In this document: positions 1 to 64,000 of the stretch, piece after piece
Layout: the number at the start of each line of letters is the position of its first letter
Numbering within the stretch: position 1 is the first letter of the stretch
DNA from: Actinomycetota bacterium
Lineage (GTDB): Bacteria > Actinomycetota > CADDZG01 > WHSQ01
Length of the DNA: 64,000 nucleotides
Assembly (NCBI GenBank): GCA_036260375.1
Contig: DASZZZ010000065.1
Span: forward strand, 1,675-65,674
Reading direction: 5' to 3'
The notes under the pieces: generated by a model
What the model was told of the DNA's origin: nothing
Database searches by the model: none
What the model saw: only the letters and a program-made list of their open reading frames with translations
Position numbers and translations under genes: made by a program

Positions 1-176
1 CCGAGCGTCACGGGGGCGTTGACGATGTCGGTGACCTGCAGGTTCGGCAGGTCGGGGACGAGCTTGAACGTGATCGGGGCGAGCGGGTCGTCGGGCGTGC
101 CGGACGGCTCGATGCGCAGCGACGCGGCGAGCGCCCTGAGCTGCGACAGGATCGTCGGCGCGGTCTCGGTCGTCAC
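1..176 (-). CDS. hypothetical protein, N-terminal part (gene continues beyond the left edge)
   Basis: Minus-strand reading frame runs off the window. GTG at 174-176 is preceded by AAGGAGG 6 nt upstream. Nearly every codon ends in G/C. N-terminus reads VTTETAPTILSQLRALAASLRIEPSGTPDD... No family recognised. Confidence 0.55.
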   Translation of the reverse strand, partial: MTTETAPTILSQLRALAASLRIEPSGTPDDPLAPITFKLVPDLPNLQVTDIVNAPVTL

Positions 177-210
177 GTAGGTCCTCCTTGCCGGTACGGG
201 GGTGTCGGGA

Positions 211-438
211 TCAGGCCTGCGACGTCAGGTACATCTCGTCGCCGGAGCTGACGAGACGGTCGCCGACCGCGACGTCGATCCTGTTCTCGCCGCCATGCGT
301 GAAGCGCGCCGTCATCGTCCCGGCGGACGAGAACGACGCCTCCCAGCCGTAGTCCCTGATGGCGAACGTGTGCGGCGGGAGCTCGAGCATGGTGACCGAG
401 CGCTTGTTGATCCACACGACGGGCGTGGCACGAGGCAA
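211..438 (-). CDS. hypothetical small protein (75 aa)
   Basis: Track ORF with a TTG start and AGAAGGGA 7 nt upstream. Composition is normal, unlike the Arg-rich overlapping frames. Its stop lies 34 nt before the next minus-strand start, so the two are probably co-transcribed. No family recognised. Confidence 0.55.
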   Translation of the reverse strand: MPRATPVVWINKRSVTMLELPPHTFAIRDYGWEASFSSAGTMTARFTHGGENRIDVAVGDRLVSSGDEMYLTSQA

Positions 439-640
439 TTGTCTGTCCCTTCTCTTTGGGGCCGGCGGTCCGCGCGGGCCGGAGGACGTGCGACCGCTCC
501 GCGGAGGCCGTTCGGCCGGCGGCGGACGGGTGAGCGAGCGAGCTTACATGCGCTTTACTAACTGGCCTGACAGCACCGCGCGACGGCCGGCGACACGTGC
601 GCGCGTCGCCGGGGCGGGGGGCGCGGGGGGCCGGGCGCGA

Positions 641-670
641 CGAAGGGGCGGCCGGCCGACCGCCCCTTCG
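641..670. terminator. GC-rich perfect hairpin (11-bp stem, 8-nt loop), possible U-tract-less terminator
   Basis: CGAAGGGGCGG (641-651) pairs with CCGCCCCTTCG (660-670). It lies about 100 nt downstream of the small minus-strand ORF 771-857. Neither strand has a T-run. Confidence 0.4.
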
Positions 671-770
671 CGCCTTCCGCGCGATCGGAGTCGCTAGGAG
701 ATGCGCTCCTCGTCGCGAGGCCGGCCGGCGGGCATCGCCGCGTCTGCGGCGATGGCGCCGATGCGGGACG

Positions 771-857
771 TCAGTCCCACGGGAACCCGAAGCTGGCGCC
801 GGCTGCGAGCCACAGCGCGGCGACGGTTGCCGCGAACGCGTACGCGCGCGTCCTCAT
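771..857 (-). CDS. candidate secreted pro-peptide (28 aa), MRTRAYAFAATVAALWLAAGASFGFPWD
   Basis: Not in the ORF track because it is under 60 aa. ATG at 855-857 has AGAGGGGGGA 6 nt upstream. 25 of 27 codons end in G/C. The product has a basic n-region, a hydrophobic core, an A-G-A motif and then a 7-residue tail. An in-frame upstream ATG at 929 would give 52 aa, but that stretch has poorer GC3 and an SD too close to the ATG. Confidence 0.4.
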   Translation of the reverse strand: MRTRAYAFAATVAALWLAAGASFGFPWD

Positions 858-1150
858 GGTCGATCCCCCCTCTGCGCAGGTCCTCGTCGGTGATGCCAGG
901 TCACTCCCACGGCGACGTCTGTTGCCCATCACCTCCCTCCCCATCCTTCCCCACGGCCCGCGTACGGGCGGTCGTCCGCGTCCTCGACGAGCGGGCTCGC
1001 TCGGGCAAGCGACTCGTCTAGCAAGAAGCTAACGAAGATGCTAAAGAAATGCCACCGCCGTCCCCAAACTTTGACGACCCTGTTCCTTTCGCCGGGTGGG
1101 CCGTGTGGGTACACTCCCGGCAGGACGGACGTGGGGACGGGAGACGGCCT

Positions 1151-2431
1151 ATGACGCTCGGCGAGCGCCTCCGGCGGATGCGCGTGGCACAGGGGATGAC
1201 TCAACGCGACCTCGCGTCGCCACGCTATACGGCAGCCCATGTGAGCACGGTCGAGTCGGGCCGCCGGCAGCCGTCCCCCGAGGCGCTGCAGTTCTTCGCG
1301 CGCAAGCTCGGCGTCACGGCCGACGAGATCGCGTCGGGACGCTCGCCCGAGATGGTCACGTCGCTCCGCGAGGAGCTCGTCAAGGCGCGGCGCGCGGTGT
1401 CGTCGGGGCGCGTCGGCGAGGCGCGCGAGGCGTACGGCAGCATCACGCGCCGCGCCGCACGCCACCGTCTGACCGACATCCGCACGAGCGGCGAGCTCGG
1501 CCTCGCGCTGTGCAGCCTGCGCGCGGGCGACGTCGGCGACGCCCTGCAGACCTACGAACGCATCGAACGACGGCTCGCCGACGAGCCCGTCGGGACGCGC
1601 GTCGACGCGATCGTCGGCAAGGCGGCGTGCCTGCGACGGATGGGCGAGGTGCAGCACGCGATCTTCGTGCTCGAGGGCGTGCGCGACGAGCTGCTCGCGG
1701 CAAAGACGCGCGACCGCTCCGCGCTGTTCAAGATCCACGCCGCGCTGGTTGCGCCGTACTTCGAGGCGGGCGTGCTCGGCCGTGCGCGCGATGCCGCGAC
1801 GCGCGCCGTCGACCTCTCGTCGCGTCGCGACGACCCGGAGCATCTCGGGCTCGTGCACCTGTACGCGGGGCGAACGCACCTCTCCGAACGCGACTTCGAC
1901 GCCGCGTGCGAGTCGTTTCGCACTGCGCGCGACTACTTCGAGAGCGCGGACCTCCAAGTCGAGGTCGGGCGCGCCCACCTCGCACTGGGGTTCGCGCTCG
2001 TACGCGAGGGGCGGACCGACGGGGCGCGCGCGGAGCTCGATCGCGCGAGCGAGATCTTCCGCACGACCGACAGCTCGCTCGACGAGGCTCGCACGCTCAC
2101 CGAGATCGCGAAGCTCGCACGCGCCGAGGGCCGCGTGGACGACGCCGTGACGGTGCTGCGGCGCGCCGTCGAGCTGCTCGACTCCTCCGTCGACGTGACG
2201 GAGCTGGCGGGCGCGCACCAGGAGCTTGGCGACGCGCTCCTGGACACGGAGCCGGACAAGGCGGAGAAGCACTTGCGCAAGGCCGTCGCGCTGTACGAGA
2301 AGACGGGAGCGAACATCCAGCTCGCCCACACGAGGCTGCTGCTCGGCGAGATCTTCCAGCGCCGGGGCGACGTACAGGCTGCGTGCGACCAGTTGAGGGC
2401 CGGAGTAGCGTTCCTCGACTACCGCAGCTGA
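1151..2431 (+). CDS. XRE-family HTH transcriptional regulator with C-terminal TPR-like repeat domain (426 aa)
   Basis: The N-terminus LGERLRRMRVAQGMTQRDLA...HVSTVESGRRQPS is a classic HTH_3/XRE motif. The rest is all-helical, Ala/Leu/Arg-rich and repeats every ~34-40 aa (TPR-like). I chose the ATG at 1151 (MTLGERL) over the track start at 1049. Confidence 0.85.
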   Translation: MTLGERLRRMRVAQGMTQRDLASPRYTAAHVSTVESGRRQPSPEALQFFARKLGVTADEIASGRSPEMVTSLREELVKARRAVSSGRVGEAREAYGSITRRAARHRLTDIRTSGELGLALCSLRAGDVGDALQTYERIERRLADEPVGTRVDAIVGKAACLRRMGEVQHAIFVLEGVRDELLAAKTRDRSALFKIHAALVAPYFEAGVLGRARDAATRAVDLSSRRDDPEHLGLVHLYAGRTHLSERDFDAACESFRTARDYFESADLQVEVGRAHLALGFALVREGRTDGARAELDRASEIFRTTDSSLDEARTLTEIAKLARAEGRVDDAVTVLRRAVELLDSSVDVTELAGAHQELGDALLDTEPDKAEKHLRKAVALYEKTGANIQLAHTRLLLGEIFQRRGDVQAACDQLRAGVAFLDYRS

Positions 2432-2503
2432 CCGTCTCGCGAGTCGATCGAGCGACGCGCGCCGGCGCACGGAGGCGGGGCCGCGGGCGGGCGAACGTTC
2501 CAG

Positions 2504-3871
2504 TTACGCGAAGCCGAAGCGTTCGTAGTGGACGCGTGACTCGGGCACGCCCTTGGCCAGCAGCTGCGTCCTCAGGTTGTCGATCATCGCCGGCGGACCG
2601 CAGATCAGGACGTCGGCGTCGAGGCCGCTGTCGCGCTCGATCCAGTCGGCGGTGACGAACCCGACCTCGTCCTCGGGGGCCGGGACGACCCGCAGGTGCT
2701 CGGTGCGCCGCGCGAGCTCCTCGAGGTCGCCGAGGAAGTACGCCTCGGCCCTCGTCTTCGCGCCGTAGTACAGGTCGACGTCGTACGAGCCGTCGAGGCT
2801 GCGCGCCATGCTGAGGAACGGCGTGATGCCGATGCCGCCGGCGACCCACACCTGGCGGCGGTTCGCGACCTTGGTGTGGGAGAAGTCGCCGTAGGGCCCC
2901 TCGATGCGGGCCCACGCCCCCGCCCGGAGGTGATGGAGCGCAGCGGTGAAGTCGCCCACCGCCTTCACCGCGATGCCGAGCCGCTCGTCGCCCGGCGCCG
3001 ACGTGATGGAGAACGGGTGGTACTGGTCGCGCGCGTCGCCGGGTCTCAGGGTCACGAGCGCGGTCGAGCCCTGCGACGCGACGGAGACGGGATGGAAGCG
3101 CGCGTCGAGCTCGTCGGAGTAGAAGGTGACGAACACGAACTGGCCCGGCACGAAGCGGAGCCCGCCGTCCTGTGGCGCCATCGCGATCTCGACCACGGAC
3201 GGGTCGAGCTCGCGCACGGACGTCACGCGGTAGTCGCGGCGCCGTACGAGCAGGTTGCCGAACACCGACCGGTAGCCCCACGCCGCGACCGCCGTCAGCG
3301 CGGCGACGGCGAGGAAGACGGTCAGCGCGCGCGACGACGACTTCGCCCCCGGCGTCGTGAAGACGTGGTACGCCGCGATCGCGAAGAACACGCCGAACGA
3401 ACGCTGGACGTAGACGAACAGCTCGTGGCTCAGGCGCGCGTAGAGCGTGAGCGCGAGCGCGACCGCCATGCCCCCGAACGCGACGATCCCCGCCCACACC
3501 GTCCATCCCGCCGACGGCGTGAACAACGAGACCGCGCTCGACGGCGACGACGCCGCGCGCCCGGCGACGACGAACACGACGTGCACCAGCACGAGCACGA
3601 ACGCGACGCGGCCGTTCCGGCGGTGCAGCGCGTACATTCGCTCAAGCCCGCCGAACAACGCCGTCACCGATCGCAGCCGCGCCCCGAGCAGCAGGTTCGC
3701 CGCGTACGCGGTCGCGCCGGCGAGACCGCACGCGACGCCGATCGTGGTGAGCGAACGCGCGGCCCCCGCGACGCGCTCGTCGAGCGGAACCGAGGCCAGC
3801 CACAGGACGACCGGCGCGGCGTAGAGCGCCGCGAGGAGCGCCACCCCCCGGAGTGCGACTCGAGTCTTCAT
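2504..3871 (-). CDS. ferric reductase-like transmembrane protein fused to FAD-/NAD(P)-binding domains (NOX/FRE-type oxidoreductase)
   Basis: The N-terminal half has six hydrophobic segments with paired His (YALHRRNG..LVLVHVV, AAYHVF). The C-terminal half is FNR-like with HPFSITS (FAD), GGIGITPF (NAD(P)H) and a C-terminal ERFGF. Confidence 0.85.
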   Translation of the reverse strand: MKTRVALRGVALLAALYAAPVVLWLASVPLDERVAGAARSLTTIGVACGLAGATAYAANLLLGARLRSVTALFGGLERMYALHRRNGRVAFVLVLVHVVFVVAGRAASSPSSAVSLFTPSAGWTVWAGIVAFGGMAVALALTLYARLSHELFVYVQRSFGVFFAIAAYHVFTTPGAKSSSRALTVFLAVAALTAVAAWGYRSVFGNLLVRRRDYRVTSVRELDPSVVEIAMAPQDGGLRFVPGQFVFVTFYSDELDARFHPVSVASQGSTALVTLRPGDARDQYHPFSITSAPGDERLGIAVKAVGDFTAALHHLRAGAWARIEGPYGDFSHTKVANRRQVWVAGGIGITPFLSMARSLDGSYDVDLYYGAKTRAEAYFLGDLEELARRTEHLRVVPAPEDEVGFVTADWIERDSGLDADVLICGPPAMIDNLRTQLLAKGVPESRVHYERFGFA

Positions 3872-3996
3872 CGCCGCGCAGTGTCGCGCCTCGCCCGGAC
3901 GACGAATCGCTCCGCGACCCGGCGGGTATGCATCGCGCGGCCCAGCCCGGCCGGCCGCCCACGGCGGCCGTCCTACGGAGCGAGGAGGTTCGTCCC

Positions 3997-4509
3997 ATGA
4001 CCCACCGCAAGGACGACGACCGGGGCTCGTGGCTGGCGACGGTGACGGCGTTCGCCGGCGGCGCCCTCGCGATGTTCCTGTTCGACCCGCAGCGCGGACG
4101 CACGCGTCGCGCTCGCATCGGCGACAAGGCGACCAAGCTCGTCAACCGCTCGTCGCAGAAGACGGCGCGCGCTGGCCGTCGCGTCGCGTCGCAGGCGTAC
4201 GGCGCAAAGCAGAAGGCCGCGCACGCCGGCGACGAGCAGACGCTGCCGCCCAACGACCAGGCGCTTGCGGCGAAGGTCGAGAGCGAAGTCCTGAGCCGCG
4301 GCCGCTTCCCGAAGGGGCGCGTCAGCGTCAACGCCGAGGACGGCATCGTCGTGCTGCGCGGCGAGCTCGACGACCCCGCGCAGATCGCCGACCTGGAGCA
4401 GCGCGTGCGCAAGGTCACCGGCGTGCTCGACGTCCAGAACCTGCTACACCTGCCGGGCGAGCCGGCGCCCAACAAGGAGGACGCGCTGCGGGCGACGAGG
4501 CAGCAGTAG
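3997..4509 (+). CDS. BON domain-containing membrane-associated protein
   Basis: ATG at 3997 follows GAGGAGG. One N-terminal TM segment (WLATVTAFAGGALAMFLF). The C-terminal part VSVNAEDGIVVLRGELDDPAQIADLEQRVRKVTGVLDVQN is BON-like. Confidence 0.75.
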   Translation: MTHRKDDDRGSWLATVTAFAGGALAMFLFDPQRGRTRRARIGDKATKLVNRSSQKTARAGRRVASQAYGAKQKAAHAGDEQTLPPNDQALAAKVESEVLSRGRFPKGRVSVNAEDGIVVLRGELDDPAQIADLEQRVRKVTGVLDVQNLLHLPGEPAPNKEDALRATRQQ

Positions 4510-4573
4510 CGAAGACGAGGCGGAGCGCGCCGCGCGACCGCCGCGACCCCGGAAGAAACGGAGTGACGACGAC

Positions 4574-5335
4574 GTGGACCGCAAGGCGATAGTCACGGGC
4601 TCGGACTCGGGAATCGGCAAGGCGACCGCGGTGGCGCTCGCGCACGCCGGCTACGACGTCGGCGTCACGTGGCACCGCGACCGCGCCGGGGCCGAGGACG
4701 CCGCCGACGAGATCCGCGCCGCGGGACGCAAGGCCGAGGTCCGCCGGCTCGACGTCGCCGACCCGGCCGGCGCCGCCGCGACGATCGACGAGCAGATCGA
4801 CGCGCTCGGTGGCATCGACGTGCTCGTCAACAACGCGGGCACCAACCTCCTGAAGCCGTTCCTGGAGCAGACGCTGGAGGACTGGCGACGCGTGCTCGAC
4901 GTCGACCTCACCGGCGCGTTCGTGTGCGCGCAGGTCGCGGCGCGTCGCATGGTCGATGCGGGCCGCGGCGGGCGCGTCGTCAACGTCACGTCCGTCCACG
5001 AGCACGTCCCGCTGCGCGGCGCGGCCGGGTACTGCGCCGCAAAGGGAGGGCTGGGCCTGCTGACGAAGGTCATGGCGCTGGAGCTCGCCGCGCACGGCAT
5101 CACGGTCAACTCGATCGCGCCCGGCGAGATCGCGACGCCCATGACCGGCGGGCACGAGGTCGACCCGACGAAGGTCGAGCGGCCCGGCATCCCCGCGGGA
5201 CGTCCCGGAAGCGCGTTCGAGATCGCGTCGGCGATCGTGTTCCTCGCGTCGCCCGAGGCGTCGTACGTGTCCGGCTCGTCGTTCGTCGTCGACGGCGGCC
5301 TGATGCTGATGGCGGCCGAGCGCAACGACACGTAG
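4574..5335 (+). CDS. SDR-family oxidoreductase
   Basis: TGSDSGIGKA (TGxxxGIG), NNAG, and YxxxK (YCAAKGG) with an upstream Ser. 253 aa. Confidence 0.9.
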   Translation: MDRKAIVTGSDSGIGKATAVALAHAGYDVGVTWHRDRAGAEDAADEIRAAGRKAEVRRLDVADPAGAAATIDEQIDALGGIDVLVNNAGTNLLKPFLEQTLEDWRRVLDVDLTGAFVCAQVAARRMVDAGRGGRVVNVTSVHEHVPLRGAAGYCAAKGGLGLLTKVMALELAAHGITVNSIAPGEIATPMTGGHEVDPTKVERPGIPAGRPGSAFEIASAIVFLASPEASYVSGSSFVVDGGLMLMAAERNDT

Positions 5336-5383
5336 CCGCGCGGTACCTTGGCGCGTCCTGTCAGGCCTGCGAGAGGGGCGCGC

Positions 5384-6781
5384 ATGACCGAGCGGCTCGT
5401 CGTCATCGGGGGCGACGCCGCGGGGATGAGCGCGGCGTCGCAGGCGCGCCGCCGCCGTGCGCCGGACGACCTCGAGATCGTCGCGTTCGAGCGCGGTCGC
5501 TTCACGTCGTACTCGGCGTGCGGCATCCCGTACTTCGTCGGTGGCGACGTGCCGCGCCTCGAGTCGCTCGTGATGCGCTCTCCCGAGCGGTTTCGCGACC
5601 GCTATGCGATCGACGCGCGTACGCGCCACGAGGCCATCGAGATCGACCTCGGCCGGCGCGCCGTGAGAGTGCGCGGCCCCGAGGGAGACGAGTCGTGGAC
5701 GGCGTTCGATCAGCTCGTCGTCGCGACCGGAGCGCAACCCGTCCGCCCGCCGCTGCCCAACGCCGACGCTCGCAACGTCTTCGGCGTCCAGACGCTCGAG
5801 CACGGCATCGCCATCGCGGAGGCGCTCGACGACGTCGCGCCGGAGTCCGCCGTCGTCGTGGGCGGGGGCTACATCGGTCTCGAGATGGCCGAGGCGTTCG
5901 TCAAGCGAGGTCTGCGCGTCGCCCTCGTCGAGGCCGCCGCGCAGCCGATGTCGACGCTCGACCCCGACATGGGCGGGCTCGTCACCGACGCGTTGACGGA
6001 CATGGGCATCGACGTCCACCTCGGCGAGCGCGTCGAGGGCTTCGAGACGCGCGGAGGCGCGGTCTGCGCGGTCGTCACCGAACAGCGCACGCTGCCGGCC
6101 GACGTCGTCGTGTTGGGCCTCGGCGTGCGTCCCAACGTCGCGCTCGCCGAGGCGGCGGGCATCCCGATCGGCCCGAGCGGCGCGATCGCGGTCGACCGCC
6201 GCATGCGGACGCGCGTCGACGGCGTATGGGCCGCCGGCGACTGTGCGGAGAAGTTCCACCGCGTCGCGCGCAAGCCCGTGGCGATCGCGCTCGGCACGCA
6301 TGCGAACAAGGAGGGCCGTGTCGCGGGCGTCAACATCGGCGGCGACTACGCGACGTTCCCCGGCGTGCTCGGAACCGCGGTGTCGAAGTTCTGTGCGATC
6401 GAGGTCGGCCGCACGGGGCTGCGCGAGGCCGAGGCTCTGGGCGCGGGCTTCTCGCCTCTTGGAGTCGTCGTGGAGTCGACGACGCGCGCGTCCTATTACC
6501 CCGGCGGCACGCGCATCGACGTCAAGCTCGTCGTCGAGCAGTCGTCGGGGCGCCTGCTCGGCGCGCAGATCGTGGGCCGTGAGGGCGCCGCGAAGCGCAT
6601 CGACGTGCTCGCGACGGCGCTGTGGGCGGAGATGAGCGTCGACGAGATCCTCAACCTCGACCTGTCGTACGCGCCGCCGTTCTCTCCGGTGTGGGACCCG
6701 GTGCTGATCGCGGCGCGCAAGGCGTGGGCGCGCGTCGAGGAGGTCCGGGACGGGCGCCCGCCGGCGCGCGCCGACGCGTAG
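5384..6781 (+). CDS. pyridine nucleotide-disulfide oxidoreductase, CoA-disulfide reductase / NADH oxidase family
   Basis: VVIGGDAAG FAD motif, single redox Cys context YSACGIPY, second dinucleotide motif VVGGGYIGLE, and GDCA. Start moved to ATG 5384 (MTERLVVIGG). Confidence 0.85.
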   Translation: MTERLVVIGGDAAGMSAASQARRRRAPDDLEIVAFERGRFTSYSACGIPYFVGGDVPRLESLVMRSPERFRDRYAIDARTRHEAIEIDLGRRAVRVRGPEGDESWTAFDQLVVATGAQPVRPPLPNADARNVFGVQTLEHGIAIAEALDDVAPESAVVVGGGYIGLEMAEAFVKRGLRVALVEAAAQPMSTLDPDMGGLVTDALTDMGIDVHLGERVEGFETRGGAVCAVVTEQRTLPADVVVLGLGVRPNVALAEAAGIPIGPSGAIAVDRRMRTRVDGVWAAGDCAEKFHRVARKPVAIALGTHANKEGRVAGVNIGGDYATFPGVLGTAVSKFCAIEVGRTGLREAEALGAGFSPLGVVVESTTRASYYPGGTRIDVKLVVEQSSGRLLGAQIVGREGAAKRIDVLATALWAEMSVDEILNLDLSYAPPFSPVWDPVLIAARKAWARVEEVRDGRPPARADA

Positions 6782-6790
6782 GATGCGGCC

Positions 6791-7564
6791 GTGGATGCGC
6801 TCGCACTGCTCGACGTCGCGGTGGAGGCCGCGCACCGCGCCGGCGCGCTGCTGTTGGAGCGGTTCGCCGCGCCGGCGACGGGCATCGAGACGAAGACGTC
6901 GCCCACCGACGTGGTCAGCGACGCGGACCGCGCGTCGGAGCGGCTGCTCATGGACCTGCTCGCGTCGGAGCGGCCCGACGACGGCGTCGTCGGGGAGGAG
7001 GGCGCACGGCGTCCGTCGCGCTCGGGCGTGCGCTGGGTCGTCGACCCCCTCGACGGCACGGTGAACTACCTCTACGGCATCCCGGCGTGGTGCGTGTCGA
7101 TCGCGGCCGAGGACGACGACGGCGGCGTCGCGGGCGTCGTCTTCGACCCGTCGCGCGACGAGACGTTCGCCGCCGCGCGCGGTCACGGCGCGCGCCTCAA
7201 CGGCACCGAGGTGCGCGTGTCCGAGCGCACCGAGTTGTCGGCCGCGCTCGTCGCCACGGGCTTCGGCTACGACGCCGGCCTGCGGGCGGCTCAGGGACAA
7301 GTCGTCGCGCGCGTGCTGCCGCGTGTGCGCGACGTCCGCCGCGGGGGCTCCGCGGCTCTCGACCTCGTCTCGGTCGCGTGCGGACGGGTCGACGCGTTCT
7401 ACGAGGCGCACATGAACCCGTGGGACCGCGCCGCCGGGCAGCTCGTGGTGCGCGAAGCGGGCGGCGTCGTCACGGAGCTGCGCGACCCGACCGGCGTCAG
7501 CGACGGCGTCGTCGCCGGCCCCCGCGCGCTGCACGACCGCCTGCGCGTGCTCGTCGACCCGTAG
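6791..7564 (+). CDS. inositol monophosphatase family protein
   Basis: DVVSDADRASE, WVVDPLDGTVNY and GSAALDL motifs of the IMPase/SuhB family. GTG start. Confidence 0.9.
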   Translation: MDALALLDVAVEAAHRAGALLLERFAAPATGIETKTSPTDVVSDADRASERLLMDLLASERPDDGVVGEEGARRPSRSGVRWVVDPLDGTVNYLYGIPAWCVSIAAEDDDGGVAGVVFDPSRDETFAAARGHGARLNGTEVRVSERTELSAALVATGFGYDAGLRAAQGQVVARVLPRVRDVRRGGSAALDLVSVACGRVDAFYEAHMNPWDRAAGQLVVREAGGVVTELRDPTGVSDGVVAGPRALHDRLRVLVDP

Positions 7565-7590
7565 CGCGCAGCGCGCGATAGGTTGCGCGC

Positions 7591-8241
7591 ATGGAGCTCG
7601 TGCATCCGTCGGTGCGCCGCTACCTCGAGGACCTCGCAGACGTCGACGACGAGCCCGTGCTCGTCGAGATGGAGGAGCTCGCGGAGCGCGAGGGGTTCCC
7701 GATCATCGGGCGCCTGTGCGGACGCTTGCTCGAGGTGCTCGCGCGGACGGCGTCGGCGCGGCGCGTCTTCGAGCTCGGGTCCGGCTTCGGCTATTCGGCC
7801 TACTGGTTCTCGCGCGCGACCGGGCCCGAGGGGGAGATCCACCTCACCGACACGGACGCGGACAACGAGCGGCGCGCGCTCGACTTCCTCGGCCGCGCGG
7901 GGCTGGACGGACCGATCCGCTACCATGTCGGCGACGCGTTCGAGGTCCTCGACCGCGTCGACGGCGAGTTCGACGTCGTCTATTGCGACGTCGACAAGAA
8001 CGACTACCCGCGCGCGTGGCGCGCCGCGCGCGAGCGCGTGCGCGTCGGGGGTCTCTACCTGTGCGACAACATGCTGTGGGCCGGGCGCGTCACGGGCGAC
8101 GCCGATGCGCCGCCGGACCCGTACGAGGGCTGGACCGAGGCGGTCGACTCCACGAACCGCGACGTCGAGGCCGATCCGGACTTCCGTTCGATCGTCGTGC
8201 CGCTGCGAGACGGCGTCGTCGCCGCCGTGCGCGTGCGCTGA
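7591..8241 (+). CDS. class I SAM-dependent O-methyltransferase (family 3, caffeoyl-CoA OMT-like)
   Basis: [14 protein letters not shown] motif, D..D acidic loop (YCDVDKNDY), and length and layout typical of OMT family 3. Confidence 0.8.
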
Positions 8242-8369
8242 GGCGACGGCGGGGTCCGCGGCGACGCGCGGCGCCGGCGCGTGCGCCCGCCGGGAAGGTT
8301 TTGGCCGCCGCCGCGTTGGTGTAGGCGCCGGCCCGTCCGGCCCCCGAACCGCCGAGCCGAGGAGATCGA

Positions 8370-10289
8370 GTGCCGCCGCACCGGCGCCTGATGCCGCCCG
8401 AGGTGCCCGAGACGCCGGCGCGACCCGGGACCGGGCGCCGCATCATGGCGACGTTCCGCCCGTACCGCCGCCGCGTCGCGCTCGTCGCGGCGCTCATCCT
8501 CGTGACGTCGGGCCTCGGCCTCATCAACCCGTTGCTCATCAAGGTCGTGTTCGACGACGTCATCCTCGGTACGGGTCCGAGCGGCGAGCGCTTCCGGCTG
8601 CTCCTCGTGGTGGGCGGCGTGATGATCGTCGTGCCGATCGTCAGCGGCGCGCTCGGGCTGTGGCAGACGTACACGAACAACGTCGTCGGCCAGAGCGTCA
8701 TGCAGGACCTGCGCAACTCCCTCTACACGCACCTGCAGCACATGCCGCTGAAGTTCTTCACGTCGACGCGCACCGGCGAGATCCAGTCGCGCCTGTCGAA
8801 CGACGTCGGCGGCGTCCAGACCGTCCTGACCGACACCGCGTCGAGCATCCTCGCCAACGTCACGACGGTCATCTCGACCGTCGTCGCGATGCTCATCCTG
8901 TCGTGGCACCTGACGTTGCTGTCGCTCGGGATCCTGCCCGCGTTCCTGTGGCTGAGCCGCAAGGTCGGCAAGGTGCGGCGCGAGGTGTCGGGCCAGACCC
9001 AGGAGTCGCTCGCCGACCTCACCGCGATCATGCAGGAGACGCTGTCAGTCTCCGGCATCCTGCTGTCGAAGGCGTTCGGGCGCCAGGCGTACGAGATCGA
9101 CCGCTTCCGGCGCGAGAACCGGCGGCTGTCGGAGCTCGAGATCAGGCGCACGATGGTGGGCCGCGGCTTCTTCTCGCTCGTACAGATCTTCTTCTCGATC
9201 ACGCCCGCGTTCGTCTACCTGTTGGCGGGCTGGCTGTTCCTGAGCGGGCGCGTCGGCGGCAATCCCAGCGCGATCGTGGGGACCATCGTGGCGTTCACGA
9301 CGCTGCAGAGCCGGCTGTTCTTCCCGATGGGACAGTTGCTCAACGTCGGTGTCGAGATCCAGTCGTCGCTGGCGCTGTTCGACCGGATCTTCGAGTACCT
9401 CGACCTCGAGCGCGACATCGCCGACCGCGACGGCGCGCTCGAGCTGCAGCCGTCGGAGGTGCGCGGCGAGGTCGTCTACGACGACGTCTGGTTCCGTTAC
9501 GAGCGACAGCGTGCGGACGGCGCCGGCGACCGCAGGCTGTGGACGATCGCGGGAGTGGGCTTCACGGCGCGCCCGGGCGAGCTCGTCGCGCTCGTGGGCC
9601 CGTCGGGCGCCGGCAAGACGACGCTCACGTACTTGCTGCCGCGCCTCTACGACGTCGACCGCGGGGCGGTGCGCATCGACGGCGTCGACGTGCGCGACAT
9701 CCGTCTCGAGTCGCTCGGGGAGATCGTCGGCTTCGTCACGCAGGAGACGTACCTGTTCAACACGACGATCCGAGACAACCTCCGCTACGGGAACCCGGAC
9801 GCGACCGACGCGGATCTGGAGGTCGCGGCGCGCGCCGCGCACATCTACGAGCGCATCGCCGAGCTCCCCGACGGCTTCGACACCGTCGTCGGCGAGCGCG
9901 GCTACAAGATGTCGGGCGGCGAGAAGCAACGCCTCGCGATCGCGCGCGTGATCCTCAAGGACCCGCGCGTGCTCGTGCTCGACGAGGCGACGAGCGCGCT
10001 CGACACGCACTCGGAGCGGCTCGTGCAGGAGGCGCTGAGGCCGCTGATGGCCGGGCGCACGACGATCGCGATCGCGCACCGCCTGTCGACGATCCTTGCC
10101 GCCGACACGATCCTGTACCTCGACCGCGGGCGCATCGTCGAGCGCGGCTCGCACTCCGAGCTCCTCGCGCGCGGCGGCGCGTACGCGGCGCTGTACCACG
10201 AGCAGTTCTCCGACGGGCGCGTCGAGACGAGGTGCGAAGATGGCCTCGTCCTGTCGAGCGGCGAGGTGGTGCACGAGGAGGCCCTGTGA
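8370..10289 (+). CDS. ABC transporter, fused permease/ATP-binding exporter (MsbA/type I exporter-like)
   Basis: Six-TM N-terminal half. Walker [10 protein letters not shown], signature MSGGEKQR, Walker [12 protein letters not shown] and H-loop IAHRLST. GTG 8370 is preceded by GAGGAG. Confidence 0.9.
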
Positions 10290-11053
10290 ACGTCGATGGC
10301 AAGGTCGCGCTCGTAACGGGGGGCGCGTCGGGGCTCGGGCGCGCGACGGTGCGAGAGCTGCACGACGCGGGAGCGTCGGTCGTCGTCGTGGACCTGCCGG
10401 GCTCCGACGGCGAGACGGCCGCCAAGGAGCTCGGCGACGCGGGGGCGTTCGCGGCCGCCGACGTGACGTCGGAGGACGACGTGCGCGCCGCGGTCGGGGC
10501 CGCGGCCGAGCGCTTCGGCGCGCTGCACGTCGCCGTCAACTGCGCCGGCGTCGGCTTCCCCGGGCGCGTGCTGACGCGCGACGGGGACCCGATCGACCTC
10601 GAGCGGTTCGAGGCCGTCGTACGCATAAACCTCGTCGGGACCTTCAACGTCGTCCGCCTCGCGGCGGCGCAGATGGCGTCGCAGCAGCCCGACGGCGAGG
10701 AGCGCGGCGTGATCGTGAACACGTCGAGCATCGCCGCGTTCGACGGCCAGATCGGCCAGGCCGCCTACGCGGCGTCGAAGGGAGGCGTCGCGGGCATGAC
10801 GCTGCCGATCGCCCGCGACCTCGCGACGCGGCAGATCCGGTGCGTCTCGATCGCGCCGGGCACGTTCGACACGCCGATGCTCGCCGGCCTGCCCGAGGAC
10901 GCGCGCACGAGCCTCGCGGAGCAGATCCCACACCCGCGCCGCCTCGGGCGCCCGGAGGAGTTCGCCCTGCTGGTGCGCCACGTCGTCGAGAACCCGATGC
11001 TCAACGGAGAGGTCATCCGGCTCGACGGCGCGCTGCGCATGCCGCCGCGCTGA
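10286..11053 (+). CDS. SDR-family oxidoreductase, 3-hydroxyacyl-CoA dehydrogenase type II-like
   Basis: [12 protein letters not shown] and YAASKGG motifs. It occupies the 3' end of the long track ORF 7583-11053. GTG 10286 overlaps the upstream TGA (GTGA). Confidence 0.85.
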
Positions 11054-11096
11054 CGCTTTGCGAGAGCGGGACGCCTCTACGGCCGGGGGTGGCGCC

Positions 11097-11486
11097 TCAC
11101 GCGCCGCGGGAGCGTCCGGCGACGGCCTGGACGAGCGCGTCGTCGCCCTCGTCGTCCGCGTCGGCGTCGTTCGCGGCCTCGGGGCGCTGCCCCTCGGACT
11201 CCGCGGGCGCCTCGGCCCGGTCGCGCTCGAGCTCGCGCCACTCCTTCTCCGCCCAGCGAAGCTTCTCGACCGCCGACGCGAGGTCGAGGAAGTGGACCGG
11301 CACGATCGACGCCCGCGGCCGCAGGTACGCGTCGCCGATCAGCGCGTCGAGCTCCCGCCGGGCCTCGATCAGGCGAGCACGGATCATCCGAAGGCGTTCG
11401 GCCTGCTCGTCCGTATAGCGCGACTCGTCGAAGCTCAGGGCGGGCTCCTTGTCCTGTCGGGCGTCGACGGCGGCTGACCGCTCCAC
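11097..11486 (-). CDS. hypothetical coiled-coil/acidic protein (129 aa, start uncertain)
   Basis: Very high GC3 and a normal composition (DESRYTDEQAERLRMIRARLIEARRELDALIGD...). The opposite-strand ORF is Arg/Gly-rich shadow. No family recognised. Confidence 0.5.
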   Translation of the reverse strand: MERSAAVDARQDKEPALSFDESRYTDEQAERLRMIRARLIEARRELDALIGDAYLRPRASIVPVHFLDLASAVEKLRWAEKEWRELERDRAEAPAESEGQRPEAANDADADDEGDDALVQAVAGRSRGA

Positions 11487-11587
11487 CGGCGCGGAGACTC
11501 GTACGAGGGTACATCCCCCCGGTCGGGGTCACAAGCGCGCGAGGCGGCGGCTCCGGGGGGCCGCGCGCCGGGCGGTATCCTGCGCCG

Positions 11588-12973
11588 ATGCTCGACGAGG
11601 GAGTCGTGAGGAAGGTCCTGTCCGAGGCGCTGCGCGGCGGCGCGGACGAGGCCGAGCTGTTCGTCGAGGACCGTCGCTCGAGCGCGCTGCGACTCGAGGA
11701 CGGGCGCGTCGAGGACGTGTCGTCGGGCGTCGACGCGGGGGCCGGGGTGCGCGTCCTCGACGGCGACCGCGCGACGTACGCGTACACGAACCGCGTCGCG
11801 CTGGACGCGCTGCTCGACGCGGCGCGCGCGGCCCGGGCCGGCGCGTCGGCGGCGTCGGGCGGCGAGGTCGCCGACCTGCGGGCGGTCGCGCCGGCGGCGA
11901 CGCACCCGGTCCGCCGGCCCCCCGAGGACGTCGACGCCGCGGACAAGGTCACGGCGTTGCGCGCCGCCGACGCCGCGGCCCGCGCGGTGTCGAACGACGT
12001 GCGGCAGGTCGTGGCGTCCTACGCCGACGTCCGCCAGAAGGTCCTCGTCGCGTCGTCCGACGGCCGCATCGCGCACGACGACCGCACGCGCGTGCGCGTG
12101 TCCGTCCAGGTCGTCGCCGCGCGCGACGGCAACATCGCGACCGGCTACGAGGCCCCCGGCCACTCGGGCGGCTTCGAGCTGCTCGAGGTGCATGACCCCG
12201 TCGCGCTCGCAGAGCGCGCCGCCGGGAAGGCCGTGCGCATGCTCGACGCGCGCCCGTCGCCCGCGGGCGAGTTCCCCGTCGTGCTCGCGCCGGGCACGGG
12301 CGGCGTGCTCATCCACGAGGCGTGCGGCCACGGCCTCGAGGCCGACACGCTCGTGAAGTCGGCGAGCGTGTACGCGGACCGCGAGGGAGAGCGGTTCGGG
12401 TCCGAGGCGGTGACGATCGTCGACGACGGCACCGACGTCAACGCGTGGGGCTCGTTCGGCGTCGACGACGAGGGCACGCCCGCGCAGCGCACGGTGTTGT
12501 TCGACCGCGGCGTCCTCGTCGGCCACCTCAGCGACCGGCGCTCGGCCCGCAAGATCGGGCGCCCGCCGACCGGCAACGCGCGGCGCCAGTCGTACGCGCA
12601 CCTCCCGATCGTCCGCATGAGCAACACGTACCTGCTGCCGGGCGACGACGACCCGGCCGCGATCGTCGCGTCGGTCGAGCGCGGGATCTACGCGGCGACG
12701 TTCGCCGGCGGCGAGGTCAACCCGGCGACGGGCAACTTCGTGTTCGGCATGAACGAGGCGTACATGATCGAGAACGGCGAGATCGCGTACCCGGTCAAGG
12801 GCGCGCAACTCATCGGCAACGGCCCCCAGGTGCTCGGCGTGATCGACGCCATCGGCGACGACTTCGGGCGCAAGGAGGGCGTGTGCGGCAAGGACGGCCA
12901 GCGCGCACCGGTGACCAACGGGATGGCGACGGTGCTGCTCGGGCGGATGACGGTCGGGGGCACGGAGGCGTGA
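11588..12973 (+). CDS. tldD: metalloprotease TldD
   Basis: 461 aa with the HEACGHGLE zinc motif and a conserved C-terminal GxC...G region, followed by its usual partner PmbA. Confidence 0.9.
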   Translation: MLDEGVVRKVLSEALRGGADEAELFVEDRRSSALRLEDGRVEDVSSGVDAGAGVRVLDGDRATYAYTNRVALDALLDAARAARAGASAASGGEVADLRAVAPAATHPVRRPPEDVDAADKVTALRAADAAARAVSNDVRQVVASYADVRQKVLVASSDGRIAHDDRTRVRVSVQVVAARDGNIATGYEAPGHSGGFELLEVHDPVALAERAAGKAVRMLDARPSPAGEFPVVLAPGTGGVLIHEACGHGLEADTLVKSASVYADREGERFGSEAVTIVDDGTDVNAWGSFGVDDEGTPAQRTVLFDRGVLVGHLSDRRSARKIGRPPTGNARRQSYAHLPIVRMSNTYLLPGDDDPAAIVASVERGIYAATFAGGEVNPATGNFVFGMNEAYMIENGEIAYPVKGAQLIGNGPQVLGVIDAIGDDFGRKEGVCGKDGQRAPVTNGMATVLLGRMTVGGTEA

Positions 12974-14325
12974 GCGACGACCGGTCCCTGCTCGACCTCG
13001 CGCTGCGCATCGCGGCGCGCGCGTCCGAGCGCGAGGACGTCGAGGCGTACGTCACCCACGCGCGCAACTTCAACGTGAAGGTCTACGACGGCGAGGTCGA
13101 GTCGCTGTCGTCCGCCGAGCCGCGCGGAGCCGGCGTGCGCGTCCTCGCCGGGGGCCGCGTCGGCTTCGCGTACAGCACCGACCTGTCCGAGACCGGCCTC
13201 GACGAGCTCGTCGCGCGGGGACGCGACAACGCGCGCCACGCGGACCCCGACGACGCCGCCGGGCTCGCCGAGCGCGCCGACGGAGACTCCCTCGCCGACC
13301 TCGTCGACGACGCCCACGCCGGTGTCGCGGTCGAGCGCAAGGTCGAGTTCGCGCTCGACGTCGAGCGCGCGACGCGCGGCGCCGACCGGCGCGTGCGCGG
13401 CGTCGAGGAGTCGGTGTACGCCGACTCCGACACGGAGGTCGCCATCGCGTCGTCCACGGGTCTCGCGGGGTCGTACCGGCGCACCGACGCGTGGTGCTAC
13501 TCGATCGCGCTGGTGACGGAGGGCGACGAGACGCAGGTCGGCTTCGACTTCGAGCTCGGGCGCGGGCTCGGGGCGCTCGACGCCGCCGCGCTCGGGCGCC
13601 GCGCCGCGGAGCGGGGACTGCGCGTGCTCGGCGCGCGCAAGATCCCGTCGACGCGCCTTCCGGTGGTCTTCGACCCGTACGTCGCGGGGCAGTTCCTCGG
13701 CGTGCTCGGGTCCGCCCTCACGGGCGAGGCGGTGCAGAAGGGGCGCTCGCTGTTTGCCGGCAGGCTCGGCGAACCGGTCGCGTCGGAGACGCTCACGCTG
13801 GTCGACGACGGACGCGCGCCGGGCGCGCCCGGGTCGGCGCCGTGGGACGGCGAGGGCGTGCCGACGCAGCGCACCGAGGTCGTGCGCGACGGGGTGCTGC
13901 ACTCGTACCTCTACGACGTCAGGAGCGCGCGGCGCGAGGGCCGCGCGTCGACCGGCAACGCGGCGCGCGCCGGGTTCTCGTCGCCGCCGCACCCGGCCCC
14001 CACGAACCTCGCGTTCGATCCGACCGGGCAGAGCGCGGACGACGTCATGCGGAGCGCGGGCCGCGCCCTGCTGGTGCAGGACTTCCACGGCGTCCATTCC
14101 GGCGCCAACCCCGTCTCGGGCGACTTCTCGGTCGGCGCGACCGGGATGCTGCTCGAGGACGGCGCGCCGACGCGGCCCGTGCGCGAGGTGACGATCGCGG
14201 CTCCGATGCTCGACGTCCTCGCCGGTATCGTCGCGGTCGCAGACGATCGCCGGTGGCTCCCGTTCGGCGGCTCCTACGGCGGCGCGACGACGCTCGTCGC
14301 GGAGATGACCGTCGCCGGCGAGTAG
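12970..14325 (+). CDS. pmbA: metalloprotease PmbA/TldE
   Basis: TldD/PmbA-fold sequence without the HExxxH motif. GTG 12970 overlaps the tldD stop (GTGA). Ends ...VAEMTVAGE. Confidence 0.85.
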   Translation: MSDDRSLLDLALRIAARASEREDVEAYVTHARNFNVKVYDGEVESLSSAEPRGAGVRVLAGGRVGFAYSTDLSETGLDELVARGRDNARHADPDDAAGLAERADGDSLADLVDDAHAGVAVERKVEFALDVERATRGADRRVRGVEESVYADSDTEVAIASSTGLAGSYRRTDAWCYSIALVTEGDETQVGFDFELGRGLGALDAAALGRRAAERGLRVLGARKIPSTRLPVVFDPYVAGQFLGVLGSALTGEAVQKGRSLFAGRLGEPVASETLTLVDDGRAPGAPGSAPWDGEGVPTQRTEVVRDGVLHSYLYDVRSARREGRASTGNAARAGFSSPPHPAPTNLAFDPTGQSADDVMRSAGRALLVQDFHGVHSGANPVSGDFSVGATGMLLEDGAPTRPVREVTIAAPMLDVLAGIVAVADDRRWLPFGGSYGGATTLVAEMTVAGE

Positions 14326-14336
14326 CGCCGGCCGCG

Positions 14337-15146
14337 TCACACGAGCACGTAGAACAGCGGCCCCGCCACGATGCAGTAGAGCGCGAACGGGTACAGCGTG
14401 TTGGCGCGCAGGAACGCGATGAGCGCCGCGATCGCGGCGTAGGACGTCACGAGCGACGCCGCGAACCCCGCGACCGCGGCGCCGAGCCCGAGCGTGGCGT
14501 CGCCCGACACGTCCGGCGCCGACACGACCGCGGCCCCCGCCAGCGCCGGGATCGACAGCAGGAACGCGAACCGAGCCGCGTCGTCGCGCGTCAGCGCGAG
14601 CGCGAGCCCCGCGCCGATCGTGGAGCCGGAGCGCGAGATGCCGGGCAGGATCGAGACCGCCTGCGCGACGCCGATGGCCGTCGCGTCGGCCGCGGTGATG
14701 TCCGCGGTACGCCGCAGGGCGGCTCCCGTGCGCGCCCGCGTCCGCTCGTGGTACGCGAGCGCAAGCTCGGCCCCCGCGAGGATGACCGCGGTGATGGCGA
14801 GCTGGACCGCGGCGGCGCGCGCGTCCTCGAACTGCCCCTCGAAGAAGTCGGCGAGCAGCACGCCGGCGAGGGCGGCGGGGACGGTTCCGATCGCGAGCGC
14901 GGCGAGCAGGCGGCGCGCGCCGCGATCGCCCGCCCGAACGCCGCGCGCGAGGTCGACGAGATCGCCGGAGAAGTAGACGAGCAGCGCCAGAAGCGACGCC
15001 GCGTGCAGCAGGACGTCGAACGCCAGGCCCGGCTGGCGCCACCCGAGCAGCTCGGGAACGATCACGAGATGGCCCGACGAGGAGATCGGCACGAACTCCG
15101 TGAGGCCCTGGACGCTGCCGAGCACTATTGCCTGGACGACCGACAC
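14337..15146 (-). CDS. uppP: undecaprenyl-diphosphate phosphatase
   Basis: LTEFVPISSSGHL and PGISRSGSTI motifs of BacA/UppP. 269 aa from the GTG at 15146. The longer track ORF extension is Arg-rich and was rejected. Confidence 0.9.
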   Translation of the reverse strand: MSVVQAIVLGSVQGLTEFVPISSSGHLVIVPELLGWRQPGLAFDVLLHAASLLALLVYFSGDLVDLARGVRAGDRGARRLLAALAIGTVPAALAGVLLADFFEGQFEDARAAAVQLAITAVILAGAELALAYHERTRARTGAALRRTADITAADATAIGVAQAVSILPGISRSGSTIGAGLALALTRDDAARFAFLLSIPALAGAAVVSAPDVSGDATLGLGAAVAGFAASLVTSYAAIAALIAFLRANTLYPFALYCIVAGPLFYVLV

Positions 15147-15353
15147 GGCGGGGCAGCATAGCGGCGCGCCCGGCGCCGGGCGGCACGCACGCGTATTCTT
15201 GCGAAGCGAGCAGGAACGCGGGCGGACGCGGCGAAGCTGGCGATGGGAGGTGCCATGCCGCGTCGTGAGAACCGCCGGCCGGACTCGCGGCGCGAGCGGC
15301 GACCCGCCTGCAGCACCCGACGACGACCCATCACGAAGCCCCACCCCGTCCCT

Positions 15354-15386
15354 CGAAGCGGCCCCCATGCCCCGGGGGCCGCTTCG
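15354..15386 (-). terminator. perfect 13-bp hairpin downstream of the FmdB-family gene
   Basis: CGAAGCGGCCCCC (15354-15366), a 7-nt loop, then GGGGGCCGCTTCG (15374-15386). It lies about 60 nt 3' of the minus-strand stop at 15448. No U-tract. Confidence 0.5.
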
Positions 15387-15447
15387 CGTGCGGCCGCCGG
15401 ACGGGTGACGGATGCGCGGGCGATGGGCGCGGCCGTCGCGGCGCGCG

Positions 15448-15744
15448 TCAGGTGCTGGAGGCCTCGGTGCTGGGCTTGGTCTCGGTCTTCGTGGCCGGTT
15501 CGCTCTTGGCGGGCGCGCCGCTCTTGGCGGGACCGTCCGACGCCGGCTTCGCGGACGGCTTCGAGTCCTTGCGCGCGTCCGTCGCATAGAAGCCCGAGCC
15601 CTTGAAGACGATGCCGACCGGCGAGTACAGCTTGCGCAGCTTGCCCCCGCAGTGCGGGCACACGTCGAGCGGGGGATCGTCGAATCCCTGGCGGGCCTCC
15701 GTGCGCTCGCCGCAGGCCGTGCAGGCGTACTCGTAGATCGGCAT
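15448..15744 (-). CDS. FmdB-family zinc-ribbon protein with low-complexity Lys/Pro/Ser/Ala tail
   Basis: MPIYEYACTACGERTE...CPHCGG matches the CxxC...CxxC FmdB/CxxC_CxxC_SSSS signature. Confidence 0.85.
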   Translation of the reverse strand: MPIYEYACTACGERTEARQGFDDPPLDVCPHCGGKLRKLYSPVGIVFKGSGFYATDARKDSKPSAKPASDGPAKSGAPAKSEPATKTETKPSTEASST

Positions 15745-15854
15745 GGCGGCATCTTCTCACAGCGTCATGCGGCGACATGCTCCGGGAGTTGCTCACGAGA
15801 CTCGGCCGCGTGGACATAAAGTGGGTAGGTCCGGGTGTCGACATCCCTAGAGAG

Positions 15855-17888
15855 ATGAGGGACATGTCCCTTCGGCGCCGCCTCACGCTCTTCTTCGTGC
15901 TCATCGTCATCGTGCCGCTCGCACTGGCCGGGTTCGCCGTCCAGCGAGTCGTCGCGAACGAGATGGCGCGGCGCGCCGCGGACGACCTCGAGCCGGCGCT
16001 CGACACGACCGTCGCCCTGTACCGCCGCGACGCCGGCGCGGCCGACGACCACCTCGCCCGTCTGCTCGTCGAGCCCGGGCGGCTCGCGCGTGTGCTGGAG
16101 TCCGGCCGACGCGCGGCGGCCGACGACTACCTCGCCGGGAGCCTCGCCCGCGCGCGCGCGTTCGACTTCCTCGGCATCGTCGACCCGTCGGGGCGCGTGC
16201 TCGCATTCGCGCGCGCGTCGCGTCCGCAGCTCCTGCCGGGCGTCGGCGTGCCGGCCGCGACGAGGCTGGTGACGCCGCGGACGGGCCTCGGCCCGGGCTA
16301 CGCACGCACGGTCTCGATCCCGCTCCAGGACGAGGGTGGTGGGCATGCCGGCACGCTCGTCGGCGGCGTGTGGCTCGACCACGGGTTCCTCGCGCAGCTC
16401 CCGCAGCAGGCGGGGGTCGAGTCGTCGCTCGCGTGGCGCGGACGCATCATCGCGACGACGCTGCCGCTCAACGCCCCGGCCCCCGTCGACGTGCGGCCGG
16501 GCGAGCTCGGCGAGGTCGCGCTCGAGGACGGGTCGACCGCCGCGGCGCGGGCGCTGTCGGACGACCTCGTGGTGCTCGCGTCGACGCCCACCGAGCCCGT
16601 TGACCACCTGTCGCGCAACGTCCTCGTGTCGGTCCTCACGCTGCTTGCCCTCGTCCTGGCGGGGACCTTCGTGCTCGCGTGGTTCCTGTCGCGCCTCATC
16701 ACGCATCCGCTCGAGGAGCTCGCAGCGGGCGCGCGCGCGATCGCCGACGGTCGGTTCGACTACGCCATCCCCGTCCGCTCCAACGACGAGGTCGGGCGGC
16801 TCGCGACGGTCTTCAACGAGATGACCGAGCGTCTGCACGCGACGATCAGCGAGCTGTCGTCGTCGCGCGACCAGCTGGCGCGCGCGGTCCGGCGCGTCGG
16901 CGAGACGCTGCGCGCGACGCACGACATGGGCGACCTGCGCGCGTCGATCCTCAACGTCGCCGCCGACGCGGTCGGAGCGGACGCCGCCGCCCTGTGGCTG
17001 TTCACGCCGACGCGCGACGAGCTCTACATCGCGCTGACGCGCGGCCTCGACGAGTCGACGCAGGCGCGCGTTCGCGTCGGCGACGGGATCGCGGGGCTCG
17101 TCGCCGAGCGCGGCAGGACCGTGCTCGCGCCGCGGCCCGACGGCGCGCCGAAGCGGGCGCGCGTCGAGCCGCCGTTCGAGTCGACGATCGCGGTTCCGCT
17201 CTACACGCAGGACCGCGTCACCGGCGTCCTGACGCTGTGGCGCACCGCGGACCGCCCGCGCTTCACCGAGGAGGATCTCGGCACGGCTGTGTTCCTCAGC
17301 GAGCAGGGCGGCGTCGCGATCGAGAACGTCCTGCTGCACGAGGAGGCGCAGAGACTGTCGCTGACCGACGGGCTCACCGGCGTGTGGAACCGGCGCTTCG
17401 TGCAGATGCAGTTCCGCCAGACCTTCGCTACCGCGACGCGCTTCGGCCGGCCGTTCAGCATCCTCATGCTCGACCTCGACCGCTTCAAGCACGTCAACGA
17501 CACCTTCGGTCATCAGCGCGGCGACGCGGTGCTGGTCGAGTTCGCCCAGCGCGTCAGCGGCGTCCTGCGCGAGATCGACACGTTCGGTCGCTACGGCGGC
17601 GAGGAGTTCGTGTGTCTGCTCGCCGAGACGGACGTCGAGGGCGCCCGCGCGACGGCGGAGAAGGTGCGCCACGTGATCCGCTCCGAGCCGTTCGGGGGGC
17701 CGGGCGAGCGGGGGATCGGCCTCACGGTGTCGATCGGCGTCGCGTCGTATCCCGAGCACGGCGACTCGTTCCGCTCGCTGGTGGAGAGCGCCGACAGCGC
17801 GCTGTACGTCGCGAAGCAGGAGGGCCGCGACCGCGTCTACGTCGCCGGGGGGCCGGAGAAACAGGAGAAGCTCAAGCTCGCGACGTGA
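15855..17888 (+). CDS. membrane sensor diguanylate cyclase (TM - periplasmic region - TM - HAMP - GAF - GGDEF)
   Basis: The active site GGEEF has an RxxD I-site (REID) five residues upstream. The HAMP region reads HPLEELAAGARAIADGRFDY...VGRLATVFNEMTERL. A GAF-like block precedes the GGDEF domain. Start ATG 15855 or 15864. Confidence 0.85.
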   Translation: MRDMSLRRRLTLFFVLIVIVPLALAGFAVQRVVANEMARRAADDLEPALDTTVALYRRDAGAADDHLARLLVEPGRLARVLESGRRAAADDYLAGSLARARAFDFLGIVDPSGRVLAFARASRPQLLPGVGVPAATRLVTPRTGLGPGYARTVSIPLQDEGGGHAGTLVGGVWLDHGFLAQLPQQAGVESSLAWRGRIIATTLPLNAPAPVDVRPGELGEVALEDGSTAAARALSDDLVVLASTPTEPVDHLSRNVLVSVLTLLALVLAGTFVLAWFLSRLITHPLEELAAGARAIADGRFDYAIPVRSNDEVGRLATVFNEMTERLHATISELSSSRDQLARAVRRVGETLRATHDMGDLRASILNVAADAVGADAAALWLFTPTRDELYIALTRGLDESTQARVRVGDGIAGLVAERGRTVLAPRPDGAPKRARVEPPFESTIAVPLYTQDRVTGVLTLWRTADRPRFTEEDLGTAVFLSEQGGVAIENVLLHEEAQRLSLTDGLTGVWNRRFVQMQFRQTFATATRFGRPFSILMLDLDRFKHVNDTFGHQRGDAVLVEFAQRVSGVLREIDTFGRYGGEEFVCLLAETDVEGARATAEKVRHVIRSEPFGGPGERGIGLTVSIGVASYPEHGDSFRSLVESADSALYVAKQEGRDRVYVAGGPEKQEKLKLAT

Positions 17889-17962
17889 GCCGGGGGCCGC
17901 GTCGAGCGCCCTAGACTCCTCCCGGACGTTCCGGCGCTCCCCGCACGCGACGCGAAAGGACG

Positions 17963-18856
17963 GTGCGAGACGTGGCAGTGCGCAAGGCGGTCATTCCCGC
18001 GGCCGGCCTCGGCACGCGCTTCCTGCCGGCGACCAAGGCCCAGGCCAAGGAGATGCTGCCGGTCGTCGACAAGCCGCAGGTGCAGTACGCGGTCGAGGAG
18101 GCGGTGCGCGCCGGCATGGACGACGTGCTGCTCGTTACGAGCCGCGGGAAGGGCGCGTTGGAGGACCACTTCGACCGCGCCGGGGAGCTCGAGGCGCGCT
18201 TGGAGGCGTCGGGCAAGCTCGACGAGCTCGAGGAGATACGCGCGCTGACACGGCTCGCGCGCGTCCACTCCGTGCGCCAGAACGAGCCCCTCGGCTTCGG
18301 CCACGCCGTGGCGCAGGCGCGCTCGCACGTCGGCGGGGAGCCGTTCGCGGTGCTCGTCCCAGACGAGATCGTGCCCGTGCCGCTGCCCGGCGAGCCCGCG
18401 CTGATGCAGCGCTTGGTAGAGATCCACGAGGAGACCGGCGGGAGCGTCGTCGCGGTCCAGGAGGTCGCGATGGAAGACGTGTCCGCGTACGGCGTCGTCA
18501 CTCCGGAGCCGTTTCGCGGCGACGTCGTGCGCGTCGCGGAGATCGTCGAGAAGCCGGCGCCGCAGGACGCCGCGTCGAACCTCGCGTCGCGCGGGCGCTA
18601 CCTCCTGGCCCCCGAGCTGTTCGACGCCCTCGACCGCACGACGCCGGGCGTCGGCAACGAGATCCAGCTGACCGACGCGATCAACGAGCTCGCCAAGACG
18701 CATCCGGTGTACGCGTACGTCTACCGCGGGCCGATCTTCGACGTCGGCAAGAAGCTCGACTACGTCAAGGCGACCGTGCAGCTCGCGCTGCGTCGAGACG
18801 ACCTCGCCAAGCCGGTGCGCGAGTTCCTCGCGGAGCTCGTCGCGCGCTTCGAGTAG
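17963..18856 (+). CDS. galU: UTP--glucose-1-phosphate uridylyltransferase
   Basis: [31 protein letters not shown] is the GalU N-terminal signature. 297 aa. Confidence 0.9.
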
Positions 18857-18858
18857 CC

Positions 18859-20100
18859 GTGCTCTCGGTCGACGAGGCCCGCGCGCGCGTGCTCGACTCC
18901 GTCGAGCCGCTCGAGCCGCTCGACGTGCTCGTAGCGGATGCGCTCGGCCTCGTCCTCGCCGACGACCTGCGCGCGCCGCACCCGCTCCCTCGCTTCGACA
19001 ACTCGGCGATGGACGGTTACGCCCTTCGAGCCGCAGACGCCACCGGCGCGTCGGAGGACGCGCCGGTGGTCCTCGAGGTGGTGGGCGAGGTGCGCGCGGG
19101 AACCGCGGGCGACGTCGACGTCCGTCCCGGCACCGCGGCGCGAATCATGACCGGCGCGCCGCTCCCGCGCGGCGCCGACGCAGTCGTCGCACTCGAGCAG
19201 GCGTCGGAGCGCGGCGGACGCGTCGAGGTGCGCGCGCCGGCGCCGCCGGGCCGCCACGTCCGGCCCGCGGGCGACGACCTCCCCGCCGGCGCGCCGCTCG
19301 TCGACGCGGGCGTGGAGCTCGGGCCGGGCGAGCTCGCGCTGCTGGCTTCGACCGGCATGTCGCCGCTGCGCGCGCGCCGGGGGCCGCGCGTCGCGGTCCT
19401 CGTGACGGGCGACGAGCTCGTCGCACCCGAACGGGCACCGGGGCCCGGACAGATCCGCGACTCCAACTCCGTGGCCCTGCGCGCCCTGGTGGCCGAGGCC
19501 GGCGGCGAGCCGATCGTGCTCGACGCCGTGCCCGACGACGTCGACGCGACGCGCGCCGCCTTTCGCCGCGCCGCCGAGGGCTCCGACCTCGTGGTGTCGT
19601 CGGGTGGCGTCGCCGTCGGCCGCTACGACTTCGTCAAGGACGTCGTCGGCGAGCTGGGACGCGTCGACCTGTGGCGCGTCGCGATGCAGCCCGGCAAGCC
19701 CGTCGTCCTGGGCGCGATCGGCACGACGCCGTTCCTCGGCCTTCCGGGCAATCCCGTGTCGATCCACGTCTGCTTCGAGCAGTTCGCGCGCCCGGCGATC
19801 CGCAAGATGCGCGGCTGCGCGCAGCTGCTGCGGCCGGTGATCGAGGCGACGCTGACCGAGCCGCTCGAGAAGACGCCGGGACGCCTGCACTTCGTACGCG
19901 TACGGCTGTCGTGGGAGGGCGGGACGTGGCACGCGACGCCGACCGGCCCGCAAGGGTCGCACGTGCAGTCGAGCCTCGTCGGATGTCACGGCGTCGCGCG
20001 CTTCGACGCGGCCGCGACGTCGCTCGCCGCCGGCGACCGCGTCGTGGCCGAGGTGTGGCGCCTGCCCGGCGACGCCCTCCCGACGCGCAGCCCGTCGTGA
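18859..20100 (+). CDS. moeA: molybdopterin molybdenumtransferase
   Basis: [15 protein letters not shown] and [14 protein letters not shown] motifs. 413 aa. Confidence 0.9.
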
Positions 20101-20564
20101 CGAGCGAGCGTCATCCCGAGGCCGACGCTCGCATGGTCGACGTCGGCGACAAGGACGTCACCCGGCGGGAGGCCGTGGCGGCCGGGCTCGTACGCATGTC
20201 GCCCGCGACGCGCGCGCTCGTGACGGAGCGCCGGCTGCCGAAGGGCGACGCGCTGGAGGTCGCGCGCGTCGCCGGGATCATGGCCGCGAAGCGGACGTGG
20301 GAGCTCGTGCCGCTGTGCCATCCGATCGCGCTCGACGCCGTCGACGTGACGTTCGATCACCACGACGACGGCATCGCGGTGACCGCGACCGCGCGCGCCG
20401 AGCAGCGCACCGGCGTGGAGATGGAGGCGCTTACCGCGGTCGCCGTGGCGGCGCTGACGATCTACGACATGGTCAAGGGCACCGAGCGCGGCGTCGAGGT
20501 CACGTCCGTGCGCCTGCTGCGCAAGACCGGGGGCCGCTCCGGGACGTGGGAGCGAGGCGAATAG
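20097..20564 (+). CDS. moaC: cyclic pyranopterin monophosphate synthase accessory protein
   Basis: [21 protein letters not shown] and [11 protein letters not shown]...YDMVK motifs. GTG 20097 overlaps the moeA stop (GTGA). ATG 20133 is an alternative start. Confidence 0.9.
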
Positions 20565-20576
20565 CGCGCGGCCGGA

Positions 20577-20729
20577 TCAGGACTTCGGCCGCTTGAGGTA
20601 GCCGGTCGTGCCGGTCGCCTGGCTCTCGACTACCTGCACCAGCTCCCATCCCTCCTCGCCCCACTGGTTGAGGATCTCCTGGAGGGCGTGCGAGATGAGC
20701 GGCACGGTCGCGTACTCCCACTTCTGCAT
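20577..20729 (-). CDS. DUF4177 domain-containing small protein (50 aa)
   Basis: Not in the track because it is under 60 aa. The ATG is preceded by GAGGAGG. The product is MQKWEYATVPLISHALQEILNQWGEEGWELVQVVESQATGTTGYLKRPKS. The W/YEY...LN..G.EGWELV pattern is DUF4177-like (recalled, not searched). Confidence 0.7.
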   Translation of the reverse strand: MQKWEYATVPLISHALQEILNQWGEEGWELVQVVESQATGTTGYLKRPKS

Positions 20730-20821
20730 GACGAGGACCTCCTCCGCGCGCGGCGGGTTCGTGGATTCGTCGTCGCGCCGCGCGCCCTCGCGGCGGCGCG
20801 AACGGCCGCTAACCTATCGCA

Positions 20822-21184
20822 GTGCCCGAGCGCATCGTCGTCTCGTCGACCGGTCGCGTCGTCGCGACCGACGTGCGTCGGGCGCGCACGCGCGTCGAAC
20901 GCGCGCGGGGGCTGCTCGGCGCCTCTCTCGACCGCGACGCCGCGCTCGTCATCGAGCCGTGCAGGCAGGTCCACACGTTCGGCATGCGCTACGAGATCGA
21001 CGTCGCCTTCTGCGACGCGAGCTGGGTCGTCGTCCACGTCGTGCGCGGGCTCCGCCCCGGCCGCGTGACCCGCTTCGTGCGCGCGGCGCGCCGCGCGATC
21101 GAGCTGCCGAGCGGCGCGCTGGGGGCCGACGTCGTGCCCGGGTGCGCTCTGGACGTCGCGCCGGTCGCGCTCGGGGACGGCTAG
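20822..21184 (+). CDS. DUF192 domain-containing protein
   Basis: RARGLLG...ALVIEPCRQVHTFGMRYEIDVAF is the DUF192 core motif. Confidence 0.8.
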   Translation: MPERIVVSSTGRVVATDVRRARTRVERARGLLGASLDRDAALVIEPCRQVHTFGMRYEIDVAFCDASWVVVHVVRGLRPGRVTRFVRAARRAIELPSGALGADVVPGCALDVAPVALGDG

Positions 21185-21191
21185 ACGCGCG

Positions 21192-21662
21192 TCATGCGAG
21201 GGAGCGGTAGCCGCGGTCGAAGTAGAGGAGCGGGCGGCCGGAGCGCGCGTCGCACGCGACGACCGTTCCGAACACGACGTCGTGGTCGCCGGCCCGCACG
21301 ACCTCCGAGACCTCGCACTCGATCCACGCCAGCGCGCCGTCGAGCAGCGGAGCGCCGCCGACGCCGCGCCGGGGGCCGAGGCCGTCGAAGGACTTTGCGC
21401 CGTGCACCGCGAACGCGCGCGCGACGTCCTCCTGCTGCGACGTCAGCACGTTGACGACGAACGAGCCGGCGCGCGTGACGTACCCGTGGGTATGCGTCGA
21501 CCGCTCCAGGCACACGAGCACGAGCGGAGGGTCGAGCGACACGGACGCGAACGCGGTCGCGGTCATGCCGTGGAGCTCGCCGTCGCACGAGACCGTCACG
21601 ACCGTCACGCCGCTGGCGAACTTGCGGAGCGCGTCCTTCAGCTCGTCGGGGGCGACCGCCAT
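21192..21662 (-). CDS. flavin reductase family protein (NAD(P)H:flavin oxidoreductase)
   Basis: FASGVTVVT...G.TA.AF.SVSLDPPLVLVC is the Flavin_Reduct signature. 156 aa. Confidence 0.85.
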   Translation of the reverse strand: MAVAPDELKDALRKFASGVTVVTVSCDGELHGMTATAFASVSLDPPLVLVCLERSTHTHGYVTRAGSFVVNVLTSQQEDVARAFAVHGAKSFDGLGPRRGVGGAPLLDGALAWIECEVSEVVRAGDHDVVFGTVVACDARSGRPLLYFDRGYRSLA

Positions 21663-21672
21663 GGACGCCCCG

Positions 21673-21873
21673 TCACTCCGGCAGCTCGTCCATGCCGGTC
21701 ATGAACGTGCGGTGCGGCAGGAACAGCCAGAAGCCGGGGCCCGAGTCGCCGCGCTCGGCGACGAAGCGCAGCGCGTCGGCGCTCGGCCCCTCGCCGCTGC
21801 CGTGCACGCGCACCGCGCCGCGGCGCTCGAGCTCCTCGACGAGGTCCTGCGTCGGGTGACCCTCGATCTCCAC
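21673..21873 (-). CDS. hypothetical small protein (66 aa)
   Basis: High GC3 and a GTG start. It lies 10 nt upstream of the flavin reductase start in the same minus-strand gene string. No family recognised. Confidence 0.45.
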   Translation of the reverse strand: MEIEGHPTQDLVEELERRGAVRVHGSGEGPSADALRFVAERGDSGPGFWLFLPHRTFMTGMDELPE

Positions 21874-21882
21874 GGCGGCAGT

Positions 21883-22224
21883 CTAGTGCGCGCCCGGCGC
21901 ACCACTGCCGCGCCGCGCGCCCCGTCTCGGGTACGCGTCGCGGGCCGCGGCGAACACCGCGATCGACGCGCACGTCATGAACGCGACGACCGCGAGCACG
22001 AACACCGTCATCGGATAGCGACGCGTGTCACCCGGCCAGCCGACGGTCACGAACAGCAGCATGGCGGCGATGCCGACGAGCGCCGACACCGCCATCCCGG
22101 CGATGGCGAGCCCGTGAAGCCGTCCCGGCCGGCCGGGCGGTGGGGGCGGCGGGGGGTCGACTCCGACGTCCGGCCGCAGCGGGACGACGCGCCCTTCGTC
22201 GCGGTCGTCCGGAGCCGCGCTCAC
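21883..22224 (-). CDS. hypothetical membrane protein (Pro-rich N-terminus, two TM segments)
   Basis: GTG at 22224 overlaps the pepA stop (GTGA). The hydrophobic segments are LAIAGMAVSALVGIAAMLLFV and VFVLAVVAFMTCASIAVFAA. This is the only coding-like part of track ORF 21883-23070. Confidence 0.5.
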   Translation of the reverse strand: MSAAPDDRDEGRVVPLRPDVGVDPPPPPPPGRPGRLHGLAIAGMAVSALVGIAAMLLFVTVGWPGDTRRYPMTVFVLAVVAFMTCASIAVFAAARDAYPRRGARRGSGAPGAH

Positions 22225-23684
22225 GCCTGCCGCCGCTCGATCCACGTCAGCAACGCGCGCGCCGGGATGCCGGTCGCGCCCTTCGACACCTCGTCGTAGT
22301 CGCGCTCGGCGCGCGCCATCCCCGCGACGTCGAGGTGTGCCCACGGGACCCCGCGTGGCACGAACGAGCGCAGGAACAGCGCGGCGTAGATCGCGCCGCC
22401 GCCGGACGTCGCGCTGTTGCGCAGGTCGGCGACCTCCGACTCGCCGTCGCGCAGGTACGCGTCGATCGTCGGCATCGGCCACAGCAGCTGACCGGCGCGC
22501 TCGCCCGCGTCGCGCAGCTCCGCGCTCAGCGCGTCGTCGTTCGAGAACAGGCCGCCGGCGCGGGGGCCGAGCGCGATCGAGATTGCGCCGGTCAGCGTCG
22601 CCACGTCGACGACCGCGTCGGGCTCCATCTCGCATGCGTACGCCAACGCGTCGCCGAGGATCAGCCGCCCCTCGGCGTCCGTGCTGATCACCTCGCTCGT
22701 GCGGCCGCCGTAGTGATGGACGACGTCGCCGGGACGGACCGCGCCGCCGTCGGGCATGTTCTCGACCGCCGGGACGATCGCAGTCACGTCGAGCGCGACG
22801 CCGAGGCGCGGGAGCGCGCTCATCGCGCCGATCACGGCCGCCGCGCCCGCCATGTCGGTCTTCATCGTCGTCATCGACGCGCCCTGCTTGAGCGTCAGAC
22901 CGCCGGAGTCGAACGTGACGCCCTTGCCGACGAGCACGACGCGGCCGCGCGCGCCGTCGGGACGGTGGCGCAGCTCTATCAGCCGCGGCGGCTGCGCGGA
23001 GCCCTTGCCGACCGCGACGATGCCGCCGAAGCCGCGCTCCGCGAGCTCCCGCTCGTCGGCCACCGCGCACTCGAGCCGGTGCGCGTGGGCCACCTCACGC
23101 GCTCGCGCAGCGAGCGCGTCCGGCGTCATCGTGCTCGCGGGCTCGTTGGTCAGGTCGCGCGCCAGGATCGTCGCGTCGGCGAGGGCGGCGGCGCGCTCGG
23201 TGTCGTCGACGCGCGCGCCCGGCAGCAGCGCGCGCTCGAGCCTTCCGGCGCGCGGCTTCGACTTGTAACCCGCGAAGCGGTACGCGCCGAGCGCGAGCCC
23301 CTCCGCGGCCGCAGCCGCGGACCCGTCGACGGAGTCGTGCAGCGCGCAGACGACCGTCGCGCGCTCGCACAGCGCCCGCGCCGCGGCTCCCGCCGCGCGC
23401 CGCACCTCGGTGGGGCCCGCGGAGTCGCGGGGGCCGAGACCGGCGACCGCGATCGTCTGGGCGCGCAGCCGGCCGAGCGTCGGCACGAGCGTGACGTCGC
23501 CGACGCGCGCCTTGAACGAGATCGCGCGCAGGTGCTCGGACAGGCGGCCGTCGAGCGCCGCGTCGAGGTCCGAGCCGGCGCCCGCGAGCGCGGGGCCGTC
23601 GTCGGCCGCGAACGCCGCGACGACGAGCGCGTCGCCGGACATCTCCGTTGCGCGCTCTTCGCTCGGGATCAGCTGTGGCGGCAT
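22221..23684 (-). CDS. pepA: leucyl aminopeptidase (M17 family)
   Basis: VGKGVTFDSGG, MKTDMAGAA and NTDAEGRL-like (STDAEGRLILGD) motifs. ATG 23684 is preceded by GAGGAAG. ATG 23642 is an alternative start. Confidence 0.9.
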   Translation of the reverse strand: MPPQLIPSEERATEMSGDALVVAAFAADDGPALAGAGSDLDAALDGRLSEHLRAISFKARVGDVTLVPTLGRLRAQTIAVAGLGPRDSAGPTEVRRAAGAAARALCERATVVCALHDSVDGSAAAAAEGLALGAYRFAGYKSKPRAGRLERALLPGARVDDTERAAALADATILARDLTNEPASTMTPDALAARAREVAHAHRLECAVADERELAERGFGGIVAVGKGSAQPPRLIELRHRPDGARGRVVLVGKGVTFDSGGLTLKQGASMTTMKTDMAGAAAVIGAMSALPRLGVALDVTAIVPAVENMPDGGAVRPGDVVHHYGGRTSEVISTDAEGRLILGDALAYACEMEPDAVVDVATLTGAISIALGPRAGGLFSNDDALSAELRDAGERAGQLLWPMPTIDAYLRDGESEVADLRNSATSGGGAIYAALFLRSFVPRGVPWAHLDVAGMARAERDYDEVSKGATGIPARALLTWIERRQA

Positions 23685-23777
23685 CTCTTCCTCGTCGGGC
23701 GCTGGGGCCTTGCGTGTATACCAGCCGGGCCGGCGCACGCCGCGCGTTCGTTCGCGACGCGCACGAAATCCGCCGAG

Positions 23778-24650
23778 ATGCGCAGAGTGCGGGATACCGT
23801 GACGCGCTATGCGGACCAGTGCGAGGACCGGCCTCTGACCGGCGAGTTCCTGGCGCTCGTGGGCATCGCATGGATGCTCGTGTACGCGGCCGCAGCCGTG
23901 CGGGCGCGTCGGAACGCCCCTCTCTCCACGACCGAGCAGTTCCGGCGCGCGATGGAGGTCATCACACCCGACGGCGTCCCGCCCCGGTTCGTGCGCCGCC
24001 CGAGCACGGGGGCCGGCACGACGCAGGACGGCCGCGCTTCGAAGGCGCTCGCCGCGTCCGAGACCGCGTCGGGAACCGGCGAGGCACGGTTCGTGGACTA
24101 CGGCGTCGAGGCGGGCGCCGACGCGCCGGCGCCGGAGACCACGCAGCCGGCGGCGTCCGCGCCGACGGGTGCCGCGGCGCGCGCGGACGACCAACCACGC
24201 CCGAGCACCCCGCGGCCCGCGACGCGCGTGCGCTCCGGCTCGCGCGCGCGGCCCGCGCCGCGCGTGCGCTCTGGCTCGCGCGCGCGGTCCACGCCGCGCG
24301 GGCGATCGGCGTCGCGCAAGGCGCGTCGTCCGGCGGGCTCGACGCGCTCGCGCCTCGCCGTCCGGCGCGTCGCTCCGGCGTCCCGTCGCGCGGCCGACGT
24401 GCGCGAGCGCGCGCTGGCGGGCTTGTGCGTCGCCGTGCCCGCGACCGCGCTCGTCGGTGTCGTCGGCGGGGGCGGATGGTGGACGCTGCCCGGCGCGTGT
24501 GCGGCGGCGCTCGCGCTCTACGTGTCCGCGCTGCTCGAGGACAAGCACCGGCGCGACGAGCGCCGCCGCAAGGTCCGCTCGCTCGCGGCGCGACGCGCCG
24601 CGTACGGGCGGCGTCCGGCCGCGCCGGCGCGCGCGTCCGGGCGCCGCTAG
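23778..24650 (+). CDS. hypothetical membrane protein with long Arg/Ser/Pro/Ala-rich linker
   Basis: This is the 3' part of track ORF 22140-24650. TM-like segments sit near both ends (FLALVGIAWMLVYAAAAV and LCVAVPATALVGVVGGGGWWTLPGACAAALALYVSALL). The start is uncertain and the composition is only partly coding-like. Confidence 0.45.
   Translation: MRRVRDTVTRYADQCEDRPLTGEFLALVGIAWMLVYAAAAVRARRNAPLSTTEQFRRAMEVITPDGVPPRFVRRPSTGAGTTQDGRASKALAASETASGTGEARFVDYGVEAGADAPAPETTQPAASAPTGAAARADDQPRPSTPRPATRVRSGSRARPAPRVRSGSRARSTPRGRSASRKARRPAGSTRSRLAVRRVAPASRRAADVRERALAGLCVAVPATALVGVVGGGGWWTLPGACAAALALYVSALLEDKHRRDERRRKVRSLAARRAAYGRRPAAPARASGRR
24223..24294 (+). repeat. tandem duplication, 2 x 36 nt (33/36 identical)
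   Basis: cgcgcgtgcgctccggctcgcgcgcgcggcccgcgc is followed directly by cgcgcgtgcgctctggctcgcgcgcgcggtccacgc. In frame these encode RVRSGSRARPAP and RVRSGSRARSTP. Confidence 0.85.
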
Positions 24651-24685
24651 GCACGCCCGCCGAGCGCCGGTTTAGGGTGCCCGCC

Positions 24686-25318
24686 ATGGACCTCTCCGAG
24701 CTCGGGACGCGGCTGCGTCGCGACCTCGACGAGAAGAACGAGGCGCGCGAGCGCGGGCTGTCGGGGAGCCGGAGCGCGATACGGGCGTGCGGCAACGCGA
24801 TCCGGGCCCTGCATCGCTACGAGGTCGACGCCGCGACCGCGCTGATCGACGAGGCACAGCGTCACCTCGACGGCGCGCGCTCGGCCCTGGAGCGCCACCA
24901 CGACATCCTCCACGCCGGCTTCGTGCACGACGCCGAGAAGGAGCTCGCCGAGGCGCGCATCACGTTCGCGCTCGTCGTCGGGCAGCCGCTCCCGTCGCCC
25001 GACGACGCCGGCGTGCCCACCGCCGCCTACCTCAAGGGCATGGCCGAGGCGATCGGCGAGCTGCGGCGCCACATCCTCGACCTCATGCGGCGCGGCGAGC
25101 TCAAGCGGTGCGAGGAGCTGCTCGGCGGGATGGACGACATGTACTACCTGCTCGTGTCGATGGACTACCCCGACGGCATCACGATGGGGCTGCGGCGCCT
25201 GACCGACGTCGCGCGCTCGATCATCGAGCGGACGCGCGGCGACTTCACCACGTCGCTCATCCAGAGCTCGCTGCGCGCGGCGCTGTCGGAGCACGCCGAG
25301 CGTCTCGGGCGGGGCTAG
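24686..25318 (+). CDS. translin-family protein (COG2178-like predicted RNA-binding/nuclease)
   Basis: 210 aa and all-helical. The YLKGMAEAIGELRRHILD block matches the translin/TRAX Y-L-x-G-[LM]-x-[DE]-x-x-GE-L-x-R signature as I recall it. ATG 24686 lies within track ORF 23648-25318, whose upstream part is Arg-rich shadow. Confidence 0.7.
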   Translation: MDLSELGTRLRRDLDEKNEARERGLSGSRSAIRACGNAIRALHRYEVDAATALIDEAQRHLDGARSALERHHDILHAGFVHDAEKELAEARITFALVVGQPLPSPDDAGVPTAAYLKGMAEAIGELRRHILDLMRRGELKRCEELLGGMDDMYYLLVSMDYPDGITMGLRRLTDVARSIIERTRGDFTTSLIQSSLRAALSEHAERLGRG

Positions 25319-25356
25319 CCGCGGACCGGGGGCCGGTTAGGATTGGCCGGTTCCAC

Positions 25357-25429
25357 GGGCCAGTAGCTCAGTTGGTAGAGCGCACCCCTCGCACGGGTGA
25401 GGTCAGGGGTTCGACTCCCCTCTGGTCCA
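25357..25429 (+). tRNA. tRNA-Ala (anticodon CGC)
   Basis: Folded by hand: acceptor GGGCCAG/CTGGTCC with the G3:U70 Ala identity pair, D arm GCTC/GAGC, anticodon stem CACCC/GGGTG, loop CTCGCAC, T arm AGGGG-TTCGACT-CCCCT, discriminator A. No encoded CCA. Confidence 0.95.
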
Positions 25430-25918
25430 CAACGACGAAACCGCAGGCCACAGCGTTTGCATTCCGATCGCGCCTGACTGGAAGAGTCAGACAGCGTTCG
25501 TCATCAGTGGTCATCATCGGGACCGTTCCCGGCCCGCGCCCGGGAGTGAAGGTCCTGGCGCGGCGTCCCCAAATCGCGGGGAGCTAGCTACTCCCCGAAA
25601 AGCGAGCCGTGCCTGAGCCTGCCTCGCCGCCACGAATCAGGGCGATCGGCTACGGGCGAATCGGTCACCGCACTGACTCACCTTCACACAAAGGAACGTT
25701 TCCTCTCTTCGACCTTGGACTGGGAGGAGTGGGCTCCAGACGACTGGGTTCGCCTGCGCGACCAAAGCTTCGCGGGTGAGCGGAACTGGGGCGCCAGAAC
25801 GTCGGCAAAGCCGAGATGTCCCTAGCGACTACTACGAGTTGCCGTAGCGGCGCTAGCGGGGACGGCGGATCGAACGGTTCCGGATGTGCGATCCCAGCAA
25901 GCGTCTCGCCGTCGGCCG

Positions 25919-26812
25919 CTAACCAGCTTCACGGCCGGACCCGCGTGGGCTATTCGTGTCGACAAGGACAGAACAATCTAGGTACGCCTGAAACTCCTCC
26001 AAGAAGAGTTCGCCTAATCGACTGTCGGTCGGCACAACGATGTAGGGGCGCATCTGGCGCCCTTCATGTTGAGGCCAATGCCGATTCGAGTCTTCAAGAT
26101 GAGCGACCACGCCGACGTATACCTGATCATCCACCCTAACCATGTGCGTACGAGGAAGCCTCGCGTACCTCAAATACATCCAGCTTCCCGGAGCCTTATC
26201 GTGAACTTCTTGACGTAGACACTTCACGAGTTCGACCGAATTGCGTTCCAGCTGGCCTTTCATCTCCTCCGCAGTGGCAGGCGCGAGAGGCAGCATTGTC
26301 CGAACCAGATCGAGCATCTCGAGTGGCGATTCCGGCGACAGAGATAGAAGGACCACGCGACATCCTTCGTTCACGCGATCCGCGAGGGTTTTCGCAAGTC
26401 CGTACTGACACAGCCGACGATTGTGGTACGCGAGAATAGCAATTTCGTGTTGCGCCTTCCCGACGATTTCATTTTGAAAGCCCTCTTCGTAGTAGCCGAC
26501 GTAATGAACCGGAACCTTGAGATCGGCCGTCCCGTGAAGTTTTCTAAGGGTCTTCAGCACACCATTGAGATGTCCGACCGCTTCGGCGATCGCTTCGCGG
26601 TCGCGCACAGCGTCATCGCGCGAAACCGACATCAGTACACGCGAGAGTTTGTCCAGAGGGAGTATCTCTTGGAGGAGCTCCCGTTCTTGTGCACGAGCTG
26701 CTTCGAGTCTTCCGACCCGTACGATGAGATAGATGCTCAGCCCGATACTGCCGATCCCAACAAGAAGTCCACCAACGCTCGCAACATCGACCAAGGCATC
26801 AGAGATGCTCAA
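25919..26812 (-). CDS. membrane-anchored protein with C-terminal degenerate PLD-like (DUF5919-like) domain
   Basis: Track ORF of 297 aa. An N-terminal TM helix (VASVGGLLVGIGSIGLSIYLIV) is followed by a short coiled coil. The C-terminal THMVRVDDQVYVGVVAHL...RPYIVVPTDSRLGELFLEEFQAYLD resembles the non-catalytic PLD-fold DUF5919 pattern (recalled). The TTG start overlaps the upstream gene end by 14 nt. Confidence 0.6.
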   Translation of the reverse strand: MSISDALVDVASVGGLLVGIGSIGLSIYLIVRVGRLEAARAQERELLQEILPLDKLSRVLMSVSRDDAVRDREAIAEAVGHLNGVLKTLRKLHGTADLKVPVHYVGYYEEGFQNEIVGKAQHEIAILAYHNRRLCQYGLAKTLADRVNEGCRVVLLSLSPESPLEMLDLVRTMLPLAPATAEEMKGQLERNSVELVKCLRQEVHDKAPGSWMYLRYARLPRTHMVRVDDQVYVGVVAHLEDSNRHWPQHEGRQMRPYIVVPTDSRLGELFLEEFQAYLDCSVLVDTNSPRGSGREAG

Positions 26813-27781
26813 TGGCTCCCTCGATTCTCTTGATCAGCTCTTGCCGCATGCGGCGCGTCGATTCGAGACTCAGACCGGCGATATGCGGAGATATCAGAAC
26901 GCGCTCATCTCTGAGTGCCGGCAATTCACGTTCGCGGTAAACGTCGAGGCCGCATGCCCAGATCGCGCCGGACCTGAACCCGGCCTCAAGCGCCCCTTCT
27001 TCTACGATCTCTGCTCGCGACGTGTTGATCAGGATGAGCGGGTGTGAAGCTTTCTGGATCACGCCAGCGGTAATGAGATTTCGACTCTTGTTGGAAAGCG
27101 GTAGGTGGAGTGAAACAAAGTCCGAGTGAGCGAAGAGGGCTAGCGGTCTGATTCGAGCGCGGCAATGCCGTCGAACTCCCTATGTGCCGAGGGCGTGAAC
27201 GTCCAGACGGCGACCCCGAGTCCGAGAGGGCGCGCCAGGCGCGCAAGATCGAAAGCGATACTTCCGGCCCCCACGATACCTAGTGTCTTCCCGAAGACCT
27301 CGATTGCCTTTCCATGCCGAGCCACTCCGTCGATCGTCAAGGAGCTCTGTCCGAGCCCCGCCGTTACGGCAGCATCGGCCTCACCGAGACGTTTTGCCAG
27401 AGCGAGAAGCATCGCGAGAGCATGTTCGGCAACCGATCTCGAGTTCGAGGCGGAGACCGAAAGCACCTCGACGCCCCGCGCCGCGAACTCAGGGATCGCG
27501 ATATTGTCCGTGCCATTGCTCAGCGTCGCGATCACCTTCAGTCGCTTTGTGTGGGAGGCTACATCTCGGGAGAGGGGCTCTTTCGCGCCGCATACAAGCA
27601 CTTCGAATTCCTGCACTAGACCGACAAGTTCGTCCGCGCCAGGCCGATCGGGTTGCTGGCGAATGAGGACGTCTTCGACGAGGTTGTGGAGGTCGGCGAT
27701 GAACTCCGGTTCATTGCGAAGATGACTTATCGAAACGTACGCGTTCTTGAACTTGCGCGTCATCAGTACCGGATCCTCCAT
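26799..27781 (-). pseudogene. D-isomer-specific 2-hydroxyacid dehydrogenase (PGDH/GyaR-like), interrupted by a frameshift near 27140-27185
   Basis: Track ORFs 27140-27901 and 26799-27062 are the N- and C-terminal parts of one enzyme. The parts show GIVGAGSIA (NAD motif), then SDFVSLHLPL...LINTSRA...LDVY.ERE...SPHIAG (catalytic R/E/H). The first frame ends ...FDGIAALESDR-stop. The second frame is open only from about 27185. Confidence 0.7.
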
Positions 27782-27991
27782 CTCCAGAAACACTTTACTG
27801 TACTGTGCCGAAAGCGCTGGGTTAACCAGTAGGGACGAGACGAGCCACGAGAGATGAGGGCGCCGTAGCCGGCGACGAGATGTTCCGCAGGCCTGGGTCA
27901 ATGCGCCCGAAAGGTAATGACCGATACCCAGTCGACACGCTTCTGGCGGCGCAAGCTCGGATTTTCACAGACAGAAGGTGAGGAAGACTGC

Positions 27992-29350
27992 ATGGGAATC
28001 GATCAACTAGAGCAGGGGCTGTCCGCACGAAGCTTTATCACGAACTTCGCCGAGCGGAAGCGCTATTCACGCGACATAACAGGTCGGTTCTCCGGCGTGC
28101 CGCAGGCCGTTGCGCGGCCGAAAAACCTAGAGGAAGTCTCGCAAATTCTTGGCGCCTGCAGCCGAGCGCGCGTGGGAGTCGTCCCTCGGGGTGGCAATAC
28201 CGGACTTGTCGGGGGCGCGATCGCCGTCGCCGAGGAGATCGTCGTAACGCTTGAACGCATGAATGGGATCACGGGGATCGACTCAGCTTCGAGGACGATC
28301 CTGGTGGAGGGGGGCGTGACGCTGGGAGCCGTTCGCGCACATGCACAAGCGAAGGGACTTGACTTTCCCATCGATTTCGCTGCCCGGGCTAGCGCCACGA
28401 TCGGCGGAATGATTGCCACTGACGCTGGCGGAGCGCTCGCGCTCCGGTACGGCTCGATGCGCGATCTGGTGGTCGCCCTCCAAGTCGCGCTGGCCGACGG
28501 CACCGTCATCGATCGTCTTGACCGACCGCACAAGGACAGCAGCGGTTTCGACTTGACGCGGCTGATCTGCGGGAGTGAGGGAACTCTAGGCATCGTGACA
28601 GCGGCGCGCCTAAAGCTTATTCCCCAAGCGAGCCATCGGATTGCGGCAATCCTCGCCGTGGATTCTCTCGAGGACGCGGTCATCGTTGCCGATTTGCTTG
28701 CGCGCGAATCCACGTCGCTTGAGGCGGCCGACTTCTTCCTGCAGTCTGGTTTGTCGATCGTGACGAAGCATACGAACCTGCCTCCATTGTTTCGCGAAGA
28801 GCATTCGGCTTTTCTCGTGACCTTGCACGCGGGCGATATGGATCCGAGTGAAGAGCTAGCAGATGTACTCCGCAGTTGTGACCGCGTACGCGATGCAGTG
28901 GTCGCGCAGTCATCGCAACGGATCCATACGTTGTGGAAATATCGAGAGATGCACAATGATGCCGTCAATGCCATGGGGATTCCGCACAAGTTCGATATAG
29001 CTGTTCGTGTCGAGCTCGTCCCTCTCTTGGTTGACGCGATCAACGCGTGGTTGGCCGCGGAGAGGCCGGACGCCGTTGCCATTTATTTCGGGCATCTCAT
29101 TGATGGGAACGTACATGTGAATGTCCTAGGGGCGGAGGTCGATGACGACGTCATGGAAGAGGCGGTGTTTCGTCTTGTCGTCGACATGAATGGAAGTATT
29201 GCGGCCGAGCACGGCATTGGTCAGGCGAAGAGCAAGTGGCTACACCTCGCCCGACCTGAAAGCGAAATCGAGGCGATGTACGCGGTCAAGCGTTCCCTGG
29301 ATCGGGAGGGCATCATGAACCCTGGGAAGCTCTTTCCAAACACGAGATGA
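27992..29350 (+). CDS. FAD-binding oxidoreductase (GlcD / D-lactate / D-2-hydroxyglutarate dehydrogenase-like, FAD_binding_4 + FAD-oxidase_C)
   Basis: VVPRGGNTGLVGG, TIGGMIATDAGG, SGFDLTRLICGSEGTLGIVT and C-terminal GSIAAEHGIG...MNPGK motifs. ATG 27992 follows GGTGAGGAAG. Confidence 0.85.
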   Translation: MGIDQLEQGLSARSFITNFAERKRYSRDITGRFSGVPQAVARPKNLEEVSQILGACSRARVGVVPRGGNTGLVGGAIAVAEEIVVTLERMNGITGIDSASRTILVEGGVTLGAVRAHAQAKGLDFPIDFAARASATIGGMIATDAGGALALRYGSMRDLVVALQVALADGTVIDRLDRPHKDSSGFDLTRLICGSEGTLGIVTAARLKLIPQASHRIAAILAVDSLEDAVIVADLLARESTSLEAADFFLQSGLSIVTKHTNLPPLFREEHSAFLVTLHAGDMDPSEELADVLRSCDRVRDAVVAQSSQRIHTLWKYREMHNDAVNAMGIPHKFDIAVRVELVPLLVDAINAWLAAERPDAVAIYFGHLIDGNVHVNVLGAEVDDDVMEEAVFRLVVDMNGSIAAEHGIGQAKSKWLHLARPESEIEAMYAVKRSLDREGIMNPGKLFPNTR

Positions 29351-29504
29351 ACGTGGATTACACGTGGGCGGAGCTCGTCTTCGCCCGGCGCACACTCTCG
29401 TCCGGTGCCCGCGCCTTGCGCCCGGCCCTCGGCGGGCGCCGAGACTCGCGTGACGGGATCGCTTGCGCCCGCACGGCGCCCGTCGTCCGGTAGGCTCCGC
29501 GCCC

Positions 29505-29969
29505 ATGACCCTTTCGTACCGGTTGCGCGTCGCGGGCGCGGCCCTGTGCGCCGCGGTCGCGCTGTCCGCGTGCGGCGACGACGCCGCGGAGCTCGGCACG
29601 GGTGCCGACTGCGAGCAGGGGCGCCGCGTCGAGCTGTCCGACGGGTTCGTGGTCGTCGACCAGGAGTGCGGCGACGGCGACGAGGCGCTCAGCGGCGCGA
29701 CGCTGACGATGCACTACACCGGCAAGCTCGAGGACGGCACCGTGTTCGAGTCGTCGCCGGAGGAGCAGCCGTTCACGTTCGTCCTCGGCGCCGGCGAGGT
29801 CATCGAGGGCTGGGACCAGGGCATCCGCGGCATGCTCGAGGGGGGCCGGCGCCGGCTCGTGATCCCACCCGAGCTCGCCTACGGCGAGGAGGGCCAGCCG
29901 CCGGACATCCCCGGCGGCGAGACGCTGACGTTCGACGTCCACCTCGTGCGCGTCGAGTTCGCCGAGTAG
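29505..29969 (+). CDS. FKBP-type peptidyl-prolyl cis-trans isomerase, probable lipoprotein
   Basis: Lipobox-like ALSAC after a hydrophobic N-terminus. The FKBP core reads MHYTGKLEDGTVFESS...FTFVLGAGEVIEGWDQGI.GM..GG.R.L.IPPELAYG. Confidence 0.9.
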   Translation: MTLSYRLRVAGAALCAAVALSACGDDAAELGTGADCEQGRRVELSDGFVVVDQECGDGDEALSGATLTMHYTGKLEDGTVFESSPEEQPFTFVLGAGEVIEGWDQGIRGMLEGGRRRLVIPPELAYGEEGQPPDIPGGETLTFDVHLVRVEFAE

Positions 29970-29974
29970 CGGCG

Positions 29975-30268
29975 ATGAGGCGGCACGCAGACGATCGTGG
30001 CGGCGCAGCCGCGCGGAGCCGGCCGGTCCACCTCGTCGCGCTCGTGTGCGTCTCGACCGTCGCCGGTTACGCGTTCGCGAGCGTCGTCCACGCACGCGTC
30101 CTGTCGCAGGGGTGTCGCGACGTCGTCGGCAGCTCGGTGTGCGCCGCGCCGTCGGTCCTCGGGCTCACCGTCGTCGCGGCGGTGGCGTCGTTCGCCGTCC
30201 TGCTCGCGATCAGATCCAGCACCAGCCGTCGGTCGGGCGGTCGGCGGCGTCGTCCTCGGTCCGGGTGA
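29975..30268 (+). CDS. hypothetical small membrane protein (97 aa, two TM segments)
   Basis: ATG lies 6 nt after the FKBP stop. High GC3 and two hydrophobic stretches. The 3' end overlaps the convergent pmt gene by 59 nt, which weakens the call. Confidence 0.35.
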   Translation: MRRHADDRGGAAARSRPVHLVALVCVSTVAGYAFASVVHARVLSQGCRDVVGSSVCAAPSVLGLTVVAAVASFAVLLAIRSSTSRRSGGRRRRPRSG

Positions 30269-31676
30269 CGGTGGCGCCGTCCGACGTCTCGACCGTCGTC
30301 TGCCTCTCGCGCGCGACGGGGTCGCAGTCGTCGAAGATCCAGATGCGCGCCTCCCACGCCGCGCGCGGCAACGGCTCCTTGGCGACGAGCGGGTAGTAGA
30401 AGCCGAACATCCCGACCGCCGCGGCCGCGAAGACGACCTGCGCGGCGCGCGCCTCCCACGAGCTGCCGATGCGCGCCGCAACGTAGCCGAGCGCGAGGCA
30501 CATGAACGGCACCGCCGGCAACAGGTAGAAGATGAACACCGCGCCGCGGCCCGCGGCGAGCACGAGCCACGGAGCGTAGCTGACGGCGAAGCCGGCGACG
30601 ACGACGGCCTCGGCCGAGCGCCACGTCCGCACGCGCGTCCAGCGCCACGCCGCGTACGCGAGCGCGAGCAACGACGACCACCACACGAACGGGCTCCCGG
30701 TCGCGAGCACCTCGAGGTAGTCGCCGTTCGGCGCGGTCTCGAAGAAGTACGACACCGGGCGGCGCAGCAGCGGCCAGCTCCACGGCGGCGACTGGTAGCG
30801 ATGGCTCGCGCTCGACAGACCCCGGTGCGACGAGTACATCTCCACCTGGCGGTCCCACAGCGCGCGCCACCACGAGTCGTCCGACCACGGCAGCGCCCAC
30901 ACCGCGCCGTCGAGGCGCGCCGCGTAGCTGGCGACGTAGACCGCGAGCGGCACGGCGACCAGCCACAGCGCGAGCCACGGCCCGGCCTCCGTGAGCGTCC
31001 GCCGCAGGGGCGCGCCGCCCCCGTCGTCGCGGCGCGCCGAGACCTCCCACGCGACGACGAGCAGCACGACGCCCGCGAGCACGAGCGCGCCGGACCACTT
31101 CGACGCGAACGCGGCCCCCGCGCACGCGCCCGCAGCTCCCGCCCACGGGCGCGCCCACCGGCGCCGCCCGCCGTCGCGGTCGCGGTCGAGCACCGCGCAC
31201 GAGAACGCCGCGACGCCGAACGCCGCGACGAAGACGTCGAGCATCGCGATGCGCGACTGCACGAAGTGCAGCAGATCGATCGCAAGCAGGCCCGACGCGA
31301 ACGCAGCGCCCACCGTCGAGCCGAGGACCCGGCGCGCGAGCACGTAGAGCAGTGCGACGGTCACGGTTCCCGCGAGCGCCGCGGCGACGCGCCACCCGAA
31401 GGCGTCGTAGCCGAAGAGGTCGATGCCCGCGCCGATGAGCCACTTCCCGAGCGGGGGATGGACGTAGTTCTCCTCGCCCGCGATGCCGCACGTCGACTCC
31501 GACGCGAGCGCGTACCAGCACGCGTCGCGCGCGTAGTACGTCTCGTCGAACATGATCGAGCGCGGGTCGCCGAGCCGCGCGAAGCGAAGCACGCCCGCGG
31601 CAAGCGTCACGGCGGCGACTGCGATCGTGTCGACGCGCGTCCACGCGCGGCGCCCTCGCGGCGCGGGCTCGGTCAC
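30210..31676 (-). CDS. pmt: dolichyl-phosphate-mannose--protein mannosyltransferase-like glycosyltransferase (GT39/PMT_2)
   Basis: Multi-TM protein with the N-terminal loop FDETYYARDA...YVHPPLGKWLI typical of bacterial PMT/GT39 enzymes. Start taken at GTG 31676. GTG 31709 is possible. The longer track ORF would overlap rsmI. Confidence 0.8.
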   Translation of the reverse strand: MTEPAPRGRRAWTRVDTIAVAAVTLAAGVLRFARLGDPRSIMFDETYYARDACWYALASESTCGIAGEENYVHPPLGKWLIGAGIDLFGYDAFGWRVAAALAGTVTVALLYVLARRVLGSTVGAAFASGLLAIDLLHFVQSRIAMLDVFVAAFGVAAFSCAVLDRDRDGGRRRWARPWAGAAGACAGAAFASKWSGALVLAGVVLLVVAWEVSARRDDGGGAPLRRTLTEAGPWLALWLVAVPLAVYVASYAARLDGAVWALPWSDDSWWRALWDRQVEMYSSHRGLSSASHRYQSPPWSWPLLRRPVSYFFETAPNGDYLEVLATGSPFVWWSSLLALAYAAWRWTRVRTWRSAEAVVVAGFAVSYAPWLVLAAGRGAVFIFYLLPAVPFMCLALGYVAARIGSSWEARAAQVVFAAAAVGMFGFYYPLVAKEPLPRAAWEARIWIFDDCDPVARERQTTVETSDGATVTRTEDDAADRPTDGWCWI

Positions 31677-31808
31677 GGCACGGCAGCTTAGTCGTCCGTC
31701 CGTGCGCACCGTCCGGGCCCACGGCGTCCGCGCCGCCTGCGGTTCCGGTTCGCGGCGCCGCGTTGCAATATGGGCGCTCCGGTACCCGTTCGAGCCGTGG
31801 AGGGCGCG

Positions 31809-32645
31809 ATGAGCGGCACCCTGGTCCTGTGCGGGACCCCGATCGGGAACCTCGACGACCTCGCCCCGCGCGCCGTCCGCACGCTCGAGACCGCCGACGT
31901 GATCGCGTGCGAGGACACGCGCAGGACCCGCAAGCTGCTCGCCCACTGCGGCGTCCGCGCGCGCGAGCTCGTCTCGTACCACGAGGGCAACGAGCGCCGG
32001 CGAACGCGGGCGCTCGTCGAGCGCGTCGCGCGCGGCGACACGGTCGTGGTCGTGTCGGACGCCGGTATGCCCGGACTGTCCGATCCCGGCTACCGGCTCG
32101 TGAACGGATGCGTCGCCGCGGGCCTCGACGTGCGCGTCGTGCCGGGCCCGTCGGCCGTGGTCAGCGCGCTGGCGATCTCGGGGCTGCCGCCGGGGCGGTT
32201 CGTGTTCGAGGGGTGGCTGCCGCGCAAGCCCGGCGAGCGCCGGCGGCACGTGGCGCAGCTCGCGGACGAGCGCCGGACGATCGTCCTGTTCGAGTCACCG
32301 CACCGCGTCGAGGACGCGCTCGCGGACCTCGTCGAAGGCCTCGGCCCGCGGCCCGCGGCGTTGGCGCGCGAGCTGACGAAGCTGCACGAGGAAGTACGGC
32401 GAGGGACGCTGCCGGAGCTGCTCGACGACGTGCGCGCCGACCCGCCGCGCGGCGAGATCGTCCTCGTCGTCGGCGGCGCGGTGCACGGGCATCGCGAGCA
32501 CGTCGGTCCCGACGAGCTCGCGCGCCGGGCGCGCGCGCTCATGGAATCGGGCGTTGAGCGGCGCGACGCGCTCGCGCGCGTCGCCGCGGACGCCGGGGTC
32601 CCGCGGCGCGCGGTGTTCGACGCGCTCGTCGGGGACGGGGGCTAG
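31809..32645 (+). CDS. rsmI: 16S rRNA (cytidine1402-2'-O)-methyltransferase
   Basis: GTLVLCGTPIGNLDDL...IACEDTRRT..LL...SDAGMPGLSDPG...VPGPSA are RsmI/tetrapyrrole-methylase-fold motifs. ATG 31809 follows GGAGGG. Confidence 0.9.
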   Translation: MSGTLVLCGTPIGNLDDLAPRAVRTLETADVIACEDTRRTRKLLAHCGVRARELVSYHEGNERRRTRALVERVARGDTVVVVSDAGMPGLSDPGYRLVNGCVAAGLDVRVVPGPSAVVSALAISGLPPGRFVFEGWLPRKPGERRRHVAQLADERRTIVLFESPHRVEDALADLVEGLGPRPAALARELTKLHEEVRRGTLPELLDDVRADPPRGEIVLVVGGAVHGHREHVGPDELARRARALMESGVERRDALARVAADAGVPRRAVFDALVGDGG

Positions 32646-32670
32646 CGGTGCCGGACGGTCGCGCCGGCGT

Positions 32671-32958
32671 TCAGCCGGCGACGACCTCGTCGCTCGGAAG
32701 GCGCAGCTCGATCTTCCCGCGCTTTCCGAGCTCGCCCGCGCACGCCTCGCACACCTTGCGGTCGCGGAACTCGATCGCGGGGTCCTGCGCGGAGCAGAAC
32801 AGGCAGACGTCGCGGCGCTTCTCGAGGATGACCTGCTCCCCGTTCACGCTGATCTCGAGCTCGTCGCCCTCGTGGATCCCGAACACGCGCCGGATCTCGG
32901 ACGGAAGGACGATTCGACCGAGCTCGTCGATCTTTCGCACGACGCCGGTAGACTTCAT
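32671..32958 (-). CDS. abrB: AbrB/SpoVT-family transition-state-type regulator with C-terminal CxxC...CxxC
   Basis: MKSTGVVRKIDELGRIVLPSEIRRVFGI is near-identical in pattern to the Bacillus AbrB N-terminus (MKSTGIVRKVDELGRVVIPIELRR). The C-terminus is CLFC-x14-CEAC. The start is ATG 32958 with AAGGGGA 5 nt upstream. Confidence 0.85.
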   Translation of the reverse strand: MKSTGVVRKIDELGRIVLPSEIRRVFGIHEGDELEISVNGEQVILEKRRDVCLFCSAQDPAIEFRDRKVCEACAGELGKRGKIELRLPSDEVVAG

Positions 32959-33005
32959 TCGCATCCCCTTGCCGGGTCATTGGTGATTGCTGGTAGAAGA
33001 AGCTC

Positions 33006-33035
33006 AGGTTAGTCCCGGCGAAATCGGCCAGTCAA
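33006..33035 (-). promoter_or_regulatory. candidate sigma-A-type promoter for abrB (TTGACT - 18 nt - TAACCT)
   Basis: On the minus strand, TTGACT is the reverse complement of 33030-33035 and TAACCT of 33006-33011. It sits in the locally AT-richer intergenic region about 50 nt upstream of the abrB start. Confidence 0.45.
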
Positions 33036-33044
33036 ACTCCGGGC

Positions 33045-33077
33045 GGGGCGACCTGGTCCCCCGAATTGGGGTTTTTT
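33045..33077 (+). promoter_or_regulatory. attenuator-like element in the metG leader: two mutually exclusive hairpins, the second followed by TTTTTT
   Basis: GGGGCGA (33045-51) pairs with TCCCCC (33057-62), with one bulge. This competes with CCCCG (33059-63) pairing with TGGGG (33067-71), which is followed by T6 (33072-77). The element lies 77 nt before the metG ATG. T6 runs are rare in this window. Confidence 0.35.
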
Positions 33078-33153
33078 CGAGTCCCCGGGACGGACCCGGG
33101 GGCCGGGTGCGCGGCGCGGCGCGGGCCCGGCGCGAGGCGCGGGAACGAGGACG

Positions 33154-34707
33154 ATGAGCGACGAGGTCTTCTACGCGACGACGCCCATCTACTACGTCAA
33201 CGCGGTGCCGCACGTCGGCAACGCGTACACGACGGTGGCGGCGGACTTCGTGTGCCGCTTCCGCCGCATGCAGGGCCGCCGCGTGCACCTCCTCACCGGG
33301 ACGGACGAGCACGGCCTCAAGGTCTACCGGAGCGCCGCGGCCCAGGGGCTCGAGCCCAGGGAGTGGGCCGACCAGATCGTGCCGCGCTGGGTCGAGGTGT
33401 GGAAGGCGCTCGACATCGCGTACGACGACTTCATCCGCACGTCGGAGGAGCGTCACGAGAAGCCGGTGCAGAGCTTCGTGCAGCGGCTCTACGACCGCGG
33501 CGAGATCTACCTCGACACGTACGAGGGCCTCTACTGCGTCGGCTGCGAGGAGTTCAAGCAGCCCGATCAGCTCGTCGACGGCAAGTGCCCGCTGCACGGC
33601 GTGGAGCCCGAGCGTGTCGAGGAGGACAACTACTTCTTCCGTCTCTCGAAGTACGCCGACCGGCTCGTCGAGCTCTACCACCGCAACCCCCCCTTCGTGC
33701 TGCCGGAGACGCGCCGCAACGAGGTCCTCGGCAAGGTGCGGGCGGGGCTCGAGGACCTGTCGATCTCGCGCACGAGCTTCGACTGGGGCATTCCGATCCC
33801 GTGGGACCCGAAGCACGTCATCTACGTGTGGGTCGACGCGCTCCAGAACTACATCACCGCGGCGGGCTACGACCGCGACGACGGCGAGTTCGAACGACTG
33901 TGGCCGGCCGACGTGCACTTCGTCGGCAAGGACATCCTGTGGTTCCACACGGTCATCTGGCCCGCGATGCTCATGGCGCTCGACCTGCCGTTGCCGCGCT
34001 GCGTGTTCGCACACGGCTTCCTGCAGGTCGGTGGCGAGAAGATGTCGAAGTCGAAGCTCACCGGGCTGTCGCCGCACGAGCTCATCGCGACGTTCGGCTC
34101 CGACGGCTTTCGCTACTACTTCATGCGCGAGGTCTCGTTCGGTCTCGACGGCGACTTCTCGTGGGAGGGAATGGTCGCGCGCTACAACTCCGACCTCGCC
34201 AACGACCTCGGCAACCTCGCGTCGCGCGTGCTCAACATGATCCGTCGCTACGTCGACGCGACGGTTCCCGAGCCGCCCGGACACGACGAGGCGACCGCCG
34301 CCGACGACGCGCTGCACGACGCGCACGCGCGCGCGCTGGCGGGGATGGAGCGAGCGATCGACGACTTCGCGCCGCACGAGGCGCTGAAGGCGGCGTGGGG
34401 GTTCGTCCGCAAGGCGAACGCGTACGTCGAGGAGGTCGCGCCGTGGACGCTGGCGAAGGACGCGGCCAACCGCCGCCGGCTCGAGGTCGTGCTGTACGAG
34501 CTCGCGGACGCGCTCCGCCTGCTCGCGCTGATGGTGGCGCCGATAACGCCGCGCGCGGCGCAGGAGCTGTGGCGCAGGCTCGGCCTCGAGGGCTCGGTGG
34601 AGAGCCGGACGTTCGACGCCGATGCCCGCCCGGGCCTGCTGCCTGCCGGCGCGCGCGTCGAGGTCGGCGCGCCGCTGTTCCCGCGCATCGACGACGCCGG
34701 AGGCTGA
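33154..34707 (+). CDS. metG: methionine--tRNA ligase
   Basis: The class I signatures are present: HVGN (HIGH-type, PHVGNAYT) and KMSKS. 517 aa. Confidence 0.95.
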   Translation: MSDEVFYATTPIYYVNAVPHVGNAYTTVAADFVCRFRRMQGRRVHLLTGTDEHGLKVYRSAAAQGLEPREWADQIVPRWVEVWKALDIAYDDFIRTSEERHEKPVQSFVQRLYDRGEIYLDTYEGLYCVGCEEFKQPDQLVDGKCPLHGVEPERVEEDNYFFRLSKYADRLVELYHRNPPFVLPETRRNEVLGKVRAGLEDLSISRTSFDWGIPIPWDPKHVIYVWVDALQNYITAAGYDRDDGEFERLWPADVHFVGKDILWFHTVIWPAMLMALDLPLPRCVFAHGFLQVGGEKMSKSKLTGLSPHELIATFGSDGFRYYFMREVSFGLDGDFSWEGMVARYNSDLANDLGNLASRVLNMIRRYVDATVPEPPGHDEATAADDALHDAHARALAGMERAIDDFAPHEALKAAWGFVRKANAYVEEVAPWTLAKDAANRRRLEVVLYELADALRLLALMVAPITPRAAQELWRRLGLEGSVESRTFDADARPGLLPAGARVEVGAPLFPRIDDAGG

Positions 34708-34713
34708 CCGCCG

Positions 34714-35496
34714 ATGACTGCGACGGCGCGCGCGGTGTGGTTCGACACACACTGCCACCTCCACCTGTGCGATACGGCGCCCGCGGGCGAGCTCGTCGGG
34801 CGCGCGCGCGACGCGGGCGTGGCCGACGTCGTCACCGTGGGCATCGACGTCGGCTCGAGCCGCGCCGCGGTCGACATCGCGGAGCGCCACGGGGTCTACG
34901 CGGCGGCCGGCATGCATCCCAACTCCGCGACCGCGTGGGACGACGCCGCGGCCGAGGCGATCGCGTCGCTGCTCGTACGCGCGTGCGTCGTCGCGGTCGG
35001 GGAGACCGGGCTCGACTTCTACCGCGACGCGTGTCCGCCGGACCGCCAGCGCGCCGCGTTCGAAGACCACGTACGGCTCGCGCAGGAGCACGACAAGGCG
35101 CTCGTGATCCACACGCGCGCGTCGGTGGACGACGCGCTCGAAGTCCTCGAGCGCGTCGGACCCCCGGCGCGCCTCGTGTTCCACTGCTGGTCCGGCGACC
35201 GAAACGCGTTGCGACGCGCGCTCGCGCTCGGCGCGTACGTCTCGTTCGCCGGGAACCTCACCTTCCCGAGCGCGGCGGACCTGCGCGGCGTTGCGGCGGA
35301 GGTCCCGCCCGAGCGGCTCGTGGTCGAGACCGACTCCCCGTACCTCGGCCCCGTGCCGCGCCGGGGACGGCCCAACGAGCCGGCCAACGTGGAGCACGTC
35401 GGCCGCGCCCTCGCCGCAGCCGTCGCCATGCCCACCGAGGAGGTCGCCGCGCTGACGACGCGCAACGCGCGCCGCCTCTTCGGCGTCGCGCCGTGA
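34714..35496 (+). CDS. tatD: TatD-family metal-dependent hydrolase/DNase
   Basis: FDTHCHLH at the N-terminus, GETGLDFY, and later His/Asp ligands (VIHTR, FHCWSG, VETDSPY). Confidence 0.9.
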   Translation: MTATARAVWFDTHCHLHLCDTAPAGELVGRARDAGVADVVTVGIDVGSSRAAVDIAERHGVYAAAGMHPNSATAWDDAAAEAIASLLVRACVVAVGETGLDFYRDACPPDRQRAAFEDHVRLAQEHDKALVIHTRASVDDALEVLERVGPPARLVFHCWSGDRNALRRALALGAYVSFAGNLTFPSAADLRGVAAEVPPERLVVETDSPYLGPVPRRGRPNEPANVEHVGRALAAAVAMPTEEVAALTTRNARRLFGVAP

Positions 35497-36320
35497 CGGC
35501 CCCTCCGCTGCTCGGCGCGCGCCGGCTGCGCGCGCTCCTCGACGCCCACGGTGTGACGCTCCGCAAGCAGCTGGGCCAGAACTTCGTCGTCGACCCGAAC
35601 ACGATCCGCAAGGTCGTCGCCGCCGCCGCCATCCGTCCGGGCGACCGCGTCCTCGAGATCGGCGCGGGGGCGGGATCTCTGACGCTCGGGCTCGCCACAG
35701 CGGGCGCGCGCGTCGTCGCGCTCGAGGTCGACGCACGGCTGCTGCCGGTCCTGCGCGACGTCGTCGGCGGCCGCGGCGACGTCGAGATCGTGCACGCCGA
35801 CGCCCGTACCGCCGACCTCGACGCGTTCGGCGCCCGGCGCGTGGTCGCGAACCTCCCCTACAACGCCGCCGCGACGATCGTGTTGCGCGTCCTCGAGGCC
35901 GCGCCGGGGATCGACGACCTCACGGTGATGACGCAGCTCGAGGTCGGCGAGCGCCTCGTCGCGCGTCCGGGCGACGACGCGTATGGACAGACGAGCGTGT
36001 TCGTGACCTACTGGGCCGACGCGACGCTCGGTGGCAGGGTGTCGCGCCGTGCGTTCTTTCCCGTCCCGGGAGTCGACTCCGTGCTCGTGAGGATCGTCCG
36101 CCGTCGTTCGCACGTGCCGATCGATCGTGCGCTGCTGTTCGACGTCGTGCGGGCGGCGTTTTCACAGCGGCGCAAGACCCTGCGCAACTCCCTCGCCGCG
36201 CGCGCGGGCGGCGTCGACGCCGCGGCCGCGGCCGCGTTGCGCGCCGGCGTGGATCCCGCGGCGCGCGCCGAGGACCTCGGGCTGGAGTCGTTCGTCGCGC
36301 TCGCGAGGGCGCTGTCGTGA
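35493..36320 (+). CDS. rsmA: 16S rRNA (adenine1518-N6/adenine1519-N6)-dimethyltransferase
   Basis: LGQNFVVD, VLEIGAGAGSLT, ANLPYN and FSQRRKTL motifs of KsgA/RsmA. GTG 35493 overlaps the tatD stop (GTGA). Confidence 0.9.
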   Translation: MTAPPLLGARRLRALLDAHGVTLRKQLGQNFVVDPNTIRKVVAAAAIRPGDRVLEIGAGAGSLTLGLATAGARVVALEVDARLLPVLRDVVGGRGDVEIVHADARTADLDAFGARRVVANLPYNAAATIVLRVLEAAPGIDDLTVMTQLEVGERLVARPGDDAYGQTSVFVTYWADATLGGRVSRRAFFPVPGVDSVLVRIVRRRSHVPIDRALLFDVVRAAFSQRRKTLRNSLAARAGGVDAAAAAALRAGVDPAARAEDLGLESFVALARALS

Positions 36321-37210
36321 AGGGCGCCGTCCGCATCCGGACTCACGCCAAGATCAACCTGTTCCTGCGCGTCGTCGGCGGCCGGGCCGACGGCTACCAC
36401 GAGATCGAGACCATCCTGCACGGCGTCCGTCTCGCCGACGACGTCACGTTCGTGCCGACGACGACCGGGCGCATCGAGCTCGTCGTCGACGCGGTCGACG
36501 ACGTCGAGCCCGTGCCGCACGACCACACGAACCTGGTGTGGCGGGCGGCGACGGCGTTGGTGGAGCGCGGCGTCGCGCACGAGGGCATCCTGATCCGCCT
36601 GACCAAGCGCATCCCGGTGGGGGCCGGGCTCGGCGGAGGGAGCGGCAACGCCGCCGGCGCGCTCGTCGTCCTCAACCGGCTGTGGAACGCCGGCGTCGAC
36701 CACGGCACGCTGCTCGCGCTCGCCGGCGCCGTCGGGAGCGACGTCCCGTACTGCATCGGCGGCGGCACCGCCCTCGCGACGGGCCGCGGCGAGCAGCTCA
36801 CCGTGCTGCCGGCCCCCGAGCCGATGTGGTTCGTCCTCGGGGTGTGGCGCCGGCCGTTGTCGACCGCCGACGTGTACCAGGGCTGGGACGCGTTCGGCGT
36901 CCCCACCGACACCGCCGCGTCGCCGATGGCGATCGCGCTCGGCTCCGGCGACGTCGCCGACGTCGCGACGCTCGTGCACAACGACCTCGAGCAGGTCGCG
37001 TTCGAGCTCCGTCCCGAGATCGAGGCCGGCAAGCGCGCGCTGCTCGACGCCGGCGCGCTCGGAGCGTGCATGTCGGGCTCCGGTCCGACCGTGTTCGGCA
37101 TCGCCCGCGGGCGCGACGACGCGCACGTGGTCGCCGGCCGCGTCGAGGACGTCTTCGACCGCGTCTTCGTCGTGCCGAGCCAGTCGCAGTGCGTGGAGGA
37201 GCTCGACTAG
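36317..37210 (+). CDS. ispE: 4-(cytidine 5'-diphospho)-2-C-methyl-D-erythritol kinase
   Basis: AKINLFLRV.G.R.DGYHEI and the GHMP motif PVGAGLGGGSGNAA. GTG 36317 overlaps the rsmA stop (GTGA). Confidence 0.9.
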   Translation: MKGAVRIRTHAKINLFLRVVGGRADGYHEIETILHGVRLADDVTFVPTTTGRIELVVDAVDDVEPVPHDHTNLVWRAATALVERGVAHEGILIRLTKRIPVGAGLGGGSGNAAGALVVLNRLWNAGVDHGTLLALAGAVGSDVPYCIGGGTALATGRGEQLTVLPAPEPMWFVLGVWRRPLSTADVYQGWDAFGVPTDTAASPMAIALGSGDVADVATLVHNDLEQVAFELRPEIEAGKRALLDAGALGACMSGSGPTVFGIARGRDDAHVVAGRVEDVFDRVFVVPSQSQCVEELD

Positions 37211-37275
37211 CCGGGCGCGAGGGCGCGAAGTCACTACTATGGCCCCCAGCGCCCGCGGAGCCCGGGCGGGCGCGG

Positions 37276-37347
37276 TGCCCCGTGGGGTAAGTGGCAGCCC
37301 GAGGGATTTTGGTTCCCTAAGTTCTGGTTCGAATCCAGGCGGGGCAG
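37276..37347 (+). tRNA. tRNA-Gln (anticodon TTG)
   Basis: Folded by hand: acceptor TGCCCCG/CGGGGCA, D stem GGGT/GCCC, anticodon stem AGGGA/TCCCT with loop TTTTGGT, T arm TCTGG-TTCGAAT-CCAGG. 72 nt. Confidence 0.95.
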
Positions 37348-37388
37348 CTCCGGGCGCCCCGAGCACGCGACCGCCGAAAGGAGACGCC

Positions 37389-38804
37389 ATGGCGCAGCCA
37401 CCGCGGACGGGGGCCGTCGTGCTCGCCGCGGGCGGCGGCACCCGGCTCAAGTCCGACCTGCCCAAGGTGCTCCACCCCGCCGCCGGCCGTCCCCTGCTCG
37501 CGCACGTCCTCGCCGCGCTCGCGCCGCTCGAGCTCGTCGGCGTCGTCGTCGTGGCGTCGACGCGCCGGGCCGAGATCGAGGACGCGATGGCGGCGGAGGG
37601 ACTCTCCGACGGCGTCGCCTACACGGTCCAGGACCCGCCGCGCGGCACGGCCGACGCGCTGCGCGTCGGGCTCGACGCCGTCGCCGGCGCGTGCGACGAG
37701 GTCGTCGTCGTGCCGGGCGACGCGCCGCTGCTCGAGGCGAGCACGCTTGCACGCCTCGTGGCGCTGCGGCGCGCGTCGGGGGCCGCGGGCGCGATGCTGA
37801 CCGCGTCGGTGCACGAGCCCGCGGGCTACGGCCGCGTCGTGCGCGGCGACGGCGACCTCGTCGAGCGCGTCGTGGAGGACCGCGACGCGACGCCGCAGCA
37901 GCGGCGCATCCACGAGGTCAACGGGGGTGTCTACACGTTCGACGTCGCCCGCGTCGCGCCGCTTCTCGCGAAGGTCGACCGCGACAACGCGCAGGGCGAG
38001 TACTACCTCACCGACGTCGTCGCGCTGTTGCGGGGGCAGGACGAACGCGTCGTCGCCCTCGAGACGCACGCCGACGAGATCGCCGGCGTCAACGACCGCG
38101 CCCAGCTCGCGTTCGTGTCCGGCCTCATGCGTCATCGGGTGTGCGAGCGCTGGATGGCCGAGGGCGTCTCGATCGTCGACCCGCGCACGACCTACATCGA
38201 CACGACCGTCGTCATCGAGCGCGACGCGACGATCCATCCGTTCACCTTCCTCGAGGGCTCGACGTCGGTGGCGGCGGGCGCCGAGGTCGGGCCCCAGGCG
38301 AGGGTCGTCGACTCCGAGATCGCAGAGGGCGCCACGGTGTCGTTCGCGCTCGTCCGCTCGTCGCGCGTCGGGCCGGAGGCGTCGGTCGGCCCGTTCGCGT
38401 CGCTGCGGCCGGGGACGGTGCTCGAGCGCGGGTCCCGGATCGGCACCTTCGTCGAGTCGAAGAACGCGACGCTCGGCGAGGACAGCAAGGCGAACCACCT
38501 CGCATACCTCGGCGACGCGTCGATCGGACGGGGCGTCAACGTGGGGGCCGGGACGATCACGTGCAACTGGGACGGGCGCGCCAAGCACGCGACGGTCATC
38601 GACGACGACGCCTACATCGGCTCGGACACCATGCTGGTCGCGCCCGTGCGCGTCGGCCGGCGCGCCGCGACGGGGGCCGGCTCGGTCGTGCGCGACGACG
38701 TACCCGACGACGCCCTCGCGGTCGGCGTCCCGGCCCGCGTCATCGAGAACGCGGGGAATCGGATGGAGAGGACGGGCGCGGACGACGAGAACCCGCGACA
38801 ATAG
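37389..38804 (+). CDS. glmU: bifunctional UDP-N-acetylglucosamine diphosphorylase / glucosamine-1-phosphate N-acetyltransferase
   Basis: VVLAAGGGTRLKSDLPKVLHP at the N-terminus and C-terminal left-handed beta-helix hexapeptide repeats. ATG 37389 follows GAAAGGAG. The track ORF start at 37239 would read through tRNA-Gln. Confidence 0.95.
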   Translation: MAQPPRTGAVVLAAGGGTRLKSDLPKVLHPAAGRPLLAHVLAALAPLELVGVVVVASTRRAEIEDAMAAEGLSDGVAYTVQDPPRGTADALRVGLDAVAGACDEVVVVPGDAPLLEASTLARLVALRRASGAAGAMLTASVHEPAGYGRVVRGDGDLVERVVEDRDATPQQRRIHEVNGGVYTFDVARVAPLLAKVDRDNAQGEYYLTDVVALLRGQDERVVALETHADEIAGVNDRAQLAFVSGLMRHRVCERWMAEGVSIVDPRTTYIDTTVVIERDATIHPFTFLEGSTSVAAGAEVGPQARVVDSEIAEGATVSFALVRSSRVGPEASVGPFASLRPGTVLERGSRIGTFVESKNATLGEDSKANHLAYLGDASIGRGVNVGAGTITCNWDGRAKHATVIDDDAYIGSDTMLVAPVRVGRRAATGAGSVVRDDVPDDALAVGVPARVIENAGNRMERTGADDENPRQ

Positions 38805-38859
38805 AGGCGTCCACCCGAGCGCGGGGGGTGGCTCGACGGCGAGGACGGGGAGGACCGAG

Positions 38860-39849
38860 GTGCAGCTACCGACTCAGAAGCGGCTGATGATCTTCTCGGG
38901 GACGGCGAACCGTCCGCTCGCCGAGGAGGTCGCCACGCACCTGGGGATGAAGCTCGGCCTCGTCGAGATCTCGACGTTCTCGGACTCCGAGACCTACGTC
39001 CGTTTCTCGGAGTCGGTGCGCGGGTGCGACGCGTTCGTCATCCAGAGCATGAGCGCGCCGGTCGACCACCACGTCATGGAGCAGCTCATCATGGTCGACG
39101 CGTTGCAGCGCGCGTCCGCGAAGCGCATCACGGTCGTGGCGCCGTTCTATCCCTACTCGCGTCAAGACAAGAAGACGCGCGGACGGGAGCCGATCACCGC
39201 CAAGCTGCTGGCCGACTTCTACGAGGCCGCCGGCGCCGACCGCATGGTGTCGGTCGACCTCCACACGGGCCAGATACAGGGCTTCTTCAACATCCCGTTC
39301 GACCATCTCACCGCGCTGCCGCTGCTCACGGAGCACTTCTCGCAAGTGCTGCCCGACGACTTCGTGATCGTGTCGCCCGACGCGGGGCGCGTGCGCCTGG
39401 CGGAGAAGTGGGTGCAGAACCTCAGCGAGATCTACGACCTCCACGGACAGGTCGCGTTCCTGCACAAGCGGCGGCGCAGCGACGTGCGCAACGTGAGCGA
39501 GACGCTCGCCGTCGTCGGCGACGTCGACGGCAAGACGTGCGTCGTCGTCGACGACATGATCGACACCGGCGGGACGCTCGTGAACGGAGCCGAGGCGCTC
39601 GCCGCGTCGGGGGCCGCCGAGGTCTACGCGGCCGCGACGCACCCGGTGCTGTCCGACCCCGCGACCGACCGCATCAAGAACTCGGTCATCTCGCAGGTCG
39701 TCGTCACGAACACGCTGCCGATCCCGTCCGAGAAGATGCTCGACAAGCTGACGGTCGTCTCGATCGCGCCGCTCATCGCGCAGGCGATCAAGGCGGTGTT
39801 CGAGGAGGGCTCGGTCTCCGAGCTGTTCCACGGCGACAACCAGCCCTGA
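38860..39849 (+). CDS. prs: ribose-phosphate diphosphokinase
   Basis: The PRPP-binding loop VVVDDMIDTGGT, plus YSRQDKK and DLH motifs. GTG 38860 follows GGGGAGGA. ATG 38887 is an alternative start. Confidence 0.95.
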   Translation: MQLPTQKRLMIFSGTANRPLAEEVATHLGMKLGLVEISTFSDSETYVRFSESVRGCDAFVIQSMSAPVDHHVMEQLIMVDALQRASAKRITVVAPFYPYSRQDKKTRGREPITAKLLADFYEAAGADRMVSVDLHTGQIQGFFNIPFDHLTALPLLTEHFSQVLPDDFVIVSPDAGRVRLAEKWVQNLSEIYDLHGQVAFLHKRRRSDVRNVSETLAVVGDVDGKTCVVVDDMIDTGGTLVNGAEALAASGAAEVYAAATHPVLSDPATDRIKNSVISQVVVTNTLPIPSEKMLDKLTVVSIAPLIAQAIKAVFEEGSVSELFHGDNQP

Positions 39850-39907
39850 CGCGGAGCACGGCCCTCGATTTGATGCACCGTCGGGCGGCGGGCCATAATG
39901 GCCGTTC

Positions 39908-39926
39908 GGGCGGGTCGTTCCCGCCC
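39908..39926 (+). terminator. short GC hairpin after prs (GGGCGGG-tcgtt-CCCGCCC)
   Basis: 7-bp perfect stem 59 nt after the prs stop, with no U-tract. Just upstream is the palindrome GGCCATAATGGCC (about 39891-39903). Confidence 0.3.
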
Positions 39927-40000
39927 GCAGCCCCCGGCCCCCATCCCGGCGCGACGCGCGCCGGCCGGCGGCGGGCAGCCGAGTCGACACGGAGGATCCG

Positions 40001-40687
40001 ATGAGCGAGGTGCACATCAAGGCGGAGCGCCGCACCGCCACGGGCAAGGGCGCGGCGCGCAAGGCGCGCGCCGCGGGCAAGGTCCCGGCGACGCTCTACG
40101 GCGGCGGCGCCGAGGCGGCGTCGATCGTCGTCGACCGCCGCGAGTTCCTCACCGCGCTCAACACCGACGCCGGCATGAACGTCCTGCTCAACATCCAGAT
40201 CGACGGCGCGACCGAGCTCGCGCTGACGCGCGAGCTGCAGCGCGATCCCGTGCGGGGCACGCTGCTGCACGCCGACTTCGTCAAGGTCGACCGCCGCCAG
40301 GAGATCGAGGTCGAGGTCCCGGTGCACCTCGTCGGCGAGTCCGCCGGCGTCAAGGAGGGCGGCGCGCTCGAGCACCCGCTCTTCACCGTGCACGTCCGCT
40401 GCCTGCCGACCGACGTCCCCGAGGCCGTCGAGGCCGACGTCTCCGGGCTCGGCATCGGCGACTCGCTGCGCGTCGGCGACCTCGCCGAGGACCGTTCGTT
40501 CACCATCCTCAACGACCCGGAGGAGGTCGTCGCGGTCGTGTCGGCGCCGATCTCCGAGGAGCAGCTCGCCGCGCTCGAGGCGGGGGCCGGCCAGCCGGCC
40601 GGGGAAGTGGGCGACGAGGCGGCCGAGCCGGTCGAGGCGACCGACGAAGGTCCCGAGGTGGCCGAGGAGCCGGCCGCCGAGGGCTAG
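40001..40687 (+). CDS. rplY: 50S ribosomal protein L25 / general stress protein Ctc
   Basis: R...GKGAARK.R..G.VPA.LYG at the N-terminus, a two-domain Ctc-length protein and an acidic C-terminal tail. Confidence 0.9.
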   Translation: MSEVHIKAERRTATGKGAARKARAAGKVPATLYGGGAEAASIVVDRREFLTALNTDAGMNVLLNIQIDGATELALTRELQRDPVRGTLLHADFVKVDRRQEIEVEVPVHLVGESAGVKEGGALEHPLFTVHVRCLPTDVPEAVEADVSGLGIGDSLRVGDLAEDRSFTILNDPEEVVAVVSAPISEEQLAALEAGAGQPAGEVGDEAAEPVEATDEGPEVAEEPAAEG

Positions 40688-40692
40688 GCCCC

Positions 40693-41304
40693 GTGGCGCC
40701 GTGGCGCCGGTCGGGCGCGTCCGCGTCCGGCGACCGGTGGATCGTCGTCGGGCTCGGCAACCCGGGTGAGCGCTACGCGGACACCCGCCACAACGCGGGC
40801 GCGCGCGTAGTGGACGTCCTTCTCGAGCGCGCCGGCGCCTCGCTCAAGCGCCACAAGAGCGGCTGCCTCGTCGCCGAGGTGGCGCTCGCGGGCGAACGCG
40901 CCGTGCTGGCGCGGCCGGTGTCGTACATGAACGACTCCGGCGGGCCGGTGCGCGCGCTCGCGTCGTGGTACAAGGCGCCGTCCGAGCGCGTCGTCGTCGT
41001 GCACGACGAGATCGACCTGCCGTTCGGAGCCGTGCGCGTCAAGGCCGGCGGCGGGACGGCGGGGCACAGGGGCCTCGACTCGATCGTCGCCCACCTCGGC
41101 ACGAAGGACTTCGTGCGCGTGCGCGTCGGCGTCGGACGGCCACGCGGCGCGCGCGACGCGGTCGACCACGTCCTCGCGGGGTTCTCGTCGTCCGAGCGCA
41201 AGGAGCTGCCCGACCTCCTGGAACGCTCCGCCGACGCGGTCGAGCGCATCCTCGAGGCGGGGGCGGAGCGGGCGATGAACGAGTTCAACACCCGCGCCGG
41301 CTGA
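40693..41304 (+). CDS. pth: peptidyl-tRNA hydrolase
   Basis: IVVGLGNPG..Y..TRHN.G, YMN.SG and HDE.DLP.G..R.K.GGG..GH.G motifs. The start is GTG 40693, 6 nt after the rplY stop. Confidence 0.9.
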   Translation: MAPWRRSGASASGDRWIVVGLGNPGERYADTRHNAGARVVDVLLERAGASLKRHKSGCLVAEVALAGERAVLARPVSYMNDSGGPVRALASWYKAPSERVVVVHDEIDLPFGAVRVKAGGGTAGHRGLDSIVAHLGTKDFVRVRVGVGRPRGARDAVDHVLAGFSSSERKELPDLLERSADAVERILEAGAERAMNEFNTRAG

Positions 41305-41364
41305 GCCGAACCGCTGCGACGACCGCCTGGATCTTCGACGGCGGAGCGGCGTTCCGGCTTGACG

Positions 41365-41406
41365 GTGAGTGAGCGCTCACTTTATCGTGAGTGGGCACTC
41401 ACTCAC
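41365..41406 (+). promoter_or_regulatory. pair of palindromic operator-like sites upstream of the TetR gene
   Basis: GTGAGCGCTCAC (41369-41380, perfect palindrome) and GTGAGTGggCACTCAC (41387-41402). They share the half-site GTGAG(T). TTGACG lies at 41359-41364 just upstream. Confidence 0.5.
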
Positions 41407-41418
41407 GGAAGGGACGGG

Positions 41419-42060
41419 ATGGCTCCGGCGCAGGAGACCCGCTCGCAGATCGTGGCCGCGGCCGCGCACGTCATGCAGACGTGCGGGCTGTCGGGCGCTA
41501 CAACGAAGGAGATCGCGCGCGCCGCGGGGTGCGCCGAGGGCACGCTGTACAAGCACTTCCCCGACAAGGAGGCGCTGTTCGTCTCGGTGATGCGCGAGCG
41601 CGTCGGCGCGCGCGTCGCGCCGCTCGTCCGGCTCCCCGAGCGCGCCGGCACCCGTTCGGTGCGCCGGAACCTGGAGGAAGTGGTGCGAACCGCGCTCGAC
41701 TTCTTCCGCGAGCTCATGCCGTTGCAGTCGGCGATGTACGCGAACCCGTCGCTGCTCGCCGCACAGCGCAAGGCGATGAAGGAACGGGGCTTCGGCCCCC
41801 ACGTCGTCATCGCGGCGATCGCGGAGTACGTGCGCCGCGAGCAGCGTCTCGGACGCGTCCGGCGCGGCGCGCACCCGGAGGTGATTGCGACGCTCCTGAT
41901 GGGCGGTTGCTACAACTACCTGTTCGTGCGCGACTTCACCGGCGACGACGGCTTCGTGCCCGAGGACAAGTTCGTGGACGGAACCGTCAAGACGATCATG
42001 GCGGCGCTGTCGGTCGACGCGCCGCGCTCGAAGGGCAACTCGAAGGGGAAGGAGCACTGA
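41419..42060 (+). CDS. TetR/AcrR-family transcriptional regulator
   Basis: The TetR_N HTH reads TRSQIVAAAAHVMQTCGLSGATTKEIARAAGCAEGTLYKHFPDKEAL. ATG 41419 was chosen because the operator-like palindromes occupy the track ORF's N-terminal extension. Confidence 0.85.
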   Translation: MAPAQETRSQIVAAAAHVMQTCGLSGATTKEIARAAGCAEGTLYKHFPDKEALFVSVMRERVGARVAPLVRLPERAGTRSVRRNLEEVVRTALDFFRELMPLQSAMYANPSLLAAQRKAMKERGFGPHVVIAAIAEYVRREQRLGRVRRGAHPEVIATLLMGGCYNYLFVRDFTGDDGFVPEDKFVDGTVKTIMAALSVDAPRSKGNSKGKEH

Positions 42061-43061
42061 TGCAGCCGACACCGCGCTCGGACGAGCGCCGGCCGCCGAT
42101 CGCGGCCGAGGGCCTCGTGCGCCGTTTCGGCGACGTCGAGGCCGTCGCCGGTATCGACCTGCGCGTCGACGACGGCGAGATCTTCGGCTTCCTGGGGCCC
42201 AACGGCGCGGGCAAGTCGACCACGGTTCGCATGCTCACGACGCTGCTCAAGCCCACCGCGGGCCGGGCGTTCGTCGCCGGGCACGACGTCGTGCGCGCGC
42301 CCGACGCGGTGCGCCGCTCGATCGGCGTCGCGCTCCAGGACGCGGCGATCGACCCGCTCATGACCGGGCGCGAGCTGCTGCGGCTGCAGGCGGTCCTGTT
42401 CGGCATCGACCGGGGCTCGGCGCGCCGGCGCGAGCAGGAGCTGCTCGAGACCGTCGGCCTGACTGCGGCCGCGGACCGGCGCGTCGGCACGTACTCGGGC
42501 GGCATGCGCCGCCGCCTCGACCTCGCGCTGGCGCTCGTGCACGCTCCGGTCGTGCTGTTCCTCGACGAGCCGACGACCGGACTCGACCCGAACTCGCGCG
42601 TCGCGCTGTGGGACGAGGTGCGCCGGCTCAACCGCGAGTCGGGGACGACGGTGTTCCTGACGACGCAGTACATGGAGGAGGCCGACCAGCTCGCGGGACG
42701 CATCGCGATCATCGACGACGGGCGCATCGTCGCGGAGGGCACGCCCGCGCGCCTCAAGGCGCGCGTCGGCGACCCGACGCTGCGCGTCGCTCTAGCGTCG
42801 GCCGACGACCGCGTCGAGGCCGAACGCGTGCTGCTCGACTTCGGGGCGCCGGCCCCCGACGCCGCCGGCTACGTCGCGGTGCGCCTGTCGGGCGGCGCGC
42901 AGCGCGTCGGCGCGGTCGCGCGCGCGCTCGACGACGCGCGCGTCGAGGTCGAAGGCCTCGAGCTGCACACCCCGACGCTCGACGACGTGTTCCAGATCGC
43001 CACGGGCCGAAGGCTCGAGGGCGCCGAGGCCGAGCCTGCGACGGAACGAGCGGCGCGATGA
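42060..43061 (+). CDS. ABC transporter ATP-binding protein (DrrA/ABC-2 type)
   Basis: Walker A GPNGAGKST, signature YSGGMRRR and Walker B LFLDEPTTGLD. The ATG overlaps the TetR stop (TGATG). Confidence 0.9.
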   Translation: MQPTPRSDERRPPIAAEGLVRRFGDVEAVAGIDLRVDDGEIFGFLGPNGAGKSTTVRMLTTLLKPTAGRAFVAGHDVVRAPDAVRRSIGVALQDAAIDPLMTGRELLRLQAVLFGIDRGSARRREQELLETVGLTAAADRRVGTYSGGMRRRLDLALALVHAPVVLFLDEPTTGLDPNSRVALWDEVRRLNRESGTTVFLTTQYMEEADQLAGRIAIIDDGRIVAEGTPARLKARVGDPTLRVALASADDRVEAERVLLDFGAPAPDAAGYVAVRLSGGAQRVGAVARALDDARVEVEGLELHTPTLDDVFQIATGRRLEGAEAEPATERAAR

Positions 43062-43834
43062 CGGCCGCCGCGGCGCAGTACGCGGCGCTGAGCCGCCGCG
43101 CGATCGTCAACACCGTTCGCCAGCCGACGTCGATCGTGCCGTCGCTGGTGTTCCCGCTGCTGTTCGCCGCGCTCAGCTCCGCGGCCCTCGATCGCTCGAC
43201 CGTGCTGCCGGGCTTTCCTCCGGTCGACTCGTTCCTGCAGTTCCTGATCTCGACGACGATCGTGCAGGGTGCGCTGTTCGGGGCGATCGCGGCGGGCTCC
43301 GACATGGCGACCGACATCGAGGGCGGCTTCTTCGAGCGTCTCGTCGCATCGCCGGTCGCGCGCACGTCGATCCTCGTGGGCCGCGTCATGGGTTCGGCGA
43401 TGCTCGGCTTCTGCCAGGCGTGGCTGTTCATCGGCGTCGCGACGGTGTTCGGCGTCGACATCGAGGGCGGTTTCGTCGCGATGTTGATGATCGCGATCGT
43501 CACGTCGACCGTCGCCGCGGCGATCGGCGCGATATCCGTGTCGTTCGCCCTCCGGACGGGCTCCGTCGAGGCGGTGCAGGGCAGCTTCCCGCTGCTGTTC
43601 GTGATGCTGTTCGTGTCCAGCGCGTTCTTCCCGCGCGACCTCATGAACGGCTGGTTCAAGACCGTCGCCGACCTCAACCCGCTGTCGCACCTCATCGAGG
43701 GGCTCAGGACCCAGGTGATCGCGGGCGTCGACGTCGGCGACTGGCTCGTGTCGCTCGGGGTCGCGGCCGGCTTGTTCGCCGTCGGGATCGCGGCCGCGTC
43801 GCTCGCGCTGCGGCGCCGTCTGAGCGCGCCATGA
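43058..43834 (+). CDS. ABC-2 type transporter permease
   Basis: Six hydrophobic segments and an ABC-2 layout. ATGA overlap with the ATPase gene. Confidence 0.8.
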   Translation: MTAAAAQYAALSRRAIVNTVRQPTSIVPSLVFPLLFAALSSAALDRSTVLPGFPPVDSFLQFLISTTIVQGALFGAIAAGSDMATDIEGGFFERLVASPVARTSILVGRVMGSAMLGFCQAWLFIGVATVFGVDIEGGFVAMLMIAIVTSTVAAAIGAISVSFALRTGSVEAVQGSFPLLFVMLFVSSAFFPRDLMNGWFKTVADLNPLSHLIEGLRTQVIAGVDVGDWLVSLGVAAGLFAVGIAAASLALRRRLSAP

Positions 43835-44616
43835 GGAGGGAGGCAACGATGACTTCGTCCGCGCGCGTCGCGTGGGGCGTCGCGCGGCGCAGCCTGATGC
43901 TGATCCCGCGGCTGCCGTCGACGTTCGTCCCGTCGCTCGTCATGCCGCTGTTTTTCACGATCGCGCTGTCGGGCGCGTTCGCAGGGCTCGTCGCCCTGCC
44001 CGGTTTCCCGGCCGAGAAGGCGATCGACTGGTTCGTGTCGCTGAACGTCGTGCAGGGAGCCGCGTTCGCCGGGGTGACGACCGGCATGGGCGTCGCGCGC
44101 GACCTCCAGAGCGGTTTCTACGACCGGCTCCTGGCGAGCCCCGCGTCGCGCGCGTCGCTGCTCGCGGGGCCGCTGCTGGCCGCGCTGCTGCGCGGATTCA
44201 TCCCGATCGTGTTGCTGCTCGTCGTCGCCGTCGTCGGCGGCGCCCACTTCTACGGCGGAGCGCTCGGCGTCGTGACGCTCGTCGTCGCGGCCCTCGGTAT
44301 CGCGGTCGTCGCAGGCGCGTGGGCGGTCGGGCTCGCGCTGCGCTTCAAGACCCAGCAGGCCGCGCCGTTGATGCAGACCGGCATCTTCCTGTCGATCTTT
44401 CTCTCGACCGCGCAGATGCCGCTCGACCTCCTGACCGGGTGGCTCCACGCGGTCGCGCGCGTGAACCCGATGACGAACGTGCTCGCGCTCGCGCGTCAGG
44501 GGTTCCTCGGCGAGGTCGCGTGGTCGACGACGTGGCCCGGCCTCGTCGCGCTCGCCGGCATGTTCGCGGTGCTGCTCGCGTTCGCGGCGCGCGGCATGCA
44601 GAAAGTGGTGCCGTAG
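43831..44616 (+). CDS. ABC-2 type transporter permease (second subunit)
   Basis: Paralogous layout to the preceding permease. ATGA overlap. Confidence 0.8.
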   Translation: MRREATMTSSARVAWGVARRSLMLIPRLPSTFVPSLVMPLFFTIALSGAFAGLVALPGFPAEKAIDWFVSLNVVQGAAFAGVTTGMGVARDLQSGFYDRLLASPASRASLLAGPLLAALLRGFIPIVLLLVVAVVGGAHFYGGALGVVTLVVAALGIAVVAGAWAVGLALRFKTQQAAPLMQTGIFLSIFLSTAQMPLDLLTGWLHAVARVNPMTNVLALARQGFLGEVAWSTTWPGLVALAGMFAVLLAFAARGMQKVVP

Positions 44617-44664
44617 GACGCCGTGGCGAGCGCCGGCGCGGCGGGCCGTTCACGCCGTGACGGC

Positions 44665-44997
44665 CTAGAGGGCGCCTCTGAGCAGGGCCATGGCGACGAC
44701 GCCCGTGACGACGGTGCCGACGAGGCTGCGGGTGAACGCCGCGACCGCGAGCGGCGGCACGATCGCGATCGGCGCGAGGTTGTCGGGCGGCATGACGACC
44801 TCGCCCGACGGGACGACGACCTCCTGTGCGAGGAGCGCGGCGAGCACGGAGATCGGCACGAGCCCGAGCCACCGCAGGGCCCATTCCGGGAGACGGATGC
44901 GCTGCAGCAGCAGCATCGGCGCCACGCGCGGGATCAGCGTCACGACCCCCGCCCCGGCGATGACGAGGAGGATCTCCGGCCTCACCTCGACGTCCAC
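44665..44997 (-). CDS. azlD: AzlD-family branched-chain amino acid transport protein
   Basis: About 110-aa hydrophobic protein immediately after azlC. GTG 44997 lies inside the azlC 3' end (16-nt overlap). Confidence 0.7.
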   Translation of the reverse strand: MDVEVRPEILLVIAGAGVVTLIPRVAPMLLLQRIRLPEWALRWLGLVPISVLAALLAQEVVVPSGEVVMPPDNLAPIAIVPPLAVAAFTRSLVGTVVTGVVAMALLRGAL

Positions 44998-45683
44998 GCA
45001 ACTCCCACGCTCGCGGCGACGACGGTCGCCGTCATGACGTTCCAGTTGCCCGGCACGAGCAGCTTCACGCCGACGGCGACGACCGCCGCGACCAGCGCGA
45101 TGCCCGTCCCCTTGCGCACCGATGCCGAGCCGGCGAGGTTGAGCACGAGGAGCGCCGCGAACATCGACGCCAGCGCGAAGTCGAGGCCGAGCGCCTCGGG
45201 ATCCGGAAGCGCCTGCCCGAAGACGCCGCCGGCCACGTTGGCTACGACCCACGTCGTGTAGGCGGTGAGGTTGAGCCCGAGCATCCACGAGCCCTTGTCG
45301 TGCGCGCGCTCGAGTCCAGCCGACGCGACCGCGAACGTCTCGTCCGTGAGCTGCGCGCCGAGCAGGAAGCTCTTCGCCGGCGGCTCGTCGCGGAAGTGCG
45401 GGCTGAGAGCCGCGCTGAGCAGCAGGTGCCGCAGGTTGACGAAGAAGACGGTGACGGTGATCGCCGCCGCGGCGCTGCCCGCTGCGAGCATGCCGGCGGT
45501 CACGAACTGGGCCGAGCCCGCGTAGAGGATGCACGCCAGCAGCAGGATCTCGAGGATCGTCATGCCGACGGAACGCTCCACGACCCCGGCCGCGAAACCG
45601 ATCCCGAGATAGCCGAGCACGACGGGGAACGCGGCGCGCGCTCCCTCGAGCGCGCTGGAGCGCCGGGGAGTCGTCGCGCTCAC
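44982..45683 (-). CDS. azlC: AzlC-family branched-chain amino acid permease component
   Basis: GYLGIGFAAGV...YAGSAQF...NLRH is the AzlC signature. It is the coding-like 3' part of the 1139-aa track ORF. GTG 45683. Confidence 0.8.
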   Translation of the reverse strand: MSATTPRRSSALEGARAAFPVVLGYLGIGFAAGVVERSVGMTILEILLLACILYAGSAQFVTAGMLAAGSAAAAITVTVFFVNLRHLLLSAALSPHFRDEPPAKSFLLGAQLTDETFAVASAGLERAHDKGSWMLGLNLTAYTTWVVANVAGGVFGQALPDPEALGLDFALASMFAALLVLNLAGSASVRKGTGIALVAAVVAVGVKLLVPGNWNVMTATVVAASVGVAWTSR

Positions 45684-45845
45684 GGCGCCGCGTCGAGCGC
45701 GCGCTTCGACATCGCGCCACGGTACCCAACGATCGGCGTCACGACGCGCGGGGCCGGCCGGCACGGCGCGACGCCGGCGGGCCGTGGCCACCCGACGCGA
45801 CCCCCCACGGTGTCGTCCCCGTCCGTCGATGAGTACGCTGGTCGG

Positions 45846-47366
45846 ATGACGGAGACCGGCGCGCGCGCCGCGCCCGCGCCCTCTCGCGCGCGCTCGATCG
45901 GAGTTCCCGCGTGGGCACCGGTCGCGGGCGTGACGGCGCTCGCCGCGGTGCTCGCGTTCGCGCTCATCGGCGACAAGAGCGTGTGGCTCGACGAGGCGTT
46001 CTCGATCGGCGTCGCGCAGTCGACGTGGGCCGAGCTGTGGGACGTCGTCACGACGCGTCAGGCCAACATGAGCCCGTTCTACGTGCTGCTCAAGCTGTGG
46101 AGCCCGGTCGGCGACTCCGAGGCCGCGGTGCGCGCGCTGCCGGCCGTGCTCGCGGTCGCGTCCGTGCCGCTCGTGTACGTGCTCGCGCGGCGCGCGTTCG
46201 GGACGGTCGTCGCCGTCGTAGCGGCGGTGCTCCTGGTCGTCAACGCCTTCTTCGTCCAGTACGCGCAGGAGGTGCGCGGCTACTCGATGGTGCTCCTGCT
46301 CGTCACCGCGGCGACGTACCTGCTGGTCGTCGCGGTCGAGGCGGGGGGGCCGCGCTCGTGGACGGCGTACGCGCTCGTCGCGGCGCTGTCCGTCTACGTG
46401 CACTTCTTCGCCGCGTTCGTGCTGCTCGCCCATCTCGTCGCGCTGCCGTTCGCCCCGCGCGTTCGGTGGCGGCGCGCCATCGGCGCGTTCGCCGGCATCG
46501 CGGTGCTCGTCGCGCCCCTCGCGCTCTTCGTCGCGACGCGCGACGTCGGGCAGATCGACTGGATCCCGGAGCCGACGGTGAAGGTCGTGTACGCCGCGCT
46601 CGAAGACGTGACGGGCGGAGGGGGCCCGCTCCCGTTCGCCGCCTACGCCGTCGCCGCCGCGGCAGGTGCGGTCGTCGCGGCGCGCGCTCTGCGCGACCGC
46701 GTCGCGCGCTGGCGCCACGTGCTCGTCGTCGCGTGGGCCGCCCTGCCCGTCGCGCTGAGCCTCGCGCTGTCGCTCGCCGGAAAGCCGATGTTCGTGTCCA
46801 AGTACCTCATCGTCGCCCTTCCCGGGATCGTGATCCTCGCCGCGCTTGGGATCGCGGCGCTGCGGCGCCCTGCGTTCGTCGCCGGCGCGGCCGCTCTGCT
46901 CGTCGCGCTGTCGGGGCTGGGCCTGTACGACTGGTACGGGCGCTACGAGAAGGACGACTGGCGCGGCGCGTCGGCGTTCGTGATGCAACGCGTCGAGCGC
47001 GGCGACGGCATCGTCTTCTACAACGCGCGCGAGCGACGCGGGTTCGAGTACTACGTCGTCGCCCGGGACGACGAGGAGCGCGCGCCGAAGCCGATCTACC
47101 CGCGCCAGCGGTGGGGCGAGCTCGAGGCCGAGCAGCCCAAGCCCGGCAAGCTCGACTTCCGGTGGCTCGCTCGGCAGGTCGGTGCCCGCCGGCGCGTGTG
47201 GCTCGTTCTGTCGCACGAGGGCCGGACGCGCAACAGCCGGAGGACCGCGGCGCGTATTGCAGCCACGATCGAGGACGAGGGACTGCGCGCGCTCGACGAC
47301 GCCCACTTCACGCGCATCGACGTGCGCCTCTACGAGCAGCGGCTGCATCCCGAGATCGAGGAGTAG
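45846..47366 (+). CDS. membrane glycosyltransferase, GT39/ArnT/PMT_2-like (506 aa)
   Basis: The N-terminal loop DKSVWLDEAFS is followed by many TM segments and a soluble C-terminal domain. ATG 45846 lies within track ORF 45300-47366. Confidence 0.65.
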   Translation: MTETGARAAPAPSRARSIGVPAWAPVAGVTALAAVLAFALIGDKSVWLDEAFSIGVAQSTWAELWDVVTTRQANMSPFYVLLKLWSPVGDSEAAVRALPAVLAVASVPLVYVLARRAFGTVVAVVAAVLLVVNAFFVQYAQEVRGYSMVLLLVTAATYLLVVAVEAGGPRSWTAYALVAALSVYVHFFAAFVLLAHLVALPFAPRVRWRRAIGAFAGIAVLVAPLALFVATRDVGQIDWIPEPTVKVVYAALEDVTGGGGPLPFAAYAVAAAAGAVVAARALRDRVARWRHVLVVAWAALPVALSLALSLAGKPMFVSKYLIVALPGIVILAALGIAALRRPAFVAGAAALLVALSGLGLYDWYGRYEKDDWRGASAFVMQRVERGDGIVFYNARERRGFEYYVVARDDEERAPKPIYPRQRWGELEAEQPKPGKLDFRWLARQVGARRRVWLVLSHEGRTRNSRRTAARIAATIEDEGLRALDDAHFTRIDVRLYEQRLHPEIEE

Positions 47367-47375
47367 CGCCTGCCT

Positions 47376-47391
47376 CCTACCGTGCGGTAGG
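47376..47391 (+). terminator. small hairpin after the GT39-like gene (CCTACC-gtgc-GGTAGG then TTAT)
   Basis: 6-bp stem and 4-nt loop, 10 nt after the stop at 47366. Confidence 0.3.
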
Positions 47392-47423
47392 TTATCGAGA
47401 AGCCCCCCGATCGGAAGGAGCCC

Positions 47424-47498
47424 ATGGACGCGCCCCACCCCGCGGCCTCGGGGCCGCACCACCACGCCGGCGGGCACGCCGCCCGTCCGGGGCGATAG
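47424..47498 (+). CDS. candidate upstream small ORF (24 aa, His-rich): MDAPHPAASGPHHHAGGHAARPGR
   Basis: GGAAGGAG ends 3 nt before the ATG. GC3 is high. Its TAG overlaps the AGGAG Shine-Dalgarno of the esterase gene. Confidence 0.3.
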   Translation: MDAPHPAASGPHHHAGGHAARPGR

Positions 47499-47507
47499 GA
47501 GAACGCC

Positions 47508-48467
47508 GTGTCCCTGCATCCCTACTTCCGCGCCCTGCGCGACGAGCACGAGCGCTCGGGCGCGCCGGCGTTGTACGAGATGAGCGTCGAGGACGCCCGC
47601 CGCGCCGACCGGCTCGACACGGCGCGCGCCGCGGGCACGCCCGAGCCCGTCGCGCGCGTCGACGACGTGCCGGTGGCGACGCCCGCCGGCGACGTCCCCC
47701 TGCGCGTCTACCGTCCCCGCGCCGACGACGTACTGCCCGCGCTCGTCTACTTCCACGGCGGGGGTTGGGTCGTCGGCGGCCTCGAGACGGCCGACGCGGT
47801 CTGCCGCAGCCTCGCCAACCGAGCGGGGTGCGTCGTCGTCGCGGTCGGATACCGGAAAGCTCCCGAGAGCAAGTTCCCGGCCGCCGTGGACGACTGTCGC
47901 GCCGCCACCGAGCACGTGGCGCGCGACGCGGCGCGTCTCGGCGTCGACGCCGAACGCATCGCGGTGGGTGGCGACAGCGCCGGTGGGAACCTCGCCGCGG
48001 CCGTGACGCTGCTGGCGCGCGACGAGGGCGGCCCGCGTCTCGCCGCGCAGCTCCTCGTCTATCCCGTGACCGATTACATGGCCGACACGCAGTCGATGCG
48101 CGACGGCGGCGATCCACACCTGTTCAACCGGAAGTCGATGGAGTGGTACTGGGGCCACTATCTCGCCGACGCCGCCAACGCCACCGATCCGCTGGCGTCG
48201 CCCCTGCGCGCCGCCGACCTCGCCGGACTGCCGCCGGCCCTCGTCGTCACCGCCGAGTTCGACCCGTTGCGCGACGAGGGCGAGGCGTACGCGCGACGGC
48301 TCGAGGACGCGGGCGTCGACGTCGAGCTCGTTCGTTACGAGGGGCTCGCGCACGGCTTCTTCACCATGGTGGGCGTCCTCGCCGAGGCGCGCGCCGCGCA
48401 CGACAGGGCGGCGTCGTGGCTGCGCCGCAGGTTCGAAGCACGACGCGAGCCCGGAGGACCGGCATGA
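47508..48467 (+). CDS. alpha/beta hydrolase, hormone-sensitive-lipase-like esterase
   Basis: The HGGGW oxyanion motif, the nucleophile elbow GDSAGG, and a late D...H (DPLRDEG, AHGF). Confidence 0.9.
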   Translation: MSLHPYFRALRDEHERSGAPALYEMSVEDARRADRLDTARAAGTPEPVARVDDVPVATPAGDVPLRVYRPRADDVLPALVYFHGGGWVVGGLETADAVCRSLANRAGCVVVAVGYRKAPESKFPAAVDDCRAATEHVARDAARLGVDAERIAVGGDSAGGNLAAAVTLLARDEGGPRLAAQLLVYPVTDYMADTQSMRDGGDPHLFNRKSMEWYWGHYLADAANATDPLASPLRAADLAGLPPALVVTAEFDPLRDEGEAYARRLEDAGVDVELVRYEGLAHGFFTMVGVLAEARAAHDRAASWLRRRFEARREPGGPA

Positions 48468-49204
48468 CGACCGTGTTGCAGGCCGCGTTGAACGGAGCGC
48501 GCAGTCCGCGCGAGCACCCCGCGATCCCGCGCACGCCGGCCGAGCTCGCCGCCGCCGCGCGCGCGTCGGTCGACGCGGGGGCGCGCACGCTGCATCTCCA
48601 CGCGTACGACGACGACGGGCGCGAGACGCTCGACGCGAAGGCGTGTGCCGAGACGTTGCGCGCGGTCCGGGCGGCGTGCCCGGGCGTCCCCATATCGATG
48701 ACGACCGTGGAGGGGATCGCGGCCGACCCCGCGCACCGTCTCGAGCTGATCGCGCGCTGGACGGAGCTGCCGGACCTCGTCACGGCGAACATGGGCGAGA
48801 CCGGGATCGGGGAGCTCTGCGAGCATCTCCTCGGCCGCGGCGTGGGCATCGAGGCGGGCGTGCTGAGCGTCGGGGACGCGGAGGCGTTCGTGCGCTCCGG
48901 CCTCGCCGGCCGGTGCGAGCGCGTCCTCGTCGAGCCGCTCGACCTCGACCCGGACGACGCCGTGGAGCACGCGGCCGCGATCGAGGCCGTCGTGACGGCC
49001 GCGGGGATAGAACTGGAGCAGGTACATCACGGCGACGGGCTCGCGAGCTGGGCGGTGTGCCGGCGCGGGCTGCGGCGCGGGCACGGCATTCGCACGGGCC
49101 TCGAGGACACGCTCGTGCTCTCCGACGGGACGCGCGCCCGCGACAACGCGCATCTCGTCGCGCACGCGACGCGCTTGATCGCGGAGTCGTCGGCCGGCGC
49201 GTGA
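48464..49204 (+). CDS. 3-keto-5-aminohexanoate cleavage enzyme family (BKACE/DUF849) protein
   Basis: LQAALNGAR near the N-terminus, HLH and a late GLED are the BKACE pattern as I recall it. ATGA overlap with the esterase gene. Confidence 0.6.
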   Translation: MTTVLQAALNGARSPREHPAIPRTPAELAAAARASVDAGARTLHLHAYDDDGRETLDAKACAETLRAVRAACPGVPISMTTVEGIAADPAHRLELIARWTELPDLVTANMGETGIGELCEHLLGRGVGIEAGVLSVGDAEAFVRSGLAGRCERVLVEPLDLDPDDAVEHAAAIEAVVTAAGIELEQVHHGDGLASWAVCRRGLRRGHGIRTGLEDTLVLSDGTRARDNAHLVAHATRLIAESSAGA

Positions 49205-49233
49205 GCGCGCGCCGCGCGGCTCGTTCGTAGGGC

Positions 49234-52200
49234 GTGGCGCGCAGTACGATCGGGACAGTGGCGTCTCTGGCCCCCCTGCTGGACCTCCTCCCGGACGAGC
49301 GCGTGCGTGCGCTCGCGGACGCGCGCGCGCCGGTAACGGCCCCCGAGCCCGTTCGCCCGTTCCTTCTCGCCTCGCTCGTGCGCCACCTCGGCGCGCCAGT
49401 GCTGGCGGTCGCGGCGCGCGCCGAGGAGGCCGAGGCCCTCGCGCGCGACGTCCATGCGTTCCTCGGGCGCGACGGCGCCGACGTGTTCCCGGGCTGGGAG
49501 GTGCTCCCGGGCGAGCCGCTGTCGCCGTCGGTGGAGACGATGGGCCGGCGCATGCACGTCCTCGCGCGCCTCGCCCGTGGCGAGCGGTTCGTGATCGCGA
49601 CGACCGCCCAGGGCGCGACGCAGCTCGTCGCGCCGCCGCCCGACGACCTCGACGTCGTCGTGCTCCGCGCCGGCGGCGAGCTCGACCTCGACGCGCTCGC
49701 CGAGCGGCTGGTCGAGATGGGCTACGAGCGCAACTACATCGTCGAGCGACGCGGCGAGTTCGCCGTCCGCGGCGGCATCGTCGACGTCTTCCCGCCCGCG
49801 CTCGAGCGGCCGGTGCGCGCCGAGCTGTGGGGCGACGAGGTCTCGTCGCTGCGCCTGTTCGCGCTCGCGTCCCAGCGCAGCCTCGACGCGATCGAGGAGG
49901 TCGAGATCGCGCCGTGCCGCGAGCTGCGCGCGACTGCGGACGTCCGCCGGCGCGCCGCCGAGCTCGCACGCGACGACGCCGATCCCGTCCTCGCGCAGCT
50001 CGCGGAGGGCGTGATCGAGCCGGGAGCCGAGCGGCTGCTGCCGCGCCTGACCGGCGGGCTCGTGCCGCTCGCGTCGCTGCTGCCGGACGGCGCGCCGGTC
50101 GTGGTGCTCGAGCCGAAGCGCGTGCGCGACCGCGCCGACGAGGTCGCGGAGCAGGTGCGCGAGTGGGTCGCGGCGTCGGGGGCCGCGTCGGAGCACTACG
50201 CGTCGCTCGACGACGCGCTCGGCCCGGCGTCGTCGCTCGTGCTGATGTCGAGCTTCCACGACGCATCGTCCGAGGCGGTCGCGGCCGAGACGTGGACGAA
50301 CACGGCCGGCAAGCCCGAGGAGCTCGCGACGCGTCTCGGCGCGCTCGTGCGCGGCGGCTACCGCGCGGTCGTCGCCGCGTCGCTGCCCGAGACGGCCGAG
50401 CGCCTGAGCCGCAATCTCGGACAGCTCGGCGTGCGCGCGCCGGTCGCCGAGCGCGCGCCGTCGCCGCGCGACGCCGCCGGCGCGTCGGTCGTGGTCGCGG
50501 AGCTCGGACGCGGCTTCGTGCTGCCGTGGGCGCGGCTCGCGCTCGTCGCCGAGTCGGACATCACCGGGCGCCGCTCGGGCGCGTCGCGGCGTCGCATCGC
50601 GGCACGCCGGCGCGAGACGAGCGGGCCGCTCGACCTGTCGGTGGGCGACCTCGTCGTCCACGAGGTGCACGGCATCGGCACGTACCAGGGCATGGTCGAG
50701 CGCGAGCTGCTCGGCGTCCATCGCGAGTACCTCGTCGTCGAGTACGCGAAGGGCGACCGTCTCTACGTGCCGTCGGAGGCCGTCGACCTCGTGTCGAAGT
50801 TCGTCGGCGGCGAGGCCCCCAAGATCTCGCGGCTCGGCTCCGGGGAGTGGGCGCGCACCAAGGCGCGCGTGCGCCGGCGCGTGCGCCAGATCGCGTCCGA
50901 GCTCGTCGAGCTGTACTCCAAGCGCCTGCGCTCGCCGGGCCATGCGTTCGGGCCCGACACGCCGTGGCAACGCGAGCTCGAGGACTCGTTCCCGTACGAG
51001 GAGACGCCCGACCAGATGCGCGCGGTCGACGAGGTCAAGGACGACATGGAGCGGCCCGTGCCGATGGACCGGCTCGTGTGCGGCGACGTCGGCTACGGCA
51101 AGACGGAGATCGCCGTGCGCGCCGCGTTCAAGGCCGTGTCCCAGAACAAGCAGGTCGCGGTGCTCGTCCCCACGACTCTGCTGGCGCAACAGCACCACGC
51201 GACCTTCGTCGAGCGCTTCCGCCACTTCCCCGTGCGCGTCGAGATGCTGTCGCGTTTCCTGTCGCCGGGCGAGGCGCGCAAGGTCGTCGCGGACCTCGCT
51301 GCCGGCAAGGTCGACGTCGTCGTCGGAACGCACCGGCTGCTCCAGTCGGACGTGTCGTTCGCCGACCTCGGGCTCGTCGTCGTCGACGAGGAGCAGCGCT
51401 TCGGGGTCGAGCACAAGGAGAAGCTCAAGTCGCTTCGCACCAGTGTCGACGTGCTCACGCTCACGGCGACGCCGATCCCGCGCACGCTCGAGATGGCGAT
51501 GTCGGGGATCCGCGACATGTCGATCGTCGACACGCCGCCCGAGAACCGGCATCCCGTCATGACCTACGTCGGCGAGTTCGACGACACCACGGTCGCGTCG
51601 GCGATCCGGCGAGAGCTGCTGCGCGACGGGCAGGTGTTCTACGTCCACAACCGCGTCGACACGATCCAGCACGCCGCGCGCCACGTGCAGGAGCTCGTGC
51701 CCGACGCGCGCGTCGGCGTCGCGCACGGCCAGATGGACGAGCGCGCGCTGGAGCAGGCGATGCTCGACTTCGGCGACGCCAAGACCAACGTGCTCGTGTG
51801 TACGACGATCATCGAGTCGGGCCTCGACATCCCGACCGTCAACACGCTGATCGTCGACCGTGCCGACCTGCTCGGGCTGTCGCAGATGTACCAGCTGCGT
51901 GGACGCGTGGGCCGGGCGCACGAGCGCGCCTACGCGTACCTGTTCTTCCCGCCCGACCGCTCGATGACCGAGGCCGCGCACGAGCGCCTCAAGACGATCG
52001 CGGAGCACACGGGCCTCGGGTCGGGCGTGCGCGTCGCGATGCGCGACCTCGAGATCCGGGGGGCCGGGAACCTGCTCGGCGCCGAGCAGTCGGGCCACAT
52101 CGCCGAGGTCGGTTTCGAGCTCTACGTCAAGCTGATGGCGAGCGCGTTCGACGAGGCCAAGGGCGTGCCGTGGCAGGAGGACGTCGAGGTCCGTATCGAC

Positions 52201-52620
52201 CTGCCGCTCGACGCGTACATCCCGAAGGGCTACGTCGCCGACGAGAACCTGCGCCTCGAGGCGTACCGGCGCATCGCCGGCGCGCGCTCGTCCGACGAGC
52301 TCGCCGAGGTGCGGGCCGAGCTGGAGGATCGCTACGGCGCGCCGGTGCCGGCCCCCGTCGACGCGCTGTTCGAGGTCGCGTCGCTGCGCAGCCTCATGGT
52401 GTCGGCCGGCATCGCCGAGGCCGCGACCGTGGCGCGCAACCTGCGCGTCCGTCCGATCGAGCTGGAGGACTCGCGCGTCGTCCGGCTGAAGCGGCTGCTG
52501 CCCGACGCGGAGTGGCGTCCGAGCACGCGCACGCTGTTGATCCCGCAGCGCGCCGTGCCGTCGGCGGGCGTGGTCGCGTGGCTGTCGGACCTGCTGCGCC
52601 AGCTGCTGCCCGCGGCGTGA
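49234..52620 (+). CDS. mfd: transcription-repair coupling factor
   Basis: 1128 aa. CarD/TRCF domain (VVHEVHGIGTYQG), helicase motifs GDVGYGKTE, DEEQRFG, TATPIPRT and QLRGRVGR, plus a TRG motif. Confidence 0.95.
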   Translation: MARSTIGTVASLAPLLDLLPDERVRALADARAPVTAPEPVRPFLLASLVRHLGAPVLAVAARAEEAEALARDVHAFLGRDGADVFPGWEVLPGEPLSPSVETMGRRMHVLARLARGERFVIATTAQGATQLVAPPPDDLDVVVLRAGGELDLDALAERLVEMGYERNYIVERRGEFAVRGGIVDVFPPALERPVRAELWGDEVSSLRLFALASQRSLDAIEEVEIAPCRELRATADVRRRAAELARDDADPVLAQLAEGVIEPGAERLLPRLTGGLVPLASLLPDGAPVVVLEPKRVRDRADEVAEQVREWVAASGAASEHYASLDDALGPASSLVLMSSFHDASSEAVAAETWTNTAGKPEELATRLGALVRGGYRAVVAASLPETAERLSRNLGQLGVRAPVAERAPSPRDAAGASVVVAELGRGFVLPWARLALVAESDITGRRSGASRRRIAARRRETSGPLDLSVGDLVVHEVHGIGTYQGMVERELLGVHREYLVVEYAKGDRLYVPSEAVDLVSKFVGGEAPKISRLGSGEWARTKARVRRRVRQIASELVELYSKRLRSPGHAFGPDTPWQRELEDSFPYEETPDQMRAVDEVKDDMERPVPMDRLVCGDVGYGKTEIAVRAAFKAVSQNKQVAVLVPTTLLAQQHHATFVERFRHFPVRVEMLSRFLSPGEARKVVADLAAGKVDVVVGTHRLLQSDVSFADLGLVVVDEEQRFGVEHKEKLKSLRTSVDVLTLTATPIPRTLEMAMSGIRDMSIVDTPPENRHPVMTYVGEFDDTTVASAIRRELLRDGQVFYVHNRVDTIQHAARHVQELVPDARVGVAHGQMDERALEQAMLDFGDAKTNVLVCTTIIESGLDIPTVNTLIVDRADLLGLSQMYQLRGRVGRAHERAYAYLFFPPDRSMTEAAHERLKTIAEHTGLGSGVRVAMRDLEIRGAGNLLGAEQSGHIAEVGFELYVKLMASAFDEAKGVPWQEDVEVRIDLPLDAYIPKGYVADENLRLEAYRRIAGARSSDELAEVRAELEDRYGAPVPAPVDALFEVASLRSLMVSAGIAEAATVARNLRVRPIELEDSRVVRLKRLLPDAEWRPSTRTLLIPQRAVPSAGVVAWLSDLLRQLLPAA

Positions 52621-52773
52621 CGCCGGCGCCGATGCCGACGGAGCTTCCCGCGTACACGCGGAGGACGCGCGGCCGCGTCGTTCCCGTCCCCGCCCGCGTC
52701 GCCGACGACCTGCCCGCGGCAGCGAACGGTCGAGCGGTTCGGGCGCCACGCGCGAACGAATAGGCTGGCCGCC

Positions 52774-53847
52774 ATGCGCAGGATCGTCCGGAGCGCGCTG
52801 GCGGGAGCGCTCGTGGCGCTCGTGGGGGCCGCTTGCGGCGAGCTCACCGAGCCCGCCGCGGCCACCGTCGGCGACGACAAGATCACCATCGAGGAGGTCG
52901 ACCGCGTCGTCGACCGCCACCGCACGAGCCCCGCGTTCGAGCAGGCCGCGCAGCAGGGAGACCCCGACGAGGTCGCGCGCCAGTTCGAGCAGAGCTACCT
53001 GACGCGCCTCATCCGCCGCGCCGTGCTCGTGCCGGAGGCGGCCGAGCTCGGCATCGAGGTCACCGACGAGGACGTCGACCAGCGGCTCGAGCAGATCGAG
53101 GCGGACCTCGAGGCCCAGGGCAACGAGCTCGGCGACGTCATCGAGCAGCAGGGCCTGACGCTCGAGCTCGTGCGCCAGTTCGTGCGCGACGACGAGCTCG
53201 AGCAGCGGCTGCGCGCCGAGGTGACCAAGGGGTCTCTGCCGACCGACGAGGAGCTGGAGGCGGAGTACGAGCGCCGGCGCGGCGAGTTCACCGAGACCGA
53301 GGTGCAGCACATCCTCGTGGAGGACGGACGCCTGGCGCGCGACCTCGTCATCCAGCTGCGCAACGCCCAGGACCGCTTCGGCGCCGACTCCAATAAGGTC
53401 GACGACCTCTTCGCCAAGCTCGCCGAGAAGCACTCGACCGACCCCGGCAGCGCGCGGCGCGGCGGCAACCTCGGGACGTTCCGGGCCGGCCAGTTCGTGC
53501 CCGAGTTCGAGCGGGCCGCCGACGCGCTCTCGCCGGGGGAGATATCCGACCCGGTGCGGTCGGAGTTCGGGTGGCACGTCATCCGTGTCCTCGGCCGAAA
53601 GACCGACACGTTCGAGTCCGTGCGGGAGCAGCTGTCCCAGGACCTCGCCGGCGCCCGCGCCGAGAGCGAGTGGTCGAGCTGGCTCGAGGACGTCTTCGGC
53701 GCCGCCGAGATCGAGGTCAACCCCCGCTTCGGAGAGTTCGACCCGGCCAGCGGCCAGGTCGTCGATGCCGGCGCCGGCTCACTGCCGGGCGCCGCGACGC
53801 CCGCGGCACCGCCGTCGCCGTCGCCCGGCGGCGACGGCCAGAGCTAG
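52774..53847 (+). CDS. parvulin-type peptidyl-prolyl isomerase (PrsA/SurA-like), probable lipoprotein
   Basis: N-terminal LVGAAC lipobox-like signal, a SurA_N-like helical region, and the parvulin core VQHILV...GG.LG.F..GQFVPEFE.A...L..GE.S.PV.S.FGWHVI. Confidence 0.85.
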   Translation: MRRIVRSALAGALVALVGAACGELTEPAAATVGDDKITIEEVDRVVDRHRTSPAFEQAAQQGDPDEVARQFEQSYLTRLIRRAVLVPEAAELGIEVTDEDVDQRLEQIEADLEAQGNELGDVIEQQGLTLELVRQFVRDDELEQRLRAEVTKGSLPTDEELEAEYERRRGEFTETEVQHILVEDGRLARDLVIQLRNAQDRFGADSNKVDDLFAKLAEKHSTDPGSARRGGNLGTFRAGQFVPEFERAADALSPGEISDPVRSEFGWHVIRVLGRKTDTFESVREQLSQDLAGARAESEWSSWLEDVFGAAEIEVNPRFGEFDPASGQVVDAGAGSLPGAATPAAPPSPSPGGDGQS

Positions 53848-53853
53848 GGCGCG

Positions 53854-54810
53854 ATGCCGCTGCTCGTCGTGCCGCTCGCCGCGTCGGAGGCGGGGTGGTT
53901 GACGCTCGACGAGTGGGACGCGCTGCGAGCGTGCGAGCGCGTCGTGTTCGAGCGCGCCGATCATCCGCTCGCGGCGCGCCTCGCGCGCGCCGGCGTCGCG
54001 GTCGCGGCGCTCGACGGCGAGCCGGACGCGGGCGCGGCCGGCGGCGCGCTCGTCGCCGACCCCGACTCGGAGCTCGTCGTCCGCCTCGCGCGCGCCGGGG
54101 CGTCCGTGACGGCCGGCGCCGCCCGGCCCCCCGACGCGCTCACCGCGGCGCACGGCGCGGTGGTGGCGCGCCGCGCGGCGTCGTCGCTCGCGACCGCGGC
54201 GCTGGTGATGGCGCGCCTGCGGAGCCCGGACGGGTGTCCGTGGGACCGCGAGCAGACGCACGAGTCGCTCCAGGTGCACCTGCTCGAGGAGGCGCACGAG
54301 GTGATCGACGCGATCGAGCACGGGGCGGTGGAGGCCGAGCTCCGGGAGGAGCTCGGCGACCTCCTGATGCAGGTCGCGTTCCACGCGCAGCTCGCCGCCG
54401 ACGACGGCCGCTTCGACGTCGCCGACGTCGCCGACGCCATCGTCGCCAAGCTCGTGCACCGGCACCCGCACGTCTTCGCCGACGTCGAGGTCTCCGACGC
54501 GGCCGAGGTCGTGACGAACTGGGAGGCGCTCAAGCGGGCCGAGAAGGAGCGCACGGGCCCGTTCGACGACATCCCGCGCTCGCTGCCGGCGCTCCTGTGG
54601 ACCTACAAGGCCCAGAAGCGCGCCGCGGCGCTCGGGTTCCGCGCCGACGCCGACGACGCCGCCCGCCGCGCCCGCGCCGCCGTCGACGCCGGCGACGTCG
54701 GCGACGCGCTGTTCTGGGTCGTCGCCGTGGCCCGTGCCCGGGGGCTCGATCCCGAGGGCGCCCTGCGCCGCGCCGCCACGAGGTGGCGCGGCGGGATCGC
54801 CGCCGAGTGA
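53854..54810 (+). CDS. mazG: nucleoside triphosphate pyrophosphohydrolase MazG (with N-terminal extension)
   Basis: CPWDREQTHESL..HLLEEAHEV..AI and EELGDLL.QV.FHA are MazG motifs. A second degenerate MazG-like repeat lies at the C-terminus. Confidence 0.9.
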   Translation: MPLLVVPLAASEAGWLTLDEWDALRACERVVFERADHPLAARLARAGVAVAALDGEPDAGAAGGALVADPDSELVVRLARAGASVTAGAARPPDALTAAHGAVVARRAASSLATAALVMARLRSPDGCPWDREQTHESLQVHLLEEAHEVIDAIEHGAVEAELREELGDLLMQVAFHAQLAADDGRFDVADVADAIVAKLVHRHPHVFADVEVSDAAEVVTNWEALKRAEKERTGPFDDIPRSLPALLWTYKAQKRAAALGFRADADDAARRARAAVDAGDVGDALFWVVAVARARGLDPEGALRRAATRWRGGIAAE

Positions 54811-54900
54811 CGAGCCCACCCCGAAACCCTCACGTCGAAATAGACGCTTTGCCGCCGTCAGACCTCCGCGCCTGCTACCCTGCCGTGTTACGGATGTTGA

Positions 54901-56816
<1,916 letters not shown>

Positions 56817-56868
56817 GAACCGCGCGCCGCCGGCAGGAACGCGCGCACGGGGCGCGAACGCGGACCGG

Positions 56869-57246
56869 ATGCCTCCCGCCCCCGGCGCCCGCGCGTCCCG
56901 CCGCGCTCCCAAGCCGCGGCGTGCCGCGCGCGGCCGCCCGCGCCTGCTCGCCGGCGGCGCGGCGGCGATCCGCTGGGACCGCGTGTCGCGCGTCGCGCTG
57001 CTCGCCGTCCTCCTCGGCCTGGTGCTGCTCTACGCGGGCCCGGCGCGCTCGTACTGGGACACGATGCAGCAGGCCAAGCAGCGCCGCGCCGAGGTGGCCG
57101 AGCTCAAGCGCGAGAACGAGCGTCTGCGCGAGCGTCGGCGCGCGCTGCGCTCGGCCGGGGCGCTCGAGCGCGAGGCGCGGCGGCTCGGCATGACGAGGCC
57201 CGGCGAGCGGCCATACGTCGTCGAGAACCTCCCGAAGGGCCCCTGA
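56869..57246 (+). CDS. ftsB: septum formation initiator family protein (FtsB/DivIC-like)
   Basis: A basic N-terminus, one TM segment (VALLAVLLGLVLLY), then a coiled coil with LKRENERLRERRRAL and the C-terminal LE.EARRLGM..PGE motif. Confidence 0.8.
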   Translation: MPPAPGARASRRAPKPRRAARGRPRLLAGGAAAIRWDRVSRVALLAVLLGLVLLYAGPARSYWDTMQQAKQRRAEVAELKRENERLRERRRALRSAGALEREARRLGMTRPGERPYVVENLPKGP

Positions 57247-57292
57247 CCGGCGCCGCGGAGGCCGGTCGCGGACGCGCGAGTACCCTGGCCGC

Positions 57293-57616
57293 GTGGCCTT
57301 CGACACGGCGATCCACCAGTGGCGGGAGGGCGAGCGGCGCCTCGACGCCGCGCCTGCCCAGCAGCGCCCCGCGCTCGACCGAGTGACCGAGGCGATCGTC
57401 CGCGAGCTGCGCCGGCGCCTCGGCGGCCCGTTCACCAGCGACGAGCTCGCCGACCTCTACGAGCGCGGCACGGACTGGACGCTCGGCGTCGCGGTGTCCG
57501 TCGCCCCGGGCGCCCCGTTCGCGTGGGACCCGCGCACCGTGGCCGACGCGGCGTTCGCACGATACCTGCGCGAGGCGCAGGACTTCGCCGGCGGCCGTCG
57601 CATCGACGTCGGGTAG
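57293..57616 (+). CDS. hypothetical protein (107 aa)
   Basis: Track ORF with normal composition and a GTG start. No family recognised. Confidence 0.5.
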   Translation: MAFDTAIHQWREGERRLDAAPAQQRPALDRVTEAIVRELRRRLGGPFTSDELADLYERGTDWTLGVAVSVAPGAPFAWDPRTVADAAFARYLREAQDFAGGRRIDVG

Positions 57617-57624
57617 CCGCGGGC

Positions 57625-58899
57625 ATGGCCATCGAGCTCATCATCGCCGTCGCGCTGGTGGCGGCGAACGGCTTCTTCGTGGCGTCGGAGTTCGCGATCG
57701 CGCGGCTGCGGCCGACGCAGGTCGCCGACTTCCTGCGCGAGCGCCGTCCCGGCGCGCGCTCGGCGCACCACGCCGTCACGCACATCGACTCCTACCTGTC
57801 GGCCTGCCAGCTCGGCATCACGCTCGCGTCGCTGGGCCTCGGCGCCGTCGGCGAGCCCGCGTTCCACCAGCTGCTCGAGCCGCTGCTCGGCGACAGCGCG
57901 CACATCGCCGGCTTCGGCCTGGCGTCGGCCGTCGCGTTCCTCGTCATCACCGTCCTCCACGTCGTCCTCGGCGAGCTCGCGCCGAAGAGCGCGGCGATCT
58001 CCCGGACGGCGCCGATGGCCCTCGCGCTCGCGCCGCCGATGCGCGCCTTCTACCTCGCGACCAAGCCGTTCGTCGACGCCTTCAACGGCCTGGGCAATCT
58101 CGTCCTCAAGCCGTTCGGCATCCCGCCCGCGTCCGAGGCCGGCCATGCGCCGCACAGCGAGGACGAGCTGCGCGAGCTGCTGCGCGAGAGCCGCGAGGGC
58201 GGCCTCATCGAGCGAGACGAGCAGCAGCTGTCGGAGGCGGCGCTCGTGTTCGGCGATCGGCGCGCGCGCGAGGTCATGACGCCGCGCTCGGAGGTCAGCC
58301 ACGTCACGGCGGGCGAGGAGCCCCGCAAGATCGCCGAGAAGGCCATGGCGAGCGGCCACACGCGGCTGCCCGTGGCCGAGGCGGGCGGCGGGCTCGAGTC
58401 GGCCGTGGGGTTCATCAACGCCAAGGACCTGCTGCCGGTCGCCTTCGGCGGTGTGGACGACGGCCAGCGGCTGCGCGTGCGCCCGCTCGCCCGCGTGGCG
58501 GAGTCCACGCGCCTCGACGAGGTGCTGCGCGAGATGCGCCGCGACCGCCGCCATCTGGCGCTCGTCTTCGACGAGCACGGGACGGTCGTCGGGCTCATCA
58601 CGCTCGAGGACATCCTCGAGGAGCTCGTGGGCGAGATCGAGGACGAGTTCGACCCGCGCGAGCCCGAGCCGATCCGCGCGGACGACGGCGGCGTGCGCAT
58701 CGACGGCGGGGCGCCGCTGCGGCTCGTCGCCGAGCGCCTGGGGATGGACGTCGACGCGCCGCACGAGGCGACGATCGGCGGGTACGTGACCCAGCGCCTC
58801 GGCCGCGTCCCCGATCCGGACGAGGTCGTCGAGGTCGACGGCGTGCGCTTCACCGTGCTCGACGCCGACGACACGCGGATCACGGCGCTTCGGGCCTGA
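57625..58899 (+). CDS. hemolysin-family / CNNM-type protein (DUF21 - CBS pair - CorC_HlyC)
   Basis: The N-terminal TM domain with FFVASEFAI..LR and GELAPKS is followed by a CBS pair region (REVMTPR...) and a C-terminal transporter-associated domain. Confidence 0.9.
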   Translation: MAIELIIAVALVAANGFFVASEFAIARLRPTQVADFLRERRPGARSAHHAVTHIDSYLSACQLGITLASLGLGAVGEPAFHQLLEPLLGDSAHIAGFGLASAVAFLVITVLHVVLGELAPKSAAISRTAPMALALAPPMRAFYLATKPFVDAFNGLGNLVLKPFGIPPASEAGHAPHSEDELRELLRESREGGLIERDEQQLSEAALVFGDRRAREVMTPRSEVSHVTAGEEPRKIAEKAMASGHTRLPVAEAGGGLESAVGFINAKDLLPVAFGGVDDGQRLRVRPLARVAESTRLDEVLREMRRDRRHLALVFDEHGTVVGLITLEDILEELVGEIEDEFDPREPEPIRADDGGVRIDGGAPLRLVAERLGMDVDAPHEATIGGYVTQRLGRVPDPDEVVEVDGVRFTVLDADDTRITALRA

Positions 58900-59590
58900 C
58901 GCGCCGCAGGAACGTCCACGTGACGCCGATCGGCTCGAAGCCGAGGCGCGCGTAGAGACCCTTGGGCCAGTCGTCGGCGTCGGCGACGAGGAAGACGAGG
59001 TCGTGGCCCATGGCGACGGCGGCGTCGACGGCGAGGCTCACCGTCGCGCGCGCCAGCCCGCGGCCCCGGTGGGCGCGCAGCGTGCCGACGTCCTCGACCT
59101 GGGCGACGGTCCCGTCCGAGTACAGGGTCGCGACCGTCGCGTCGACGCCGTCGGCCGCGCCGACGAAGTACCGCGCCGTCGGGACGGATGCCGCCAGGGC
59201 GCGGCGGGCGTCGAGGATCTCGCGCAGGTGGCGCGCGGAGATGCCGGGCATCGTCTCGCGGGCGATCGCGGCGTCGGCCACGGCGAGGGTGTCCGCGTCG
59301 ACCTCGCGCGCGAGGCCCGCGGCGGCCGGCCGGTCGCGCGGCCGGCGCAGCGCCATGTGGACGTCGCGCTCGGCGTGCCAGCCGCGATCGCGCAGACGCG
59401 GCGCCAGGCGCTCGCCGGTGTCGGCGCGCGTCACCACGGCGCGCCGGTGCGGGAGGCCGGCGTAGAGGTCCTCGAGCGCGGCCACGAGCGCGTCCATGCC
59501 GACGTCGCCGTCGACGTAGAGGGCGTTGAGCGCCTGCGAGCGCGGGAGGCGGGGGTGCCTGAGCGCCTCGCCCAGCGGGTGTGCGATCAC
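58880..59590 (-). CDS. GNAT-family N-acetyltransferase
   Basis: The acetyl-CoA motif RAHRGRGLARA (R/Q-x-x-G-x-G/A) sits in the C-terminal half. The 3' end overlaps the convergent CNNM gene by 20 nt. The start is uncertain. Confidence 0.75.
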   Translation of the reverse strand: MIAHPLGEALRHPRLPRSQALNALYVDGDVGMDALVAALEDLYAGLPHRRAVVTRADTGERLAPRLRDRGWHAERDVHMALRRPRDRPAAAGLAREVDADTLAVADAAIARETMPGISARHLREILDARRALAASVPTARYFVGAADGVDATVATLYSDGTVAQVEDVGTLRAHRGRGLARATVSLAVDAAVAMGHDLVFLVADADDWPKGLYARLGFEPIGVTWTFLRRVRPEAP

Positions 59591-59654
59591 CGCCTCGCAC
59601 GCCGCGCGCTCCCGGCGGCGCTCGAACGCCAGGGCGCGCGCGAAGTCGGCCTCG

Positions 59655-60263
59655 TCAGTCCTCGTCGTCGTCCTCGCCGGTGCGGCGGATCACGATCCGG
59701 TCCTCCTCGATCGTGACCGTCACCGGCCGGTGCCCGGCCCAGTGCTCCGCGTAGACCGGATCGTCGGCCACGGCCGGGTCGAGCCACAGCCCGTAGCCCT
59801 CCTCGCCGTGGTCGAACGTGCCCTCGAGCTCGCGGGTCGCGGTCGCCCCGCGTCGCCGTCCGCGGCCGCCGCGGCGCCCGCGCCGGCGCGGCCTGGCGTC
59901 GCCGTCGTCCTCGACGTCGTCGTCCTCGTCGCCCGCCGCGGCGCGGCGCTCGACCTCCTCGGCGGCGCGGCGCTCGGCCTCCTCCGCCGCGCGACGCTCC
60001 TGCTCCCGGCGCTCGGCCTCGGCCGCCTCGAGCTCGGCCGCGATGAGCGCGTCGTCCTCGGCCCGCAGATCGATCTCGTCGTCGAAGTCGATGCCCGGCA
60101 GGTCCGGCGCCTCGCCGTCGGGCTCGAGCTCGTTCTGGCGCTTGAAGGCCTCGATGTCCTGAACGGTGACCTCGAGCTGATGGGCGATCCACGCGTCGGT
60201 CCGACCCTGCCGGACCCAGCCGCGGATCTGGTTGAGGTGCGGTCGCAGTGAGCGTCGAGCCAT
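59655..60263 (-). CDS. hypothetical protein: N-terminal HTH-like segment, acidic/ERRAAEE coiled-coil repeats, RGG-like basic patch, small C-terminal domain
   Basis: Start taken at ATG 60263 ([44 protein letters not shown]). The middle has repeats [30 protein letters not shown] followed by [16 protein letters not shown]. No family recognised. Confidence 0.55.
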
Positions 60264-60377
60264 AGGTCGGCCGCGGAGCCTATACAAACGACAGGGCGAG
60301 GGCTCCACAGCGGTTGCGCTGCCGATGGGGACGCTAGTAAGGTGCGCGAACCGCCCAGCGAGGCAGGGAGGTCATCA

Positions 60378-60617
60378 ATGCTGGTACTGACCAGGAAGTC
60401 GAATCAGAGCATCATGATCGGGGACGACATCGAGGTGTCCGTCCTGTCGATCATGGGCGAGAAGGTGCGCATCGGGATCCAGGCGCCGCGGGACATCCCG
60501 GTCTTCCGCAAGGAGGTCTACCTCGAGATCCAGCAGGAGCGCGCGGCCGAGCTCGCGGGCTCCGGGGCGCGGTCCGAGGTCGAGGCCGCGTTGCGTCAGC
60601 TGGGCACGCCCGAGTAG
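60378..60617 (+). CDS. csrA: carbon storage regulator CsrA (79 aa)
   Basis: [54 protein letters not shown] matches the CsrA consensus along its whole length (MLxLxRK..E.I.IGD.I.V.V......VR.GI.AP....I.R.E.Y..I). GGGAGG lies 6 nt before ATG 60378. Confidence 0.9.
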
Positions 60618-60649
60618 CCGTCCTCGCGCACCGCCGGACACGGTGGGCG

Positions 60650-60889
60650 TCAGCCCATCACGATGTAGAGCGCGCGGAACATGGCCACGGTGACGAGCAC
60701 CGCGGTTGCCAGCAGCACGAGCACGAGCAGCCAGAAGCGCGCCGACCCGGCACGCGCGCTGCGCTCGATGTGCCGGCGGCCCTGCCGCTGCCGCGCGTTG
60801 CGCAGCTGCCGTCGGCGCCGCTCGCGGTCGGCCTGGGTCTCCTCGACGAACGCGCGCTCGAGCTCGGCGAGGCTCTGTCGCATCCGCAT
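60650..60889 (-). CDS. hypothetical tail-anchored small membrane protein (79 aa)
   Basis: A charged N-terminal helix is followed by a single C-terminal TM segment (FWLLVLVLLATAVLVTVAMF). It starts 20 nt after the thermonuclease stop on the same strand. Confidence 0.45.
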   Translation of the reverse strand: MRMRQSLAELERAFVEETQADRERRRRQLRNARQRQGRRHIERSARAGSARFWLLVLVLLATAVLVTVAMFRALYIVMG

Positions 60890-60909
60890 CGCCACGGCGA
60901 GGCAGGCTA

Positions 60910-61407
60910 CTACCTCGCGCACGCGCCCCAGAGCCCGCGGCGCTCCCGCCGCGCGTCGCGCGCCAGCGCCGCGAAGCGGCCGGCGAAGCGGACGTTCGGC
61001 GGGATCGTCAGGGTCCGCGCGTAGGCCCCGCGCACGAGCGCCGCGTTGACGAACACCCCGTCGCCGACCCGGAAGACGTAGGCCAGCAGCCGGCCGAACC
61101 GGTCGCGGCGCTCGGCGTCGAGGACGAGGCGCACGCGGCGGCCGGCGACGAGGCGCGCGTTCTCGGCGGTCGCGCGGCGCGCGTAGCACTGCACCGGCGT
61201 GTCGGGCCGGCCGGACTCTGGCGTGTCGATGCCGATGTAGCGCACCGCGACGACGCCGCCGTCCAGGCGGACGCGGACCGTGTCGCCGTCGACGACCCGG
61301 ACGACGCGGCCCGCGAGCGGGTCGGCGGGCGCGGCGTCGTCGCGGCCGCCGAGCAGGACGAGGGCGGCGGCGACGACGACGGCGAGCGGCAGCAGGGCCC
61401 GGCGCAT
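60910..61407 (-). CDS. thermonuclease (staphylococcal nuclease, SNase-like) family protein, secreted/anchored
   Basis: An N-terminal hydrophobic signal, then VVDGDTV.V....G....VRYIGIDTPE...P......ARRA.......G..V.L......RDRFGRLLAYV, which are SNase motifs. Confidence 0.85.
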   Translation of the reverse strand: MRRALLPLAVVVAAALVLLGGRDDAAPADPLAGRVVRVVDGDTVRVRLDGGVVAVRYIGIDTPESGRPDTPVQCYARRATAENARLVAGRRVRLVLDAERRDRFGRLLAYVFRVGDGVFVNAALVRGAYARTLTIPPNVRFAGRFAALARDARRERRGLWGACAR

Positions 61408-61483
61408 GACCGGGCGACCGTAGACGACGGGGCGGCCGCGCCGGCCGCCCCGTTGCAGACCGGATGCGATGTCGGCGCGGGCG

Positions 61484-62410
61484 CTACGCGACCGCGGCCT
61501 GCTGCTCCTCGTAGACGCGGATGAAGCGCAGGTAGTTGTCGGCGACCTGCTGGGCGGCGGCGTCGCGCTCGAGCGAGCCGTCGAGGAAGCCCTTCAGCGC
61601 GTCCCACCAGATCGAGCGCCCGATGGCGAAGCCGACGAACCCGTCGACCGGCGCCGCGATCCGCAGCCAGTGGTCGACCTTGTCGTCGCTGGCGCCGCGG
61701 CCGAGAAGCACGCAGACGACGCCCTCGCGGCCCTCGCCCGTGCGCGCCTGCTGGGCCAGCATCTCCGCGTCCGAGCGGTCCTCGACGCCCTCGATCTTCC
61801 AGATGTCGACCTCGATGCCGTGGTCTTGGATCTCGGCGATCGCGCGGCGCATGAGCTCGGGCCGCAGCTCGGCGTCGTAGCGGTCGGAGTCGCCGCCGGC
61901 GGACTCAAGCTGCGCATCGGTGGCCGGCACCAGCAGCTCGAACAGGAACTTGCGCCCGTTGTCGTGCAGCCAGTCGGCCAGCCGCTTGAGCCGCTCGAGC
62001 TGGCGGGCGTTCATGTCGGCGTCGCCGTCCGGGTTGTAGCGGACGAGGACCTTCGAGAAGTCCGGGTCGAAGCGCTCGATGTGCTCGCCGAAGGCGTCGC
62101 CGTACTCGAAGTCGAACTCGTCTTGGCCAGACTTCTCGACGGGCATCGCGAGCTTGAGGCCGCTGCGCTTGGCCTGCTGCGGGATGTCGCCGCCGAACTG
62201 CTCGTCGACCAGCACGCCGATCTGGTCGCCGGGGACCGAGCTGCCCTCGACGGCCTTCACCATGCCCTCGTAGATCAGGTGCTTGGCGTCGGCGATCTTC
62301 CGGGTCTCCTCGTCGTTCGGGTCGCCCTCGATCCCGAACATCTTCTTCTGGAAGGAGCCCCGGTGGTCGAACGCGAGGATGTAGAGCCTGCCGTCGTATC
62401 CAAGTGCCAT
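61484..62410 (-). CDS. DUF2090 domain protein (IolC C-terminal-like, putative class I aldolase fold; 5-dehydro-2-deoxyphosphogluconate aldolase-like)
   Basis: 308 aa. LYILAFDHRGSF...VLVDE..G...KIEG...GFA.GR..W is the pattern I recall for DUF2090. Assigned from memory only. Confidence 0.55.
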   Translation of the reverse strand: MALGYDGRLYILAFDHRGSFQKKMFGIEGDPNDEETRKIADAKHLIYEGMVKAVEGSSVPGDQIGVLVDEQFGGDIPQQAKRSGLKLAMPVEKSGQDEFDFEYGDAFGEHIERFDPDFSKVLVRYNPDGDADMNARQLERLKRLADWLHDNGRKFLFELLVPATDAQLESAGGDSDRYDAELRPELMRRAIAEIQDHGIEVDIWKIEGVEDRSDAEMLAQQARTGEGREGVVCVLLGRGASDDKVDHWLRIAAPVDGFVGFAIGRSIWWDALKGFLDGSLERDAAAQQVADNYLRFIRVYEEQQAAVA

Positions 62411-62500
62411 TGCGTCTCCCGGTTGCGGTTGCCGCCAGTCTAGATCCGAGCCGACCTTCTAGCGTTCTACCCGTTCGGGCGCCCGCGCCGGGGGATCTGC

Positions 62501-63610
62501 TTGCCAACCGTCACGCACAACTTCGTGGGGCCGACCGGCACGGTCGGCATCGAAGAGGAGCTGATGATCGTCGACGCGGAGTCGCTGAACCTCGTCAACG
62601 CGATCGAGTCGCTGCTCCAGGATGCGCCGGAGGGCGAGATCAAGCCGGAGCTCATGGAGTCCGTGCTCGAGATCGCCACCGCGCCGTGCGCCAACACGAC
62701 GGAGGCCGGCGACCAGCTCGCCGCGCTGCGCCGGCGCGTGCGCGACACGGCCGAGAGCCGAGGCCTGACGATCGGCTCGGCCGGCACGCACCCGTTCGCG
62801 CTGTGGGAGGACCAGCGCATCGCCGCCCGCCCGCGCTACCGCGACCTCGTCTCGTCGCTGCGCTTCGTCGCCCGCCAGGAGCTCATCTTCGGCATGCACG
62901 TCCATGTCGGCGTCGACGACCCCGACAAGGCGATCCACGTGGCCAACGGGATGCGCGTCCACCTCCCGGCGCTCCTGGCGCTGAGCGCCAACTCGCCGTT
63001 CTGGCGGGCCTCCGCCACCGGCCTCATGTCGAGCCGCATGCCCATCTTCCGCCAGTTCCCGCGCGTGGGCATGCCGCCGCACTACCGCGACTGGGACGAC
63101 TACGCGCGCGAGCTGGGGTTCATGATGGACAGCGGCGTGCTCGAGGACGCCACCTTCCTCTGGTACGACGTGCGCCCGCACCCCGAGCTGGGTACGGTCG
63201 AGGTCCGGGTGTGCGACGGCCAGACGAGGCTCGAGCACACGCTCGGCCTGGCCGCCCTGGTGCAGGCTATGGTGAGTGAGCTGTGCGAGCATTTCAGCGC
63301 CGGTGAGCGCCTTTCCACCTACCCCTGGCAGATGCTCGATGAGAACAAGTGGCTCGCCGCTCGCCACGGGCTCGACGGCGAGCTCGTCGACCTGCCGAGC
63401 GCCGAGCGCGTCGCCACCCGCGCGCTCGTCCGGCGGCTCGTGGACCGGCTGCGCGAGCACGCCGAGCAGCTCGGCTCCGCGGGGGAGCTGGAGGCGGTCG
63501 GGGACCTGCTGCGGCGCGGGAACGGCGCGCAGCGGCAGGTCGTCGTCTACGAGGCCAACCACGACCTCCGCGAGGTCATGGCCGAGATCGTGGCGGCGAC
63601 CGGTGCCTAG
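62501..63610 (+). CDS. ybdK: carboxylate-amine ligase (glutamate--cysteine ligase family 2, YbdK-type)
   Basis: GIEEELMIVD near the N-terminus, FGMHVHVG, and SANSPFW are the GCS2 signature. The start is TTG 62501 or GTG 62525. Confidence 0.9.
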   Translation: MPTVTHNFVGPTGTVGIEEELMIVDAESLNLVNAIESLLQDAPEGEIKPELMESVLEIATAPCANTTEAGDQLAALRRRVRDTAESRGLTIGSAGTHPFALWEDQRIAARPRYRDLVSSLRFVARQELIFGMHVHVGVDDPDKAIHVANGMRVHLPALLALSANSPFWRASATGLMSSRMPIFRQFPRVGMPPHYRDWDDYARELGFMMDSGVLEDATFLWYDVRPHPELGTVEVRVCDGQTRLEHTLGLAALVQAMVSELCEHFSAGERLSTYPWQMLDENKWLAARHGLDGELVDLPSAERVATRALVRRLVDRLREHAEQLGSAGELEAVGDLLRRGNGAQRQVVVYEANHDLREVMAEIVAATGA

Positions 63611-64000
63611 GCACGCGGCCGTCCTCCTTGCGGCGCTCCTCGCGACCCTGGCTGTGCCGGCGGCCGCGGGCGCGCAGGGCGCCGTGGTCGAGCGCGCGGC
63701 GCAGGCGCTCCGCTCCGACTCCGTCTACCAGGACTCGTCCGCCGAGCGGAGGCTCGGGCGCGGCGAGCTCGCGGACCTGCGGCGGCAGATCGAGGCCACG
63801 GGCGACCCCATCTTCATCGCGATCCTGCCGTCGTCGGCCGGGCCGGCCAACGCGGTGCTGCGCCAGGCGGCGCGCGCCACGGGCCGTGACGGGACCTACG
63901 GCGTCGTCGTCGGCAGCGTGTTCCGCGCGGGGTCGACCACCGAGGCGACGGGTGTCGCACCGGCGGAGGCCAGCGCCGCCATCCAGGAGCGCCGCCAGGA
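63603..64000 (+). CDS. hypothetical secreted protein, N-terminal part (continues beyond the right edge)
   Basis: GTG 63603 overlaps the ybdK 3' end by 8 nt. The signal-peptide-like N-terminus is VPRHAAVLLAALLATLAVPAAAGA. High GC3. No stop before the window end. Confidence 0.5.
   Translation, partial: MPRHAAVLLAALLATLAVPAAAGAQGAVVERAAQALRSDSVYQDSSAERRLGRGELADLRRQIEATGDPIFIAILPSSAGPANAVLRQAARATGRDGTYGVVVGSVFRAGSTTEATGVAPAEASAAIQERRQ

Follow-up and report, generated by a model that had tools for sequence, protein, structure and literature searches.

Within the window, by which the whole 64-kb stretch of DNA analysed here is meant, a regulator gene on the plus strand (1151–2431, 426 aa) is accompanied by a small ORF on the minus strand, which runs from an ATG at 857–855 to a TGA at 773–771 (28 codons plus the stop) and is regarded as a putative propeptide gene. 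The two genes are divergent, their start codons are separated by 293 nt and no gene lies between them. The translated product of the small ORF is MRTRAYAFAATVAALWLAAGASFGFPWD, in which a basic n-region (MRTR), a hydrophobic core (AYAFAATVAALWL), a small-x-small stretch (AAGA) and an aromatic-Pro tail (SFGFPWD) can be distinguished. A Shine-Dalgarno sequence (AGAGGGGGGA, 864–873, minus strand) is placed 6 nt from the ATG. The small ORF is one of only two ORFs in the window ending in [WFY]Pxx-stop. It is missing from the annotation track, and no Pfam or NCBIfam model matches any of the small-ORF peptides discussed below. A preliminary description of the locus, made from sequence alone, had pointed out the regulator, the small ORF with its Shine-Dalgarno sequence and codon usage, a downstream hairpin, and a dyad in an AT-rich patch between the genes; all of these sequence-level statements held.

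The regulator combines an XRE-type HTH with nine TPR-like hairpins. The HTH was recognized by Pfam as HTH_31 at aa 3–61 (nt 1157–1333, 9.3e-11), and several TPR domains were above the cut-off (TPR_12 with 6.6e-17, TPR_2, TPR_14, and TPR_MalT with 6.8e-12). In the AlphaFold2 model (pLDDT 90.9, pTM 0.81) 18 helices form the nine hairpins over aa 68–423, and neither a signal peptide nor a transmembrane segment was seen in this all-helical model. The start at 1151 is backed by an alignment of 10 homologues and has GGGAG 8 nt upstream; the full-length homologues in the alignment are 419–440 aa long.

The preliminary description had taken the large share of codons ending in G or C as a sign that the small ORF is a real gene. 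The numbers were correct (26 of the 28 sense codons, or 25 of 27 without the ATG), but the argument failed: 25% of random 28-codon stretches from the same window reach at least 26 of 28, so that the high GC3 of the small ORF is not evidence of coding. It had also proposed that a genuine gene should recur at the same divergent position beside related regulators and should evolve as coding sequence, and both expectations held. The comparison set consisted of 63 loci with regulator relatives (35–97% identical), nearly all from uncultured Actinomycetota. A scan of species genomes with the single regulator sequence found nothing, and a metagenome scan with the window regulator protein returned only two matches, both distant TPR proteins; an alignment-based scan of the species genomes provided 56 genome loci. 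MAGs account for 53 of these, almost all of them carrying the label Actinomycetota or Actinomycetes, and Streptomyces for 3. Among cultured strains, Streptomyces sp. NBC_01171 (L055) and NPDC006314 (L053) possess a relative of the regulator together with a divergent small ORF that has a putative signal. By inspection, a divergent small ORF was present at the equivalent position in 45 of the 63 loci, pairing with regulators down to about 35% identity amid differing neighbour genes, and it was absent within 3 kb in 17 of the 62 loci having enough upstream sequence. In the 45 loci the small ORF encodes 28–40 aa and lies 128–370 bp from the regulator, and in nearly all of them an ATG is found with a GGAGG-type site 4–12 nt upstream. 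In three loci (L003, L004 and L006) it had already been annotated by independent gene callers. The orthologues of the window peptide are MRTRMYAFAATVAGLWLAAGASFGFPWD in L001 and MRTRICAFAATVAALWLVAGASFGFPWD in L002, and the peptide of L003 is MELFTRAYAWLAAFVAVFVASGGDGWPWN. A longer reading of 57 aa from an ATG at 944 was rejected, since it is not conserved and an upstream in-frame stop bounds the 28-aa ORF in L002.

A strict definition of the small ORF was also applied, requiring 20–45 aa read from an ATG or GTG, a Shine-Dalgarno match of 4/5 or better, K/R ahead of a hydrophobic core and [WF]P behind it. For 40 of the 63 related regulators this signature occurred within 500 nt upstream on the divergent side (31 kb searched), and it occurred not once in 783 kb of other sequence of the same loci, both strands included. 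Residues and codons were tallied in 32 distinct genes whose tail ends in [AGS]-W-P plus two or three residues. Trp and Pro are invariant in these tails, A/G/A at -5/-4/-2 are retained in 27–29 of the 32 genes, and Asn is found at -1 in 20. The codons of the kept tail residues vary (GCC 14, GCG 13; GGC 18, GGG 5, GGA 3, GGT 1), as do those of the Pro (CCG 17, CCC 12, CCT 2, CCA 1), and across the small-ORF family changes are more frequent at third codon positions (919) than at first (673) or second (591) ones. In one rival explanation, the frame of the small ORF is open merely by chance, in intergenic DNA of high GC content; the uninformative GC3, the absence from the annotation track and the lack of a database family can be cited in its favour. 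Against it stand the occurrence upstream of the regulators and its absence from the control sequence, the conservation of start, ribosome-binding site, frame and length, and the invariant tail residues with varying codons across regulators that are only 35–40% identical. The chance reading is refuted by these comparative data and can be all but excluded. The small ORF at 771–857 is a real, constrained coding gene that is translated, as established by comparative evidence without expression data.

All 45 peptides share a common plan of a basic N-terminus, a hydrophobic core, a small-x-small stretch and a short aromatic-Pro tail, which is NWPKH in most loci and SFGFPWD in the window. The n-region charge is +2 in the window peptide and +3.1 on average in the family, the hydrophobic plus c-region extends over 14–21 residues, and small residues occupy -3/-1 in 42 of the 45 peptides, 33 of which have a tail of 4–7 residues. 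Thus the signal peptide claimed in the preliminary description is matched by a signal-peptide-like n/h/c layout seen family-wide; this rests on heuristic checks only, export is inferred, and an uncleaved transmembrane helix is not excluded. In L035 and L044 the ORF has a strong ribosome-binding site and the peptide contains [WFY]P units in repeat, but it is leaderless, without any hydrophobic segment, so Sec export is not universal in the family. The best-conserved part of the peptides is the tail together with the preceding A-G-x-A, not the hydrophobic core. Lipoprotein and Tat signals were considered and rejected: no peptide has the Cys of a lipobox (L-[AS]-[GA]-C) after the small-x-small stretch, Cys being found only as a terminal CC in some clades, and no consistent RR motif of the twin-arginine type (S/T-R-R-x-F-L-K) is present among the peptides. 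As a separate observation, passengers as short as 5–7 residues are unusual for Sec and signal peptidase I, which speaks against the export reading.

The tails differ between clades. Five tail classes (SFGFPWD, GDGWPWN, DRYPWR, NWPxH and NWPxDD..CC) each map to one regulator clade, a match also expected from plain co-inheritance of linked genes. One MAG contains two modules with differing tails, NWPRH in L020 and NWPHH in L058. Some members have two tail units (NWPILGWPHD, NWPLNLIGWPEC), others have tails of 16–17 residues, and in some clades the tails end in CC.

These features bear on the main rival reading, namely that the product of the small ORF stays uncleaved as a mini membrane protein, single-pass and N-in/C-out, and that there is no peptide signal. 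The Trp/Pro tail would then be an interfacial anchor and the HTH-TPR protein a local regulator sensing something else. This reading is supported by an uncharged stretch of 19–23 residues with K/R inside and Trp plus K/H or D outside, as is typical of short transmembrane helices; in the window peptide, the uncharged segment A5–W27 is long enough for such a helix. Furthermore, regulators and their targets often remain adjacent, and linkage alone explains the concordance of tails and clades. However, conservation peaks in the extracytoplasmic tail and the helix-breaking A-G-x-A and not in the core, L035 and L044 keep their [WFY]P units without any hydrophobic segment, and the double tail units and 16–17-residue tails fit a released ligand better than an anchor. 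We consider the mini membrane protein unlikely.

Downstream of the peptide gene, about 100 nt from its stop, a GC-rich hairpin with a perfect 11-bp stem (arms 641–651 and 660–670, minus strand) is likely to mark the transcript end of the peptide unit. The transcript 620–775 of the minus strand folds at -95.8 kcal/mol (z = -3.6 against shuffles), and homology between the window and its closest relative L001 (97%) ends left of about 620, just past the hairpin. The stem noted in the preliminary description was thus confirmed, but it gives weak support, as it lacks a U-tract and was not called by a consensus terminator scan. Between the hairpin and the peptide gene, a second ORF (694–780, minus strand) begins with a GTG within the last codons of the first one and encodes VGLTSRIGAIAADAAMPAGRPRDEERIS, the hydrophobic core and the aromatic-Pro tail having been lost. 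An intact counterpart in L002 (3484–3570, MGLTARLVALVATLAAPFGVAGRGFPWS) has the same start, frame and 87-nt length, and the two are identical at 42 of 87 nt without gaps, compared with a random mean of 25.9 (sd 5.1). From these data we infer that 694–780 is the decayed remnant of a translationally coupled second propeptide ORF. On the upstream side, a long 5' leader of the peptide mRNA (858–1024, minus strand) is inferred, its transcription start included. The motif TCCCACGG from the 3' end of the small ORF (775–782) has a second copy in this leader at 905–912, possibly debris from duplicated peptide units, and the leaders of L001 and L002 contain about 65–75 extra nt with further reading-frame tails of the types ..PWD, ..PWE and ..WPWN.

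The 3' flank also bears on a second rival, in which the small ORF is a cis-acting leader or ribosome-arrest peptide similar to TnaC, whose W-P-x-x-stop would stall ribosomes to control genes downstream on the same strand. In its favour, the ORF is very short with its strongest conservation beside the stop, Trp and Pro near the stop resemble TnaC, and in a large clade a gene lies 3–125 nt after the small ORF. In about 19 loci the product of this gene is a conserved protein of about 68 aa, and in 7 loci it is a YaeF-like protein, a permuted papain-like enzyme of 265–340 aa. In the window clade, however, no gene is found 3' of the small ORF, only two hairpins followed by non-homologous DNA. Moreover, the N-terminal half is conserved in its basic-plus-hydrophobic character, which would be needless inside the ribosomal tunnel, and the distance from WP to the stop is not fixed, ranging from 2 to 14 residues among loci. 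The TnaC-like signature is therefore not met in the window clade; it is not excluded family-wide, given the downstream gene in other clades, and we regard this rival as very unlikely overall.

Between the two genes a shared control region (1019–1055, not assigned to a strand) is a candidate operator for the HTH of the regulator, protein binding being inferred. It contains the dyad TAGCaagaaGCTA (TAGC-N5-GCTA) at 1019–1031, in the lowest-GC stretch nearby (0.56), and a direct repeat GCTAA-N7-GCTAA with its copies at 1028–1032 and 1040–1044. Promoter-like hexamers that would serve the peptide gene (minus strand; -35 GTGGCA at 1055–1050, a spacing of 18 nt and -10 TAGCTT at 1031–1026) overlap the dyad and the repeat. 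The element is nearly identical in the window, L001 and L002, with invariant GCTAA repeats and one change in the dyad spacer of L002, and the TTAGC/GCTAA half-site recurs in a second module of L002, in L003 (GCTAA-N7-GCTAA) and in L065 (TTAGCAT-C-ATGCTAA). In other clades an analogous GTTAC/GTAAC is 27-fold enriched in intergenic regions (6.85 vs 0.25 per kb). For the regulator gene, a -10-like hexamer TACACT (1110–1115, plus strand) is inferred 35 nt before the ATG; it is invariant in the window, L001 and L002, and the same GTTACACT element is equally placed in L006, L016, L024 and L030. A strict consensus promoter and terminator scan of 400–1250 found none. Because the E. coli-type consensus and the U-tract rule are unsuited to this GC class, the promoter statements rest on cross-locus conservation. 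No RNA family of Rfam was found in 1–4500.

The neighbours of the pair differ among loci, for example MerB/MFS in L001 and L002 and MDMPI_N/DUF983 in L003, with others elsewhere, and neighbourhood clustering found no gene linked to the pair across all clades. Neither the conserved protein of about 68 aa nor a 75-aa ORF at 211–438 of the window is matched by a Pfam or NCBIfam model. A third rival holds that the small ORF encodes a RiPP precursor, with a Trp/Pro/His/Cys core modified by enzymes encoded elsewhere and the regulator controlling the pathway. The shortness of the peptide, its conserved C-terminal core with many modifiable residues, the variants ending in CC and the permuted papain-like enzyme gene after the peptide gene in 7 loci are in line with this. 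On the other hand, genes for a maturase, a radical SAM enzyme, a cyclodehydratase or a dedicated transporter are neither conserved beside the pair across clades nor present near it in the window, no precursor family of Pfam or NCBIfam matches, and the N-terminal half resembles an export signal rather than a RiPP leader. A RiPP precursor is thus also very improbable. Two further candidates were rejected: a toxin-antitoxin pair of type I or II, with which the size of the regulator, the divergent gene order and the leaderless variants do not agree, and a bacteriocin, as a mature part of 5–7 aa is too short.

The preliminary description had read the pair as an RRNPP-like system, i.e. a propeptide and its cytoplasmic receptor, and this reading is supported, while release, re-import and binding to the regulator remain inferred. 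The published RRNPP signature comprises a peptide of 10–100 aa, secreted by Sec or, for the SHP/PrgQ type, via PptAB, and a receptor of 250–500 aa with TPRs at a spacing of -60 to 400 bp (PMC10075063). Four of its five criteria are met here, namely the small peptide (28 aa), the receptor length (426 aa), the TPRs and the adjacency (293 bp). For the fifth, Sec export, heuristic checks alone are positive, with L035 and L044 lacking a leader. Genetically encoded peptide signals read by cytoplasmic TPR receptors are treated as characteristic of Firmicutes, together with the phages and plasmids of this group (PMC10075063). A host among the Bacillota/Firmicutes or their mobile elements is a criterion that is not met, the host being an uncultured Actinomycetota MAG, whose Mfd protein is 100% identical to one that NCBI assigns to an Actinomycetota bacterium, and the core genes around the pair are chromosomal. 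No oligopeptide importer (Opp) genes were found among the 36 proteins of the 64-kb window scanned against Pfam.

The resemblance of the regulator to RRNPP receptors held in part. Of the 50 Foldseek matches listed, phi3T Rap (8rsv, 0.69), NprR (5dbk, 0.68, a match spanning 360 columns) and RapF (4i9c, 0.67) reach the highest target-normalised TM-scores, and the PlcR-PapR7-DNA structure (3u3w) is also included with a lower TM-score of 0.50. Ranked by Foldseek E-value, generic TPR proteins (APC, LGN) come first. The sequence similarity is that of generic HTH and TPR domains: a profile search against PDB sequences gave Rap and NprR with 2e-5 to 7e-5 and designed or eukaryotic TPRs with 1e-10 to 1e-13. 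Of the RRNPP receptors, PlcR matched best by sequence, with a profile E-value of 1.4e-7 for a match confined to the HTH, and over the C-terminal TPRs a weak collinear profile similarity to NprR was observed (E 4e-5). Since generic or designed TPRs outscore Rap and NprR by sequence, and generic TPRs lead by Foldseek E-value, homology to RRNPP receptors has not been demonstrated.

Among the named systems, NprR-NprX of the Bacillus cereus group has a receptor of nearly equal length (about 423 aa) in which an XRE-type HTH likewise precedes about nine TPRs, and the adjacent nprX gives a propeptide with a signal, of which 7–8 residues make up the active peptide. Unlike that system, the present one belongs to Actinomycetota and not to Bacillota, shows no specific sequence homology to it and has divergent genes, whereas nprX is downstream of nprR; NprX is internal to a 43-aa precursor, whereas the putative active part here is at the extreme C-terminus of 28 aa. 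PlcR-PapR, also of the Bacillus cereus group, consists of an HTH-TPR activator and an adjacent propeptide with a Sec signal, to which the putative propeptide here corresponds, and its PapR7 (ADLPFEF), a C-terminal heptapeptide containing aromatic residues and Pro, occupies the same position in the precursor as SFGFPWD does here. PlcR has only 5 TPRs in 285 aa, and PapR is 48 aa long with a pro-region trimmed by extracellular proteases, whereas here no pro-region exists and the tail directly follows the small-x-small stretch.

In the Rgg-SHP and ComR-ComS/XIP systems of streptococci, the propeptides (17–35 aa) begin with a basic N-terminus that is followed by a hydrophobic body, and their C-terminal 7–8 residues form the pheromone; shp is often divergent from rgg, and in type II XIPs a Trp motif is found at the C-terminus (..LDWWSL). 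A summary of the short-hydrophobic-peptide class and of its export by PptAB is available (PMC10075063). The present pair shares the very short propeptide, the basic N-terminus, the hydrophobic body, the putative C-terminal signal position and the divergent gene with these systems, and the absence of a Sec signal in ComS is paralleled by the leaderless L035 and L044 peptides with their WP repeats. In contrast, Rgg and ComR are about 285–300 aa long with a different, shorter repeat domain, and SHP tails are hydrophobic and not aromatic-Pro-polar. Export and processing by PptAB and Eep are not known from Actinomycetota. Rap-Phr and AimR-AimP of Bacillus and its phages also have a TPR receptor encoded beside a propeptide, which in their case is exported by Sec and yields a 5–6-residue C-terminal peptide, the length of NWPKH. 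Phr pheromone units are known in tandem duplication, which the duplicated or decayed peptide units of the window and L002 resemble. Rap differs in that it has no HTH, contains a 3-helix bundle and acts on proteins, with phr downstream of and overlapping rap, and AimR is without an XRE-type HTH fold of this kind.

On balance, we favour by a modest margin the reading of the pair as an RRNPP-like propeptide and its cytoplasmic receptor, in which export, processing, re-import and binding are inferred and no expression data are available. The minus-strand gene (857 to 771) would be translated to the 28-aa pre-peptide, whose basic N-terminus and hydrophobic core would bring it into or through the membrane. 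It would then be cut after the small-x-small stretch (most relatives ..AG[STA]A/NWP[KRHN]H, here ..AAGA/SFGFPWD), either by signal peptidase I or by an intramembrane protease of the kind that processes SHP-type pheromones, leaving an aromatic-Pro peptide of 5–7 residues outside the cell. At sufficient concentration the peptide would be taken up and bind the regulator on the concave side of its TPR superhelix, altering how the XRE-type HTH engages the GCTAA/TAGC half-sites at 1019–1044. Since these half-sites lie between and over both divergent promoters, the pair would autoregulate; the peptide may activate or relieve repression, either direction being compatible. The cassette is proposed to evolve by duplication and decay of peptide units, the tail diverging together with the receptor clade.

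Cell-to-cell signalling in Actinomycetota has been described as small-molecule based. The author of the preliminary description was not aware of a described case in a genome of this GC class, and no report of RRNPP-type systems in Actinomycetota was found in the literature searched, which was a limited library. A bolder reading, against which the balance still tips slightly, makes a joint claim. In it, the pair would represent the first RRNPP-type peptide quorum-sensing family outside Firmicutes, widespread in uncultured soil Actinomycetota, with an aromatic-Pro code (NWPKH, NWPRH and NWPHH, SFGFPWD here, and longer variants terminated by ..CC) and with new specificities arising from tandem duplication and decay of propeptide units and from divergent paralogous pairs within a genome. 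If the signalling interpretation is wrong, the small ORF still represents a micro-protein family that is new, under strong conservation and for the most part without annotation. As signals, unmodified peptides of 5–7 residues are predicted, which can be purchased; the receptor would be a single soluble protein and a candidate operator lies between the genes. If the reading is true, it would extend the paradigm to a second major Gram-positive phylum, across dozens of uncultured actinobacterial species, and would provide a first handle on communication in soil lineages without cultured members.

The regulator gene (1151-2431, + strand) encodes a protein of 426 aa in which an XRE-type helix-turn-helix (Pfam HTH_31 at aa 3-61, 9.3e-11) is followed by TPR matches above the Pfam cut-off (TPR_12, 6.6e-17; TPR_MalT, 6.8e-12). 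In the AlphaFold2 model (pLDDT 90.9, pTM 0.81), for which the input alignment consisted of ten homologues, five HTH helices are followed by 18 helices arranged as nine TPR-like hairpins; the protein is of cytoplasmic type, an HTH joined to a TPR superhelix. The family seemed rare at first, as a word-indexed search gave 18 hits of which about ten were clear full-length relatives; a profile search against 1.84 billion cluster representatives retrieved 739 clusters at E <= 1e-30, comprising well over 100 full-length members. In databases these proteins are named only 'helix-turn-helix domain-containing protein' or 'TPR repeat protein'. The window belongs to the chromosomal core of an uncultured Actinomycetota MAG. 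Its housekeeping genes include those for MetRS, L25, enolase and Mfd, and a protein that NCBI names as from an Actinomycetota MAG is 100% identical to this Mfd. An 88-nt tRNA-Arg(tct) called by ARAGORN at 3770-3857 (- strand), overlapping the 5' end of a ferric-reductase-like ORF (2504-3871), is probably a false call, since an Rfam scan of positions 1-4500 found no tRNA there.

Divergent from the regulator lies a small ORF of 28 codons (ATG 857 to TGA 771, - strand; product MRTRAYAFAATVAALWLAAGASFGFPWD), with its start codon 293 nt from that of the regulator and the ribosome-binding site AGAGGGGGGA located 6 nt upstream of the ATG. It was compared across 63 loci, namely the window, six contigs obtained from proteins of the first search and 56 species-representative genomes retrieved with the regulator alignment as query (three Streptomyces and 53 MAGs, almost all of which bear the label Actinomycetota or Actinomycetes). 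A small ORF occupies the same divergent position in 45 of the 63, with a start-codon spacing of 128-370 nt, and it had already been called independently by gene callers in L003 (29 aa), L004 (32 aa) and L006 (25 aa). Under a strict definition (ATG/GTG start, Shine-Dalgarno match of at least 4/5, 20-45 aa, and K/R, then a hydrophobic core, then [WF]P), it was present in 40 of the 63 upstream regions (31 kb searched) and had no match on either strand in the other 783 kb of the same loci. Frames ending in [WFY]Pxx-stop occur only twice in the whole 64-kb window. In 32 distinct genes the tail is [AGS]-W-P with two or three further residues; W and P never vary among them, A/G/A at -5/-4/-2 is retained in 27-29 and Asn occupies -1 in 20. 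At conserved residues the third codon position is free to vary (GCC 14, GCG 13; for Gly, GGC 18, GGG 5, GGA 3 and GGT 1; for the tail Pro, CCG 17, CCC 12, CCT 2 and CCA 1), and within-clade pairs sum to 919 changes at the third position versus 673 at the first and 591 at the second. The small ORF evolves as coding sequence and is a real, constrained gene; a chance open frame is contradicted by both this distribution and the coding-type evolution, and can be practically ruled out. The preliminary description had also relied on G/C-ending codons. Its count, 25 of 27 without the ATG (26/28 with it), was right but has no weight as coding evidence, since one in four random 28-codon windows of this DNA scores as well; its sequence-level statements on the regulator, small ORF, ribosome-binding site, hairpin and dyad were all correct.

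All 45 products follow a four-part plan. Met and a basic n-region, whose net charge averages +3.1, come first and are followed by a core without charges; then come small residues that break the helix, usually as A-G-[S/T/A]-A (positions -3/-1 hold small residues in 42), and finally a short tail built on an aromatic-Pro pair. The product combines a signal-like front with a conserved tail of aromatic-Pro type. Among the tails NWP[K/R/H/N]H is the most frequent; SFGFPWD of the window clade is two residues longer, and other tails are GDGWPWN (L003), DRYPWR (L012, L013, L017), HWPKCC and PWPPCC (L015 and L046), and the two-unit NWPILGWPHD and NWPLNLIGWPEC (L021 and L051). In a seven-locus clade (L036, L038, L040, L042, L045, L047, L050) the small ORF lies about 160-180 nt upstream of the regulator, and (N/D/E/Q/G)(W/F)P is followed by 13 residues ending in CC. 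The tail of these seven, 16-17 residues long, reads (N/D/E/Q/G)(W/F)PxDDxxxxLGGxxCC, always with two terminal cysteines; a disulfide, metal or lipid role of the terminal CC is conceivable. Tail class tracks regulator clade, and two modules in one MAG have different tails (L020 NWPRH, L058 NWPHH). Known Phr, AimP, PapR and NprX signals are similar in size to the predicted released peptides of 5-7 residues.

Leaderless divergent small ORFs were observed in L035 (about 1638-1694, - strand; MPDWPDGVPPILNDYPWD) and L044 (about 2748-2807, - strand; MGDFPEIWPENWPHDYPWG). Each has a strong ribosome-binding site, no hydrophobic leader and 2-4 repeated [WFY]P units, and in L035 an ECF-type sigma factor gene is next on the small ORF's strand. 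It could be argued that the small ORF encodes a regulated mini membrane protein, since the uncharged stretch could be a transmembrane helix; this is unlikely, as the leaderless and multi-unit variants suggest that function centres on the aromatic-Pro unit rather than on the membrane segment, and therefore favour a ligand over a membrane anchor. The readings of the product as a TnaC-like leader peptide or as a RiPP precursor are rated lower still, both being very improbable beside the ligand reading.

The pair of regulator and peptide gene is kept while its neighbours differ, these being MerB/MFS genes in L001 and L002, MDMPI_N and DUF983 in L003 and others elsewhere, and clustering of neighbouring ORFs gave no third gene common to all clades. 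The small gene is specifically linked to this regulator family. It is followed by a perfect 11-bp GC hairpin (641-651/660-670). Homology between the window and L001 (97% identical) spans the regulator, the peptide gene and the hairpin and is absent beyond about 620; the cassette including the terminator behaves as a unit. A comparison of window 1-620 with L001 2685-3330 places a rearrangement boundary at the cassette edge: to the left of the hairpin, MerB (organomercurial lyase) and an MFS transporter are encoded in the 97% and 81% relatives, but a 75-aa ORF of unknown family (211-438, - strand) in the window.

No peptide gene was found within 3 kb in 17 of the 62 loci having enough upstream sequence, and these regulators may be 'orphan' receptors. 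The L007-L010 clade has instead a divergent cysteine-synthase-like gene (upstream 100-600 nt), and L008 and L010 share MAGs with the peptide-bearing L013 and L017. Two Streptomyces relatives from cultured strains (L053 and L055; regulators 33-34% identical), which lack a WP peptide, carry a divergent conserved ORF of 65-67 codons (2660-2863 and 2668-2865, respectively, both - strand), whose product has a hydrophobic core as well as an A-R-A site and about 15 tail residues (..PARAADTAPAAVQHVHR); they offer a potential experimental entry point. In the NWPxH clade, a gene for a conserved protein of about 56-102 aa (..ERRIYRLGxxVFRVWxDR...WVWTPIPSGSI..) lies 3-125 nt after the peptide gene on the same strand (L006 1805-2011, - strand; L016, L020, L023, L024, L026, L027, L030, L031, L033, L034, L037, L039, L052, L057, L058, L060). 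It has no Pfam or NCBIfam match, and might act as a third component of the system or else be its first target. A sub-clade (L014 1635-2648, - strand; L004, L018, L019, L028, L054, L059) has in this place a gene for a 265-340-aa protein that is similar at its N-terminus to permuted papain-like enzymes of the YaeF family (a partial NCBIfam match of 7.8e-9, below cut-off) and is conceivably a peptidase with the propeptide as its substrate.

An intact second propeptide ORF was observed in L002 (3484-3570, - strand; MGLTARLVALVATLAAPFGVAGRGFPWS), and its GTG inside the last codons of the first ORF suggests translational coupling. An ORF of the same start, frame and length occurs in the window (694-780, - strand) and in L001, with a decayed product (VGLTSRIGAIAADAAMPAGRPRDEERIS). 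Since the second ORF is intact in one locus and decayed in the others, peptide units likely undergo tandem duplication and decay. L002 also has a second complete module (5400-6995) directly downstream of the first regulator. Its peptide (..IKARLFAFAATIAAFWSVAGADFPWD) has a strong GGAGG site but ATC at the expected start codon, its paralogous regulator is split by a frameshift (HTH in frame 5390-6100; TPR part, protein P0006, 5955-6995), and the TTAGC repeats recur in its control region; the module is probably either an assembly error or a duplicate in decay. The octamer TCCCACGG, which is complementary to the P-W-D/E codons at the small ORF 3' end, occurs twice within 130 nt (775-782 and 905-912), with 6 copies in the whole window versus about 3 expected. 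Extra copies lie in a 65-75-nt insertion of the same leader in L001 and L002, in frames ending ..PWD, ..PWE and ..WPWN.

The least GC-rich stretch nearby contains the dyad TAGCaagaaGCTA (1019-1031). TAGC-N5-GCTA and GCTAA-N7-GCTAA (1019-1044), as well as TACACT 35 nt before the regulator ATG, are common to the window, L001 and L002, where the element is nearly identical, with one change in the L002 dyad spacer. The TTAGC/GCTAA half-site is also found in the second L002 module, L003 (GCTAA-N7-GCTAA) and L065 (TTAGCAT-C-ATGCTAA); the related GTTAC/GTAAC shows a 27-fold enrichment in the intergenic regions of the other clades (6.85 vs 0.25 per kb), and several loci have it arranged as palindromes. 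A promoter-like pair, TTGCnn-N17-TACATT, is present 35-45 nt before the small-ORF ATG in about 22 loci. Because the repeats overlap promoter-like elements of the peptide gene, 'operator' and 'promoter' cannot be separated, and binding of the HTH to the repeats is inferred.

The published computational signature of RRNPP systems comprises five criteria (PMC10075063). Those on peptide length (10-100 aa), receptor length (250-500 aa), TPRs in the receptor and direct adjacency (-60 to 400 bp) are satisfied; for Sec or PptAB export, heuristic checks were positive, with nothing beyond heuristics. The receptor architecture is like that of NprR, and the C-terminal signal position is as in PapR and SHP. 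Among 50 listed Foldseek matches, the top target-normalised TM-scores were those of phi3T Rap with pheromone (0.69), apo NprR (0.68) and RapF with PhrF (0.67), and the PlcR-PapR7-DNA structure was also listed. Eukaryotic TPR scaffolds (APC, LGN) had better E-values but lower TM-scores than Rap/NprR; at the sequence level, designed and eukaryotic TPRs score above Rap and NprR, and PlcR matches the HTH only. Common descent with RRNPP families was not demonstrated by sequence or fold comparison, and that the cassette follows the RRNPP plan is favoured only by a modest margin. The host phylum is outside the known range of these families; Actinomycetota signals are typically small molecules (PMC10075063), and no report of an RRNPP-type system in this phylum was found in the literature searched.

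The mechanism is inferred from export onwards. The product would be exported and cleaved after AAGA, by signal peptidase I or SHP-like intramembrane processing, to release SFGFPWD; the peptide would be taken up and bind the TPR groove of the regulator, with autoregulation via the GCTAA repeats. Against this model, a passenger of 5-7 residues is short for Sec, the uncharged stretch might span the membrane as a helix, the concordance of tail and clade is also expected from linkage alone, some loci lack a peptide gene or have leaderless peptides, and no Opp importer is encoded in the 64-kb window.

The observation in the preliminary description was confirmed, and its RRNPP-type interpretation was supported by the comparative test it had proposed, that is, whether orthologues have the divergent small ORF. 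On balance, we lean towards regarding the cassette as a new variant, at phylum level, of RRNPP systems in their design. With at least 45 loci the family is not a singleton, and the cassette merits experimental follow-up with synthetic peptides.
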